From: a virus | Length of the DNA: 39,848 nucleotides | Strand: one strand, 5' to 3' | Virus record (IMG/VR): IMGVR_UViG_3300035365_000038 | Location: 1-39,848 of that record | In this document: piece by piece, positions 1 to 39,848 of the stretch | How positions within the stretch are numbered: the first letter of the stretch is position 1 | Layout: each line of letters opens with the position of its first letter | Translations under genes and position numbers: made by a program | Notes under the pieces: generated by a model | The model's input: only the letters and a program-made list of their open reading frames with translations | Database searches by the model: none | What the model was told of the DNA's origin: nothing

Positions 1-99
1 CCGGAGGCCAAAGAGAAACTAACAAACATACAAAAGAGAAAATACCATTATGAAGAAGCAAGACCATAAAGAAACCATAAAGAAAGCTTTATTCTTTAC
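1..99. repeat. Left copy of a 99-bp terminal direct repeat (circular-assembly overlap or terminal redundancy)
   Basis: 1-99 (ccggaggccaaagag...attctttac) is repeated base for base at 39750-39848. Unit length is 39749 bp. Confidence 0.95.
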
Positions 100-430
100 T
101 AACGCCGCTTATTTAGTTATGGACATAGTAAACACGTTCGCAACGGAGGCGGATTTTGAATTACAAAAGCTGCAAAAATGTTTCAACCGAGAGGACAAGC
201 AGCGAATAAACAACGCCGCCAGGGCGGTAAAAGCCGCAAGAAGCGCCACGAAAATTGCAGCAGAGCAGATCTATAAAATGAAAGACGTAGATGACGCCTG
301 TATAGATAGCGATTATTTGCACGAAATTATAAAGCTAGTAATTAATAGGACAGACGACACCGAAGAGAGCATGCAGCGTATGATGGAGCACATTAAGCAG
401 ATACCGAAAGTAGAACCAAAAGAAGTATGA
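50..430 (+). CDS. hypothetical protein (126 aa)
   Basis: ATG ORF overlapping the end of the wrapped gene 39654-39818. The next ATG lies 2 nt after its stop. No motif recognised. Confidence 0.65.
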   Translation: MKKQDHKETIKKALFFTNAAYLVMDIVNTFATEADFELQKLQKCFNREDKQRINNAARAVKAARSATKIAAEQIYKMKDVDDACIDSDYLHEIIKLVINRTDDTEESMQRMMEHIKQIPKVEPKEV

Positions 431-431
431 A

Positions 432-863
432 ATGAAACAGCACGAAATATCTGTAGCCGGGAAAATAAACGCAGAAGGCAGATTAACAATGTATATGCAT
501 GAACTTAACGAGTTTACGCGGAAATGGAAAAACGCTAAAGTAGTAGCTACGTTCCGGATCTGTGAGCCAGGAGCTTCTGCAGCCCTTAAGGGGTATTATT
601 ATAATTATATTGTTCCGACGTTTAAACGCGCCCTTTGGGACGCCGGAGACCGGAAAACAGACGAGCAGACGGAAAGATATTTGAGGGAATTATCGCCTAT
701 AATGTATAGCCAGGCTGTAGACCCGGAAACCGGGAAATATACCAGCGAGCTAAGGGAAATTAAGGACCTAGACAATTCCAAACTAATAGAGCATATTGAA
801 ACGCTAAAACAAATAGGAGCCGAGGAATTCAGTATTTACGTAGAAGACCCAGGCAATTTTTAA
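432..863 (+). CDS. hypothetical protein (143 aa)
   Basis: Tightly coupled ORF. The KGYYYNYIVPTF...ERYLRE segment resembles N-terminal regions of some phage recombination or nuclease-associated proteins, but I cannot assign it. Confidence 0.65.
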   Translation: MKQHEISVAGKINAEGRLTMYMHELNEFTRKWKNAKVVATFRICEPGASAALKGYYYNYIVPTFKRALWDAGDRKTDEQTERYLRELSPIMYSQAVDPETGKYTSELREIKDLDNSKLIEHIETLKQIGAEEFSIYVEDPGNF

Positions 864-882
864 TAACAAAAAACTAAAAGTT

Positions 883-1506
883 ATGAGAACACCAACGGAA
901 AGCTCATTTTTCTTGAGCAAAGTAAAAGTTATCGCAAATGGCGGCCTAGACGTACATTTCGAAGTAGAGGAAACTTGCGGACAGGAAATTTACCGCGAAA
1001 ATTATCATCTAGCATCTAGCAAGGGTATACACCCCGATCTGCAAAAGCTATTCGACAGCCTTAAGCCTATAATGGCCCGGGTATATCATTTATCTTTTTT
1101 CAAGACGATCTTGGAAACGCCGGAATTTAAGGCTACAAAAGCGCAAAAAGAAATAGCAGATGCAGCGTTTAAGGAGCTACTAAATAAAATCAAGGTTACA
1201 GGCGTTTCCCTTTCCGGAAAAGATGATAATGTAGGGGTAGTACTTACAGGAACATTTACCGCGGACAGCAACCAAAAGATGGCGATTAACAGCCACCGTA
1301 TGAAGTTTAGCGAGGAACGGTATGGGTTCGAAGAAGAAATGGAACAGATCGTTTCCGACATAGAATCCGAAGTATATAAATTCCTGTTTAAAAACAAACG
1401 GGCGCAGCTGGAACTATTCGACGAACACGGGGAACCATACGGAACCCAGGAATTTAACGGAGAGGAACCGGAAGGAGAGGAAAACGGAGAAGATGATGGA
1501 ATGTAA
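883..1506 (+). CDS. hypothetical protein with a strongly acidic C-terminal tail (207 aa)
   Basis: ORF ends in ...EEPEGEENGEDDGM. It sits in the recombination/replication-accessory operon. Confidence 0.65.
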   Translation: MRTPTESSFFLSKVKVIANGGLDVHFEVEETCGQEIYRENYHLASSKGIHPDLQKLFDSLKPIMARVYHLSFFKTILETPEFKATKAQKEIADAAFKELLNKIKVTGVSLSGKDDNVGVVLTGTFTADSNQKMAINSHRMKFSEERYGFEEEMEQIVSDIESEVYKFLFKNKRAQLELFDEHGEPYGTQEFNGEEPEGEENGEDDGM

Positions 1507-1972
1507 AAAAATCATCTTAACCGAAAAATGCGAATATGAATTGGTTGTAAGTAGGGGCTATCAGCCCTTACTTCCCAATAAACATTTTGCGCTAGATATA
1601 AGGTTAAGGGAGAAGATACAAAAGGAATTGTTCGGGCGTTGCGTTATAGGCCGCGGAAATATACCCCAGGCAAACGAAAGATTTTTTAGATGGGTATGGG
1701 ATAATAAGCCGCACTACTGCGAAGAGTGTATGAAGCCATTAAGGGCCTATTCAGCCGTATATTGCAGCCACATACTTACTAGGGGAGCACACCCCGAAAT
1801 GGCGCACGATCCCCGGAATATTAATATCCTTTGTTTTGAGCACCACAACCAGTGGGAAAATGGAGCCAGGGAAAAAATGAGAATATACCCAGGCAACCAA
1901 AGAACAATAAAAGAACTAGAAAATGACTATAATATTAAGCGAAAGGAGGTGAACAATGAAATGGACAAATGA
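1493..1972 (+). CDS. HNH-type (beta-beta-alpha-Me) nuclease-like protein
   Basis: CEECMKPL...CSHILTRGAHPEMAHDPRNINILCFEHHNQWENG gives a CxxC plus H...N...HH arrangement typical of HNH fingers. Confidence 0.5.
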   Translation: MMECKKIILTEKCEYELVVSRGYQPLLPNKHFALDIRLREKIQKELFGRCVIGRGNIPQANERFFRWVWDNKPHYCEECMKPLRAYSAVYCSHILTRGAHPEMAHDPRNINILCFEHHNQWENGAREKMRIYPGNQRTIKELENDYNIKRKEVNNEMDK

Positions 1973-2186
1973 ACCTGGAGAACCATTCCAAGTGCTGGCA
2001 TTCAACCAGGACGAAGTAAAAATACTTGTTGAGATTCTGAAAGGACGTGTAAGGAAAGAAGTAGCAAGCAAGTATAAGAAGTATAAGGATATTCATGAAG
2101 GAGGAGAAGCAACAGAAAGGCAATGCACCCTTATGTTTAAATATGAAGAACAATTAAATTTAATAGACAAAATAATAGAGGTATGA
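1956..2186 (+). CDS. hypothetical protein (76 aa)
   Basis: ORF overlaps its neighbours by 17 nt and 4 nt. An AGGAGGT lies upstream of the ATG. Confidence 0.55.
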   Translation: MKWTNEPGEPFQVLAFNQDEVKILVEILKGRVRKEVASKYKKYKDIHEGGEATERQCTLMFKYEEQLNLIDKIIEV

Positions 2187-2449
2187 CAAAAGAAGAAGCA
2201 ACAAAAAAATACGCTGAAAATTATAAATCACTTATTTTAAAAGAGTTTTGTAAGAAAGCTTTTATAAAAGGAGCAGAATGGAAAATTGAATCAGCCTGGC
2301 ACCCGGCAAACCATCAGCCTATTAATCATTTTTGCTTGTTGCTTATTGAGCAAAATGATGGAGAATTTGAGCTAGAATATAGATTTGATCCATCTAAAAC
2401 CAAAAGATGGGCATACGTAAAGGATCTAATACCCAAAAAGGAGGACTAA
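2183..2449 (+). CDS. DUF551-like small protein, paralogue of 36091-36384
   Basis: Shares AFIKGAEWKI...W...P...KRWAYVKDLIPKKED with AFVAGADWRI...KKWAYIEDLIPSKEE in the other copy. Confidence 0.6.
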   Translation: MTKEEATKKYAENYKSLILKEFCKKAFIKGAEWKIESAWHPANHQPINHFCLLLIEQNDGEFELEYRFDPSKTKRWAYVKDLIPKKED

Positions 2450-2452
2450 AAA

Positions 2453-2707
2453 ATGAAACTTATAAAAGTGAAAATAGAAACGAATGTTGAAACCTCAATA
2501 GACGGGAAACCAGTGAATGAACTTCTGCAAGATATTGCAGATTTATGCCATGAAAGATTGGAATATTCAACATCAAAAGAAGAAGAATGCGAAACGCTAT
2601 ATGAGGATAATGAGTATGAAGCATTTTATGAGAAGATGAATTGTAGAATATCTAAACTTGAAGGTGCACTTTGTAGGATTTTAGACATGTTGGAGGACGA
2701 AATATGA
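2453..2707 (+). CDS. hypothetical acidic protein (84 aa)
   Basis: ATG follows AAGGAGGACTAAAAA. The stop overlaps the next start (ATGA). Confidence 0.6.
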   Translation: MKLIKVKIETNVETSIDGKPVNELLQDIADLCHERLEYSTSKEEECETLYEDNEYEAFYEKMNCRISKLEGALCRILDMLEDEI

Positions 2708-2895
2708 AAGGAGTAACACAGGCGGCAAAAAGAGCCAACGGCTTAAGCCAAGCATGCGGCAAATGTAGATATAGATTCAGAGACCCAGGCATTTGCGAAT
2801 TATGCGGAAAAGCATTTATAGAAGGATTTAAAAAGGGTGCCAAGTGGGCAGAGAATAAAGGAAAGGAGGTGGAAAATAATGAAGTACAGAAATAG
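2704..2895 (+). CDS. small Cys-containing protein (63 aa)
   Basis: Two CxxC-type pairs (CGKC, CELC), followed by FIEGFKKGAKWAE, which echoes the GAxW motif of the DUF551-like paralogues. Confidence 0.5.
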   Translation: MKGVTQAAKRANGLSQACGKCRYRFRDPGICELCGKAFIEGFKKGAKWAENKGKEVENNEVQK

Positions 2896-3235
2896 ACATA
2901 CCGGGGAAGTAGTAAATATAATATGCTGGGGCGGGCATACCCAAAGGGCGGAAAATGATTATGTTTCTTACATAGACGGAAAAGGAGAGGAACACGAAGC
3001 CGAGAGGGGCCTAAATTATTATTGGGATTTTGAACCGATAGAAGAACCGGATAAAACGCAAAAGGAGATCTTACAGCAACTCCGGGAAAATAATCAAATG
3101 TTACAGGAAATTTTAGCCTGGATAAGATTACAAAAAGACCCTAAATTTATAGAGCAAAAAATCCAGGAAGATTTTATAGTAGACTTTCTTTCGAATGTAG
3201 AAGCAACAAAATTTATAAGGAAGTTAGGAATATGA
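2879..3235 (+). CDS. hypothetical protein (118 aa from the ATG at 2879)
   Basis: The track ORF starts at 2837, but the ATG at 2879 is preceded by AAGGAGGTGGAAAATA, so I prefer 2879. Confidence 0.55.
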   Translation: MKYRNRHTGEVVNIICWGGHTQRAENDYVSYIDGKGEEHEAERGLNYYWDFEPIEEPDKTQKEILQQLRENNQMLQEILAWIRLQKDPKFIEQKIQEDFIVDFLSNVEATKFIRKLGI

Positions 3236-3558
3236 AAGCAAGGGTTATAAAAACAGGAAAGGTAATAGATGTAGAATTACACGTAGATATTAAAACAGAA
3301 GGGCCACCAAAGCCCGCAAAACATATACTAAAACTGTATATAGATTCCGAAGGGAATCAATACGCCGGGAAGGATCTAGATTTTATTAATCTTTACCCCG
3401 ATTGGCAAGCGATAAAGATACAGGCGGCAATAGCGGCGATGCAAGGCTTTATAGCTAATACGTCTTTTTACGCAGATACAGCCGGACCCGGAACCACCGC
3501 AGAATGGGCGGAAAAATACGCAGAAGCTTTAGTAACTAAATTACAAGAAAAGATATGA
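3232..3558 (+). CDS. hypothetical protein (108 aa)
   Basis: ATGA overlap at both ends. Confidence 0.6.
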   Translation: MKARVIKTGKVIDVELHVDIKTEGPPKPAKHILKLYIDSEGNQYAGKDLDFINLYPDWQAIKIQAAIAAMQGFIANTSFYADTAGPGTTAEWAEKYAEALVTKLQEKI

Positions 3559-3902
3559 GACTAAACAATAAAAAGAAAACGGACTATGCCGCCATTTCAA
3601 GGCGCTCAATTAAAAAAGATTTTTATTCCGAACAAATACACATGGAAAAGAAAACAGGGCCGGAGAAGCGAAATTCGAACGAAATAAGGATTTCCAAAAT
3701 AAACCCGGCTTGCCAGTACGCCAAATTTTCCCGGTTTTTTGTAGGGAAGCTAGTAAGACTAGCCGAAAAGGCAGGAACCGGGGACAGCACTACAGGATGG
3801 TATGAGTTTATCCGAGACGAAGACAGGAAAGCGATAAACGACGCCGCCGGATGGAGCGACAACAAAAGACAGTATTTTTTAGAAAACCCAAAATTAAAAT
3901 AG
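3555..3902 (+). CDS. hypothetical basic protein (115 aa)
   Basis: ATGA-coupled ORF. No motif recognised. Confidence 0.5.
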   Translation: MRLNNKKKTDYAAISRRSIKKDFYSEQIHMEKKTGPEKRNSNEIRISKINPACQYAKFSRFFVGKLVRLAEKAGTGDSTTGWYEFIRDEDRKAINDAAGWSDNKRQYFLENPKLK

Positions 3903-3908
3903 AAAGTT

Positions 3909-4271
3909 ATGAATTACAATGTAAAAATCAATCTAGCGAAGCTAAACAAGGTAGCAGCGGTAAACCTTACCGGGAAATCCGGAAATACGGTAAAATGCGT
4001 AGTTATACCGATAGAAGACAATGACATTTTCGTATCAGAAAAGGGCGGAATATATTTAGATATTACCGCAGTAGCAATGAAAAAGGAAAATTACGGGCAG
4101 ACCCATTTGCTTAAGAGACATATTCCATCGGAAAAATACCAGGCTATGAGTGACCAGGAAAAGGATAGTCAGCCAATTATAGGAGCATTAAGCCCGATTA
4201 AGGCGAAGCAAGCAGAAGTAACGGAAACAGCCCAGGTAGCCCAAGACGATAACGATGACTTACCCTTTTAG
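3909..4271 (+). CDS. putative non-canonical ssDNA-binding protein with an SSB-type acidic C-terminal tip
   Basis: C-terminus ...AQDDNDDLPF matches the conserved SSB tail (DDD-I/L-PF). It is preceded by a flexible Q/A/E-rich linker and sits in a recombination operon. Confidence 0.5.
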   Translation: MNYNVKINLAKLNKVAAVNLTGKSGNTVKCVVIPIEDNDIFVSEKGGIYLDITAVAMKKENYGQTHLLKRHIPSEKYQAMSDQEKDSQPIIGALSPIKAKQAEVTETAQVAQDDNDDLPF

Positions 4272-4485
4272 CATGAGACACTACAAACTAAGATTAGCCA
4301 TTAATGCGATAGCAGTAATATTGATTATTATTAGCAAGATAATAATCAGAAAGAAGCGAAAAATAGTATATTTCAACGCCAGCACCGGACAGGCCCGGTA
4401 TAGGATTGTATATTATACGCTGATATTTATTCCAATTTTTTACAGAACTAAAACAATACCAAACAAGAAGTATGCAGTACAGTAA
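4255..4485 (+). CDS. possible small membrane protein, doubtful
   Basis: 76-aa ORF spanning an otherwise non-coding 200-nt AT-rich gap. It has one hydrophobic stretch (AINAIAVILIIISKIII). The region also holds inverted repeats and may be regulatory instead. Confidence 0.25.
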   Translation: MTYPFSMRHYKLRLAINAIAVILIIISKIIIRKKRKIVYFNASTGQARYRIVYYTLIFIPIFYRTKTIPNKKYAVQ

Positions 4486-4933
4486 CAAAGATTATAACCA
4501 GGCACTACATGACAGATATAAGGCCCTTTCAGTTAAGCAGCCTTATGCCGAATATATAGCCAGCGGAGAGAAGACAATCGAAGTCCGCAGTAAGAGCACA
4601 AGTTACCGCGGGGAGTTATTAATTTGCGCCAGTAAGGACGGAAAACCGGACCCCAACGCCCCGGGATTTGCTTGTACGATAGCTTTCGTGGATCTGTACG
4701 ACTGTAAACCGCTAACCAGCTTAACCGACGAAGAGTGGAAAAGAACAAAACTGCCGGAATATCTAGTTCAGAAGCTTAAGCAGCCGGGAAGGGGATATGG
4801 CTGGTTCCTTAAGAACCCCAGGAGGGTAATAGAATTTCCTGTAAAGGGACAGTTAGGTATCTTTAACCTAGTATACACAAAAGGGGTTATAATGGAGTAT
4901 CCCAGGATCTTAAAAGACCCAGTAATAGAATAA
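4472..4933 (+). CDS. ASCH (PUA-like) domain protein
   Basis: LSVKQPYAEYIASGEKTIEVRSKSTSYRGELLICAS is the typical ASCH N-terminal signature. Confidence 0.75.
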   Translation: MQYSNKDYNQALHDRYKALSVKQPYAEYIASGEKTIEVRSKSTSYRGELLICASKDGKPDPNAPGFACTIAFVDLYDCKPLTSLTDEEWKRTKLPEYLVQKLKQPGRGYGWFLKNPRRVIEFPVKGQLGIFNLVYTKGVIMEYPRILKDPVIE

Positions 4934-4940
4934 GTACAAG

Positions 4941-4974
4941 GCCGGAAGAAAATAGCTTCCGGCTTTGCCTGTTT
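4941..4974 (+). terminator. intrinsic terminator-like hairpin
   Basis: GCCGGAAG-aaaatag-CTTCCGGC followed by TTTGCCTGTTT. It lies directly after the stop of 4472-4933. Confidence 0.55.
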
Positions 4975-4995
4975 AAAAAAATAATTGTATTTTTG
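4964..4995 (+). promoter_or_regulatory. Bacteroidota-type promoter for the accessory operon
   Basis: TTTG (4964-4967), 20-nt spacer, TATTTTTG (4988-4995). The first ATG is at 5027. Confidence 0.5.
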
Positions 4996-5026
4996 TCCTA
5001 TACATTGACATTTAAAATATAAAATT

Positions 5027-5281
5027 ATGGCGGATAAATTTTGCAGAAGATTAGAAGAGGTTGAAGCCGTACAGGCAAAGGCTAACAACCTAGAAGAATT
5101 AAGAAAATTTGCCGGAGCCGTGCAACGCGTAGAAGGCCGGACCAAACAAGCTCCCGGATATTATACCGTGCCAGGGCTAAACACAGTTTTATGGGATGGA
5201 AGTTGGCTAGTTAAGCACCCAAACGGCCGCCTGGAGATTAAGAGCAGCCAGCTATTCCACCGAGAGTATGAACCGAAATAG
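5027..5281 (+). CDS. hypothetical protein (84 aa)
   Basis: First ORF after the promoter. No motif recognised. Confidence 0.6.
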   Translation: MADKFCRRLEEVEAVQAKANNLEELRKFAGAVQRVEGRTKQAPGYYTVPGLNTVLWDGSWLVKHPNGRLEIKSSQLFHREYEPK

Positions 5282-5456
5282 TTATTTACCCCGGTGCCAT
5301 TGGAATAAGCAACACGGCCGGAGAAGGAAGGCAAAAAGGCCCTTTGAGACAATAGAAGAAGCAAACCAATACATAGAACAAAGGAACCTACAAACGAAGT
5401 ATAGAAGTTACAAATGCCACGTATGCGGGAAATACCATATAGGGCATAGAATTTAA
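5268..5456 (+). CDS. small basic protein with a C-terminal zinc-ribbon-like CxxC..H..H
   Basis: ...YKCHVCGKYHIGHRI at the C-terminus. Confidence 0.5.
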   Translation: MNRNSYLPRCHWNKQHGRRRKAKRPFETIEEANQYIEQRNLQTKYRSYKCHVCGKYHIGHRI

Positions 5457-5469
5457 TAAAACAAGAAAT

Positions 5470-5982
5470 ATGAAAAAGTACATTGGAACAAAACAAGTAG
5501 AGGCAATGCCTATGACACTAGGCGAGTACATTAAAAAGAGCGGAAGAAACCCGTACCAAAACAGTCAGGATATGCACGGGGAAAATGAACCGGGCTATTT
5601 GGTAAGATATAAAGACGGTTACGAAAGCTGGTCGCCCAAAGATGTTTTTGATGAAACCTACAGGGAAATTAAAGAAGAAACCGAAAATATGACATTCGGA
5701 GACGCAATCGAAGTTCTGAAACAGGGCGGAGCCATACGCAGAAAAGGATGGAACGGTAAAGGCCTGTTTGTAATTAAGCAGGTCCCGGCACATATTGAAG
5801 CCGATGTTATCCCTAAGATGCAATCGTTACCGCAAAACGCAAAAGATCTCATTTTGAAGGGCAAGGGCTTTATTGATTATACAAGCCAATGCCTCATTTA
5901 TAACGAGGCTACAGGCCGGGCAGATTCATGGGTGCCGAGCATTTCTGACGTATTTGCGGAGGATTGGGAAATAGTATTATAA
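5470..5982 (+). CDS. two-domain protein with a C-terminal DUF2829 domain (family of Thoeris anti-defence protein Tad2)
   Basis: Residues 74-170, MTFGDAIEVLKQGGAIRRKGWNGKGLFV...SWVPSISDVFAEDWEIV, match the DUF2829 hallmark (F-G-x-A-l-x-a-l-K-x-G, R-x-GW-N-G-K, D-l-x-AEDWEIV). The N-terminal YIGTKQVEAMPMT...GYLVRYKDGYESWSPKDVF module is often fused to it. Confidence 0.75.
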   Translation: MKKYIGTKQVEAMPMTLGEYIKKSGRNPYQNSQDMHGENEPGYLVRYKDGYESWSPKDVFDETYREIKEETENMTFGDAIEVLKQGGAIRRKGWNGKGLFVIKQVPAHIEADVIPKMQSLPQNAKDLILKGKGFIDYTSQCLIYNEATGRADSWVPSISDVFAEDWEIVL

Positions 5983-7440
5983 CCTACCGACCAGGGGCCG
6001 GAAAGGATAAGACAGCGTAAGTTACGGCTTGCGCTGTCAGCATTTAAATTAGAATATAAGAAAGAGTATCACAAAAATCCAAGAAAGATAACGCCGAAGC
6101 AGTTAGAGCAGCTTAAGGCGAACATAGAAGAGCTGGGAGACTTATCCGGAATAGTTCACGATCTTAACACAGACGAAATTATAGCCGGAAACCAGCGAAG
6201 CAAGGTTATAGACATAGCCAAGTGCGAAATAGTAATAACAGAGAAGTTTGACACCCCAACGCCGCAGGGAACTGTAGCCTGGGGATATGTTATTTTTGAG
6301 GGGCAGAAGCTTAATTATCGCCAAGTAAGATGGGACGACCGACAGCGGGAGAAAGCAAACATAACGGCCAACGCTTTAGGCGGTGATTGGGACTACCAAA
6401 TTCTAAAATCAGAATTTAGACTAACCGATTTAAGTAATTGGGGCCTTGATACAATAGAAAAAGAATTAAAAGAAGAAGTTACAAGAAAAGAAATCCAAGA
6501 GGATAAATTCAAGATTTGCCAAACGATAAAGACAGATATAAAAGAGGGAGATTTATTTCAAATTGGGGAGCATAGATTAATCTGCGGAGACAGTAAAAAA
6601 ATAGAGGTCTATCAAAATTTACTTAATGGGGAAAAGGTGGATTTAATAATAACTGACCCACCCTATAACGTAGATTATGGAGAAAAGAACCGAGCATTAA
6701 ATAAAAATCTTGACGGTGGAAGATTTAGTAATCCTTATGATATAAAAAATGATTGCATGAAAAGCAATGAATTTTATGATTTCTTGAATAAGGTATTTAC
6801 TAATTTGCATTGTTTTATATCTGATAAATGCCCGTTATATGTTTTTTATGGGCATGTGGAGACTTTAAACTTTTATCATAGCATAGAAGATGCCGGATTT
6901 TGCATAAAACAAATGCTGGTATGGGTCAAAGAACATTTTGTAATAGGTAGGCAAGACTACCAGTGGAAGCATGAGCCTATAATATACGGGTGGAGTAAAA
7001 ATGGGAAACCGCATTATTTTTGTGGCGAAAGGAATCACACTACAGTAATAGACAATTCAGAGGATTTACGAAAAAGAAGTAAACCCCAACTTATAGCGCT
7101 TATTAAGGAGATGATGAACAACACAAAAAGTGATGTTATTTATTGCAATAAGCCACAAGCAAGCAGCGAGCACCCCACAATGAAACCCGTTAAGTTATTT
7201 GGGGAGCTTATACAAAATAGTTCCATCGAAAACGATATAGTAATAGATGCTTTTGGTGGTAGTGGTACAACGCTTATGGCGTGCGAGCAGCTAAAAAGAA
7301 AAGCCCGATTAATAGAGCTTGATCCGGTTTTTTGTCAAGTTATTATAGACCGAATAAGACAATTTAATCCAGGCATAAAGATTATCAAAATTAAAAATAT
7401 ATACGAAGGAAGCAAGAAAAATGAGGATTCAGAGGATTAA
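5983..7440 (+). CDS. ParB-like N-terminal domain fused to a beta-class DPPY (N6-adenine type) DNA methyltransferase; translation start unresolved
   Basis: HKNPRKITPKQLEQL...IIAGNQR is a ParB-like fold. IITDPPYNV is motif IV, and VIDAFGGSGTTLMACEQL is motif I placed C-terminally. The frame is open from 5983, but the first ATG/GTG/TTG is the GTG at 6637. Confidence 0.75.
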   Translation, partial: PTDQGPERIRQRKLRLALSAFKLEYKKEYHKNPRKITPKQLEQLKANIEELGDLSGIVHDLNTDEIIAGNQRSKVIDIAKCEIVITEKFDTPTPQGTVAWGYVIFEGQKLNYRQVRWDDRQREKANITANALGGDWDYQILKSEFRLTDLSNWGLDTIEKELKEEVTRKEIQEDKFKICQTIKTDIKEGDLFQIGEHRLICGDSKKIEVYQNLLNGEKVDLIITDPPYNVDYGEKNRALNKNLDGGRFSNPYDIKNDCMKSNEFYDFLNKVFTNLHCFISDKCPLYVFYGHVETLNFYHSIEDAGFCIKQMLVWVKEHFVIGRQDYQWKHEPIIYGWSKNGKPHYFCGERNHTTVIDNSEDLRKRSKPQLIALIKEMMNNTKSDVIYCNKPQASSEHPTMKPVKLFGELIQNSSIENDIVIDAFGGSGTTLMACEQLKRKARLIELDPVFCQVIIDRIRQFNPGIKIIKIKNIYEGSKKNEDSED

Positions 7441-7478
7441 AAAAATATAGCCTGTGAAAACAAGCTAAAATGAGGCGA

Positions 7479-7545
7479 TTTGTGGCATTTTCTCTCACAA
7501 ATGGGTAGATTATACATTCTACAAAAGAAAACCGTTTGTGAGAGA
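7479..7545. promoter_or_regulatory. nested inverted repeats in the methyltransferase/HTH intergenic region
   Basis: ATTTGTG (7479-7485) pairs with CACAAAT (7496-7502). TCTCTCACAAA (7491-7501) pairs with TTTGTGAGAGA (7535-7545). The two pairings overlap and are mutually exclusive. Confidence 0.4.
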
Positions 7546-7589
7546 TTTTCTATTAAAATAACTGTAACTAAATAAAAGAGAGTAACAAC

Positions 7590-7856
7590 ATGAGTCTAAA
7601 GACAAATAACCCCCGGAATATAGCTAACAAGAGGACAGGAGGCAAGAGAACGGTGGAACAGAGAGAAGCGGACAAATGCTTCTGCGCCGATTTATTTGTA
7701 AAGGGGTATACATACAGGCAGATAGCAGAGCGCCTCAATACACACAACCGAGAAAACGGACTTACTTATGAGCTAACTTACAAAACAATATTTTGCGATA
7801 TTAATCAAGTATTAGTAGAGTGGAAAAAAGAACGCTTTGAAATGGAGAAAAGTTAA
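7590..7856 (+). CDS. small HTH protein (88 aa)
   Basis: KGYTYRQIAERLN is a typical helix-turn-helix core. The gene lies upstream of the packaging genes. Confidence 0.55.
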   Translation: MSLKTNNPRNIANKRTGGKRTVEQREADKCFCADLFVKGYTYRQIAERLNTHNRENGLTYELTYKTIFCDINQVLVEWKKERFEMEKS

Positions 7857-7900
7857 GGGTTTACTTCCCGGTGAATTTGATAACTCAAAAGCAGAATAAC

Positions 7901-8479
7901 ATGATCAAGTTAAACGAACTAAGAGATAAAGCCTACCAAAACGCAGTTGTTCACGGCTGGCATGACGAAGATAAGAGTGATAGTCACTGGCTTTGTCTGG
8001 TAATATCCGAGCTGATGGAAGCAGTGGAAGCTGACCGGAAGAACAGACACGCAAGTGTAAAGTTTTTTAATCATAGCATTGATTACGCTTTGCGTGAGTT
8101 GCATCTTACGAAACAGGATTTCAGTAATTATTTCTTCAACTCATACAAAGAAAATATAAAAGACAGTGTAGAGGAAGAACTTGCAGATGCTTGTATCAGG
8201 ATTTTAGATCTTGCCGGATTAAGGAATACAGATTTAGATGATTTTGACTATGAAGGAAGCGACACTATGGATTATTCTGGAATGTCCTTTACAGAGGCAA
8301 TGTTCCACATTAGCAGGATGGCCACAGATGAATTTTATATAGGTGAATTCATCGCATTGCTTTTGAACGAAATATTCGCTTTTTGCCAAGATCGGGAAAT
8401 TGACATCTTCTGGTATATCGAGCAAAAGATGAAGTATAATGAACTTAGGCCATACATGCATGGAGGCAAAAAGTACTGA
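7901..8479 (+). CDS. MazG-like all-alpha nucleoside triphosphate pyrophosphohydrolase
   Basis: NAVVHGWH...LCLVISELMEAVEADRK and EEELADACIRILDLAG...KMKYNELRPYMHGGKKY match the MazG-like pattern. I prefer the ATG at 7901 to the track's GTG at 7871. Confidence 0.65.
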   Translation: MIKLNELRDKAYQNAVVHGWHDEDKSDSHWLCLVISELMEAVEADRKNRHASVKFFNHSIDYALRELHLTKQDFSNYFFNSYKENIKDSVEEELADACIRILDLAGLRNTDLDDFDYEGSDTMDYSGMSFTEAMFHISRMATDEFYIGEFIALLLNEIFAFCQDREIDIFWYIEQKMKYNELRPYMHGGKKY

Positions 8480-8536
8480 TTGAATCTTTTAATAGACAGA
8501 GTAATTTTACTAGGTGGATTTTTTTCTGCCCAGTAT

Positions 8537-8567
8537 TTTGCTTTTTATACCTGAAATCATATTTTTG
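8537..8567 (+). promoter_or_regulatory. Bacteroidota-type promoter for the packaging/tail operon
   Basis: TTTG (8537-8540), 19-nt spacer, TATTTTTG (8560-8567). ATG at 8586. Confidence 0.5.
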
Positions 8568-8585
8568 CATAAAATAATATAGGCT

Positions 8586-9074
8586 ATGAAGGTAGGAAGA
8601 AAAGGAAAGTTTGAGGAACTTGCACCCAAGATACTAAAACTCATCCGGGAAGGCTGCTCATTCAAGGAGACTTGTCAGATCGTAGGACTGAACGAAGGAA
8701 CTTTTTATCGCTGGAAGAGCGAGAATGAGGAGTTTTGCGAGGCAATTAAAAACGCAATGGACGAAAGGCAGGATGAGGTTGTAGGCACATTGGAGAAGTC
8801 TCTGCTTAAGAAGGCCAATGGCTACACCGTCACAGAATGCAGAACGGAGTATGCGATGTGTAAGGGCAATCTGAAGAAGATAAAGGAGTCCAAGACGGTT
8901 AAGGAGATAGCACCGGATACTGGGGCATTGGTCTTTGCCTTGACAAACCTTGCTCCTGAAAAGTGGCAGAACAAGCAGCGTCAGGAGATCTCAGGAGAAG
9001 GTGGAGAGCCATTTAAGATTATCGTCACGGACAACGAAGATGCCGATCTTATCAAGAGAATGACGGAAAAATGA
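8586..9074 (+). CDS. terS: terminase small subunit
   Basis: N-terminal HTH (GCSFKETCQIVGLNEGTFYRWK). ...LTNLAPEKWQNKQ is a typical TerS pattern. ATGA overlap with TerL. Confidence 0.8.
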   Translation: MKVGRKGKFEELAPKILKLIREGCSFKETCQIVGLNEGTFYRWKSENEEFCEAIKNAMDERQDEVVGTLEKSLLKKANGYTVTECRTEYAMCKGNLKKIKESKTVKEIAPDTGALVFALTNLAPEKWQNKQRQEISGEGGEPFKIIVTDNEDADLIKRMTEK

Positions 9075-10249
9075 AGTTGACGAAGGTATGCAGGAAAAAT
9101 ATTGAAGCATGGCTTGGAGGTGCAAGACTCATTGCAAATAAGGGGGGTACGCGAAGTGGAAAAACGTACTCCCTGATTTCGTTTTTTGTCTCTCTCTGCG
9201 TCACCAATAGCAACAAGAGGGTTATCGATGTCGTGTCGGAGTCAATGCCTCACCTGAAGCGAGGAGCATTGAATGACATGGAAGAGATCCTCGACAACGA
9301 ACATCTGAAGGAAGGAGTCCATTACGAATACAACCGATCTGACAAGGTGTTCACATTCAAGGGAGGCAGTTCAATGCGCTTCTATTCCGCGGATGATTGG
9401 GGTAAGGTTAAGGGACCGGGCAGAGATATCCTCTTCATCAATGAGTGCAACCGCATTTCATATGAGGTCTATCGCCAGTTGGCGGTAAGAACAAGGCAGG
9501 TCATCTTCTTAGACTGGAATCCGGACGCAGAATTCTGGTATGAGCAGAGAGGACTCAACCTTAAGGACAACACTGTCGAGATTCATTCTACGTACAAGGA
9601 CAATCCGTTTCTATCGGATGTACAGATCGCGGAAATCGAAAGCAACAAGGATGACGAGAACTGGTGGAAGGTGTATGGTCTTGGTCAGGTCGGAAGACCG
9701 CAGGGTGTAATCTTCACCCGATGGCAGCAATGCCGGGATGTGCCGGAAGGAGCAAAACTTATTGGCCGTGGCCTTGACTTCGGATTCACCAATGATCCTA
9801 CAACCATCATTGATGTCTACTTGCAGGATGGTAAGCTGTGGCTAGAAGAGCGGTGTTGGCAGGTAGGTATGACCAACGATATGATCGCATCCGAGCTGCG
9901 CGGTCTTCCGGGGTGGACGGTGGCCGATTGCGCAGAGCCGAAGTCTATTGCCGAGGTCAGAAATTATGGAGTGAGGAATATTGAGCCTTCCGAAAAGGGA
10001 GCTGACTCCGTCCGCGCAGGTATCCAAGTCATGCAGCGTTATGAGATAATGATCACTCAGCGGTCGCTCAACTTGATCAAGGAATTCCGCAACTACAAGT
10101 GGAAGGAGGACCGTATCACCGGAGAGCAACTGAAGGAGCCAATAGACAAGTTCAATCATGGCATCGATGCAGTGCGCTACGTATGCTTGAGCAAGCTGTC
10201 TGAGAAGCCTACAATAAAACGGCCAACAGTAAAAATGAAGAGAAGATGA
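9071..10249 (+). CDS. terL: terminase large subunit (PBSX/Terminase_3-like)
   Basis: Walker A GGTRSGKT, Walker B ILFINE, and nuclease motifs GLDFGFTNDPT and KFNHGIDAVRY. Confidence 0.92.
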   Translation: MKLTKVCRKNIEAWLGGARLIANKGGTRSGKTYSLISFFVSLCVTNSNKRVIDVVSESMPHLKRGALNDMEEILDNEHLKEGVHYEYNRSDKVFTFKGGSSMRFYSADDWGKVKGPGRDILFINECNRISYEVYRQLAVRTRQVIFLDWNPDAEFWYEQRGLNLKDNTVEIHSTYKDNPFLSDVQIAEIESNKDDENWWKVYGLGQVGRPQGVIFTRWQQCRDVPEGAKLIGRGLDFGFTNDPTTIIDVYLQDGKLWLEERCWQVGMTNDMIASELRGLPGWTVADCAEPKSIAEVRNYGVRNIEPSEKGADSVRAGIQVMQRYEIMITQRSLNLIKEFRNYKWKEDRITGEQLKEPIDKFNHGIDAVRYVCLSKLSEKPTIKRPTVKMKRR

Positions 10250-10764
10250 AAGTGAAAGAATTTATATTGATGCAAGACATTGTCCGGATAGATCTGGAAT
10301 CCATTCCAAAGCCGGAAAGGGTAATGAAGTATAAGGTACCGGAAAGCCTGAATCATCTGAACATGGGAGAACTGATAACCTTGCAATCTATCCGGACATT
10401 AATAGAACTGATCACAATCCCGGCAAGAGTTCTTTTTGGAGTTGATGAAAGCAAGGTATTGAAAGCGGATGCTATGGAGATCATCGGGTTGGGAGTATGG
10501 GTGTCTAAAGAGATAGAACGAATCAACAAGCTATTTGCAAAGACTAACATTCCTCCGACATCAGAAGAAGAGCAAGCCGGAGCCGGACGGATGAACTTCG
10601 GGCCCTTCGGAATGATTGACTACTTCGCACGCAGAATGGGCATAACAGACCATGAAGAAGTAGAACGTGTTCCGTGGGTAAGGGTTTATAAGTGCATGGA
10701 TATGGATGCACAAGTGAGCAAATATCAAAGACGATTGAGAAATATATTAAGCAAGAAGAAATGA
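10246..10764 (+). CDS. hypothetical protein (172 aa)
   Basis: ATGA-coupled to TerL. No motif recognised. Confidence 0.6.
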   Translation: MKVKEFILMQDIVRIDLESIPKPERVMKYKVPESLNHLNMGELITLQSIRTLIELITIPARVLFGVDESKVLKADAMEIIGLGVWVSKEIERINKLFAKTNIPPTSEEEQAGAGRMNFGPFGMIDYFARRMGITDHEEVERVPWVRVYKCMDMDAQVSKYQRRLRNILSKKK

Positions 10765-11279
10765 AAGAAGAATTTGACACAATATTTAGCGATGAATTTA
10801 CTAAGGATGTCACTCCGGCATCATCGGTAGAAAGAAAGATAAACAAAGTCATTCAGAAGATGGATAGAGGACTTACCTATATCTTTGATAATTGGGCAAC
10901 GGCTAACATAAGGATAGATAAACTTCCGCTTCCTGCTGTGATTAATGTGCTTCCGGTTTCTGGATCATTCAACGTAACAGCAAGGAAAATGAAAGACTAT
11001 CCGAATTGCATGCTTGCGTTCATAGATAAGACAGACCTAGACTTCGATGGTGAAGAGAATGATGTGGTTCTGGAGCGATGCAAGAATCTTGCAATGGAAT
11101 TCATTCTTACGGCCAACGAAAGCGAGCTATTCGATCCGATTGAAGGAGATGTGCCCTATTCAGTGATATATGACAAGATGGATGTCAATGTTACCGGAAT
11201 AGTGATAGAGATACAACTAAAAGAGAAGCAGGGCATTAATCTCTGTTATGGTAAACCTATCAAAGACTACTTCAAATGA
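10761..11279 (+). CDS. hypothetical virion-module protein (172 aa from the ATG at 10761)
   Basis: The ATG at 10761 forms an ATGA overlap with the preceding stop. The track start at 10692 would overlap by 73 nt. Confidence 0.6.
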   Translation: MKEEFDTIFSDEFTKDVTPASSVERKINKVIQKMDRGLTYIFDNWATANIRIDKLPLPAVINVLPVSGSFNVTARKMKDYPNCMLAFIDKTDLDFDGEENDVVLERCKNLAMEFILTANESELFDPIEGDVPYSVIYDKMDVNVTGIVIEIQLKEKQGINLCYGKPIKDYFK

Positions 11280-11740
11280 TTCAAGAGGCGAAGAATATAT
11301 TACAGCAGGAGTTAGAAGATCTGAAGAAAAGAATCATTGCAAACCATGAGCATGCCGGACAAGTAGCGAGCGGACGGACAAGAGCAAGCCTTAGGGTGGA
11401 GACTAGCGATGAAGGTGGTGTTCTATGGGGTAGAAGTCCTTTCGGAACGCTGGAGACCGGACGAAAGCCTGGGAAAGTACCTAAGGGATTTTATCATATT
11501 ATCTTGCAGTGGGTAAAGGACAAGGGAATCAAGGTTGATAATCCAAAAACTTTTTCTTACTTTGTGAGCCGGAAGATTGCAAGAGAAGGAACTGAATTGT
11601 TCCGGTCCGGAGGTCGTGCCGATATATATTCAAATGAGATCCCGGTTACTATTGAGAACATAGGCAATAGAATGGTTGTATTGATTGGAATAGAAGTAGA
11701 ACACATAAATCTAAACAGCAATGAGACAAACAGTATTTAA
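11276..11740 (+). CDS. hypothetical virion-module protein (154 aa), possibly neck or tail completion
   Basis: ATGA coupling and position only. Confidence 0.55.
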   Translation: MIQEAKNILQQELEDLKKRIIANHEHAGQVASGRTRASLRVETSDEGGVLWGRSPFGTLETGRKPGKVPKGFYHIILQWVKDKGIKVDNPKTFSYFVSRKIAREGTELFRSGGRADIYSNEIPVTIENIGNRMVVLIGIEVEHINLNSNETNSI

Positions 11741-12761
11741 CGATGGAACAGTAACATATCCGGATGAGATAGCATTTGCATTCAATCCGTTCATAATTGA
11801 ATTGGAGAATGAAAATAAAGGAGATGTAACTATTGACATTACAAACATTGGCAGTGGAAGGAAGTACTCGGACGCAAGACCTTATTACGGAGATAAGTTT
11901 TCAGTAGACCTTTCAAAATATATTCAGCTACTTTTTGACCGCCCGGAATATATGGGAAGCGGAGAAAGATTAGTTGATACAAGCATTAATGTTTTGATTG
12001 ATGTTAAAGAGGATTCAAGAATATACACCTTTAATGTGGTATGTGTGTGGGGATATATCGAAGTGGGAGAAACATTCAATGCCAGTCGTAAGGTGAGATG
12101 GTTCAATAATTTTCCCCAGACCTTGTCTTTATTTATTCCAACGGGAACGGAATTACAATATCGCTATAATCTGGGAGGATATCAGAAATACGAAGGAGAG
12201 GAAGTTAATGCAATCAATCACATCCTGATAGGCCTTAGTTTTCCTACCGGAACGGAAAGCGGTGCGTTCAAGGTGGTAGGAGGGGATGTAAGTTCAGTGT
12301 GGGATGACACCTTTGATCATACCTTTGCAGCAAATCCGGCATACGAAACCATAATTGAAGTTAAGGCAGACGATTGTGAAGAGGGTGTTTTCCTGAGATG
12401 GGTGGATAGGTTTGGCTTTTATCAGTATTGGTTATTCCAGCCTTCAGAATATACGTATGACGGAAAATCAGACGGAGAGAAGATTGTATCCATCGAATTG
12501 GTGAATGTCCGGCATTATGAATTCGGACGGTATCAAGGAAGAGAAAATGAACGAACAATAAGAATGGGTGCTTCTATGCTGGATAAGGAAGAAGCAGAAA
12601 TGATAGTTGGTGTCATTCAGTCTCCTTTGGTTGCCATGTGGAGTGATGGGGCATGGATCCCGGTTAATGTATCGGACGGAGATGTTAAGCTATCATCGGA
12701 GCATCTGCAAGATGTAGAGATAACCGTAGAATTACCAGAACTTAAAACACAAAGACTATGA
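11721..12761 (+). CDS. hypothetical tail or structural protein (346 aa)
   Basis: Position upstream of the large tail protein and tape measure. Confidence 0.55.
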   Translation: MRQTVFNDGTVTYPDEIAFAFNPFIIELENENKGDVTIDITNIGSGRKYSDARPYYGDKFSVDLSKYIQLLFDRPEYMGSGERLVDTSINVLIDVKEDSRIYTFNVVCVWGYIEVGETFNASRKVRWFNNFPQTLSLFIPTGTELQYRYNLGGYQKYEGEEVNAINHILIGLSFPTGTESGAFKVVGGDVSSVWDDTFDHTFAANPAYETIIEVKADDCEEGVFLRWVDRFGFYQYWLFQPSEYTYDGKSDGEKIVSIELVNVRHYEFGRYQGRENERTIRMGASMLDKEEAEMIVGVIQSPLVAMWSDGAWIPVNVSDGDVKLSSEHLQDVEITVELPELKTQRL

Positions 12762-14557
12762 TGGATGAGTTATATATTGACGGAGAGAGGGTAGAACTGA
12801 ACGACACCGGGATATCTCTCAATTACAAGAGCAATCTGCTTACGGATATCAGTAAGATAGTAAGCAATAACAGCTATACTATTAAAGCTCCTAGAACCAC
12901 GGCAAACATGAGACTGATAAACGGATTTGTGTTTCCGTCTACCGTGGGGGATTATCCATATAGATCTCATTCGGCAGTAGTTGTACGTGATGGAATAGAG
13001 ATCATAAGCGGTGCAACAGTCTACCTTCTTTCCGTGGGGGAAGATATTGAGTTTTGTCTGGTGTGGGGGGTAGGAAGTAGGTTTGAGAATATAAAGAACA
13101 AAAAACTTACCGAGATGCCCGTTGTGGATGGAGATACGGTGGTATGGCTTCCTGATAATCCGGCTTATGCAGACAATTATCTGGATATCAATTACGGAAT
13201 AGACTTTCCGCCTCCAACCGCTCCAAAGATGCCACACATAACCGTATATGACCTTCTAGTGCGCATATTCCAGAGTAACGGGATCTCCATGATGATTGAT
13301 GACCCGAACGTAGAGAATAACTTGAAATCCCTTGCCGTTCCGCTAACTAACAGAAACGACTGCTTGATCAACTCATCGAAGTATGTAACATCTGTTTTTT
13401 CCGATCAAAAAAGTATTTCTAGATTTGTCCCGGAGGGTTTTTTTGATTCTGTTGACCTTTTGTTCGTCGGGTCTGAGAATAGAAGTAATGTTTATGGAGT
13501 GTGGACATATTCTCCATCTCTTGAGGGCATAGTGGGATATCGTCCAACATACGATCAGAGTATCACACTCAGCGGAACTGTAAGATGTAGGTATGCAGGT
13601 GGATATAGAATTATTTTGGTTATCTATAAGGCGAATGAGATAGACGGATCAAACGATGAGATAACCAGAATAGAAGGTATTACTGAAGGCTATGACGTGT
13701 CATTTCCAATAGAAAGAGTAGAGATAGACCTTAACGGATTCGAAGCCGGAACAACCATGCGATTCATGATAGCCGTACAGACTAATAATATAGTTAGCGA
13801 CATATTTGCAAATATAGAGGTCTCTCCATTATTCGATATGCTTGTTCCCGGTCTTACAGATTATTATATAGTCCCTAATCTACCGGACATGAAACAGATA
13901 GACTTCATTAAGGGTGTATGTCAGATGTTTAACTATTACGCATATAGCGGTAATGACGGAATCTATATTAACAGTTTCGGCAGATTAATATCAAATAAGA
14001 GCAAGGCTGTTGACTGGTCCGGCAAGATTGTTGGAGAAACAGAAATGTCATTCACGGTAGACGGAATCAACCAAGTTAACATTGTCAAATACAAAGAGGA
14101 TGATACTGTAATTGGTAATTACGATTCTCAGTTTGTTGTCAACAACCAGGCATTAGATCCGGAAGGAGATTTCATATCTTTGCCGTTCGCTGCGTGTGAC
14201 ACAAGAATCAGAAAAGCGGTTGTGCCTATTTATTCCTATGACAGCAACGGAGAACTGGAGATAGAAGATAATTCCATTCCTAGAATAGTAAGAATCAAGG
14301 ATCAAGGAGGAAAAACGATGGGAGTCTTTGAAGGTCTTGATTGGAACAGCCTTTTGAATACTTATTATCGGCAGTATATCTCAACGATTGGTCAAGCAAA
14401 AGTAATATCGTGCGACATGATCCTTAATTGCATAGACCTTAAAAATCTAGATATGAGCATTCCGGTGTATATCGGGGAACTGGGAGGGTATTTTGGGATT
14501 GTTGAGATCAAGACAAAAAAGAACGATATTAGCGAAGTATCATTAATCAAGATTTAA
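12758..14557 (+). CDS. large tail or baseplate-associated protein (599 aa)
   Basis: ATGA coupling, size and position directly before the tape measure. Confidence 0.55.
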   Translation: MMDELYIDGERVELNDTGISLNYKSNLLTDISKIVSNNSYTIKAPRTTANMRLINGFVFPSTVGDYPYRSHSAVVVRDGIEIISGATVYLLSVGEDIEFCLVWGVGSRFENIKNKKLTEMPVVDGDTVVWLPDNPAYADNYLDINYGIDFPPPTAPKMPHITVYDLLVRIFQSNGISMMIDDPNVENNLKSLAVPLTNRNDCLINSSKYVTSVFSDQKSISRFVPEGFFDSVDLLFVGSENRSNVYGVWTYSPSLEGIVGYRPTYDQSITLSGTVRCRYAGGYRIILVIYKANEIDGSNDEITRIEGITEGYDVSFPIERVEIDLNGFEAGTTMRFMIAVQTNNIVSDIFANIEVSPLFDMLVPGLTDYYIVPNLPDMKQIDFIKGVCQMFNYYAYSGNDGIYINSFGRLISNKSKAVDWSGKIVGETEMSFTVDGINQVNIVKYKEDDTVIGNYDSQFVVNNQALDPEGDFISLPFAACDTRIRKAVVPIYSYDSNGELEIEDNSIPRIVRIKDQGGKTMGVFEGLDWNSLLNTYYRQYISTIGQAKVISCDMILNCIDLKNLDMSIPVYIGELGGYFGIVEIKTKKNDISEVSLIKI

Positions 14558-14560
14558 GCC

Positions 14561-17500
14561 ATGGCAGAGAATACAGAAAAAATCCTTGAGATAAAGGTAA
14601 ATTATAGCGATGCGATCAAGAAGATTGCAGAATATAAGACAAAGATTGATGCTTTGAAAGATTCCGAAGCGGAGTTAAAAAAACAACTCAAGAACGGAGA
14701 GATAAGCAGACAGCAGTATAATGAAGAACTGACTGCATCCAAGACTTTAACAAATGAATATAATAGCACGATAAGGTCTATCACAAAGACAATTCAAAAT
14801 CAGATAAAGCAGGAGAAAGAACAAGCAGGAAGCCTCAAGGCATTAAGGGCAGAATTAAGCAACCTGATTGATCAATACGACAGCTTATCGGAGATCGACC
14901 GAAAAGGTGATATCGGAGCAAAACTCAAGAAGAATATAGACAGCCTTACTGAATCGGTAAAGAAGGGAGAGGAAGAGACAGAGAGATACCAGAGGAATGT
15001 AGGTAACTACAAGAATGCAATCCTTGAGGCGATTGGTGTCAATGGTGAATTGTCAGAGTCAATCATGAATCTGACGAATCAGGAAGCCGGGGTGAGAGGT
15101 ATGTTCTCTCAAGTCAAAGACTCAGCATTTGCGTTGGGTGGCGCATTAAAAGCTCTTATTGCCAATCCTCTCTTCCTTGCTGTTGCTGGAATTGTTGGAA
15201 CCGGGATGGCATTCAAATGGTGGTATGATTACAACATGGGATTGCAGGAAGCAACCAGACTGACTAAGCAATTCACCGGAATGTCGGGTGATGAACTGAA
15301 GGCATATCGCAATGAGATTCAGGCTGTGGCAGATGCATTTGGAGTTGATTTTAAGGAGAACCTATCTGCAGTTAATGCGATGTCAAAGCAGTTCGGCATA
15401 TCTTATGAAGAAGCATTGCAAAATATCAAAGATGGATTTATCGCAGGAGCCGATGCTAATGGGGAATTCTTGAAGGGTGTTGAAGAGTATTCAACTTTCT
15501 TCAAAGAAGCTGGAATATCTGCAGATCAGTTTGTCTCTATTATTGCACAGACTAATAAGATGGGTATATTCTCCGACAAAGGAATTGATGCAATTAAAGA
15601 GGCGAATATACGATTGAGAGAGATGGTTCCTGAGACGATTGCTGCTCTTGATGGAATCGGAATATCGTCAAAGAAGGTGCAAGAAGAATTGCAGAATGGA
15701 TCAAAGACAACCTTTGATATCATGCAGGAGGTGTCAGAAAAACTAAATGAACTGCCTGATAGTTCGTCTAAGGTTGGAGCTGCCATAGCCGATATCTTTG
15801 GCGGTCCCGGTGAGGATGCAGGTCTGCAATACATAAGAACCTTGAAGGACATTTCTGTCAACCTTGATGAAGTCAAGGAGCAGTCAGGAGAGTTGGGACA
15901 ATTACAAGAAGAGCAACTCCAGAGCCAGATCGAACTTCAAAACGCATTAGATGGATTGTTCGATCAGACCGGGGGAAACTTTGAACGATTGAATGCTCAA
16001 GCAAAGATATTTGCTAATAAATCTTTGACTGCAATCATCAAAGCAGTAATATCAATCATTAACTACTTCATTGATCTATACAACAAGAGTTTGTTGATCC
16101 GTGGCATTTGGCAGTTGATTGTGGTCAATTTTAAGAATTCCATTGATACTATCGGAAACCTATTCCGGCTGCTGATTGATGTAATCACATCGCTCGGAGA
16201 AACATTGAAGGGAGCATTTACCCTTGATTGGGATCTTGTCAAAAAGGGTACCGTAGACTTTGCAAAATCATTTGCTACTTTAGTTAAATCTCAGGTTAAA
16301 GACATCAAGAAGAATGTCAATGAGGGTATTGACTCCTTGCAAGGTCAAATCAAACCCATTAAGGTCCCATTACAAGTAGGAGATGGTAAACAAACATCTA
16401 CTACTACCACAAGGAAAATAACCACACAGACTTCCACATCATCAGGCTCTGGTGATGCTAATAAGGCAGCAGAGGCGCAGAAAAAGGCAGCAGAGGAAGA
16501 GTTGAAGGAGATAAGGAAGGCAGAAGATGAAATGCTTAGTCTTATTCAGGACAATCTTGAAAAGCAAAGAGCGAAAATAACAACCGAATATGACAGACAG
16601 ATTGAATACCTTAAGACAAGGCTGGCTACAGAGAAGAACCTTACAGAGAAATCTAAGGAAGCTATCAATCAGCAGATAATTGCTCTTGAGCAACAAAAGA
16701 ACAACGAACTGCAGAAGCTGTCGGACGAAGAACTGCAGAAGGAGGTTGCTAATCGCCAGAAGTTGATTGAGCTACAACTTGAATCGGTTAAGAAGGGATC
16801 AGAGGAAGAGCTGAATCTGAAGTTGCAATTATTGGAGACTCAAAAGGGAAAAGAGTTATCCAATAAGGAACTTACCGAAGAGATGAAGTTAGCGATCATC
16901 AACAAGTATAATGCTCAGGCGAAGAATCTGTATATCCAACATGAGAAAGAGCTGAATGCGAAACTTGCTCAGGAAGTTTCGCTGAGAATGGAGAATGAGA
17001 TCCTTCAGATGCAGGAAAAGGGTGCTAGCGAGTTAGAGATCCTTCAGGAGCAGGCAGACCAAAAACTTGAATTGCTTAACTCTATCCAACAGCAAGAAGG
17101 AGAAACCGATGAAGAATTTTTGAATCGCAGACTTGAAGCACAACAAGCCTACACAGATGCAAAGCAAGAGGTAGTTAATAAGGAGGTAGAGATAGAGCAG
17201 ACCAAGTACCAAGCTGCATCTGACATAACATCATCTCTTGTAGGGTTGCTTAACACATTGGGAGAGAAAAACAAAGGGTTAGCTATTGCAAGTAAGGTTT
17301 TGGCTCTTGCCGAGATTGCTATAAATTCCGGAAAGGCTATTGCTGCAGGTGTAGCTCAGGCTCAATCTGTACCATTTCCGGCCAATATCGCAGCCATCGC
17401 CACAACGGTAGCAACAATTTTGGCGAATATTACAACCGCCATAACAACGGTAAAGAGTGCAAAGTTTGCCACCGGAGGACTTGTGACTGGCCCAGGTACC

Positions 17501-17782
17501 GGAACTAGCGACAGCATTGATGCAAAGCTATCAAATGGAGAATCTGTAATGACTGCCAGAGCAACGGAAATGTTCGGCCCTATCTTGTCATCATTCAATC
17601 AAATGGGTGGCGGTGTTCCTATCAACGTGTCAGAATCAAGCAGTCAGGCAATCGGGGAGGATATGATGGCCAGAGCATTTGCTAAAGGAATGAAAAACTT
17701 TCCGGCTCCGGTGGTATCTGTTGATGAAATCAATAGGGTAGGAAATAGAGTTAAGGTTTTGGAAAGTCTTGGAAGCGTATGA
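14561..17782 (+). CDS. tail tape measure protein
   Basis: 1073 aa with long K/E/Q coiled-coil stretches and hydrophobic segments (LFLAVAGIVGTGMAF, TAIIKAVISIINYFI). The C-terminal ATGGLVTGPGTGTSDSIDAKLSNGESVMTA motif is common at tape-measure ends. Confidence 0.85.
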   Translation: MAENTEKILEIKVNYSDAIKKIAEYKTKIDALKDSEAELKKQLKNGEISRQQYNEELTASKTLTNEYNSTIRSITKTIQNQIKQEKEQAGSLKALRAELSNLIDQYDSLSEIDRKGDIGAKLKKNIDSLTESVKKGEEETERYQRNVGNYKNAILEAIGVNGELSESIMNLTNQEAGVRGMFSQVKDSAFALGGALKALIANPLFLAVAGIVGTGMAFKWWYDYNMGLQEATRLTKQFTGMSGDELKAYRNEIQAVADAFGVDFKENLSAVNAMSKQFGISYEEALQNIKDGFIAGADANGEFLKGVEEYSTFFKEAGISADQFVSIIAQTNKMGIFSDKGIDAIKEANIRLREMVPETIAALDGIGISSKKVQEELQNGSKTTFDIMQEVSEKLNELPDSSSKVGAAIADIFGGPGEDAGLQYIRTLKDISVNLDEVKEQSGELGQLQEEQLQSQIELQNALDGLFDQTGGNFERLNAQAKIFANKSLTAIIKAVISIINYFIDLYNKSLLIRGIWQLIVVNFKNSIDTIGNLFRLLIDVITSLGETLKGAFTLDWDLVKKGTVDFAKSFATLVKSQVKDIKKNVNEGIDSLQGQIKPIKVPLQVGDGKQTSTTTTRKITTQTSTSSGSGDANKAAEAQKKAAEEELKEIRKAEDEMLSLIQDNLEKQRAKITTEYDRQIEYLKTRLATEKNLTEKSKEAINQQIIALEQQKNNELQKLSDEELQKEVANRQKLIELQLESVKKGSEEELNLKLQLLETQKGKELSNKELTEEMKLAIINKYNAQAKNLYIQHEKELNAKLAQEVSLRMENEILQMQEKGASELEILQEQADQKLELLNSIQQQEGETDEEFLNRRLEAQQAYTDAKQEVVNKEVEIEQTKYQAASDITSSLVGLLNTLGEKNKGLAIASKVLALAEIAINSGKAIAAGVAQAQSVPFPANIAAIATTVATILANITTAITTVKSAKFATGGLVTGPGTGTSDSIDAKLSNGESVMTARATEMFGPILSSFNQMGGGVPINVSESSSQAIGEDMMARAFAKGMKNFPAPVVSVDEINRVGNRVKVLESLGSV

Positions 17783-17985
17783 CAGTATCAGAATTAATCA
17801 GAGCTAACGAAAGCTTGCTAAAAATTATGTCAGAGAACGGTGTAGAAGCCGACATTGTGAAACATCTGGAAATGTTCACAGACTATGATCGCTTAATTAG
17901 AGAAGGTCATAAGAAAACATACGTTATTCAATACCTTTCCGAACAGTACGAACTGAACGAGAGAAAAATATACCGGATAATATGA
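17779..17985 (+). CDS. small Mor-like transcription regulator (C-terminal HTH)
   Basis: ...REGHKKTYVIQYLSEQYELNERKIYRII resembles the Mor/C-family C-terminal HTH that ends in ...R-x-IYRI. It sits just before the head-operon promoter. Confidence 0.4.
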   Translation: MTVSELIRANESLLKIMSENGVEADIVKHLEMFTDYDRLIREGHKKTYVIQYLSEQYELNERKIYRII

Positions 17986-18010
17986 ACCATGCAGAAAATA
18001 GTTACTTTTT

Positions 18011-18038
18011 AAGGGGGGCGGGAACGCTTCCCTTTTTT
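18011..18038 (+). terminator. intrinsic terminator
   Basis: GGGAA-cgc-TTCCC (alternative pairing AAGGG/CCCTT) followed by T6. Confidence 0.6.
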
Positions 18039-18039
18039 A

Positions 18040-18056
18040 CTGACAAAATTTGTCAG
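18040..18056. promoter_or_regulatory. 17-bp perfect palindrome upstream of the head-operon promoter
   Basis: CTGACAAA-A-TTTGTCAG lies between the terminator and the -33 element. Confidence 0.45.
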
Positions 18057-18077
18057 CGTATTTTTATAGAAAAATTG

Positions 18078-18107
18078 TTTGAAATCATTGTAACATTATT
18101 ATCTTTG
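18078..18107 (+). promoter_or_regulatory. Bacteroidota-type promoter for the head/fibre operon
   Basis: TTTG (18078-18081), 18-nt spacer, TATCTTTG (18100-18107). ATG at 18128. Confidence 0.5.
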
Positions 18108-18127
18108 CGCAGTTAAATATAAAACTT

Positions 18128-19273
18128 ATGGCAAAATTATATCTTAATAGGGACATTATTGCAGATTCGGAAAAGATGAAGTATTGGATGAGTGGAGATG
18201 ATGGTATTTCATTTTCCGACATTCAGAACTTCATGGCATGGGTAGACCCGATGGATAACCGCATTGATGTAGAGATTCATTCTTGTGGCGGTGATTGTGT
18301 TGAGGGTTATGCTATCTATGACGCACTTCGGGCGAGCGGAAAGGAAATTACTTGTACGGTTGTAGGCGAATGCGCTTCAATGGCTACTGTCATTCTCCTT
18401 GCTGCACCAAAAGAAAACCGAAGAATGTACGAACATGCAAAACTCCTGATTCATAACCCTTATTATGGGGATGGAATCAGTGGTATGCTGACCGCAGAGA
18501 AGTTACAAGGCTATGCAAATAGCCTGATTTCAGAGCGAAAAAAGATGCTGAAAATCTACACAGAAAGAACCGGACAGCCGGAAGATGTTCTTCAGGCGCA
18601 AATGAATACAGACTCATGGTTTGAAAGCCAACGAGCTATTGAATTAGGATTCGTTTCATCGGTTGTTCCGGCAATTTCAGCAAAAAAGAGTGACGAACCG
18701 ATTATTAACCAAAAACCAAAAAGCAAAATGGCAAAGAAAGATGAAAAGCCAACTTTGAAGGAAGCCTTCAAGACGCTGGCTAGTGCTATGGGATTTAATG
18801 TTGATCCGGTAGCTATGGAGATTACAACGACAACCGGAGATACTCTTACGGTTGAACGAGAAGAAGGAGAGATTCAGGTGGGCGATGCAGCTAGTCCTGA
18901 TGGAGAATGGGTGTTGGAAGACGGCAGAACCGTTATAGTTCAGGACGGAATGATCACGGAAATTCGAGAGCCTGATACCGATGATGATACCCAGGCATTG
19001 GAAGACCGTATCGCTGAGTTGGAAAAACAAGTTGCTGAACTGACCGCCAACGCAAAGACTGACGAGGACAACGCAATACTCGATGAAGTCAAGAAGGCTG
19101 GAGGTATTGAAGCTTTGAAGAAAGCAGCAGCAAGCAAGTATGTTCCGGCAGCCAGAAGACAGACAGCAGGAACAGCCGGAAGACAGACTGAGGAAAAACC
19201 GAAGAGCCGGATTCAGCAGAGATTAGAGGAAGCAAGAGAAAAAGCAAAAAACAAATATAAGGGAGGAAAGTAA
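18128..19273 (+). CDS. ClpP-like head maturation protease fused to a scaffold-like coiled-coil C-terminus
   Basis: HSCGGDCVEGYAIYDAL...GECASMATVILLAA...LLIHNP supplies the Ser/His of the S14 fold. The C-terminal LEDRIAELEKQVAELT coiled coil and K/E tail fit a scaffold. Confidence 0.85.
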   Translation: MAKLYLNRDIIADSEKMKYWMSGDDGISFSDIQNFMAWVDPMDNRIDVEIHSCGGDCVEGYAIYDALRASGKEITCTVVGECASMATVILLAAPKENRRMYEHAKLLIHNPYYGDGISGMLTAEKLQGYANSLISERKKMLKIYTERTGQPEDVLQAQMNTDSWFESQRAIELGFVSSVVPAISAKKSDEPIINQKPKSKMAKKDEKPTLKEAFKTLASAMGFNVDPVAMEITTTTGDTLTVEREEGEIQVGDAASPDGEWVLEDGRTVIVQDGMITEIREPDTDDDTQALEDRIAELEKQVAELTANAKTDEDNAILDEVKKAGGIEALKKAAASKYVPAARRQTAGTAGRQTEEKPKSRIQQRLEEAREKAKNKYKGGK

Positions 19274-19274
19274 T

Positions 19275-20342
19275 ATGACTTGGGAACAATTAACAGATTT
19301 GACAAAAGACAACGGTGCGATTAAAGACCTGAAGGATCTTTTGACCATTGAACTTTTTACTGATCCGGCTTTAGAGCAGTTCTTTACACTGGTATTGAAC
19401 GCAAAGAACGGAGAGAAACTCGGATGGATAGGCAATATGTCCGATGTGGGTTGGGCAGGTGCCGGATGTAACCCTTCATACAAGAAGCCGAAGGTTGATT
19501 TCTTGGAAAAGACTTGGGAAATCGGCGACTGGCAGGTGCCTTTGGAATTGTGCTACAAGGACATTGAAAACACCATCGCAGAATACTGTTTGAAAACCGG
19601 AACTGAGATCGGAGACTTGACAGGTACCGACTATATGGACGTAGTTATCTATCCGGCCTTGAAGGAAGCAATGATGAAGATGGTTTGGCGTTTCATCTGG
19701 TTCGGAGACAAGAATGCAGAACTGAGCAACAACAGCGGTGTTATCTCTACTACTTCGGACGTTGAGCTGTTCAAGACTTGTGACGGTTTATTCAAACGTC
19801 TGTTTGCCATTGGAACCGCAAATGAAAGCCAGAAGGTGACTATTGATGCCAACAAACAAACTACAACCGCCTTGCAGATGAGCAAGATTAAAGATGCAGG
19901 TGTAGCAATCGGTATCTTCGATTCATTGTTGGAAAATGCAGACTCACGTATTGCAGGTATGGACGGTGCCGGAATCTTCGCAACAAAATCTTTGTGTGAT
20001 GCGCTGACAAAAGACTTGAAGCGTGAATACAAGGAAATTTTGGAGTGGGAGGACATCTTCGGAGGTCTGAGAGTGACAGAATACAACAATGTTCCTGTTT
20101 ACTCTATCGGCATCTGGGACCGCTTCATTAAGGAATATCAAAATAACGGTACAAAACTGAATCTTCCTCACCGTGCGGTATTCGGTTCATCTAAAGAGCT
20201 GTTGGTGGGTACTCCGGCTAACCAGATTATTTCTGAGTTGGATATCTTCTTCCAGAGAAAAGAGAGAACAAACAACATATATTCAACTGGTAAACTGGGA
20301 ACTTTGGTCGGTCAGGATGACTTGTTCCAGCTTGCATATTAA
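19275..20342 (+). CDS. major capsid protein (putative, HK97-fold class)
   Basis: 355 aa, immediately downstream of the protease/scaffold and preceded by GGGAGGAAAGTAAT. No direct motif proof. Confidence 0.65.
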   Translation: MTWEQLTDLTKDNGAIKDLKDLLTIELFTDPALEQFFTLVLNAKNGEKLGWIGNMSDVGWAGAGCNPSYKKPKVDFLEKTWEIGDWQVPLELCYKDIENTIAEYCLKTGTEIGDLTGTDYMDVVIYPALKEAMMKMVWRFIWFGDKNAELSNNSGVISTTSDVELFKTCDGLFKRLFAIGTANESQKVTIDANKQTTTALQMSKIKDAGVAIGIFDSLLENADSRIAGMDGAGIFATKSLCDALTKDLKREYKEILEWEDIFGGLRVTEYNNVPVYSIGIWDRFIKEYQNNGTKLNLPHRAVFGSSKELLVGTPANQIISELDIFFQRKERTNNIYSTGKLGTLVGQDDLFQLAY

Positions 20343-20356
20343 GGAAGGAGGAAATC

Positions 20357-20965
20357 ATGGGAGTATGTGATTTATTGATTTCAAAAGATATCGCACCTTC
20401 TTGTACTGATCCGATTGTACCCGGATTTGAGAATGAAGGTATTATTATTAACCGTGATGATATTGATTTCGGAGCTTGTGCTTTCAACGCAACCAGAAAA
20501 AACGTGATTGAAACGCTTGTACTGAAATCCGGAAAAAGAGGATATAAGATTTTGGTGATGGGTGCGCAGCCATTTAACGGAACAAGTACTGCTTTCGCTG
20601 CCGGAACTTACCGAAACACCTTTACTAATACCGTAGCATTTGCAGTTCTGGACGATGGCCCAGACGTGCGTAATGATGTTATTGATGCTTTGGCAAACGG
20701 AGAGTTTGTTATTATCCTGGAGAACAAATTTAAAAGTCTGGAGAAGCAACAGAACAAAGGCGATAACTCATTCCAAGTATATGGATGGTATCAAGGTTTG
20801 AAGGCTTCAGAAATGTCTGACGGAAAGTATTCTGAGGACACCGATGGAGGCTGGGCAGTTACCATGCAAGAAACAAAATCTCCGAAGTCTGGTCTTTATC
20901 TTTACAAGACTGGATATTCAGAGACAGCAGCAATGATAGAAACATTATTAACCGAAGCAGATTAA
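20357..20965 (+). CDS. structural protein (202 aa), possibly major tail or decoration protein
   Basis: AAGGAGGAAATC precedes the ATG. The call rests on position after the capsid gene. Confidence 0.5.
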   Translation: MGVCDLLISKDIAPSCTDPIVPGFENEGIIINRDDIDFGACAFNATRKNVIETLVLKSGKRGYKILVMGAQPFNGTSTAFAAGTYRNTFTNTVAFAVLDDGPDVRNDVIDALANGEFVIILENKFKSLEKQQNKGDNSFQVYGWYQGLKASEMSDGKYSEDTDGGWAVTMQETKSPKSGLYLYKTGYSETAAMIETLLTEAD

Positions 20966-20968
20966 GCT

Positions 20969-21427
20969 ATGAAAGTTAAGGATACAATCAAAAAACTTGA
21001 AGAGTTGAGGGGGAAAGGTTCCTCCTTAACTCAATCCGATAAGGCAGAGATTGAAAAACTGCACATTGAGGTTTTGGATAGAAAGATGGCGCATACATCA
21101 TGTAGTAACTGTTATTCAGACGCTGTGACTATGTTGCTCTTGTATATCCGCAAACATGGAGGATTCAAGGAGAAGACTGCGTACCGATTAAAAAACGGTG
21201 TGCTTCTACAGATGGAATTCGGCAGTTCTAAATTCTACACCAATGACAACCTTACCGATAAGGTTGCCGAGGAATATCTTGCTAAATTCCCAGAAAATAG
21301 CAAGTTGTTCTCTGTGCTTCCGGAAGATTGGGAAGTAAAGGTAGAAATGCGAAAAAGTACATCAGGAGATAATCCTGATCCAGAAGAAAATACATCTTCC
21401 GGAGCGGAAACAACACCTAAGAAATGA
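20969..21427 (+). CDS. hypothetical protein (152 aa)
   Basis: Tightly packed, with an ATGA overlap to the next gene. Confidence 0.6.
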   Translation: MKVKDTIKKLEELRGKGSSLTQSDKAEIEKLHIEVLDRKMAHTSCSNCYSDAVTMLLLYIRKHGGFKEKTAYRLKNGVLLQMEFGSSKFYTNDNLTDKVAEEYLAKFPENSKLFSVLPEDWEVKVEMRKSTSGDNPDPEENTSSGAETTPKK

Positions 21428-22599
21428 GAGTAAGGGATTTAAAAAACAAAACAAACTGCCGGCTAGATACTAGTTATCTCCGGCAGTTAAACATTCAGGG
21501 GTATGGGGAAGATAACCTATATCCTCAGACGCTGAGAAATATTGTAGCTGCAAGCTCAACCGGATCGGAATGTATGGAGCGGTTTGCATCCTTTATTGAG
21601 GGCAATGGATTTAATGATTCTATCTTTGCCGAGGTAGTTGTTAACCGAAAAGGAGAAACCATAGATGACATACATACATTGATCTGTCATGATGTTGCTA
21701 TGTATAACGGATTTGCTCTGCATGTCAATTATAATGTATTGGGTGAAATCGTGGAACTGCAATATATTCCTTTTGAATCCTGCCGATTGGAAGAGGAAGA
21801 TGATAATGGATATGTTGCTCATATTGCTATTCATCCGGATTGGTCCGGCAAGAAACGAAGAAAAGGTCAACCTATCAAAGTAGATAAATCAAACGTGGAT
21901 TACATTGACGTATTTAATCCGGTTAAAGAGGTAGTTCTGGCGCAGATTGAAGCATGTGGTGGAATCGAATACTACAAAGGTCAGGTTATTTGGGTGTCTA
22001 TTGCCGGAAAGAATACCTATCCGGTTGGTAAGGCTGACAGTGTAGCCACTGAAATGAGTACGGACGAAGGACTTGCAAACGTGAAGTTCAGGAATGTACG
22101 TAATAACTTCCTTCCTTCCGGAATCGTGATTACAAAAAAGGCGCAAAGTATTCCTGATGAGGAGGAAATCGGAGGAATGTGGGAGAATGTAGGATTTTCA
22201 GATATGCTAGACCGCATGCAGGGAGATACCAACAGTAATAAGTTGGTAGAGGTAGAGGTGGAATCAGACGAGGATAAGCCTGAATTTATGTCTTTCCCTA
22301 CAACGAACTTTGACAAGGAGTTTTCAGCTACCGATGCAAGCGTGGTAGAACGAATCTATTCAGCCTTCGGTCAAGAACCGTGGTATTGCATCCGCATAGG
22401 CAAGGTCGGTTTTTCTGGAGATATTTTGCGTGATGCCTTTGACTATTACAATTCCATCGTGAGCAAGCAGCAACGTCTGATTGAGAGAACATTAAATAAA
22501 GTCTTTCAGAGCTGGTACACAAACGTAAATCCGTCTGGAGATTTCAGTGTAGAACCTTTAAAATACGTAGGCAATGCAGGGCTATCTAATAACATGTAA
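21424..22599 (+). CDS. putative portal protein
   Basis: 391 aa, and the only remaining protein of portal size in the head operon. The N-terminal ...NLYPQTLRNIVAASSTGSECMERFASFIEGNGF resembles Bacteroidota phage portals as I recall them. Confidence 0.45.
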   Translation: MRVRDLKNKTNCRLDTSYLRQLNIQGYGEDNLYPQTLRNIVAASSTGSECMERFASFIEGNGFNDSIFAEVVVNRKGETIDDIHTLICHDVAMYNGFALHVNYNVLGEIVELQYIPFESCRLEEEDDNGYVAHIAIHPDWSGKKRRKGQPIKVDKSNVDYIDVFNPVKEVVLAQIEACGGIEYYKGQVIWVSIAGKNTYPVGKADSVATEMSTDEGLANVKFRNVRNNFLPSGIVITKKAQSIPDEEEIGGMWENVGFSDMLDRMQGDTNSNKLVEVEVESDEDKPEFMSFPTTNFDKEFSATDASVVERIYSAFGQEPWYCIRIGKVGFSGDILRDAFDYYNSIVSKQQRLIERTLNKVFQSWYTNVNPSGDFSVEPLKYVGNAGLSNNM

Positions 22600-23080
22600 A
22601 GAAGTAGGTGCGCTGGCAAGGGATATGTCAGCGCATATTGACGAGGAAAGAGTGAACACCTATATTCGGGAATCGGAAATGATCGACCTGAAATCGGCAT
22701 TGGGAGATGCTCTTTTCTTGGAAGTGAAAGCCAATCCGGAGAAGTATCAGAAACTTTTGAATGGAGGAGAGTATGAAGTCTGCGGAGAGAAACGTATCTT
22801 TAGCGGTCTGAAAACTGCTCTTGCATACTATACTTATGCTAGAGTGGTCAAAAATGGGAATGGAAATGTTACCCGGTATGGTTTTGTCAATAAGGAAAGC
22901 GAATATAGCAGTAATGCTGAATTCAAAGAGCGAAACATGGCATATAATGACGCTTTTTCAATCGCTGACAGACTGATGAAGGAGTGCTTGCGATACCTTA
23001 TTGACGTCAAAGAACCGCTCTATAAGGGAGGGGGGAAAATGAAAGCAAACAGAACTATTTACAGAATTATAGGAAATTAA
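22574..23080 (+). CDS. hypothetical protein, possibly a head-tail connector
   Basis: ORF overlaps the portal end by 26 nt. An alternative ATG lies at 22625. The call rests on position between the portal and the fibre. Confidence 0.5.
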   Translation: MQGYLITCKEVGALARDMSAHIDEERVNTYIRESEMIDLKSALGDALFLEVKANPEKYQKLLNGGEYEVCGEKRIFSGLKTALAYYTYARVVKNGNGNVTRYGFVNKESEYSSNAEFKERNMAYNDAFSIADRLMKECLRYLIDVKEPLYKGGGKMKANRTIYRIIGN

Positions 23081-23083
23081 TCT

Positions 23084-25750
23084 ATGGCAAAAACATTCTT
23101 ACAATTACAAGAATCTGCCGATTTAATCAAGAATGAAACGGCAGATGGAGCAAATACAGCGGAGAGAGTGGGCGGTACCATGAGGGATATTGTAGACAAA
23201 ATGCAGTCAAATGAAGAACTTGCTCAGAATACCGGAAGCAGTACAGCTACTGCCATGAGCCAGGATGCCGTCACCAAGGCACTTGCAGGATTGCTCCCAA
23301 ATCAAAGAGCTGATAATACACCATACATCTCTATTGCCATTAATGATGGAGATTCCGGACAGAACTGGGAAACATTTAACAGGAAATTGGATGAGATAGC
23401 GTCTATGCCTGACCCTATGCCTTACAACGGAGATATAAGATATTTTATCAGCGAAGGTCTTAGAGTAGATGTGACTAACCGTATTTTTGATTCGTCGGAA
23501 GGTGCGTCTAGAAGGCTCACACAAGTTGTTACTGGTAATGTAAGACTTGATGAAAGGCTTGATTTGGCCCTTGCCGGCGATATAGATCAATCTTTTTGGC
23601 GAATTTATAAGGAAGGAGCTTGGTCTGAATGGAAATCAGTTAATTCAGGAGGAGGTAGTGGTAATGTTGATGTTGTACAGGAAACAGGATCTAGTATGAC
23701 GGCTGTAATGAGCCAGGCTGCAGTGACCAATGAATTTAAAAAACGCGATAATTTTTATTTCACAACTTTAGATGTGACATATATAGATGATGGCTCCAGT
23801 GTATCAGACGCAGAAGCAAATGAACTGGCTAATATACAGATGGCCCTAGCTAGCCAAAAAACTATTATATCACCAGCAGGTGTGTTGGCAGCTTTCGTGA
23901 TTTATCGCAATACGTTATATATAGCTAGAATATCATATATGATAGGCCAAGAATTGTATGTACTGTCAACTACCACGCCAAAAGGAGGTGGAGGAACTTG
24001 GTCCGTAAAGTCTCAAGACCTAAGTAACATTGCCAATAACGGGTATAACGTATTGATTCACGGAGAGCATGCGCATGGTGAAGGTGTGTCTTCCAAGCTA
24101 GCCTATGAGGGCGGTACTATACCGTCAGACGTACAACAGATTATGACAGAGTGGTATATGTCTTCTACTGGTTATGCCATTGCGTATGGACCCGGATCTC
24201 ATGTTGAGGGGCAAGACTGTCTTGCTACTGGAAATTATGCACATGCTGAGGGCCTTAAGACATTGGCGGCTAATAATGGTGCACATGCAGAAGGTACCGG
24301 TACCAATGCAGCTGGAACATATGCACATGCGGAAGGCCAAAGTACTACGGCCTACGCTACAGCTTGCCATGCAGAAGGCGGTATGTGTGTATGTAATGGT
24401 AATTATGGTCATGTAGAGGGATTCCGCTGTACTGTGGAAAATACTGCTGGCCATGCTGAGGGATATATAACTTATTGTCGTGCTAATTATGGACATGTTG
24501 AAGGAAGGCAAACTAATTCTATAGGCCCATGTGCTCATGCAGAAGGTTATGGAAATAAGATTGACAGATCTATTACGATTACAGGGATAGAGAATATTGA
24601 AAATGTATCATCGTCCTTTACGGCGGATAACACATCTGACTTAAAGGTGGGAGCTTGTTTTATCATAGATTACATACCATATGTAGTAACTGACATTGCC
24701 GATGGCAACATATACGTTAACAGATGGATTGAATTCCAGAAACAAAAATATGATATTATTATAATGTATGGTGCTGCATATGGAAATAATGCTCATGCGG
24801 AAGGAGAATTAGGTTCTGCGGTCGGTAAAAATGCCCATGTCTCTGGAGCTTCTTGTATTGCGTTCAATGATAATGAGGTTGCTTGTGGACATTATAATTA
24901 CTCTTTTTGGAGTGATGATAATACCAAAAGGACCTTATATTCAATCGGTATTGGTGAATCTGATTCAAATCGGAAAAATGCCTATGAATTAAAGGAAAAT
25001 GGAGACTTATATATTTACGGTGTAGGCGGATATACAGGAAAAAATTCTTCCGAAGCAAAAACGATACAAAAAGTAATCACTGAACAGCAACAAGGATGTT
25101 CGGGAGGTGGTATCGAAGATGCACCTTCTGACGGTAAGACGTATGGTAGAAAGGACGGAGCGTGGACTACGACAGAAGAGGTGATTGATTTGGGGGAATT
25201 AGATTTTGACCCTAATGACACAAGTACATTTTCTGTATTTGACCCTTACAAAAACAAGGTAGGTGTATATAAATTTAGGCGTAAGACTTATTTCAGTCAG
25301 TGTCGTCTTGAGGTATTTTTATCGGGCTATTATTACGGAAGTCCTATATTAAGTGCGATACTAACAATAGATACTGCTAATTCAATTGGTAGCGGGGATT
25401 TCCACTCTAGCTATTGGCACAAAATGACTTTTGTCTATGGGAGTTCAGAATGGAAATCAAAATCATATACAATCTATGAAATGCTTTTGAGTATTAATTC
25501 GAGCAATTTTCTAGAAAAATTGGATTCTGTGAAAACTCCTGGAATTTATAAGATATATGATTATAATGGTACAATTTCTGCAATTTTAAACGTAACTAGT
25601 CACGACCCATATGACAATAGAATTATAATAACACAGTCATTACATGCTTATGTAAATGATGATATATCATCGCATGTATTAGACGGATTCAGAACTTTAC
25701 AAGGAGAAGTATGGTCTGAATGGAAAACAGCAAAAACTATATTAGAATGA
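23084..25750 (+). CDS. tail fibre / receptor-binding protein
   Basis: 888 aa. The TGSS-x-TA-x-MSQ-x-AVT motif is duplicated (about 23230 and 23690). G-rich hinges (SGGGSG, KGGGG, GCSGGG). Central beta-helix-type repeat block. Confidence 0.8.
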   Translation: MAKTFLQLQESADLIKNETADGANTAERVGGTMRDIVDKMQSNEELAQNTGSSTATAMSQDAVTKALAGLLPNQRADNTPYISIAINDGDSGQNWETFNRKLDEIASMPDPMPYNGDIRYFISEGLRVDVTNRIFDSSEGASRRLTQVVTGNVRLDERLDLALAGDIDQSFWRIYKEGAWSEWKSVNSGGGSGNVDVVQETGSSMTAVMSQAAVTNEFKKRDNFYFTTLDVTYIDDGSSVSDAEANELANIQMALASQKTIISPAGVLAAFVIYRNTLYIARISYMIGQELYVLSTTTPKGGGGTWSVKSQDLSNIANNGYNVLIHGEHAHGEGVSSKLAYEGGTIPSDVQQIMTEWYMSSTGYAIAYGPGSHVEGQDCLATGNYAHAEGLKTLAANNGAHAEGTGTNAAGTYAHAEGQSTTAYATACHAEGGMCVCNGNYGHVEGFRCTVENTAGHAEGYITYCRANYGHVEGRQTNSIGPCAHAEGYGNKIDRSITITGIENIENVSSSFTADNTSDLKVGACFIIDYIPYVVTDIADGNIYVNRWIEFQKQKYDIIIMYGAAYGNNAHAEGELGSAVGKNAHVSGASCIAFNDNEVACGHYNYSFWSDDNTKRTLYSIGIGESDSNRKNAYELKENGDLYIYGVGGYTGKNSSEAKTIQKVITEQQQGCSGGGIEDAPSDGKTYGRKDGAWTTTEEVIDLGELDFDPNDTSTFSVFDPYKNKVGVYKFRRKTYFSQCRLEVFLSGYYYGSPILSAILTIDTANSIGSGDFHSSYWHKMTFVYGSSEWKSKSYTIYEMLLSINSSNFLEKLDSVKTPGIYKIYDYNGTISAILNVTSHDPYDNRIIITQSLHAYVNDDISSHVLDGFRTLQGEVWSEWKTAKTILE
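24059..24850 (+). repeat. about 11 degenerate coding repeats of the form x-[YGAC]-[AG]-H-[AGV]-[ES]-G inside the fibre gene
   Basis: EHAHGEG, SHVEG, NYAHAEG, GAHAEG, TYAHAEG, ACHAEG, NYGHVEG, AGHAEG, NYGHVEG, CAHAEG, NAHAEG, NAHVSG. In the core of the array the spacing is about 9-16 residues. Confidence 0.7.
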
Positions 25751-26295
25751 ATATGAAAATAGCGACACATGATAGTGCAACAGGAGAAAAATCTTGGTGG
25801 CCAACAATCATTCTTATTCCGTTTTCAAGAACACAGTCGAAGAGTATAAAACAACAATTAGAATGCGGTTGCAGATACTTCGATATAAGAGTGAGAAAAA
25901 CATTCAGGGGATGGATATGCGCTCACGGTTTATGGGAAAGCAAGAAGTCGGCAGAAGAAATCCTATCAGACATCAATTCTGTAGGAGCATACTGCAATAT
26001 CACCTATGAAGGCTGGGGGCATAAAGACTTTGAATCTAAGGTAGAGGAATGGGTAAAAATGTATCCTAATATAAAATTTGCATCTATAAATATAAAGTAC
26101 ACAGAAGGGTTGAAATTGAAATGGAAAACTCTAAAGGTGCTAAACAAGGTTGATGGAGGTTCAAAAGATTCATTCTTTAAATTAGACTTTAGAAGTTGGC
26201 ATACTCTCCTTCCTATTCCTTGGCTATGGAAGAAAATATATGGCCCAAATGTGACTTTTAATAATGATTATTATCAATTTGTAGATTTCTTATGA
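25747..26295 (+). CDS. minimal PLC-like (PI-PLC X-domain-like) phosphodiesterase
   Basis: ATHDSATGE...TQSKSIKQQLECGCRYFDIRVR...CAHGLW reproduces the His / Arg / His catalytic layout of PI-PLC X domains. The ATG at 25747 forms an ATGA overlap with the fibre stop. Confidence 0.55.
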   Translation: MNMKIATHDSATGEKSWWPTIILIPFSRTQSKSIKQQLECGCRYFDIRVRKTFRGWICAHGLWESKKSAEEILSDINSVGAYCNITYEGWGHKDFESKVEEWVKMYPNIKFASINIKYTEGLKLKWKTLKVLNKVDGGSKDSFFKLDFRSWHTLLPIPWLWKKIYGPNVTFNNDYYQFVDFL

Positions 26296-26537
26296 TTATG
26301 AAAAAAGTAATTACTTGGTTAAAAGAAAGTAATAGATATAAGCATTTAATTGGCGGTATGGCTATCGGATTTATTTCTGATGATTGGTATTGTGCAGGCT
26401 TATCGGGTGTAGGAATTGCTTCTGCGCTTGAGTATAAAGACAAAACGTATGGAGGATTATGGGATTGGGCCGACTGGGCCCTAACCGTGGCCGGAGTAGC
26501 AGCCGGGCATTTAGCCAGGAGATTATTTTTTAATTAA
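26292..26537 (+). CDS. small membrane protein (81 aa)
   Basis: Two hydrophobic segments (LIGGMAIGFI, WALTVAGVAAGHL). ATGA overlap with the upstream gene. Confidence 0.55.
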   Translation: MIMKKVITWLKESNRYKHLIGGMAIGFISDDWYCAGLSGVGIASALEYKDKTYGGLWDWADWALTVAGVAAGHLARRLFFN

Positions 26538-26622
26538 CCCCGGTAAAAATTTATTTTTAACGGAATAAAGCGTAAATTTGCCGCGTTATCCAAAGTTTGC
26601 ATAAATAGAGTATTAATTTAAT

Positions 26623-27057
26623 TTGATTTGTTATGACGAAGAGACCAGGAAGGAGGAACCAGGCGAATTTTGGGAAAACCCGGACTATCAGAAATACAAA
26701 AAGAAGCACGGGGACCATTTTTGCGATAAGCTAGCAATGTGGGCAAGCAAAAAAATGAAAAATAACCCGCACGCAGAATCCGGCCACACCTGGACCGTGG
26801 AAGAGGTAAAAGGAGCCTTTGAGAAATTAGGCTTATCGAAGCCATCAACAACAACCTGGGGAGACGTAGCGTATGCCGCTAATATGGCTTATGCAGATTA
26901 TTACGGCTATAGCCTTAAGACAGATGCAGACGTTATTAAGCAGGCTAATGCAGACGTTATAGACCCGGACGGGTACCCAGGCAAGATATTTAACCGTTGG
27001 TTATCTGATATGATGGGAAAGGGAATAGATGTTCCCTGGGGAGAGTTTATTTATTAA
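26623..27057 (+). CDS. hypothetical protein with a TTG start
   Basis: A stop lies 9 nt upstream in frame, and TTG at 26623 is the only canonical start before the ATG at 26737. The intervening EFWENPDYQKYKKKHGDHFCDKLA looks like genuine protein sequence. Confidence 0.55.
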   Translation: MICYDEETRKEEPGEFWENPDYQKYKKKHGDHFCDKLAMWASKKMKNNPHAESGHTWTVEEVKGAFEKLGLSKPSTTTWGDVAYAANMAYADYYGYSLKTDADVIKQANADVIDPDGYPGKIFNRWLSDMMGKGIDVPWGEFIY

Positions 27058-27132
27058 AGTTAAGGGGTTCATTTTTTTGCTGTATACTAAGATATAACTA
27101 TCTTTGTGGCAAATGTTGAACCCCTTAACTTT
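27056..27132. promoter_or_regulatory. 16-bp perfect inverted repeat bracketing the lysis promoter
   Basis: AAAGTTAAGGGGTTCA (27056-27071) and TGAACCCCTTAACTTT (27117-27132), separated by a 45-nt spacer that holds the -33 and -7 boxes. Confidence 0.6.
27076..27106 (+). promoter_or_regulatory. Bacteroidota-type promoter for the lysis cassette
   Basis: TTTG (27076-27079), 19-nt spacer, TATCTTTG (27099-27106). Confidence 0.55.
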
Positions 27133-27138
27133 TATTTT

Positions 27139-27636
27139 ATGTTAGAACTATTAGAGAATCAAGACATGGAAGGACTTATTAGCTATTCATTGATAAGGAT
27201 GGCAATAGTATTAGTATGCTGGTCGTTTGTCTTTATTGCGAATATGGTGGATTTTGTGAGCGGTAGAGAAACGGCGAAAGCGCTAGGGGAGCCAATTAAT
27301 AGTAAGGGCTACCGAAAGACTTTTGCAAAAATGGGAGATTATTATCGGGTACTTACTTTTGCCCTGTTATTCGATATTATAGGCAGCTTATTTGTTTTTT
27401 ATTCGCTTCCGTTTGCCTCGATGATAGGTAGTATAGCGGTAATAGCTATAGAATTATTATCAGTAATAGAAAACAGCCGAAAGAAGAAAAGCGAAGCCGC
27501 TGAAATACCGGACATGGTAAAGAAAATAATACAGTGCACAACAGTAGACGGCGGAAAGCAGATATACCAACAAATAACGAATAATATTATTTCGGAACTT
27601 AACCAAAAAAAGAATGAAAAAGACAGTAATGCTTGA
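27139..27636 (+). CDS. holin (phage_holin_4-like)
   Basis: Three hydrophobic segments, an IELLSVIENSRK motif and a charged C-tail. The track's GTG at 27106 lies inside the -7 box, so I prefer the ATG at 27139. A second ATG at 27166 gives possible dual starts. Confidence 0.7.
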   Translation: MLELLENQDMEGLISYSLIRMAIVLVCWSFVFIANMVDFVSGRETAKALGEPINSKGYRKTFAKMGDYYRVLTFALLFDIIGSLFVFYSLPFASMIGSIAVIAIELLSVIENSRKKKSEAAEIPDMVKKIIQCTTVDGGKQIYQQITNNIISELNQKKNEKDSNA

Positions 27637-28198
27637 CAACGGCCACGGAAAAGAAACGGCCGGAAAGAGAAGCCCAAAGTGGGCAGACGGAACCCAGCTT
27701 TTTGAGTGGGAATTTAACCGGGATATAGTAAAGCGTATCGCCCAAAAATGTAAAACGGCCGGGATTGATTGCCGGGTATTGGTACCGGAGGGAAAAGACA
27801 TTTCCCTGCAAGAGCGTTGCCGCCGGGCCAACGAGATCCACCAGGAGACAAACGGAAACTGTTTTTTGATAAGCGTCCACGCGAACGCTGGAGGCGGAAC
27901 AGGCTTTGAATGCTATACTAGCCCAGGAGCGACAAAAGCAGACACCTATGCAACGGAGATATGCAAGGCGATGCAAGCAATGTTCCCGGAGCAGAAGATG
28001 CGCTTCGATTATAGCGACGGGGACCCGGATAAGGAAAGCGAATTTTATATCCTTATGCACACGAAAAGCCCGGCGATCTTAACGGAGAACTTTTTCATGG
28101 ACCGGGAAACAGATTGCAGATTAATAATGAGCCAGGAGGGCCGCGAAGCGATAGCGGAAGCCCATTTCCAGGCGATTAAAAAAATTATGAGCCTATGA
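27614..28198 (+). CDS. N-acetylmuramoyl-L-alanine amidase (Amidase_3) endolysin
   Basis: LDNGHGKET...FEWEFN...LQERCRRAN...FLISVHANAGGG...PAILTENFFMD. Confidence 0.9.
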   Translation: MKKTVMLDNGHGKETAGKRSPKWADGTQLFEWEFNRDIVKRIAQKCKTAGIDCRVLVPEGKDISLQERCRRANEIHQETNGNCFLISVHANAGGGTGFECYTSPGATKADTYATEICKAMQAMFPEQKMRFDYSDGDPDKESEFYILMHTKSPAILTENFFMDRETDCRLIMSQEGREAIAEAHFQAIKKIMSL

Positions 28199-28809
28199 CA
28201 GCAAAAAAGATTTCCATTATAGCCGCCGTAGTAGTAGCCCTATTGGTAGGCGTAGTTTGGATCTTATCGGCCCGGCTTAAACAGGTAACGGCCGAAAGAG
28301 ACGTTCAACTGAACAACGTAAATTCCCTTATGCTTACAGTGGCCGAATATCAGACAGAAGACAGTTTGCACGCGGCAACAGTAGGACAGTTACAACTAAG
28401 CCTGGAACAGTACAAAGAACTAAGGGCGGAAGACGCGAAAATAATAGAAAGCCTTAAGGTAGACAAAAACAGGCTACAGGAAGTTATAACCACGCAAACG
28501 GAAAGTTATTACAAGCATACAGCCCAATTAAGGGACAGTATTAAATGGATAACGAGAGACAGCATACAGATACCTATTACAATTAAGACAGCCAAAAGGG
28601 AGGATGCCTGGCATACTATTAATATAGAGGTATATCAAGACAGCGTATATTACCAGTTAAGGACCAGGGAAAGTTTGATAATAACAAACCACGTAGTCCC
28701 CAAAAAATTCCTTTGGTTTAAATTCGGATGCAAGGAAGTACGTACAGACGTGGTAAGCAAAAACCCATACACAGAAAAGATAAACATAGAGACTATAACA
28801 ATTCGATAA
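28195..28809 (+). CDS. type-II membrane protein with a coiled-coil ectodomain; putative spanin or lysis accessory protein
   Basis: N-terminal TM segment IIAAVVVALLVGVVWIL followed by a coiled coil. ATGA-coupled to the amidase and last gene of the lysis cassette. Confidence 0.5.
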   Translation: MTAKKISIIAAVVVALLVGVVWILSARLKQVTAERDVQLNNVNSLMLTVAEYQTEDSLHAATVGQLQLSLEQYKELRAEDAKIIESLKVDKNRLQEVITTQTESYYKHTAQLRDSIKWITRDSIQIPITIKTAKREDAWHTINIEVYQDSVYYQLRTRESLIITNHVVPKKFLWFKFGCKEVRTDVVSKNPYTEKINIETITIR

Positions 28810-28814
28810 TTTAT

Positions 28815-28848
28815 AACCGGACTTGCAGTTTTGCAGGCCCGGTTTTTT
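28815..28848 (+). terminator. intrinsic terminator-like imperfect hairpin plus T6
   Basis: AACCGG...GCAG-tttt-GCAG...CCGGTT followed by TTTTTTG. Confidence 0.5.
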
Positions 28849-28852
28849 GTTG

Positions 28853-28946
28853 GCGCAAAATGAGGCGTTTTGCGGGCATATCTTTTCTTTTCTATACGAA
28901 TATACATTCAAATAGAAAAACGCGCTTAAAACGAAAATTCGCCTCA
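28853..28946. promoter_or_regulatory. inverted pair of TGAGGCG-core sites upstream of early promoter P1
   Basis: AAAATGAGGCGTTTTG (28857-28872) on + and AAAATTCGCCTCAAATT (28934-28950) on -. The first is embedded in the hairpin CGCAAAA-tgaggcg-TTTTGCG. Confidence 0.4.
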
Positions 28947-29011
28947 AATTACTTTTTTAAGCGCTTAAAGCGTTTTTTTTATTGTATTCATAGAAAAAAA
29001 CAAAGAAAAAT

Positions 29012-29042
29012 TTTGTAGAATTAAAATTTCGCTTTAAATTTG
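29012..29042 (+). promoter_or_regulatory. early promoter P1, member of a three-copy near-identical promoter family
   Basis: TTTG-TAGAATTAAAATTTCGCTT-TAAATTTG with a 19-nt spacer. Confidence 0.65.
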
Positions 29043-29112
29043 CAGTGTAAAACAAAGGGGATAACCCCTAACCGGCCGGGCGGGTTCCCGGAAACATTTA
29101 TTTTTTTTTGTT

Positions 29113-29328
29113 ATGGTAACAATGTACGAACTTGTTAAGAAAGTAGATATGAATTGGATAATCAATTTATGCCACAAACCAGGAGCAAGACTTGATTATA
29201 TGGTAGAGGAAATCACGTTAAAATATAATAGCTTAACAGCAAATGAGGCTAAGAAAATTATTTTATTAGTTGCATTATCTGAGGCATCAATAAAAGCATT
29301 TAAAGACTTGAACAAAGCCGGAAAGTAA
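29113..29328 (+). CDS. hypothetical early protein (71 aa)
   Basis: First ORF after P1. Its stop codon lies in the GTAA loop of the hairpin GCCGGAAA/TTTCCGGC (29317-29336). Confidence 0.55.
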   Translation: MVTMYELVKKVDMNWIINLCHKPGARLDYMVEEITLKYNSLTANEAKKIILLVALSEASIKAFKDLNKAGK

Positions 29329-29352
29329 TTTCCGGCCATAAAATAAACTATT

Positions 29353-29496
29353 ATGAGAACAAAATTCGTAGAGACAGAAAGCAGGTATAAGGCTAAAAAA
29401 CAATGCCCCTGGGCGGAGAAAGTAACAAAGGTATGCGGGGGCTATATGTGTTTTGAATCGGAAGCAGATTATAATACTTGGAAAAACCAAAAATAA
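29353..29496 (+). CDS. small Cys-containing protein (47 aa, below the track cutoff)
   Basis: MRTKFVETESRYKAKKQCPWAEKVTKVCGGYMCFESEADYNTWKNQK reads as real protein sequence and fills the gap exactly. Confidence 0.5.
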   Translation: MRTKFVETESRYKAKKQCPWAEKVTKVCGGYMCFESEADYNTWKNQK

Positions 29497-29502
29497 CAAC
29501 CA

Positions 29503-29537
29503 TCCGGGCCGCCGGAATAAAACCTAATATAAAGAAT
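29503..29537 (+). promoter_or_regulatory. intercistronic hairpin cassette, copy e
   Basis: AACCA-TCCGG-gccg-CCGGA-ATAAAACCTAATATAAAGAAT-ATG. Confidence 0.5.
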
Positions 29538-29864
29538 ATGGAAAAGTTTGAAATTTACATTCTGAATGAACGAACTAGAGTTTATGAACTTATGGGAAGA
29601 AGATCGCTTGATAGAGCGAAGAAATTCTTTGAGAATCGTATTTGTTCCGGATATATAAAGGATAAATCCGGGAATATAGTGGAAAAGTATTCTGCATGGG
29701 TAGTAAGAGAAAGTACGGCAGGATATGTAATAGATAGATTTTGGACTAAAGAAGAAGCAGAACAGGCGATAAAGGAGTACGAAAAAGAGGATAAGGAAAG
29801 CGGTTATTATGAACCAGGTTTTTACGAACCATATAATTTTGAGTTATCATACAGAACAGAGTAG
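29538..29864 (+). CDS. hypothetical early protein (108 aa from the ATG at 29538)
   Basis: The track's TTG start at 29478 overlaps the 47-aa ORF and the hairpin. The ATG at 29538 follows the cassette. Confidence 0.6.
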   Translation: MEKFEIYILNERTRVYELMGRRSLDRAKKFFENRICSGYIKDKSGNIVEKYSAWVVRESTAGYVIDRFWTKEEAEQAIKEYEKEDKESGYYEPGFYEPYNFELSYRTE

Positions 29865-29892
29865 GGAAATAGGAAAATTAAATAAATAACCA

Positions 29893-29925
29893 GCCGTGGG
29901 AAACCCCGGCATAAAACATTTTATT
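29893..29925 (+). promoter_or_regulatory. intercistronic hairpin cassette, copy a
   Basis: TAACCA-GCCG(T)GGG-aaa-CCCCGGC-ATAAAACATTTTATT-ATG. Confidence 0.5.
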
Positions 29926-30318
29926 ATGACAGTAAATGAAGCAATGCTACAGGTAGCGGAGAAAGAAGCAAAGAAGTACGGGTATATAGAAGTAAGTAAG
30001 GGTATAATAGAGGCAAGCAAGGACCCGTTTTGGGGCAATAGGGCAAAAGCATTTATGTCAGAAACCCCGATAATAGTAAATGCGTGCAAATATATTATGC
30101 CCGTGTTTGAAGGCGAGAATGGACCAAACGGGAAAAAGCCTAGAATTGGCATAGATATGCACTGGGGAAACCCGCGGTTATCAGTATGCCAACCGGATGG
30201 AACTTTTGCATGCTTAACGTATAAAGATGGGAAATTTAGCGATGCGCAGGCGTTCCAGGAAGGCGGGCTGATTTTTGCTTTATATTTGAAAGAACAAATA
30301 GATGATCTAATAGGATAA
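29926..30318 (+). CDS. hypothetical early protein (130 aa from the ATG at 29926)
   Basis: The track's GTG at 29896 lies inside the hairpin, so I prefer the ATG at 29926. Confidence 0.6.
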   Translation: MTVNEAMLQVAEKEAKKYGYIEVSKGIIEASKDPFWGNRAKAFMSETPIIVNACKYIMPVFEGENGPNGKKPRIGIDMHWGNPRLSVCQPDGTFACLTYKDGKFSDAQAFQEGGLIFALYLKEQIDDLIG

Positions 30319-30329
30319 ATTAAAAGCAA

Positions 30330-30407
30330 ATGGATATATTGCTAATATTAAGCTATTTAATAGTTTTCTTTGTACTGTTATTAGGAATAGAACAGCAAAG
30401 GAAATAG
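30330..30407 (+). CDS. possible 25-aa hydrophobic micropeptide, doubtful
   Basis: MDILLILSYLIVFFVLLLGIEQQRK lies in an otherwise non-coding 199-nt AT-rich gap. Confidence 0.2.
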   Translation: MDILLILSYLIVFFVLLLGIEQQRK

Positions 30408-30481
30408 GAGCAAAATTTGAAGATATAAAAAATATGACTATATCAAAAGTTTGGGAATTATATAACAAATAAGTATAATCA

Positions 30482-30517
30482 GCCGGGGCGAAAGCCCTGG
30501 CATAAACCTAGAGATTT
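30482..30517 (+). promoter_or_regulatory. intercistronic hairpin cassette, copy b
   Basis: TAATCA-GCCGGGGC-gaaa-GCCCTGGC-ATAAACCTAGAGATTT-ATG. Confidence 0.5.
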
Positions 30518-31369
30518 ATGGAATTACAACAAGGATTGAACAACGTAATTAGAGAGAGAATTGCAAAGCGTATTCAGACAGGAAGTATGAACGCCCGGGA
30601 AGCCGTACAGAAGCTTATATCAGAAGGGAAAGTAGCCAATGACTATATTGCCTATTTGGGAGCTAATAACACCCGGAAATCAGAAGTAATATTTAACGCG
30701 GCCGACGCCGTAGAAATGCAGCTAGGAGAAAACGGCGTTTATCAGATACACGACAACGCCATCAGCCAGCTAGGGGAAAGATTCAACGTACCTTCCCGAT
30801 ACTTAAGAGATCTAGCAGCAGGCGATGAATGGCAGAGAAATTTGGCCGCCGAGATCTTAAACAAGCATAGCACCTGGACACACAGAAGCCGGGCACTAGT
30901 TAGAACTGTAGGCAGCGAAGTAAGAGGCGTTTTATCGGATAGCTATAGAAGACTTAACAGCGAAACTATTATTATGAGTTTCCTTGAAACAGCTAACCGC
31001 ATGGGAGGGCAACTGGCAGACGGATTTATGGACGCTACCAGGGTATATATGGAAGTATTAATGCCCGAAACTATAGCAATACCAACAGCCAAAAACGGAG
31101 TAGTAGAAATGGCGTTTGGCGCCCGCCTTTCTACCAGCGATTACGGGGATGGAGCGCTAGAACTAAGAGCCTTTTTAATGCAGGGCGTTTGTCTTAACGG
31201 AATGTGCAGGCAAAGCGTAATGCGCCAGGTACATTTAGGCGGTAGATTGCCGGAAAATATAGCGTTAAGCCAAAGAACGTATGAGCTGGACACAAAGACC
31301 CAGGCAAGCGCTATAAGAGACCTAACTAAAAGTATTTTCAGTAAGGAGAGCATAACTCAAAAACCCTAG
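30518..31369 (+). CDS. DUF932-family protein
   Basis: ...ALVRTVGSEVRGVLSDSYRRLNSETIIMSFLE... matches the DUF932 core (R-x-v-S-d-x-Y-x-x-l-n). Confidence 0.6.
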   Translation: MELQQGLNNVIRERIAKRIQTGSMNAREAVQKLISEGKVANDYIAYLGANNTRKSEVIFNAADAVEMQLGENGVYQIHDNAISQLGERFNVPSRYLRDLAAGDEWQRNLAAEILNKHSTWTHRSRALVRTVGSEVRGVLSDSYRRLNSETIIMSFLETANRMGGQLADGFMDATRVYMEVLMPETIAIPTAKNGVVEMAFGARLSTSDYGDGALELRAFLMQGVCLNGMCRQSVMRQVHLGGRLPENIALSQRTYELDTKTQASAIRDLTKSIFSKESITQKP

Positions 31370-31372
31370 AAA

Positions 31373-31404
31373 TTTGCGGGAAAGAAAACAAATAGCTATA
31401 TTTG
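31373..31404 (+). promoter_or_regulatory. Bacteroidota-type promoter feeding directly into a terminator
   Basis: TTTG (31373-31376), 20-nt spacer, TATATTTG (31397-31404). Confidence 0.5.
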
Positions 31405-31408
31405 TGAA

Positions 31409-31481
31409 CCAAAAAACGCATTCTCTAGGTACAACCTTAAGGCCCGTTGCATTTACCGCAAATGTAACGGGCCTTTTTTTT
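31409..31481 (+). ncRNA. candidate small RNA of about 70 nt, or a terminated leader
   Basis: The predicted start a few nt after 31404 is followed by an ATG-free stretch that ends in a 14-bp hairpin plus T8. Confidence 0.4.
31441..31481 (+). terminator. strong intrinsic terminator
   Basis: GGCCCGTTGCATTT-accgc-AAATGTAACGGGCC (one G-U pair) followed by T8. Confidence 0.75.
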
Positions 31482-31491
31482 AAACCTAAAC

Positions 31492-31522
31492 TTTGTAGAA
31501 TTAAAATAAATATTTAATTTTG
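31492..31522 (+). promoter_or_regulatory. early promoter P2
   Basis: TTTG-TAGAATTAAAATAAATATT-TAATTTTG with a 19-nt spacer. ATG at 31545. Confidence 0.65.
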
Positions 31523-31544
31523 CAAGGACTAAAAACAAATTATT

Positions 31545-31784
31545 ATGATACTAAGAATTAATGAGGCTATAGCTAGAGCCGAAAGAAACGGAAAAAAGAT
31601 CTTAAAGAAAGAACTGGCGGCAAAGATTTGGACCAACAGCCGCCCGGAAGCCCAGGCGGTAAACATGACTAACTTATGCACCGGAGTAACTCAAAAAATA
31701 AACCCGGAATGGATAATAGTAATTTGCAAAGAAACAGGATGCAGCGCCGATTTCCTGTTAGGAATTAAGGAGGATGATAAATGA
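31545..31784 (+). CDS. XRE-family (Cro/CI-like) HTH regulator
   Basis: KKELAAKIWTNSRPEAQAVNMTNLCTG...ICKETGCSADFLLGI is an HTH_3 pattern. 79 aa. Confidence 0.8.
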   Translation: MILRINEAIARAERNGKKILKKELAAKIWTNSRPEAQAVNMTNLCTGVTQKINPEWIIVICKETGCSADFLLGIKEDDK

Positions 31785-31951
31785 AAAGAATAAATTATAT
31801 TTTGTATCGCATAGCCTTGTATTTAGGCAGCGACAAATTTACAAAGGGAGCTTTTAAGTTTTTCGCTATTATAACACTAATAGGAGGATTTATTAACCCG
31901 GTTTTTTTGATTTTTTCAATAGGTTTTTTTATCGCGAACAAAGTAATATAA
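31781..31951 (+). CDS. small membrane protein (56 aa, below the track cutoff)
   Basis: ATGA overlap with the XRE stop. FFAIITLIGGFINPVFLIFSIGFFI is hydrophobic. I prefer it to the antisense 79-aa ORF at 31795-32034. Confidence 0.45.
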   Translation: MKRINYILYRIALYLGSDKFTKGAFKFFAIITLIGGFINPVFLIFSIGFFIANKVI

Positions 31952-31971
31952 CAATTTAAACAGACTAGAGA

Positions 31972-33279
31972 ATGAAAAACGTAGTAAAAGACATGGTAAG
32001 CGTAATGCAGCCAGTAGAACAGGAAGACATGCAAGTAATTAACCCGGAACAGTTGAACGAACTAGGAGCCTATGAGATAGCCCCAGGGATGACGTCTGAA
32101 CAGATACAGGCGGAGTTTTTCAATTCGGACGCCCTTCGGGAGCAGCCGGAACCAGTCTACAGACTAGACAGCAGCGGCCGCCGATATTATTATAACTTCG
32201 ACGAAAACGGGGAACCGCGCTTTTTTGTTAGTGTTACCACGATGATAAAGCAGAATATGCCAACTTCCCCCCAGCTTATAGAATGGATTGCAAAGATGGG
32301 CGTAGAAGAAAGTAAGAGATATGCAGCGGAAAGGGCCAGTTACGGAACATTCATGCACGCACAAATAGCGTCCCTTATTATTAACAGAACATACGACCTG
32401 GACCAGCTTAAGGACGAGTTAAGGACGTATATCGAAAAGGAAAAGTTACCTACCGACTTTATTAATTACGCGGAAGACTTTAAAAAAGATATTTTGGCTT
32501 TTGCACAATTCATGCGGGACGTAGATCTGAAGCCCCTGGCCATAGAACTAGTATTAACACACCCGGAAGACGGATATGCTGGGGCGCTGGATCTAGCCGC
32601 CGAAATAACGATAGAGGAAAAAGGATTTTTCGGCGAAGTGTATAAGACCGGATCCAACGCCGGGAAACCGAAGGAGACAAAGAGACAGATCAGAATAAGA
32701 GGTATAATAGACTTTAAGTCCGGCCGCAAAGGATTTTTCCCGGAGCACGAAGTACAGCTTCACGCATACAAGGAAATGTGGAATATACATTTTCCCGATA
32801 TGCCGATAGACCGAGTATTTAACTGGTCTCCGAAAGATTGGAGGGGAAGTATACCGACCTATAATTTCAAGGATCAGACCGGAAGCCAGGAAGCGTTAAG
32901 ACTACCGTTCATCGTAGGCCAGGCGAAGTTACAGAACGACAGAAAGGATAATACCGTAGTTTTCTGTTCCGGAATTATCAACCTGGACGCCGACGATATG
33001 CTGGAAGGAAACATAACAGAAATGAGATTATCAGAGGTAGTAAAGAAAAGAAAACAAATAGACACTAAAGCGGAAAAAACAAAGTTAGATAATACCCAGG
33101 AGACGCAAGAATTAACGGAAAAGGAAGAAAAGACCAAAAACAGCCGCAAATCGGGCCGAAATGAAGACGAAAAAGCAAAGGCTGGTACAAATACACCATC
33201 GAAAGAAAAAAAGGCCTTAAAAGAGAAAACAGAAAGAAATAAAAAAATAGAAACCCTATTGAATGATGATGATCTATGA
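31972..33279 (+). CDS. PD-(D/E)XK (RecB/YqaJ/Cas4-like) exonuclease with a long K/E-rich tail ending in DDDL
   Basis: ...VSVTTMIK...GTFMHAQI...ELVLTHPEDGYAGALDL...GIIDFKSGRK...QLHAYK gives the D...(D/E)xK...Q-x-x-x-Y layout. Confidence 0.7.
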   Translation: MKNVVKDMVSVMQPVEQEDMQVINPEQLNELGAYEIAPGMTSEQIQAEFFNSDALREQPEPVYRLDSSGRRYYYNFDENGEPRFFVSVTTMIKQNMPTSPQLIEWIAKMGVEESKRYAAERASYGTFMHAQIASLIINRTYDLDQLKDELRTYIEKEKLPTDFINYAEDFKKDILAFAQFMRDVDLKPLAIELVLTHPEDGYAGALDLAAEITIEEKGFFGEVYKTGSNAGKPKETKRQIRIRGIIDFKSGRKGFFPEHEVQLHAYKEMWNIHFPDMPIDRVFNWSPKDWRGSIPTYNFKDQTGSQEALRLPFIVGQAKLQNDRKDNTVVFCSGIINLDADDMLEGNITEMRLSEVVKKRKQIDTKAEKTKLDNTQETQELTEKEEKTKNSRKSGRNEDEKAKAGTNTPSKEKKALKEKTERNKKIETLLNDDDL

Positions 33280-34007
33280 TAAGCGGACGGATTAAAATAA
33301 ACAGACCCGCGGCGGAGCGAGACCACCTGGTTTTGCCCCGCGTGGGATTTATAAAAGTAGGCTATAAGGAAAAAGGCCGTAACGGTAAGGAATACCCCAG
33401 GAGCGTAGATTACTTTATTCCGGACGGAAAGTATGCAGGACTGTTTACCCAGGCTTATGGGGATAAGCCGCAAACTATACAAATTATATTCCCCGATGAT
33501 GATCCGGCCAAAGTTTGCTGCGAGCGTTACGAATACCGGGACGACGAAGGAAGGTTGCTAGCTACTGGAGATGGAGAGAAATTCCAGGTTTGGAACGGTA
33601 AGGAATACCAGGTATTAACGACTAAAGAATTCCCTAACCTTATGCGAGGTATAGAGAAAAAATACCCAAACAGAGCGTATAAGCAAGAAGGGGATGGATG
33701 GAAGATAATACTCACGCTTAATTTTATTATTCCGTGCGTTCGCGGCGTGACCGGAGTATGGCAGTTTTCCACAAAGGGAGCCGCCAGTACAATACCCCAG
33801 ATCCGTGATGTTTTTGATTCGATGCTAGAAAGCCGTGGATTCTGCAAAGGGATAGTTTTTGATTTGAGTGTTAAGTTTGCAACCAGTCAAAAGCCTGGGG
33901 ATAGGAGTAGATACCCGGTTGTTAGTCTTGTGGCTAACGAAAGCGAAGAAAACATTCTTAAGGTGAAGCAAGCATTTAAACCTAGCAATTTGCTGGAAAA
34001 AAAATAA
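33276..34007 (+). CDS. Gp3-like 'recombination directionality factor-like' family protein
   Basis: LPRVGFIKVGYK...YPRSVDYF...AYGDKPQTIQIIFP...GVWQFSTKGAASTIPQIRD...GIVFDLSVKF resembles the phiC31 gp3-type family as I recall it. 243 aa. Confidence 0.5.
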   Translation: MISGRIKINRPAAERDHLVLPRVGFIKVGYKEKGRNGKEYPRSVDYFIPDGKYAGLFTQAYGDKPQTIQIIFPDDDPAKVCCERYEYRDDEGRLLATGDGEKFQVWNGKEYQVLTTKEFPNLMRGIEKKYPNRAYKQEGDGWKIILTLNFIIPCVRGVTGVWQFSTKGAASTIPQIRDVFDSMLESRGFCKGIVFDLSVKFATSQKPGDRSRYPVVSLVANESEENILKVKQAFKPSNLLEKK

Positions 34008-34020
34008 ATTCATATATTTG
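33989..34020 (+). promoter_or_regulatory. Bacteroidota-type promoter for the replication operon
   Basis: TTTG (33989-33992), 20-nt spacer, TATATTTG (34013-34020). Like P1, it is followed by CAGTG. Confidence 0.55.
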
Positions 34021-34123
34021 CAGTGAACAATCGACCGCTACCGATTGAAAGAAATATGCTAATATTAGCTTTTAAGCCCATTATGGATGCGTAGCGGCTC
34101 CATTTTGGGCTTTATTTTTTATT
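34021..34123 (+). promoter_or_regulatory. structured 5' leader with a terminator-like hairpin and a competing upstream pairing
   Basis: AAGCCCA..ATGGA-(11 nt)-TCCAT...TGGGCTT (34074-34112) followed by TATTTTTTATT. CCGCTAC (34035-34041) can pair with GTAGCGG (34091-34097) in the hairpin loop. A 12-bp palindrome GCTAATATTAGC lies at 34058-34069. Confidence 0.4.
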
Positions 34124-34936
34124 ATGAGTACAAGAAGTTATCTAATATTGGATCTGGTTAGATCAAAGGTTTTAGATCTTAATCCCACAGAAAGCATACT
34201 TGCATCATGTTTTTATGGATTGCTAGCGCAAAATCCTATGACATACAACGGAATGAATTATTACAGATGCGATTACAAGAATATATCTTGTTATTGTTCT
34301 ATTCTACCGGATAAAGTTGATACGTTGAGAAGGCTTTACAAGCGACTGGAGAATATAGGATTGATAACCACAATTAAGATCGATAATCATATATTTTTCA
34401 CTCCATCGGAAATGCTACGGGAATGGGGTGCAAATTATGAATCCGCAGAAGCGGAAAAAAATCCGCTAAATGCGGAAAAAAATCCGCACCCACCTTATTA
34501 TAATAATATAAATAATTATAATCAAGGATTAGAAAAAGAGAAAAAAGAAGAAAAAGAAACTTTTTCTTTGGGTCGTTCCCTGGGTTTAGATCCTAAAGCT
34601 ATAAGCGTAGATAGCCGGGTGTTTTCTAGGATTGATAAATTGTTATCTGATATTGTTTTCCCTTTTGAGGATGATGAATTTAAAAGGAAGTTTTTTATTT
34701 TGTGCTGTATGCCAAAATGGAGAAATAAAACAGTTCATGCTATCCAGATGCAACTGAAAAAAATTCAGGAATACGATATAAGGTATGTTATTGAACTGAT
34801 TGATAACTCAATTATGAACGAATGGCAAGGGCTTGTATACTCTGATACGGAAAAGAGGTACAAAGAGTGGCTGAAAAAATCAAGATTCAGCGGAAATGAT
34901 GAAATGAAAGATGCACTAGAATATCTGAACTTATGA
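34124..34936 (+). CDS. putative replication initiator/organiser (N-terminal winged helix, low-complexity linker, C-terminal domain)
   Basis: ...DKVDTLRRLYKRLENIGLITTIKID... looks like a wHTH. The linker coding region carries an iteron array. First gene of the replication operon. Confidence 0.55.
   Translation: MSTRSYLILDLVRSKVLDLNPTESILASCFYGLLAQNPMTYNGMNYYRCDYKNISCYCSILPDKVDTLRRLYKRLENIGLITTIKIDNHIFFTPSEMLREWGANYESAEAEKNPLNAEKNPHPPYYNNINNYNQGLEKEKKEEKETFSLGRSLGLDPKAISVDSRVFSRIDKLLSDIVFPFEDDEFKRKFFILCCMPKWRNKTVHAIQMQLKKIQEYDIRYVIELIDNSIMNEWQGLVYSDTEKRYKEWLKKSRFSGNDEMKDALEYLNL
34441..34530. repeat. ori-like iteron array followed by an AT-rich stretch inside the initiator gene
   Basis: TCCGC-agaa-GCGGAAAAAAATCCGC-taaat-GCGGAAAAAAATCCGC. 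The identical 16-mers at 34451-34466 and 34472-34487 have a 21-bp period. Then CCTTATTATAATAATATAAATAATTATAATCAAGG. Confidence 0.55.
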
Positions 34937-35823
34937 GAACAAAAAATAGCTTAATCAAAAAAGAGAATGTGGTATGCTTGCCAGGGCAAATGATGGCGGT
35001 AGATGTCCGGAAAGATATGTTAAATATGCCGGTGGTAATGGATTCGCTTACATACGCTGAAAAGATGGTATTTTTCGCTTCCACGAAGCTATCAATATCA
35101 GAACTGGAAGAAAAAGAGTTATGCGAAAAGGTAAGTAATCTTGCTAAGTTTGTGGCAAAGGATGCAGGAATCAGACAGGTAGAACCTTATGATGTAGCAA
35201 GATTCCTGGATATTCTAAGAAGGTATTACAATACATTGTCAATCGCACAAATAAAACTCGCGTTTGAAATGGCAATGGCCGGAGAGTTGGACGAATATCT
35301 ACCCAGGGATAAGGATGGAAATCCAGATAATAATCATTATCAATCTTTTTCGGTTGAATACGTGACAAAGGTCCTGAATGCGTTCAAAAAGAAAAATCGT
35401 GAAGTTGAAATTAAGGCATACGATATGATGCCGAAGCACCAGGAACCAAAAGAAGAACAAAAAGAGTACTTCATGCAATTTTCAAAGAATCAGGCGATCT
35501 ATACTTATCTGCAATATAAATACACAGGGAAATTAGATTCATTGATAGGCGAGAATGTAATATATCAAGAACTTGAAAGGCTAGATCTGGCCATTCCGGT
35601 AAGAATAACAGAGAAAGATCGTAAGGCGGCCATGCACAAGTTACTAAGAAAAGCGCAAAGCGGACTGATTAAACCTTTTGTGGCGGAATGTATCAGACGA
35701 TCGGGAACAAAGCATGATACGGTAAATGATTCAGCGTATTTTATTGCTCGATACCGCGCGATCTGCGAAAGCCTGGATATTATAATCAAAGAAGAAATTC
35801 AGCTAATAGAATTGATAAAATGA
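34933..35823 (+). CDS. hypothetical replication-module protein (296 aa)
   Basis: ATGA-coupled to the initiator. No NTPase motif seen. Confidence 0.6.
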   Translation: MRTKNSLIKKENVVCLPGQMMAVDVRKDMLNMPVVMDSLTYAEKMVFFASTKLSISELEEKELCEKVSNLAKFVAKDAGIRQVEPYDVARFLDILRRYYNTLSIAQIKLAFEMAMAGELDEYLPRDKDGNPDNNHYQSFSVEYVTKVLNAFKKKNREVEIKAYDMMPKHQEPKEEQKEYFMQFSKNQAIYTYLQYKYTGKLDSLIGENVIYQELERLDLAIPVRITEKDRKAAMHKLLRKAQSGLIKPFVAECIRRSGTKHDTVNDSAYFIARYRAICESLDIIIKEEIQLIELIK

Positions 35824-35894
35824 GAAAGATCAAAGAATTTATAAAATCAATAAAAGCATCATGGACTGAAATAGACCTGATGTACTGGAATTAA
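35820..35894 (+). CDS. possible 24-aa micro-ORF, doubtful
   Basis: ATGA overlap with the upstream stop. It ends 2 nt before the next ATG. MRKIKEFIKSIKASWTEIDLMYWN. Confidence 0.25.
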   Translation: MRKIKEFIKSIKASWTEIDLMYWN

Positions 35895-35896
35895 GT

Positions 35897-36094
35897 ATGG
35901 CTGCATATAATATTAACAACAGATGCGAGGATTGCACATTTGCAGACGTATACGGGAGAAATTGTAAACATGGCCTTTTATACCCGGTTTTGGTCCTGAT
36001 GAAATACGGCGACGTTTACAATTGCCCCAATTTTGAGAAAAAGACAGCAGAACAGATCAAAGAACAAATCAGATTAAGGGAGGAAAGAAAATGA
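35897..36094 (+). CDS. small Cys-containing protein (65 aa)
   Basis: CEDC...C...C arrangement. ATGA overlap downstream. Confidence 0.55.
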   Translation: MAAYNINNRCEDCTFADVYGRNCKHGLLYPVLVLMKYGDVYNCPNFEKKTAEQIKEQIRLREERK

Positions 36095-36384
36095 AAAATA
36101 AGAAAATTGCGGCCCAAAAATACAGCACAGAGAACCAAGTTTCGCGGGGTATGGCAACAGAATTAGAGGCGGCGTTTGTAGCTGGCGCAGATTGGAGAAT
36201 AAATAGCGTTTGGAATGATGCAAGTGAAAAGCCTAAATATTATAAACTATTGGTTGCATTAGATAATAACAACAGACCGTGGGTTATGGGGCCTGACAAC
36301 AAAGATTGGAAAAATACCGTAGCAATATTTTGCGTCAAAAAATGGGCGTATATTGAGGACTTAATACCGAGTAAGGAGGAATAA
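36091..36384 (+). CDS. DUF551-like small protein, paralogue of 2183-2449
   Basis: AFVAGADWRINSVW...KKWAYIEDLIPSKEE. Confidence 0.6.
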   Translation: MKNKKIAAQKYSTENQVSRGMATELEAAFVAGADWRINSVWNDASEKPKYYKLLVALDNNNRPWVMGPDNKDWKNTVAIFCVKKWAYIEDLIPSKEE

Positions 36385-36386
36385 AA

Positions 36387-36767
36387 ATGCAGACATTTGA
36401 AATTACGTTTGGCGGTCATAAATGGGAAAAACAAAACCTTATGACTTTAGGAAAAAAAAGATTATATGATTTGTATAAATGTAGCTGTTGCGGAATACAA
36501 GGTAAATCATATAGATTTGGAACAATTACCATAAAGGAAGCAGATATTAAGAAAATGCTAAAATGTAAAAGTAAGGGTAAACACAAGCGACTAAAAGTTA
36601 CTTTCTGCAGAGCGTGTGGATCTGAATTTTCAAATTTGATTCCGGGTAGCATACATGAAATTATAAATCCACCTGAAGGATATGATAATTCAAAAGGGGA
36701 ATGGGTTCAAGGTTTAACAGAACCAGTATTACTATTAAGCGGTGAATATACTTATATGGAGGACTAA
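36387..36767 (+). CDS. zinc-ribbon protein (126 aa)
   Basis: CSCCG...(about 40 aa)...CRACG. Confidence 0.55.
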   Translation: MQTFEITFGGHKWEKQNLMTLGKKRLYDLYKCSCCGIQGKSYRFGTITIKEADIKKMLKCKSKGKHKRLKVTFCRACGSEFSNLIPGSIHEIINPPEGYDNSKGEWVQGLTEPVLLLSGEYTYMED

Positions 36768-36769
36768 AT

Positions 36770-37309
36770 ATGAAAAATTATGATTGTATCATAGGCATAG
36801 ATCCAGGATCTAACGGAGGTATAGCGATCTGGCGCCAGGGTTCGCCGATAAAAACCGTAAAGATGCCGAAATCATTGATTGATATAAGAGATTTATTCCA
36901 ATACATAAAAGGCATAACTTTAGCACCGATTGTATTCATTGAAAAGGTACAATTAAGATCGGACGATATTAGTGACAATCCAGGCAAGGCGTTCAGGATT
37001 CAGCAGCTTTTGATGTCATATCAACAGTTGAAAGATTATATAGCAGTAGAAGACATACCATACGTGCAAGTGCATCCGATGTCATGGCAAAGTTACCTTA
37101 AACTTCGGAAGCAGAAAGAAGATAAGACAGAGCGAAAAAACAGATACAAGGAAGCAGCCGGATATTATTATCCAGGAACTAAACCTACACTCTGGAATGC
37201 AGATGCGCTTCTGATCATGCACTTCGGGAGGCTGAAATGTAGGAATGAACCGCAATGGGTACAAGACAATCTTCCCAGATACCAAAAAAAGACGGAATTC
37301 AAGTTTTAA
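36770..37309 (+). CDS. RuvC-like Holliday junction resolvase
   Basis: N-terminal CIIGIDPGSNGGIAIW carries the catalytic Asp motif, with a later acidic FIEKV. Size is typical of phage RuvC-like resolvases. Confidence 0.75.
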   Translation: MKNYDCIIGIDPGSNGGIAIWRQGSPIKTVKMPKSLIDIRDLFQYIKGITLAPIVFIEKVQLRSDDISDNPGKAFRIQQLLMSYQQLKDYIAVEDIPYVQVHPMSWQSYLKLRKQKEDKTERKNRYKEAAGYYYPGTKPTLWNADALLIMHFGRLKCRNEPQWVQDNLPRYQKKTEFKF

Positions 37310-37325
37310 CGCGAAATTAGGCCGT

Positions 37326-37568
37326 ATGAGGACTTTAAAATGTCAAACCGATGAAGAATACCAAAAACAAAAGAAAATGGCAGAGAATGAAAATTTAAAA
37401 GAAATAACACTACAATCATTTGCGGAGAAGGTTAAAAAAATGCGCCATCTGCAGAAGCGTTATTTTGCTACTAGGAATCAAAGCATATTGGCAGAGAGCA
37501 AGAAAATGGAAGTACAGGTAGATAAGGATCTGGAATCTATATTCAATGTTCAGCAGTATTTATTCTAG
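37326..37568 (+). CDS. hypothetical protein (80 aa from the ATG at 37326)
   Basis: The track start at 37245 overlaps the resolvase by 65 nt. ATGs at 37326 or 37377 are more plausible. Confidence 0.5.
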   Translation: MRTLKCQTDEEYQKQKKMAENENLKEITLQSFAEKVKKMRHLQKRYFATRNQSILAESKKMEVQVDKDLESIFNVQQYLF

Positions 37569-37572
37569 AATG

Positions 37573-37600
37573 ATCCCGGACGAAAATCCGGGATTTTTTT
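37573..37600 (+). terminator. intrinsic terminator
   Basis: ATCCCGGA-cgaaaa-TCCGGGAT running into T7. Confidence 0.75.
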
Positions 37601-37620
37601 ATCAAAAAAACGGGAAAAAT

Positions 37621-37651
37621 TTTGTGGAATTAAAATAATTCTTTAAATTTG
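37621..37651 (+). promoter_or_regulatory. early promoter P3
   Basis: TTTG-TGGAATTAAAATAATTCTT-TAAATTTG with a 19-nt spacer. Confidence 0.65.
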
Positions 37652-37720
37652 CGACAACAAACAAGGGAAATGATTCTCAGCCGACCAGACGGGTATCTGG
37701 TACCAAAATAATAAAAAGAT

Positions 37721-37984
37721 ATGGAAGCTAAAAAATTAATCGAATTCGTAAGAAATAATGATTTTATGTATGCAAATGGCGCAGGCGCCATGTTTGCAAC
37801 TGATGATGAAACAAGAGAATATATAGCCAAAGAAATTGAGCGCGCATATAAAATCCGAGAATTGAATCAGGAAGAAGTAGAGGAAGAATATTCTGAATTC
37901 ATCGGCGAAATAGAAAACGGATGCACAATCTGCGAGGCAATAATCTGGAATGAATCACAAATTTGCGTAGCATATTACGAATAA
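37721..37984 (+). CDS. hypothetical acidic protein (87 aa)
   Basis: First ORF after P3. Confidence 0.6.
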   Translation: MEAKKLIEFVRNNDFMYANGAGAMFATDDETREYIAKEIERAYKIRELNQEEVEEEYSEFIGEIENGCTICEAIIWNESQICVAYYE

Positions 37985-38024
37985 GGGTCCTTTGGGTAGG
38001 ACTAGCCCACGGCGGTGGGCGCAT

Positions 38025-38175
38025 GGTATCGTGACGGAACAGGAAAGACGTCGCATGAAAACTAAGGGACTTTTACTCCCGAAACCGAAGGTAAACGTAA
38101 AGTCGTATTGTAGGTTTCAAAAGCTCATGTAGTGTGGCTATAGACGCAATGCAGGTTCGAATCCTGCCGATACCA
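38025..38175 (+). ncRNA. tRNA-like structured RNA (acceptor stem plus canonical T arm with a large internal insert); not a canonical tRNA
   Basis: GGTATCG (38025-38031) pairs with CGATACC (38168-38174). The T arm GCAGG-TTCGAAT-CCTGC (38151-38167) abuts the 3' acceptor strand, and the discriminator is A38175. No ORF lies in 37985-38218. Confidence 0.45.
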
Positions 38176-38187
38176 CATTATTAACCA

Positions 38188-38218
38188 GCCTGGGGAACCA
38201 GGCATAAACCTAAAGAAT
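38188..38218 (+). promoter_or_regulatory. intercistronic hairpin cassette, copy c
   Basis: TAACCA-GCCTGG-ggaa-CCAGGC-ATAAACCTAAAGAAT-ATG. Confidence 0.5.
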
Positions 38219-39622
38219 ATGTATATTAAGCAAATTGAATTAAAGAACTTCCAAACTATTAAGGAGTTCAGCGGTAATTTTGAAGGTAATGTATACCTTA
38301 TTACAGGCGAAAATGAATTGGGCAAAAGTACACTACTTAAAGCTATAGCCGCGCTTTTAACCGGGAGCCGTGATGAAGTACTAAGGATCGGAGAAGAAAA
38401 AGGCTTCGCGAAAATTGTAGTAGGCGGAGACGGGAAAGAATACGAAGTAGAGCTTCGAATGACGAAGGCAAACCCGCGCGGAACTTTGACTATTAAGAGC
38501 AAAGATACCGGGATGCGTTCCGACCGTCTGACCGTATTACAAGAAATTTTCGGGTACCAGGATTTCGACGCGAATGAGTTCGTTTCCTGGAGCGAAACGG
38601 CGGAGGGGCGCCGGAAACAAGTACAGATAGTAAAATCACTGTTACCGGACGAAGTACAAAAGAGAATAGCAGAAATAGACGCAGAAGTAGTAAGTATTAA
38701 GGAGGCCCGGAAAGATGATAACGCAGAACTTAAGGCATGCAATACAATACTAGCGAAATGCGAAAAAGAGATAAGCCCGGAGGACCTGGAGAAATATGCG
38801 AAGCCTTTAGAAATGAAGGATCTTTTAGAAGAGCAACAGAAGGCCAACGCCCTAGAGGCTAAAGCGGCCGGGGTAAGGGAGAAGCTAAAGCAGCGAGAAG
38901 ACACTATTAAGGCTGTAGCCGGGAAAACAGAGCAGGCAGAAGCAAGAATTAAGGAAGCCCGGGAGAGCTACCAGCGTAAAGTGGACCAGGCAAAGACAAT
39001 TTTAGAGGAAACATTGAAATCTTTATCCGAAGAGCTACAGGAGAAGGAAAAAATATATAGCCAGGAACTGGAGGCTATACAGGCAGAGGAAAAGGACGCA
39101 ATAACCCGCCGCGACAACTGTATAAAATGGCTTAAGGAATATGAAGACAACAGGCCCCAGGATATAAGCCAGCAGATAGCGGATATACAACACCACAACG
39201 AAATGAACGCCAAAGTAAAAGACTACCAGCAGGCAAAAGATAATTATAATGAGGCAAAGCAAAAAGTAGCCGCGCACGAAAAGAAATTATTAGACCTGGC
39301 AGACGAACGCGAAAAACTTGTAAAAGGGGCTAAGTTACCTATACAGGGCCTTAACTTTAGCGAAGACGGCCTGGAGCTTAACGGCGTACAATTCGTAGCA
39401 GGAAAAGTTTCGGATTCGCAAATAATGGAAGTAGCCGCGAAGCTTATAATAGCCAAAAACCCAACAGTTAAGGTTTTCCGAATTGCACGCGGCGAGAGCC
39501 TAGGCAAAAAGAAGCTTGAAGCGCTTATAGAATTGGCACGCAAAAACGGCTACCAGGGCTTTATAGAGCAAGTAGTGCGCGAGCAAAACGAGTTAAGAAT
39601 TGAAGAGTATAACGAAAAATAA
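38219..39622 (+). CDS. SMC/Rad50/SbcC-like coiled-coil ATPase
   Basis: N-terminal IELKNFQTI...ITGENELGKSTLLKAI (Walker A), about 250 aa of K/E/Q coiled coil, and a C-terminal globular lobe. Confidence 0.8.
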   Translation: MYIKQIELKNFQTIKEFSGNFEGNVYLITGENELGKSTLLKAIAALLTGSRDEVLRIGEEKGFAKIVVGGDGKEYEVELRMTKANPRGTLTIKSKDTGMRSDRLTVLQEIFGYQDFDANEFVSWSETAEGRRKQVQIVKSLLPDEVQKRIAEIDAEVVSIKEARKDDNAELKACNTILAKCEKEISPEDLEKYAKPLEMKDLLEEQQKANALEAKAAGVREKLKQREDTIKAVAGKTEQAEARIKEARESYQRKVDQAKTILEETLKSLSEELQEKEKIYSQELEAIQAEEKDAITRRDNCIKWLKEYEDNRPQDISQQIADIQHHNEMNAKVKDYQQAKDNYNEAKQKVAAHEKKLLDLADEREKLVKGAKLPIQGLNFSEDGLELNGVQFVAGKVSDSQIMEVAAKLIIAKNPTVKVFRIARGESLGKKKLEALIELARKNGYQGFIEQVVREQNELRIEEYNEK

Positions 39623-39626
39623 ACAG

Positions 39627-39653
39627 CCGGGCAGAAATGCCCGGATCTTTCTT
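39627..39653 (+). promoter_or_regulatory. intercistronic hairpin cassette, copy d (divergent 3' flank)
   Basis: TAAACAG-CCGGGCA-gaaa-TGCCCGG-ATCTTTCTT-ATG. Confidence 0.45.
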
Positions 39654-39818
39654 ATGACGGACAAAGACAAAAATTTGATATACCAGGCAAAGAGATTGCC
39701 GTATACATTATGGCCACAGATAGACGCCTTTATAGAAGACGCAGATACCCCGGAGGCCAAAGAGAAACTAACAAACATACAAAAGAGAAAATACCATTAT
39801 GAAGAAGCAAGACCATAA
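39654..39818 (+). CDS. hypothetical protein (54 aa from the ATG at 39654)
   Basis: The track start at 39600 overlaps the ATPase end and the hairpin. The 3' part of the gene is duplicated at 1-69 by the terminal repeat. Confidence 0.5.
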   Translation: MTDKDKNLIYQAKRLPYTLWPQIDAFIEDADTPEAKEKLTNIQKRKYHYEEARP

Positions 39819-39848
39819 AGAAACCATAAAGAAAGCTTTATTCTTTAC
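39750..39848. repeat. Right copy of the 99-bp terminal direct repeat
   Basis: Identical to 1-99. It includes the start of the 50-430 gene (ATG at 39799). Confidence 0.95.

Follow-up and report, generated by a model that had tools for sequence, protein, structure and literature searches.

The window analysed here, a stretch of 39,848 nucleotides (positions 1 to 39,848 of IMG/VR virus record IMGVR_UViG_3300035365_000038), carries what we take, with a probability of about 0.9, to be a normal phage ParB-like/methyltransferase gene at 6058–7440 whose start codon has changed from ATG to AAG through a T to A substitution at position 6059. The gene belongs to a known family, and the allele is a plain case of start loss, with neither read-through nor a fusion protein involved. 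The features referred to below are as follows (positions are those of the window; L001 is the nearest relative).

5470–5982, plus strand: Tad2-like gene (former DUF2829), 170 amino acids, ATG start, TAA stop at 5980–5982; Pfam PF11195
5983–6057, plus strand: intergenic spacer of 75 nt, non-coding, by chance free of stops and in the same frame as the gene on either side; comparison with L001
6011–6038, plus strand: predicted hairpin within the spacer, 12 bp, UACG loop, then an A/U-rich stretch; RNA fold
6058–6060, plus strand: AAG at the ancestral ATG start position of the ParB-like methyltransferase gene, T to A at 6059; protein and DNA alignments
6058–7440, plus strand: ParB-like/beta-class N6-adenine DNA methyltransferase frame, 460 codons, intact except for the start, TAA at 7438–7440; homology
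6058–6462, plus strand: ParB N-terminal-like domain, residues about 1–135, with NPR (box I-like) and GNQR (box II-like) motifs; PHROG 620
6550–7392, plus strand: methyltransferase core, residues about 165–445, motif IV TDPPY (6652–6666) and motif I FGGSGT; PF01555 and AlphaFold2 (AF2) model
6589–7000, plus strand: patch divergent from L001, 61 codon differences (31 synonymous, 30 non-synonymous), flanks about 99% identical
6637–6639, plus strand: GTG (Val194), first canonical in-frame start and the gene callers' choice, 267-amino-acid product; probably not a genuine start

A long reading frame lacking a start codon

The TAA at 5980–5982 ends the Tad2-like open reading frame and is followed, in the same frame, by 485 open codons (translation of 5470–7440). 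The first-pass annotation of this DNA had described codons 5983–6636 as a 218-codon ParB-like frame, in phase with the Tad2-like gene and devoid of stops and of ATG, GTG or TTG. A codon-by-codon scan agreed with this, and with the statement that ATA (6007) and CTG (6034) are the only in-frame near-cognate codons near the N-terminus; the stretch lacking ATG in any frame, given there as 5983 to about 6075, is in fact wider and runs from 5929 to 6286. The frame is therefore open as described, but its first part (5983–6057) is intergenic and the homologous start codon is 6058–6060. This homologous position, AAG in the window, had been overlooked.

The probability of 193 coding codons without ATG, GTG or TTG is about 7e-5 under the window's own codon usage. 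L001, whose gene is intact, has the start-free run too (its first such codon is a TTG at codon 188), and more distant relatives lack it; the run is therefore a lineage-specific accident that makes a single start mutation look dramatic. A stop-free, in-frame spacer and a ParB-like part with no internal ATG, GTG or TTG together produce the apparent 218-codon startless frame.

Relatives carry ATG where the window has AAG

In the protein alignment, close homologues all begin with MKEYHKNPRK or similar at the codon aligned with 6058–6060. At the DNA level, comparison of 5880–6140 (261 nt) with L001 showed differences at positions 6059 and 6081 only; the former changes ATG (L001) to AAG (window) and the latter is a synonymous CCT/CCA difference. 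CCA, the state of the window at 6081, was also found in other relatives. ATG occupies codon 6058–6060 in 11 other loci (L001, L003, L005, L007, L010, L021–L024, L027 and L031) and lies one to four codons farther upstream in more distant relatives, such that the conserved N-terminus of this ParB-methyltransferase fusion has an initiation codon in the relatives and AAG in the window. L001, the nearest relative, keeps the TAA of the Tad2-like gene and has its ATG after the 75-nt spacer. A recently lost start, one of several explanations offered earlier, is thus borne out by the single T to A difference at 6059 and by the ATG in every relative inspected. These alignments show ATG to be the ancestral state, from which AAG arose by one base change.

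The relatives were found by alignment-based queries in viral and metagenome collections. A single-protein query of viral and metagenome collections retrieved none, megablast of 5200–7600 against GenBank phages gave no match, and scanning viral and genome contig collections for the exact start-region pattern, with the variable base given as N, yielded nothing.

The remainder of the coding sequence is intact

By comparison with intact orthologues the gene has one disabling lesion, the ATG to AAG change. No further decay (frameshifts, stops or lost conserved residues) was seen across the 460 open codons, and at every alignment column where at least 90% of 73 homologues agree the product has the same residue. 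This would also be compatible with continued use of the gene, but the branch since L001 amounts to about 1% divergence, over which decay is expected neither way, and intactness has no discriminating power. Given the intact remainder of the gene, the start loss would appear to be recent or tolerated.

Outside the patch at 6589–7000, and leaving the start codon aside, only seven synonymous and three non-synonymous differences separate the window from L001, while the patch itself has at most 80% identity to any sampled relative. Since its changes are half synonymous and sharply localised, the patch is best read from the alignment as a product of recombination. The same two features led us to reject decay following the start loss as its origin.

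Domain structure and the product predicted from GTG 6637

The 460-codon frame is 93% identical to the 460-amino-acid protein P0001 and matches PHROG 498 (DNA methyltransferase) at 2.9e-112. Annotated homologues with 34–38% identity occur in Faecalibacterium, Ruminococcus, Fusobacterium and Streptococcus phages, and the fusion of ParB_N with a methyltransferase has been reported to be enriched in phages and prophages (PMC12704722). PF01555 (N6_N4_Mtase) matches residues 194–429 at 5e-31, and both a motif IV of the form (D/S)PP(Y/F) and a motif I of the form FxGxG are visible in the translation, as TDPPY and FGGSGT. The AF2 model of the product has a mean pLDDT of 80; its best Foldseek matches are CcrM (2.7e-14) and M1.HpyAVI (1.5e-13), these two with target-normalised TM-scores of 0.78–0.81, together with M.BceJIV and MboIIA, pointing to a predicted beta-class methyltransferase fold.

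The N-terminal domain had earlier been called ParB-like from its translation. This holds by way of PHROG 620 ('ParB-like partition protein'; 1.8e-18, residues 2–148) and of the homologues, 46 of 73 aligned full-length sequences matching Pfam PF02195 (ParB_N), but not by a direct match: the N-terminal 193 residues of the window's product hit no Pfam family even at E ≤ 10. Its membership in the ParB-like family accordingly rests on homology to members.

One alternative, which we consider very unlikely, is that an active, catalytic-only methyltransferase of 267 amino acids is made from GTG 6637. This GTG is the first canonical start in the frame, it is preceded by the purine-rich GGGGAAAAG, and the Pfam N6_N4_Mtase model fits wholly inside the shorter product. 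That product would, however, lack residues 165–193, which in the AF2 model form two strands (165–169 and 172–176) and a helix (182–189), at pLDDT 97–98, just before the DPPY strand (196–199). The same region contains the invariant residues H172 and C176 and the nearly invariant G164, D165, G170, R173, L174, G177 and S179. Nor is codon 6637 conserved as a start, being GCA (Ala) in L001 and Ile, Cys or Val in others; and as a Shine-Dalgarno sequence is absent from most genes of this genome, the purine run before it says little. GTG 6637 is therefore probably not a genuine start, and the earlier proposal that a lost start leaves only the GTG-6637 half holds for the lost start, while the half-product, which would lack these core residues, is doubtful.

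Expression of the AAG allele

In E. coli, codons other than AUG, GUG, UUG and four near-cognates initiate at about 0.01–1% of the level of AUG (bioRxiv 10.1101/063800), and AAG would on this basis support trace initiation at most. Little or no full-length enzyme would then be expected, and any that is made is probably confined to trace amounts. We infer a loss of expression, such that the phage strain would be a methylase-null or strong hypomorph and the allele would reflect the recent loss of an accessory (anti-restriction) gene that the phage can do without. The loss may be neutral, or selection may favour it where methylated DNA is restricted by the host. Initiation rules are less well measured in Bacteroidales, the presumed host, than in E. 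coli.

Non-canonical initiation, at AAG 6058, ATA 6007 or CTG 6034, or termination followed by reinitiation could instead yield functional full-length enzyme, making this an expression-tuning allele and not a knockout. In its favour, assemblies of complete genomes from several runs retain the AAG allele, the coding sequence is fully intact, a few methyltransferase molecules may suffice, and low-level initiation is measurable at many codons in E. coli; AAG, however, is not among the better near-cognates but in the 0.01–1% class (bioRxiv 10.1101/063800). Moreover, the relatives use ATG alone at the methylase start, ATA 6007 and CTG 6034 lie within or adjoin the hairpin at 6011–6038, and the intact coding sequence carries no weight on a branch from L001 this short. 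Such initiation, which the first-pass annotation had listed as an option, found no support and we regard it as very unlikely. The odds are just as long for its more specific form, in which the AAG allele is maintained by low but adequate amounts of full-length enzyme through the Shine-Dalgarno-independent, A/U-rich leader of a Bacteroidales phage. If true, AAG initiation would be natural expression tuning via a codon unlike AUG in its middle base; to our knowledge there is no accepted natural case of a start codon that differs from AUG at that position.

The AAG allele recurs in other assemblies

The start loss, as we read it, is also present in other data. Two Logan assemblies, L029 (SRR4096739; 6.8 kb) and L030 (SRR4096733; 5.8 kb), match the window at 100% identity over these lengths, AAG included, although the runs with the AAG allele have consecutive accession numbers and may stem from a single study and a single phage population. 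The truncated 267-amino-acid gene call is carried by ten contigs, and the P0001 cluster in the protein collection consists of P0001 and P0122 only, with no ATG version of the window's exact gene.

These observations bear on the possibility of a consensus or base-call error, under which the true genome would have ATG at 6058–6060 and a normal gene. A single-base difference from L001 in otherwise identical surroundings is what such an error would look like. The same AAG was, however, found in at least two other sequencing runs processed by a different pipeline, each assembly being identical to the window; the truncated call recurs and an ATG version is missing from the protein collection as noted; and a systematic error is unlikely at a non-homopolymer site. 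Because identical AAG-bearing assemblies come from other runs and another pipeline, the sequences indicate that AAG is not a random base-call error, and an error of any kind is most unlikely. The same assemblies contradict the earlier suggestion of a base-call error at the TAA.

The Tad2-like gene, the spacer and read-through

The upstream gene belongs to PF11195 (1.4e-20 over residues 74–169; 74.1 bits, gathering cut-off 25), making it a putative member of the anti-Thoeris family by domain, and matches PHROG 872 at 7.5e-44. Its L001 counterpart also encodes 170 amino acids and ends with the same TAA, with four base differences within the gene. From this comparison the Tad2-like gene is separate from the methylase and no part of it.

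In L001 the 75-nt spacer is identical to that of the window and is followed by an ATG belonging to the methylase; other relatives show no conservation ahead of the ATG, and L005 and L031 have in-frame stops there. Judged by these alignments, 5983–6057 is ordinary intergenic DNA. RNA folding of 5975–6095 gave −26.3 kcal/mol (z = −2.72 versus shuffles), and the predicted hairpin, which lies behind the Tad2-like gene, may act as a regulatory or terminator-like stem. It does not satisfy the T-run criterion of the terminator scan; a promoter and terminator scan of 5300–7700 gave nothing over shuffled expectation and nothing in the spacer; and Rfam at gathering thresholds had no match in the whole window, hence no known RNA element in the spacer.

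Programmed read-through of the TAA into a Tad2-like/ParB/methyltransferase polyprotein, as the first-pass annotation had also proposed, could draw on the two frames being in phase with the TAA alone between them, on the open 75-nt spacer and on the stable hairpin 29 nt downstream of the TAA. L001, however, has an identical TAA, spacer and hairpin and yet its own methylase ATG, and neither the arrangement nor the open spacer is conserved: other relatives, among them L003, L005, L007 and L031, differ upstream, in that the Tad2-like gene is missing, an HNH gene separates it from the methylase, or in-frame stops precede the ATG. In addition, TAA terminates 18 of the 40 genes in the window, and the chance of a shared frame with 25 stop-free codons is, by our estimate, of the order of 10%. 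The likelihood of read-through is close to negligible.

The remaining genes of the window end in TGA (18) or TAG (4), and since all three stops are in use the standard code applies; stop reassignment was rejected on this ground. A tRNA scan of the whole window found none, and hence no suppressor tRNA. A +1/−1 frameshift from an out-of-frame start was also rejected, the only candidate, TTG 6029, meeting TAG 6050 after seven codons.

Significance

The main value of the start-loss reading is for annotation. Gene callers (JGI, Logan) give a 267-amino-acid 'methylase' from GTG 6637 and leave 655 nt unannotated, whereas the locus is properly described as a ParB-like methyltransferase gene of 460 codons whose start codon is mutated. 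If expression is lost as we infer, this chicken-gut phage, whose host probably belongs to the Bacteroidales, would be a naturally occurring strain deficient in the methylase, and the AAG strain and its intact relatives would form a pair for asking whether the enzyme matters to host range. The AAG allele shows no new translation mechanism.

Comparison with known systems

The layout of two in-phase frames with one stop between them recalls the read-through of the Q-beta A1 protein, but the likeness ends there: relatives do not conserve the window's arrangement, and outside the window the downstream gene always has an ATG of its own. Start-loss alleles of accessory phage genes (point-mutation pseudogenes or hypomorphs) are closer, likewise having one disabling substitution in a gene otherwise intact by comparison with orthologues; unlike start-loss pseudogenes, the window's allele has no further lesions, and dead, dying and weakly expressed states look alike. 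Profile and fold matches to CcrM (6PBD), M1.HpyAVI (5HEK/5HFJ), M.BceJIV (8URK), M.MboIIA (1G60) and M.RsrI (1EG2) cover the C-terminal 270 residues, and in these solved beta-class N6-adenine methyltransferases, as in the window's enzyme, motif IV precedes motif I, although the solved enzymes do not have the ParB-like N-terminal domain. Homology is clear with the phage fusions of ParB_N (ParB-CTPase fold) and an N6_N4 DNA methyltransferase, which have the same architecture and whose PF01555 domain and DPPY, FGGSGT, NPR and GNQR motifs are all present in the window's copy; it differs from them in having AAG for a start codon and an N-terminal domain that has diverged below Pfam thresholds.

The methyltransferase frame lacks its start codon

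Translation of 5470-7440 showed that the TAA ending the Tad2-like gene is followed, in the same frame, by 485 open codons that run to TAA 7438-7440. The elements concerned are:

5470-5982, + strand: Tad2-like ORF, 170 aa, with TAA at 5980-5982 (PF11195, formerly DUF2829, 1.4e-20)
6011-6038: hairpin of 12 bp with a UACG loop, in the Tad2-like/methylase spacer (z = -2.7 for the 121-nt fold of 5975-6095)
6058-7440, + strand: ParB-like/N6-adenine methyltransferase frame
6589-7000: patch divergent from the nearest relative

A codon-by-codon scan bore out the first-pass annotation in that 5983-6636 contains no in-frame stop, ATG, GTG or TTG and lies in frame with the Tad2-like gene; no ATG occurs in any frame in 5929-6286. 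The first canonical start is GTG 6637, where the 267-aa ORF of the mechanical ORF list opens, and the downstream frame matches PF01555 (N6_N4_Mtase).

A protein search with the 485-codon translation found thousands of homologues. The closest, of 460 aa (P0001, 93% identity), 464 aa, 452 aa and 455 aa, start or carry a Met at one common alignment column ("MKEYHKNPRK..." and variants), where the window reads "KKEYHKNPRK..." and codon 6058-6060 is AAG. Residues upstream of this column align to no homologue; one homologue, P0002, carries an 8-residue extension and retains the conserved M, the extension reflecting a gene caller's choice of an upstream TTG.

The codon at the homologous position was then read in relatives' loci from Logan, IMG/VR and metagenome collections. 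It is ATG in L001, L003, L005, L007, L010, L021, L022, L023, L024, L027 and L031; the ATG lies one codon upstream in a group of more distant relatives (MAKEY..., MPKEY..., MPQAY...) and four codons upstream in L018, while L020, the most distant, showed no start codon close to the aligned position. Upstream of the ATG the lineages share no related sequence, conservation starting exactly at the ATG, and L005 and L031 have in-frame stops there. The presence of ATG across the relatives and the onset of conservation at that codon indicate that ATG is ancestral and that AAG was derived in the lineage of the window.

The nearest relative, L001, is the Logan contig from SRR29449922 that encodes P0001. 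Its Tad2-like gene, likewise of 170 aa, occupies the matching position and ends in the same TAA, and 75 nt of spacer separate it from an ATG. Across 5880-6140 the two are identical at 259 of 261 positions, the differences being T to A at 6059, which turns ATG into AAG, and a synonymous CCT/CCA at 6081. The shared segment (window 2692-7842) is 97% identical to L001; leaving aside one divergent patch, differences occur about once in every 100-200 nt. Among the explanations offered earlier, a recently lost start was thus the right one.

The length of the start-free run is noticeable because the sole start codon has been lost. From the codon usage of the window, the chance of 193 codons without ATG, GTG or TTG is about 7e-5; with the encoded residues taken as given (0 Met, 8 Val and 16 Leu), it is about 0.005 for the Val/Leu codon choices and 0.013 for zero Met. 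L001 likewise has no internal start candidate until codon 188, and several internal ATG, GTG or TTG codons occur here in more distant relatives. On these comparisons the run is an accident inherited within the lineage and no conserved trait.

The AAG allele is present in separate assemblies

A base-call error at this locus had also been proposed. The window is contig Ga0247327_1000251 of JGI dataset 3300029905, which one paper describes as chicken faeces sampled in China (PMC8849064). Its 267-aa call clusters with a second member, P0121, found on Logan and ENA contigs of up to 39,868 nt, which is probably the same sequence, differing only by translation of the GTG. A look-up of P0121 gave 10 contigs of 20-50 kb. 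Among them, L029 (SRR4096739, a 39,779-nt contig) and L030 (SRR4096733) match the window at 100% identity across 6,804 nt and 5,842 nt respectively, and both carry AAG. The neighbouring accession numbers suggest that these runs are probably from one study, which may overlap with the JGI data. As the libraries are separate and the assembly pipeline is different, a random error in base calling or in the consensus is excluded. In the protein collection this exact gene does not occur with an ATG, and P0001 shares its 90% cluster only with P0122. The AAG allele recurs in several assemblies, which probably represent a single phage population.

The spacer and the upstream gene

Read-through of the TAA into a fused product is not supported, given that TAA and spacer are identical in L001 and lead to a normal ATG there, and that the genes upstream of the methylase differ among relatives: in L007 and L009 a Sequestin/Tad2-like gene is separated from the methylase by an HNH endonuclease gene, and in L003 and L005 the Tad2-like gene is absent upstream. 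The shared frame and open spacer are therefore incidental; we estimate the chance of the combination at about 10% (1/3 for the frame x ~0.2-0.3 for 25 stop-free codons). There was no sign of stop reassignment in the window, where 40 gene ends comprise 18 TAA, 18 TGA and 4 TAG and a tRNA scan found no tRNA genes. Reinitiation after the TAA is likewise not supported.

The spacer hairpin is identical in L001 and leads into A/U-rich sequence. It resembles a non-coding element placed behind the Tad2-like gene; a simple terminator scan did not call it, its T-run being short. Of the two near-cognate codons named in the first-pass annotation, CTG 6034 lies within the hairpin stem and ATA 6007 just upstream.

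Integrity of the gene and predicted consequence of the AAG codon

From 6058, 460 codons are open. When set against 73 aligned full-length homologues, the window protein has no deviations at columns that are at least 90% conserved among the others (median over all members 1, maximum 21). Outside 6589-7000, and excluding the start codon, it differs from L001 by 7 synonymous and 3 non-synonymous changes. These data give no evidence of pseudogene erosion. A gene only about 1% diverged from L001 would not be expected to show any, and its intactness is equally compatible with recent death and with continued use.

Within 6589-7000, which spans motif IV and the variable region after it, 61 codons differ from L001 (31 synonymous, 30 non-synonymous) between flanks of about 99% identity, and identity to any sampled relative is at most 80%. 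Decay was rejected as the cause of this patch; the high, localised synonymous divergence points instead to recombination from an unsampled lineage, which might change target specificity.

AAG falls outside AUG, GUG, UUG and the four near-cognates, in the class of codons that initiate at about 0.01-1% of AUG in E. coli (bioRxiv 10.1101/063800), so the full-length enzyme would be expected at trace level at most. The product of GTG 6637 would begin at Val194 and lack residues 165-193, which in the AlphaFold2 model form two strands and a helix directly before the DPPY strand (pLDDT 97-98) and include H172 and C176, which are invariant in the family, as well as several positions that are nearly so. 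At codon 6637 L001 encodes Ala and other relatives Ile, Cys or Val, so the internal start is not conserved. From model and alignment, an active 267-aa enzyme is unlikely. The most economical reading is that the strain would be methylase-null or strongly hypomorphic, the gene being an accessory one dispensable in the phage. The allele could, with low probability, be a tuned hypomorph and not a knockout; a methylation-dependent restriction system may have selected for the start loss, a possibility that has no support.

Genomic context

An exact 99-nt overlap of the window ends (1-99 and 39750-39848) shows the contig to be a complete, circular phage genome (about 39.75 kb). Bacteroides phages encode the closest large terminases (42% amino-acid identity), and most genes of the window have A-rich leaders and no Shine-Dalgarno sequence, which fits a Bacteroidales host in the chicken gut. 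Other elements are:

7871-8479: 202-aa ORF, PHROG 9236 pyrophosphatase family (1.7e-57)
38219-39622: AAA_15/ABC-type ATPase, 467 aa, with an SMC-like N-terminus, near the window end

A GTG ORF at 38125-38904, overlapping the ATPase gene on the opposite strand, is probably spurious. No + strand ORF of at least 90 aa was found in 1973-2836, 31370-31971 or 37569-38218 (600-860 nt each), and Rfam at gathering thresholds gave no match in the window.

The methylase gene lies in an early or accessory region beside an ASCH-domain gene and the Tad2-like gene, a neighbourhood that by sequence appears to be a variable anti-defence island. At the Tad2-like position, L007 (4614-5330) and L009 (963-1679) encode a 238-aa fusion of Sequestin (PF21825) and the Tad2-like domain, with the HNH gene following it immediately upstream of the methylase. 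At 3258, in a 108-aa ORF (3232-3558), L001 lacks one A (~1770) and has no gene call, which appears to be a single-base lesion or assembly error in L001 in that other accessory gene.

Homology to L001 stops inside the window gene 7590-7856 (L001 6102-6749), whose 88-aa product shares its first 81 residues exactly with the 215-aa L001 protein; this marks a mosaic junction, where the 88-aa ORF may be what is left of a truncated gene. Further downstream the two carry different packaging modules, the window having Terminase_3 and L001 Terminase_6N. The 7871-8479 ORF sits between the junction and the small terminase, and the JGI and L029 calls use a downstream start (192 aa).

Relation to known methyltransferases

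A beta-class N6-adenine methyltransferase, in which TDPPY precedes FGGSGT, makes up the C-terminal 270 residues. A PDB-sequence profile search matched CcrM, DpnA-type, MboIIA and RsrI enzymes, and the AlphaFold2 model, built on the 73-sequence alignment (mean pLDDT 80), gave CcrM (2.7e-14), M1.HpyAVI, M.BceJIV and MboIIA as best Foldseek matches. The N-terminal ~135 residues match PHROG 620 'ParB-like partition protein' (1.8e-18). Pfam ParB_N is matched by 46 of the 73 homologues and not by the window's own copy; PHROG 620 and these homologues place the original ParB-like call on a firmer basis than motif resemblance. L022, L023 and L027 (about 170 aa) and L024 (211 aa) have a stand-alone ParB-like domain with no methyltransferase fused, and the N-terminal domain is therefore an independent module.

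The full-length protein matches PHROG 498 'DNA methyltransferase' and clearly belongs to the ParB-like/N6_N4 methyltransferase fusion family; fusions of the ParB-CTPase fold with N6_N4 methyltransferases are reported to be enriched in phages and prophages, and an anti-defence role has been proposed for them (PMC12704722). In practice the annotation is to be corrected: the feature is an ordinary ATG to AAG start-codon point mutation in a known kind of phage gene.

Follow-up and report, generated by a model that had tools for sequence, protein, structure and literature searches.

The window analysed here is the whole 39,848 bp of a virus record, from a gut phage of Bacteroidales type, that is complete, has direct terminal repeats and carries nearly all of its genes on the + strand. 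Just upstream of the terminase genes lies a block of accessory genes, in which an ASCH-domain protein is followed by two small ORFs, the Tad2 gene that is the subject of this report, a ParB-like/N6-N4 methyltransferase, a small protein and a pyrophosphatase:

4472-4933, + strand: ASCH-domain protein, 5' of the Tad2 gene (PF04266, E 1.6e-7)
5268-5456, + strand: 62-aa protein, just 5' of the Tad2 gene
5470-5982, + strand: two-domain gene (N-terminal β-domain and Tad2), ATG start, TAA stop at 5980-5982, 170 aa
5983-7440, + strand: ParB-like and N6/N4 DNA methyltransferase frame, the same frame as the Tad2 gene, open directly after its TAA
7871-8479: pyrophosphatase (phrog_9236, E 1.7e-57)
8586: terminase small subunit
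9071: terminase large subunit

The 170-aa protein matches PHROG 872 (function not known) from end to end (E 7.5e-44), and its two-domain form is therefore an already established phage protein family; a search for near-length homologues returned 3675 of them. The closest relatives are found in prophages of Bacteroides, Parabacteroides, Prevotella and Segatella, and two-domain relatives further off in Clostridia, Campylobacter, Moraxella and others. The whole protein had no matches in NCBIfam or PADLOC searches, and Megablast of positions 4400-8500 against isolate phages matched nothing.

The first-pass annotation had placed the gene next to a methyltransferase and a MazG-like enzyme, and the neighbours are as it described, namely the N6/N4 DNA methylase at 6637-7440 and the pyrophosphatase. 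The 62-aa protein encoded just 5' of the Tad2 gene has a CxxC-containing, zinc-ribbon-like C-terminal end. Between the ASCH gene and the small ORFs lies a G+C-rich hairpin (4941-4963) with an 8-bp stem (GCCGGAAG...CTTCCGGC), for which the scan reported only a minus-strand terminator-like site, and such sites are not commoner than in shuffled sequence. A scan of positions 4700-8700 for sigma-70 promoters and terminators found no more sites than in shuffles.

The methylase part of the downstream frame (6637-7440; PF01555, E 2.8e-31; phrog_498) begins with a GTG at 6637, the first start in the frame, which is preceded by 218 codons without ATG, GTG or TTG. The frame is nonetheless homologous to full-length ParB-methyltransferases from residue 4-6 on, and the FP_Epona enzyme has its Met1 aligned with codon 5983. 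No other junction of the genome is start-less in this way, the remaining same-frame junctions all having a start within 1-2 codons. Genome-wide recoding of TAA was rejected as an explanation: TAA ends 19 of the 43 long ORFs, the other same-frame junctions have starts, and there are no tRNA genes. Nor was a natural Tad2-ParB fusion found; the C-terminal extension of one relative (P0138) is unrelated, and in 80 related viral loci the methyltransferase is never downstream. The start-less frame could reflect the loss of a start codon, non-canonical initiation, termination-reinitiation, read-through at a low level or an error of assembly.

The C-terminal Tad2 domain

The protein is divided into three segments:

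5470-5667, + strand: N-terminal module, residues 1-66, a small β-rich domain (AlphaFold2; hhalign to the RyR Tad N-domain)
5668-5688, + strand: short KEETEN-rich linker, residues 67-73
5689-5979, + strand: Tad2 domain, residues 74-170, of the long-insertion (HgmTad2/SptTad2) type (PF11195)

The first-pass annotation had read the C-terminal 97 residues as a DUF2829/Tad2 domain and a candidate signal sponge, and had proposed a Pfam search and a comparison of an AlphaFold model with Tad2 structures. Profile, fold and pocket residues all support this reading. The motifs that it quoted are present: YIGTK (residues 4-8), GYLVRYKDGYESWSPKDVF (42-60), FGDAIEVLKQGG (76-87), RRKGWNGKG (90-98) and DVFAEDWEIV (160-169). 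Pfam PF11195 (Tad2-like, formerly DUF2829) covers residues 74-169 along the entire profile (1-73 of 73) with an E-value of 1.4e-20 and a score of 74.1 bits against a cut-off of 25 bits, which is far beyond chance. A phmmer search of PDB sequences matched SptTad2 (8wjd; 7e-16), HgmTad2, which is AcrIIA7 (8kbi; 1.8e-12), and SPO1 Tad2 (8sme; 3.9e-12), as well as pdAcrIIA7 (9kzr) and ModTad2 (9eib).

The AlphaFold2 model of the protein, a monomer prediction built on 34 homologues, reached a pLDDT of 90.7 and a pTM of 0.56, values that correspond to two confident domains of uncertain relative orientation. In Foldseek comparisons, the C-terminal domain matched SptTad2 (8wjd) with a TMt of 0.83 (rmsd 1.9 Å, E 1e-8), HgmTad2 with a TMt of 0.80-0.85 (8kbj 0.85; rmsd about 2 Å) and 8v3e with a TMt of 0.89; all 24 significant hits were Tad2 chains, and the solved Tad2 chains as a whole lay in the range of 0.80-0.89. 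The domain consists of an N-terminal helix and a five-stranded antiparallel sheet with a β2/β5 insertion, and superposes on the solved structures. Since the alignment to SptTad2 runs without gaps across 96 residues, the domain is assigned to the long-insertion subtype, and its β2-β5 insertion falls within the size expected of that subtype (about 35-41 residues); 300 of 362 clade members share the 61-residue span from W94 to W154. Membership of the Tad2 family is hence confirmed by profile, fold and pocket residues.

The internal ATG at 5689 to which the first-pass annotation pointed encodes residue 74. Translation also or mainly from this codon would yield a stand-alone 97-aa Tad2 like HgmTad2, with whose start Met the residue aligns, and position 74 is Met in 200 of the 203 clade sequences aligned at that column. 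However, the equivalent Met is internal in SPO1 Tad2 ('KMSFGEAL'), coliphage N4 gp49 has a Cys and some close relatives an Ile or Leu at this position, and purifying selection acts strongly on the N-domain, which thousands of proteins carry joined to Tad2. The internal Met of SPO1 Tad2, the Cys of N4 gp49 and the conserved upstream domain mean that the ATG at 5689 is no evidence for a separate product, and we consider such a product improbable.

Predicted ligand pockets

HgmTad2 has two independent sites, one for gcADPR and one for cyclic dinucleotides, whose contacts are known from mutagenesis and crystals (PMC10680739). Using phmmer alignments and the residue roles reported for HgmTad2 (PMC10680739), we mapped both sites onto the protein and counted the conservation of each residue in 335 unique Tad2 domains of the clade:

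5749-5757, + strand: W94-N95-G96 in loop L12, aligned with HgmTad2 W21/N22/G23, which bind the gcADPR diphosphate
5779-5781, + strand: Q104, at the position of the guanine-reading R31 of HgmTad2/SptTad2 (Q in 328 of 335 clade domains)
5923-5925, + strand: D152, at the position of HgmTad2 N85, the second guanine reader (D in 296 of 335)
5938-5949, + strand: S157-I158-S159-D160, aligned with HgmTad2 S90/T92/D93, which contact the gcADPR adenine and ribose

The gcADPR site of HgmTad2 comprises W21, N22, G23, W87, L88, S90, T92 and D93 (PMC10680739), and its equivalents here are W94, N95, G96, W154, V155, S157, S159 (T→S) and D160. Conservation within the clade is high: W94 is found in 333 of the 335 domains, N95 in 299 and G96 in 277, while W154 (= W87), just upstream of S157, is found in 331, S157 in 316 and D160 in all 335. 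The hydrophobic residues that line the adenine differ from those of HgmTad2 (M76→Y144, A78→E146, T82→R150, V84→A151).

The cyclic-dinucleotide site of HgmTad2 is formed by R31, N85, S47, F70 and L36, of which R31 and N85 read guanine (PMC10680739). Two of the four contacts validated by mutagenesis (R31, N85, S47, F70) are lost here, R31 and N85 having given way to Q104 and D152; S119 (= S47; 323 of 335), Y137 (= F70; 321 of 335) and I109 (= L36) are kept. The replacement of R31/N85 by Q104/D152 is itself conserved in the clade. On account of these two changes, classing the protein among the cGG binders is not warranted. The second, cyclic-dinucleotide-type pocket is probably functional, since the clade preserves the residues that line it, and its preferred ligand is perhaps other than cGG. 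Given the altered pocket residues, ligand specificity cannot be read off the sequence.

This leads to the question as to which signal is the main target. A gcADPR-type molecule is the reading that we prefer, gcADPR being the modal rather than the certain function here, as other members of the Tad2 family bind His-ADPR or tracrRNA. It is also possible, if doubtful, that the main target is a CBASS cyclic dinucleotide or the His-ADPR of type II Thoeris, and that the key site is the remodelled second pocket (K103/Q104, I109, S119, Y137, D152). The long insertion, the gapless alignment to the cGG-binding SptTad2 and the conservation of the second-pocket lining in >88 % of the 335 clade domains fit this alternative, but the residues of the gcADPR pocket are conserved at least equally well. 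Li et al. make a case for CBASS as the system that matters to the Tad2 proteins of Bacteroides phages (PMC10680739), and ModTad2 provides a precedent for the binding of His-ADPR; against a CBASS target, R31 and N85, which HgmTad2 requires for binding cGG/cGAMP (PMC10680739), are replaced in this protein. In the host family, to which the B. ovatus MAG belongs, 101 genomes were sampled; 19 of them contain ThsB-type TIR domains and seven the CD-NTase domain SMODS. TIR domains are thus the commoner of the two, and as both occur, producers of either kind of signal are plausible targets.

The Tad2 fold has also been reported as a tracrRNA-binding anti-CRISPR, only in forms without an N-terminal head (PMC13133391). 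An AcrIIA7-type function, in which tracrRNA would be sequestered in the basic groove of the tetramer, is suggested by relatedness in sequence and fold to AcrIIA7 (8kbi, 9kzr) and by the conservation of three of the five RNA-binding basic residues (K84, K92 and K97, equivalent to K58/K66/K71 of pdAcrIIA7). The other two, K93 and R101, are replaced by Q118 and D126, so that the groove lacks part of its basic residues. The protein also carries a 73-residue N-terminal extension, and in pdAcrIIA7 the N-terminal head abolishes RNA binding and Acr activity (PMC13133391). Furthermore, Li et al. could not reproduce the Acr activity (PMC10680739). We regard this function as very improbable, and return below to the preferred gcADPR-type sponge.

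The N-terminal leader domain

Residues 1-66 are predicted to fold as β2-5, β9-16, α17-24, a variable loop (25-40), β41-46, β52-56 and α57-63. Modelled on its own with AlphaFold2 (pLDDT 88), the domain is small and β-rich, with a pair of short helices, and its invariant residues are Y4, I5, G6, K8, A12, P14, G42, V45, Y47, Y51, S53 and W54. Neither the single sequence nor a 20-sequence profile of the N-domain matched Pfam, NCBIfam or PDB sequences, and Foldseek against the PDB gave no hit at E <= 0.001. The wide VIA-align search reached a best Z of 3.2, to Tudor, chromo and CarD-like small barrels, a weak and uninformative Tudor/SH3-like resemblance.

A match was obtained with hhalign, in which the N-domain profile aligned to residues 5-82 of phiA41 gp10 (probability 97.5 %, E 7.7e-12, 74 columns), a protein 93 % identical to CB1 gp68 (RyR Tad). 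Judged by this profile alignment, the N-domain is homologous to the N-terminal domain of RyR Tad. In the crystal, gp68_N is a domain-swapped dimer with β1 inserted in the sheet of the partner, and gp68_N alone has no anti-Thoeris activity (10.64898/2026.06.04.730250). In our monomer model β1 (residues 2-5) folds back on its own sheet, the swap being known only from this preprint crystal. A β1-swapped dimer would account for the invariant YIGTK strand at the extreme N-terminus, and a role in dimerisation is in keeping with the even-numbered oligomers that all characterised fusion partners form. From the homology and the swapped dimer, the N-domain is read as a dimeric staple.

The YIGTK and DGYESWSPK motifs are strongly conserved from Bacteroides phages to those of E. 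coli and Clostridium, and this conservation, which exceeds that usual for a simple dimeriser, counts against the staple. A separate binding function of the N-domain is a real possibility, if less likely than a dimeric staple. In its fullest form, which we think rather unlikely, the N-domain would itself be a ligand-binding sponge or a module that binds a host protein, and the whole would be a two-signal inhibitor like the Acb4-Tad2 and Acb4-Sequestin fusions. Sequestin was found by exactly this logic of fusion to known sponges, and the N-domain has fusion partners from at least four sponge families. As in nucleotide pockets, the residues that it keeps invariant are aromatic, basic or acidic (Y4, K8, Y43, Y47, D49, Y51, E52, W54, K57). 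Stand-alone ORFs of 57-90 aa that consist of the domain occur as well; many of these apparent stand-alone forms, however, come from very short contigs and may represent truncated genes.

A further candidate identity was tried and rejected. The 'GYISWSPK' motif had first been taken for that of Acb4 (PF13876), a family with a dsRBD-like α-β-β-β-α fold, but the N-domain gave no PF13876 match even at E 10. In one relative that carries both (P0330), PF13876 (77-151) lies apart from the N-domain, which occupies 1-62 and about 160-210. The motif belongs to the leader domain that stands ahead of Acb4 or Tad2, as in crAssphage gp41 and N4 gp49. The title of PF13876 (Acb4 family) names N4 gp49 (1474-1956), which actually ends in a Tad2 domain; crAssphage gp41 (1501-1950) ends in an Acb4-type domain and shares the unannotated N-terminal leader with N4 gp49.

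The N-domain profile matches 3481 longer proteins, and 129 isolate-phage records carry the domain. The first-pass annotation was right that the Tad2 domain is fused to an N-terminal module; the fusion is not unusual, since it recurs in PHROG 872, in thousands of metagenomic proteins and in N4 gp49. In BFVD and the ESM Atlas, the N-domain fold is N-terminal in proteins that end in Tad2, Sequestin, Acb2/Tad1-hairpin or RyR domains, and in some relatives a Sequestin (PF21825) and/or WDGH (PF25311) domain is inserted at the position of the linker. The architectures found are:

N-domain and Tad2: the gene at 5470-5982, coliphage N4 gp49
N-domain and Acb4/PF13876: crAssphage gp41
N-domain, Acb4, N-domain and Tad2: P0330
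N-domain and Sequestin, with or without Tad2
N-domain and WDGH, with or without Sequestin, followed by Tad2
N-domain and RyR: phiA41 gp10

Three relatives illustrate the fifth of these (P0013, P0133 and P0156), WDGH following the N-domain and preceding either Tad2 alone or Sequestin with Tad2. By the same fusion logic that revealed Sequestin, WDGH is a candidate further sponge or anti-defence domain. P0330 (298 aa), which consists of a leader, Acb4, a second (partial) leader and Tad2, resembles two leader and sponge genes fused head to tail. Finally, a metagenomic relative of 352 aa (P0122) has an HNH_3 and AP2 homing-endonuclease-like segment in frame within its Tad2 domain, between 'RRKGW' and 'FVIKQVPAHI', where it replaces the N-G loop of the gcADPR pocket; this segment may represent a mobile insertion, or the ORF as called may run through an intron.

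Proposed function and comparison with known systems

Taken together, these data make it likely that the gene encodes a cytoplasmic two-domain counter-defence sponge, in which a Tad2 tetramer sequesters gcADPR-type signals and the N-terminal domain acts as a dimerising leader. The Tad2 domain (74-170) would most likely assemble into a homotetramer, like all solved Tad2 proteins. TIR-derived gcADPR-type (Thoeris) signals would be held in two pockets at the inter-dimer interface, formed by W94/N95/G96, W154, S157, S159 and D160, and this sequestration would keep the host effector from activation. The long β2-β5 insertion would form a second, independent cyclic-dinucleotide pocket, as in HgmTad2 and SptTad2, with Q104/D152 instead of R/N as the putative base-reading pair. 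The N-domain (1-66) would most likely form β1-strand-swapped dimers that staple pairs of protomers, and is best seen as a generic oligomer-stabilising leader that stands ahead of many sponge domains and is not itself a sponge. What the analysis establishes is membership of the family, the fold, the conserved pocket residues and the homology and varied fusion partners of the N-domain, whereas tetramer formation, the identity of the ligand, a swap of the N-domain in this protein and any anti-defence phenotype are inferred.

Tad2 sponges are a major phage route past Thoeris and CBASS immunity, and one more gut-phage member leaves this picture unchanged: the gene is a confirmed Tad2-family sponge gene of common two-domain architecture, an ordinary member of a well-studied family. 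Two features may be of wider use. A single unannotated N-terminal domain recurs before Tad2, Acb4, Sequestin, RyR Tad and WDGH, from crAssphage to coliphage N4, and merits a family entry of its own. Furthermore, the conserved alternative signature of the second pocket in a large clade of Bacteroidales-phage Tad2 proteins offers a concrete handle on how sponge specificity evolves. It is conceivable, if speculative, that the clade-specific Q104/D152 pocket captures a nucleotide signal unlike the cGG/cGAMP of the solved long-insertion Tad2 proteins and, separately, that the leader has a role beyond dimerisation. If true, the YIGTK...DGYESWSPK module would be a universal phage-sponge leader with a further site for a ligand or partner, or a gate on the sponge pockets.

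The first-pass annotation had held that no Bacteroidota-phage member was characterised, which is incorrect. HgmTad2 (= AcrIIA7) of Bacteroides phages, SptTad2 of Sphingobacterium and SaTad2 of Salegentibacter have all been assayed, and the first two crystallised (PMC10680739), while ModTad2 of a Myroides prophage has been solved with His-ADPR bound (PDB 9eib). SptTad2 (Sphingobacterium thalpophilum; 8wjd) and HgmTad2 (human gut metagenome; 8kbi-8kbm, 8wjc) share with the protein its Pfam family, fold and long β2-β5 insertion at 32-34 % identity, the W/N/G, W and S-x-T/S-D residues of the gcADPR site, S47 and the aromatic F70 of the cyclic-dinucleotide pocket, and Bacteroidota hosts. Both are stand-alone proteins of about 100 aa, whereas the protein described here adds a 73-residue N-terminal domain and linker; R31/N85 correspond to Q104/D152 and D34 to A107, and the residues lining the gcADPR adenine differ. 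The founding member, SPO1 Tad2 (gp34.65; 8sme/8smf/8smg), has the same family, tetramer core and gcADPR pocket motif, but comes from a Firmicutes phage and has a short insertion, no cyclic-dinucleotide pocket and no N-terminal domain. In pdAcrIIA7 (Phocaeicola dorei; 9kzr), likewise from a Bacteroidales host, a Tad2 core also bears an activity-modulating N-terminal appendage, but this is a 48-residue two-helix head unrelated to the β-domain, and it is the head-less form that is reported to bind tracrRNA.

With respect to the leader, RyR Tad (Pectobacterium phage CB1 gp68; 10.64898/2026.06.04.730250) has a homologous N-domain and the same order of an N-terminal β-domain and a C-terminal gcADPR-binding sponge domain, the latter being an all-helical RyR Repeat12-like dimer and not Tad2. 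N4 gp49 (YP_950527, 160 aa) combines N-domain and Tad2 in an identical architecture, its full-length sequence being 33 % identical (BLASTP 2e-26), and is encoded in the N4-like anti-signalling hotspot adjoining the vRNAP gene. It differs in its short, SPO1-like β2-β5 insertion, in a longer N-domain loop ('PDSKPNHEQFRGY') and in the Cys at the Met74 position.

Follow-up and report, generated by a model that had tools for sequence, protein, structure and literature searches.

The DNA analysed here (the window) is the whole 39,848 nucleotide stretch of IMG/VR record IMGVR_UViG_3300035365_000038, which belongs to a gut Bacteroidales phage. Between two protein-coding genes it carries a canonical tRNA T arm followed by the 3'-strand of an acceptor stem, the only perfect partner of which lies 136 nt away, and the locus thus raises the question of what is encoded between the two strands. 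An earlier reading made from the letters alone, here called the sequence-only reading, described a tRNA-like module split by a 136-nt insert, and proposed that it may serve as a processing signal, a minimal tmRNA-like element or a decoy.

Architecture of the element and its location

The motifs on which this description was based are all present (Table 1), namely the T arm, CGATACC, the A that follows it and GGTATCG, and in the interior GACG/CGTC, the hairpin GGGA-CTTTTAC-TCCC, the helix GAAACC/GGTTTC and a short frame (38081-38113). GGTATCG is indeed the sole 7/7 acceptor partner within 450 nt upstream, where a perfect partner has a chance probability of ~0.011 per 300 random nt; CGTATTG at 38104 pairs at 6/7 positions. 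In the window the exact T-loop motif is found only once, and the free MFE fold joins both distant ends (z = -2.5).

The element lies in a same-strand operon, after small upstream genes and before an SMC/SbcC-like gene. The gap had been thought free of open reading frames; an ORF of 46 aa that starts at TTG (37992-38132) can be called on purely mechanical grounds, but its start and first ~10 codons fall in the 5' flank, where the relatives differ, so that conservation as an ORF is impossible. Promoter and terminator scans found no sigma-70 promoter, + strand terminator or Bacteroides TAnnTTTG (-7) motif for the window copy, and no tRNA-related enzyme or partner protein was found nearby, nor any integrase, among the ORFs scanned in the window (40 with PHROGs, 10 also with Pfam). 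An antisense regulator was rejected, as no complementarity longer than 11 nt was found within the window. Both hairpins reported upstream are present, one at 37987-38002 and the other directly before the element (Table 1). The latter is probably a leader, or the 3' hairpin of the upstream mRNA travelling with the element; its counterpart in BS-TP2-like phages, GCCCG-GAAAGA-CGGGC, shows one compensatory pair, and in nearly all contexts a hairpin ends ~1-10 nt (mostly 3-5) upstream of the element.

Table 1 Features of the tRNA-like element and of the hairpin preceding it (positions in the window).
Feature	Position	Strand	Basis or remark
GC hairpin GCCCAC-GGCG-GTGGGC	38005-38020	+	ends 4 nt before the 5' end of the element
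Whole tRNA-like gene, 151 nt	38025-38175	+	one tRNA-shaped unit, 38025-38176, in ARAGORN with introns allowed
Acceptor stem, 5' strand GGTATCG	38025-38031	+	7/7 pairs with 38168-74
U8 and D arm	38032-38052	+	stem 38033-36 / 38049-52; A14 A15 at 38038-39; G18 G19 at 38042-43
Helix at the anticodon-stem position, 6 bp	GCATGA 38053-38058 / TCATGT 38125-38130	+	covariation, RNAalifold
Insert (payload) replacing the 7-nt anticodon loop, 66 nt, two hairpins	38059-38124	+	alignment and covariation
Hairpin GGGA-CUUUUAC-UCCC, resembling the tRNA-Lys(UUU) anticodon arm	38066-38080	+	two covarying stem pairs
Second hairpin	38081-38118	+	outer helix GAAACC/GGUUUC 38081-86 / 38113-18, invariant interior
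AAAAG, possible pseudoknot partner of loop CUUUU 38070-74	38119-38123	+	suggested pairing
Variable-arm-like hairpin, UGUG 38133-36 / CGCA 38145-48, loop GCUAUAGA	38133-38148	+	RNAalifold register
U48, Levitt-pair partner of A15	38150	+	base 5'-adjacent to the T stem
T arm GCAGG-UUCGAAU-CCUGC	38151-38167	+	one double-change pair in class C
Acceptor stem, 3' strand CGAUACC, and discriminator A73	38168-38175	+	A73 in 152/178 family members

Several canonical tRNA features are present, i.e. a 7-bp acceptor stem on a 5-bp T stem, a GTTCRANYC-type loop, a D arm with G18G19, U8, A14 and the 15:48 pair. The canonical anticodon arm (5-bp stem and 7-nt loop with U33) is absent, its place being taken by a 6-bp stem closed by the two-hairpin insert. 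The part foreign to a tRNA is therefore these 66 nt and not 136 nt, as the D arm, an equivalent of the anticodon stem and a variable-arm-like hairpin all occur in what had been regarded as the insert. CCA is not encoded, since CAT follows directly 3' of 38175. ARAGORN in default mode (tRNA/tmRNA) and Rfam at the gathering threshold gave nothing in the window; with Rfam run by E-value the sole match was to the tRNA model (RF00005), at 22.2 bits vs a gathering score of 29, and it uses the internal CGTATTG at 38104, a register that was rejected because covariation supports 38025-31. Relatives with a long insert pass the threshold of the same model, with 40.1 and 35.6 bits.

Comparative evidence for a conserved RNA family

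Decisive support for the reality of the element came from comparison. The body of the window copy, designated class C, was found in ten distinct homologues on three unrelated phage backbones (mean column identity of 94% over 10 sequences), and all helices are kept among them. Paired cells amount to 97.2% in the class C alignment vs 25-43% in slid controls, and 13 pairs show double, compensatory changes, a number reached by 0/500 shuffles; RNAalifold independently recovered the same helices. The structured interior and the acceptor stem formed from distant ends, both foreseen from the single sequence, are thereby borne out, the check on 38025-31 / 38168-74 giving double changes at three of its seven pairs in class C. 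Further pattern scans for class C homologues gave coding look-alikes only. One class C copy, in a phage of ~179 kb, is located within an array of 14 tRNAs and in their orientation, and the same phage has a full-size tmRNA.

The individual parts vary in different ways. The D arm is homologous to the Leu-type D arm of the relatives, TGGCGGAATTGGTAGACGC, although the D loop of the window, AACAGGAAAGA, deviates from the family consensus; pair 10:25 is A-U in the window and in locus L316, G-C in L315 and G.A in the other seven aligned sequences, eight siblings being counted with a G.A mismatch in the D stem, and the tertiary pair G19-C56 becomes A19-U56 in L315. Of the long helix read earlier as 38048-58 / 38125-35, with 10 of 11 pairs, only 38053-58 / 38125-30 covaries, with double changes at two pairs and the remaining variants G.U-compatible, while 38049-52 belongs to the D stem. 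The stem of the hairpin at 38066-80 occurs also as GAGA/UCUC and AGGA/UCCU, and the first six bases of its loop, CUUUUA, are invariant, the seventh being C or A. The segment 38064-38092 has 90% identity to the anticodon arm, variable loop and start of the T stem of a phage tRNA-Lys. The anticodon-like appearance of this loop, remarked on before, is thus conserved, but stem plus branch are too long for decoding, and CUUUU 38070-74 may form a pseudoknot with AAAAG 38119-23, a pairing that can only be suggested as both strands are invariant. In class A, the commonest sister allele, the analogous helix between loop and tail, GAGCUUU/AAAGCUC, becomes UUGUAAU/AUUACAG in L085, as read from the sequences. 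In the second hairpin, three pairs of the outer helix have double changes and none is broken; the predicted inner pairs, 38090-92 / 38107-09 and 38095-97 / 38104-06, are invariant and so show no covariation. The third pair of the variable-arm-like hairpin is U.G, U-A or C-G.

The split module of the sequence-only reading proved to be no one-off but an intact member of a conserved and widespread family with a full tRNA-Leu-like core. Members were defined by a 7-bp acceptor stem of any sequence, U8, a Leu-type D arm with GG, U48, the T loop GGTTCGAATCC and a discriminator A, and further by a body of ~40-130 nt that lacks an anticodon loop and occupies the anticodon region, bodies being interchangeable on one chassis; the window copy has both the chassis features and the replaced anticodon region. 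At least 310 elements occur among 274 fetched loci, up to seven per locus, in which a common frame of tRNA-Leu type (A73, A15:U48, G18G19) surrounds unrelated bodies of 40-130 nt. A perfect 7-bp acceptor stem was found for 171/228 pattern matches in register vs 9/1140 shifted. The stems are of 81 different sequences across the family, and they contain G.U at 30 positions vs A.C at 2, from which it follows that selection acts on the + strand RNA. The T just 5' of the T stem (U48), a base outside the search pattern, was present in 172/178 family members and 63/67 frames.

The 3' 25 nt of the window element are identical to 66 IMG/VR loci, and at least seven unrelated bodies occur within one identical frame; the same pair of flanks hosts four of these, the others being found in mosaic flank combinations. 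Selection on the payload is evident in another class besides class C. In four cultured relatives a 42-nt gap replaces the element and homology restarts 3 nt past the tRNA-like 3' end, which supports its acquisition as a unit. The cultured phage BS-TP2, whose host is Bacteroides salyersiae BG8, carries a 108 nt homologue (PQ571275.1, 19550-19657) that is unannotated. A common fold for all bodies was rejected, the folds being heterogeneous, and matches to 'tRNA-OTHER' of Vibrio phages were set apart as a separate oddity of normal length. The literature search found no description of the family, and a phage RNA family with a leucine-tRNA frame and a swapped inner part is apparently undescribed.

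Alternative readings of the element

That the element is not an ordinary tRNA, and not a tmRNA of the standard type either, as the sequence-only reading held, was upheld by the absence of an anticodon loop, the U3-A70 pair and the lack of a match to any tmRNA model. A decoding tRNA would nevertheless agree with the presence of all canonical arms except the loop, with the U33/A37 form of the invariant CUUUUA, and with ARAGORN, which calls tRNA-Val(aac) with a 61-nt intron at 38025-38176 when introns are allowed. Such calls are forced, with scattered anticodons, and were rejected as evidence of splicing; a group I intron was likewise rejected. The bacterial tRNA introns known belong to group I and have ~200 nt or more, whereas the insert has only 66 nt and matches no intron family in Rfam; the intron modelled by ARAGORN leaves no U33, and its calls across the family span 22 identities, with none for 64/180 elements. 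Moreover, a 6-bp stem and a three-way junction carry the Lys-like hairpin, so that the arm is about twice as long as normal, and most family members have no anticodon-like loop, so that decoding is a most improbable function. Slightly better placed, though still very unlikely, is a miniature tmRNA-like rescue RNA, charged with leucine and supplying the tag ETEGKRKVVL-stop from 38081-38113. Its attraction is that a frame of ten codons with a stop (TAG or TAA), mostly with GCA first, is found in 10/10 homologues, that stem, possible pseudoknot and frame follow each other in tmRNA-like order, and that the chassis is chargeable in principle. The resemblance to tmRNA helix P2 that had been pointed out is unsupported, however: neither ARAGORN in tmRNA mode nor the Rfam tmRNA models gave a match, even at E < 5, although both did pick up a tmRNA in L316; position 3:70 (38027 / 38172) is U-A rather than G.U, and the D stem is normal. 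All changes in the frame preserve the helix, among them TAG to TAA with its matching C to U on the opposite side, and its other 27 nt are invariant at every codon position. In class A all frames are free of stop triplets, and the ~179-kb phage with a class C copy encodes the full-size tmRNA as well.

A purely cis-acting role was also considered, in which the tRNA shape would only mark an RNase P/RNase Z cut in the operon upstream of the SMC/SbcC-like gene, flanking hairpins would protect the new ends and the interior would be functionless. The same-strand operon position with no promoter motif, the nearby hairpins (38005-20 upstream and 38188-38203 downstream) and the wholly different interiors of the alleles are in keeping with it. 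It is judged unlikely, as class interiors are conserved across unrelated phages with compensatory changes and invariant loops, and many copies stand side by side in tRNA arrays instead of between mRNAs. The leucine identity features A73 and A15:U48 are conserved, and RNase P cleavage is not known to need them, while the downstream hairpin is ancestral, being found also in relatives without the element. Least probable of all is a relic, be it a decaying phage tRNA pseudogene, an att-type piece of a host tRNA gene paired by chance with a 5' strand, or a DNA-level site, a reading that is already largely refuted. Default tRNA finders do reject the element, and the 3' ends of tRNAs are common integration sites, yet conservation extends to both halves, the D arm and U48, no integrase is among the ORFs scanned, every helix has compensatory changes with strand-specific G.U tolerance, and the element occurs on three unrelated phage backbones. 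The match to a host tRNA gene that an att relic should give was not obtained: the 3' 22-mer is present in 2/185,579 species genomes, at least one of them in a phage-like context, with a BS-TP2-like 5' flank.

Proposed role and comparison with known RNAs

It appears reasonably likely that 38025-38175 encodes a non-decoding, tRNA-shaped small RNA, in which a chassis derived from a class II tRNA-Leu carries a functional payload and which is matured by the tRNA machinery. The acceptor stem, U8/A14, A15:U48, the G18G19 D loop, the T arm and A73 would fold as the elbow and top half of a tRNA; RNase P would excise the RNA from a rightward polycistronic transcript, cutting between 38024 and 38025, and trimming after 38175 followed by CCA addition would complete the 3' end. 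The RNA would then be stabilised in the manner of a tRNA, and probably charged by LeuRS, because the chassis keeps the whole anticodon-independent leucine identity set, the identity rules applied being those of E. coli and Aquifex and not of Bacteroidales. A73, A15-U48 and G18G19 suffice for the E. coli enzyme, which can do without the anticodon arm and the variable arm (PMC9976931). No codon would be read, since the anticodon loop is replaced by the conserved 66-nt two-hairpin domain, the putative functional payload. What the analysis establishes is the structure with its conservation and covariation, membership of the family, modularity and the genomic contexts, while processing, stability, charging and a part in conflict are inferred.

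The occurrence of unrelated payloads on one chassis, as alternative alleles and in multi-copy arrays, suggests that the payload probably engages a fast-changing partner, most plausibly a host defence, tRNA-directed or otherwise RNA-binding, or a host factor, towards which the RNA may act as a decoy or sponge; such a part in phage-host conflict is the leading guess. Both roles raised by the sequence-only reading, as a substrate of RNase P and CCA enzyme and as a decoy, are live options. The class C payload includes the look-alike of the tRNA-Lys(UUU) anticodon arm, but across the family anticodon-loop-like hairpins are not clearly enriched (38/175 vs 28 +/- 5 expected), so a tRNA-anticodon decoy cannot be the general function. 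A bolder extension is possible but doubtful: phages of Bacteroidota, and many uncultured aquatic ones, may use the leucine-accepting chassis as a modular platform whose payloads are swapped in an arms race against host immunity or competing phages. Payloads would be plugged in at the former anticodon arm and exchanged by recombination within the conserved halves of the chassis, host tRNA machinery would mature, stabilise and perhaps charge the product, and the window payload would mimic the anticodon arm of tRNA-Lys(UUU) and thereby block or sequester a nuclease directed at tRNA-Lys.

With class II tRNA-Leu (RF00005) the element shares the acceptor stem, D and T arms, U8, A14, A15:U48, G18G19 and A73, its D arm being near-identical to that of canonical phage tRNA-Leu genes, and it differs in that a structured insert of 66 nt stands where the tRNA has its 7-nt anticodon loop. 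It resembles tmRNA in its tRNA-like top half, in a helix leading to a structured, possibly pseudoknotted interior with a short frame, and in that its charging would not depend on an anticodon, but it has 151 nt vs ~350 nt, U3-A70 vs G3.U70, and a full D stem. Phage tRNA-like stable RNAs have been known since the 'species 1' RNA of T4 in the 1970s, and we know of no function ever found for RNAs of the T4 type. That RNA (rnaC, 139 nt) is likewise phage-encoded, adjoins tRNA genes, and is of ~140 nt without an anticodon arm; its canonical T arm, GGGTTCGAATCCC, leads into a 3' strand that base-pairs to the 5' terminus. In contrast to the element it has no Leu-type D arm and an imperfect acceptor pairing (5/7 by eye), it scores only 17.5 bits against a tRNA-clan model, and it is not known as a chassis with interchangeable bodies; the two share no sequence homology, homology searches giving no T4 match.

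YrlA is a non-coding RNA whose mimicry of T and D arms is recognised by tRNA enzymes, one member being cut by RNase P and provided with CCA (PMC4201824). Its ends form a Ro60-binding stem, and a Ro60/TROVE gene is found no more than 4 kb away, whereas the ends of the element form an acceptor stem. Of the features of YrlA, neither the GNCGAAN0-1G motif (by reading), nor a TROVE-type protein (40 ORFs with PHROGs, 10 with Pfam), nor an Rfam match was found for the element. In the engineered tRNA scaffold, a tRNA frame gets a recombinant RNA processed and stabilised, with the cargo replacing the anticodon arm, and the tRNA-miRNA-encoded RNAs (TMERs) of the herpesvirus MHV68 are eukaryotic transcripts driven by RNA polymerase III with the cargo 3' of the tRNA. 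Both resemble the element, in its proposed role, in that a tRNA frame recruits host tRNA machinery to process and stabilise a foreign RNA, but the scaffold is artificial, the TMERs are eukaryotic, and neither is homologous to it.

Hence tRNA-like phage RNAs make up a large family, both structured and modular, with a leucine-type tRNA frame, an interior conserved class by class and up to seven copies per phage, which occurs as alternative alleles at a single locus, is transferred between unrelated gut phages, and goes unnoticed in current annotation and by tRNA finders in default mode. For its study in culture, BS-TP2 is available together with its Bacteroides host. If RNase P, the CCA enzyme and LeuRS truly are recruited by the frame, the family would be nature's equivalent of the engineered tRNA scaffold and also a new class of phage-host interaction RNA.

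Architecture and conservation of the element

Every motif listed by the sequence-only reading for the 151-nt tRNA-like gene at 38025-38175 (+) is present at its coordinates. As that reading held, GGTATCG is the sole perfect partner for CGATACC in the 450 nt upstream examined (chance of a perfect partner in 300 random nt, about 0.011); CGTATTG at 38104 pairs at 6/7 positions. The distant ends are paired in the unconstrained minimum free energy fold of 38020-38180 (-45.9 kcal/mol, z = -2.5), and a cloverleaf-constrained fold lies only 1.2 kcal/mol above it. The element has the full architecture of a class II tRNA, with 66 nt (38059-38124) standing in place of the 7-nt anticodon loop.

Features of the window element, with the number of pairs changed on both sides in the class C alignment
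Feature	Position	Strand	Basis	Double-change pairs
Acceptor stem GGTATCG/CGATACC, then A at 38175	38025-31 / 38168-74	+	sequence check	3
D stem GACG/CGTC	38033-36 / 38049-52	+	sequence check	1
Stem at anticodon-stem position	38053-58 / 38125-30			2
Lys-like hairpin GGGA-CTTTTAC-TCCC	38066-80	+	sequence check	2
Helix GAAACC/GGTTTC	38081-86 / 38113-18	+	sequence check	3
Variable-arm-like hairpin (third pair U.G, U-A or C-G)	38133-36 / 38145-48		RNAalifold	
T arm GCAGG-TTCGAAT-CCTGC	38151-67	+	sequence check	1
Tertiary elbow (G19-C56 to A19-U56 in L315)				1

A metagenome scan and a viral scan together gave 10 distinct sequences of class C, the class of variable inner body (payload) carried by the window copy, which is included. 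Several lie in phages resembling BS-TP2, a cultured Bacteroides phage, and two in contigs of ~177-179 kb (L315 and L316) with a different conserved outer part, or chassis (AATATTG/CAATATT). The L316 element sits inside a 14-tRNA array, with tRNA-Ile and tRNA-Asp on either side and on the same strand; near this array the ~179-kb gut phage contig also carries a full-length tmRNA at 9604-10153 (-) (Rfam RF00023, 76.2 bits). On the alignment of the 10 sequences, 97.2% of cells were paired in the proposed structure versus 25-43% in slid controls, and both-sided changes at 13 pairs were matched by 0/500 shuffles. RNAalifold, run independently, recovered the same helices, together with a variable-arm-like hairpin. 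Single-stranded stretches do not vary: AAACUAA, CUUUUA in the loop of the Lys-like hairpin, the 27 nt inside the second hairpin, and GCUAUAGA. This pattern of pairing and invariance is that of a functional structured RNA. Only 6 bp, at the anticodon-stem position, are supported of the 11-bp helix previously likened to P2 of tmRNA.

ARAGORN and Rfam, both named in the sequence-only reading, made no call in the window when run in default mode and at gathering thresholds (0 genes and 0 matches). The Rfam tRNA model, applied in E-value mode, scored 22.2 bits over 38104-38175 (gathering score 29), pairing via the internal CGTATTG strand, and ARAGORN with introns allowed described 38025-38176 as a tRNA-Val(aac) with a 61-nt intron. 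A decoding tRNA was rejected because the 7-nt anticodon loop is absent, the loop of the intron model has no U33 and the calls across the family are scattered, 22 identities being assigned in intron mode and none to 64/180 elements; anticodon-loop-like hairpins were barely above shuffles family-wide (38/175 versus 28 +/- 5). The earlier suggestion of a tmRNA-like element was also abandoned: a 10-codon frame (xxEGKRKVVL-stop) is conserved in class C, and all its changes preserve helices; stop triplets are absent from the commonest sister allele, no detector or model for tmRNA matched, position 3:70 is U-A and the D stem is full. YrlA was rejected on its different topology, no Ro60 gene being seen among the window ORFs scanned, and an antisense RNA on a longest complementary target of at most 11 nt in the window. 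No promoter motif was found upstream of the element, so that an autonomous gene was rejected and co-transcription with the upstream genes is probable.

Homologues and the wider family

The 3' 29 nt of the element match exactly in BS-TP2 and in one faecal phage scaffold, where an unannotated 108-nt homologue (GGTATCG-TG-GCGGAATTGGTAGACGC ... GCAGGTTCGAATCCTGC-CGATACC-A) has the acceptor and T arm of the window copy plus a textbook leucine-type D arm; a similar D arm occurs in canonical phage tRNA-Leu genes. The exact 3' 25-mer is present at 66 IMG/VR loci, which with the window and two GenBank loci makes 69 occurrences in 69 sequences, 67 of them with GGTATCG upstream. From D arm to T arm these loci fall into several unrelated classes, with total lengths of 108 nt (54 loci, the commonest), 152/154 nt (5 loci, the body differing from class C), 151/152 nt (class C), 104, 111 and 120 nt (1 locus each) and 73/74 nt (1 locus each). 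The normal-length forms, L014 3674-3747(-) and L029 5878-5950, have anticodon loops of 8 or 6 nt, and were called by ARAGORN as tRNA-??? with a 4-nt (ggtt) or 2-nt anticodon. The scenario of a host tRNA relic, matching at its 3' end only, is refuted by the rarity of the 3' 22-mer, found in just 2/185,579 species-representative genomes, and by a phage-like flank: one of the two is a Prevotella MAG with the 5' flank of BS-TP2-like phages, and the flank of the other differs.

The IMG/VR scan required the D-arm motif TGGCGGAA and, 66-127 nt further on, GGTTCGAATCC, a spacing exceeding that of a normal tRNA, and no pairing filter was applied. When the 7 nt preceding the D-arm motif were compared with the 7 nt starting 3 nt after the T-loop motif, 7/7 pairing was found in 171/228 distinct matches among those listed, and in 9/1140 in a shifted-register control. 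Among the matches listed, acceptor stems form at least 81 sequence combinations, the discriminator is A in 152/178, and the base directly 5' of the T stem, a position outside the search pattern, is T in 172/178; this conserved T is part of the A15:U48 Levitt pair. In contigs of uncultured viruses, AGTCAGG/CCTGACT is a very common stem. The excess of G.U over A.C (30 versus 2) in acceptor stems among the matches listed indicates selection on the + strand RNA. The Rfam tRNA threshold is passed by relatives, for example those of BS-TP2 (40.1 bits) and the 154-nt allele (35.6 bits), as a 'tRNA with a long insert'.

The family numbers at least 310 elements in 274 loci, with up to 7 copies in one locus (L270) and 5 each in L080 and L261. 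Acceptor stems in multi-copy loci are the same or near-identical and bodies are different; in these three loci the elements are interspersed with ordinary tRNA genes of the same strand. The window element is a conserved gene for an RNA of tRNA shape: its tRNA core is intact, its payload is conserved and is not an anticodon, and it belongs to a modular family situated among tRNA genes.

Besides the replaced anticodon region, an extra GC-rich hairpin within the D loop (for example GGCGGAA-GGTTAGGGATGTCCCTGACG-TGGTAGACGC) was observed in L130, L077, L115, L287, L210, L258 and others. BS-TP2-like contigs contain further aberrant tRNA-like genes (L019 7284-7348(-) and 11902-11972(-), L018 1668-1762 and 3047-3116, L032 7580-7656(-)), among them a 65-nt form without anticodon arm, forms with 'anticodon' loops of 3, 4 or 10 nt, and a 95-nt form whose anticodon region is enlarged on a class I frame; tRNA look-alikes that do not decode seem to recur in these phages. 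An uncultured Bacteroides contig with the 154-nt allele also encodes a canonical-looking suppressor tRNA (L071 1756-1829; anticodon TTA, reading the UAA stop). The 'tRNA-OTHER'/'tRNA-Und' genes of Vibrio phage 1.285.O (MG592655.1; L355 205-277) and three related Vibrio phages share the T arm and are tRNA-like, of ~73 nt, with the anticodon region unpaired; their frame is different, and they fall outside the Leu-chassis family.

The element is of a known kind, the phage or bacterial tRNA-like non-coding RNAs. Among classical RNAs its nearest analogue is T4 species 1 RNA (rnaC, 139 nt), which has a T arm, 5'/3' acceptor-like pairing, a location in a tRNA cluster and no known function, but is not homologous. 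The literature outside subscription journals yielded no account of a family in which a Leu-type chassis carries interchangeable bodies.

Origin and mobility

The window phage shares with Alistipes AS73P1, Parabacteroides PDS1, Bacteroides BKO1-3 and C1_85S2P the order Holliday-junction resolvase, small ORFs, SMC/SbcC-like ATPase. The gap at the element site is 42 nt in these four cultured relatives versus 234 nt in the window, and homology restarts at ~38179, 3 nt past the tRNA-like 3' end; it follows that the element was acquired as a module along with the GC hairpin at 38005-20, whose counterpart in BS-TP2-like phages covaries. In those phages, one frame occurs in mosaic pairings of upstream and downstream flanks, and 4 body classes were found between one identical flank pair (DUF2303 gene before, ninG after). 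Within the insert, 38064-38092 has 90% identity to a stretch of a phage tRNA-Lys(UUU) that runs from the anticodon arm through the variable loop into the start of the T stem, so that the first hairpin probably descends from a tRNA-Lys fragment.

Two other hairpins were observed nearby. GCCTGG-GGAA-CCAGGC (38188-38203), directly ahead of the SMC/SbcC-like gene, is kept in 4/4 cultured relatives with compensatory changes (GCCGGGGG/CCCCGGC) and is older than the insertion; as no T-run follows, its role is probably that of a hairpin of the 5' UTR or of processing and not of a terminator. GTCCT-TTGGGT-AGGAC (37987-38002), right after the stop codon of an 87-aa ORF, scores terminator-like on the minus strand, and no counterpart was found in relatives. 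Also encoded by the window phage (33276-34007, 1493-1972 and 6637-7440) are a Gp3-like protein of 'recombination directionality factor-like' type (Pfam PF18897, 116 bits), an HNH endonuclease and a DNA methyltransferase; no integrase was seen among the window ORFs scanned.

Proposed mode of action

A stable RNA of ~154 nt would be released by RNase P and by maturation of the 3' end, with CCA added. The chassis retains A73, A15:U48, G18G19 and A14/U8, the identity set of E. coli LeuRS, for which anticodon and variable arms are dispensable (PMC9976931), and by these rules leucylation is plausible. Bodies are conserved class by class, with covariation in class C and one other class. In class A, a sister class with another body, L085 has UUGUAAU/AUUACAG in place of the loop-tail helix GAGCUUU/AAAGCUC; by analogy, class C has a potential pairing CUUUU (38070-74) / AAAAG (38119-23). 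The swapping of bodies among otherwise similar phages suggests that the payload engages a fast-changing partner. The leading guess is that the payload would serve as a decoy or sponge in phage-host conflict, and, more speculatively, that of class C may be aimed at something recognising the anticodon arm of tRNA-Lys(UUU).
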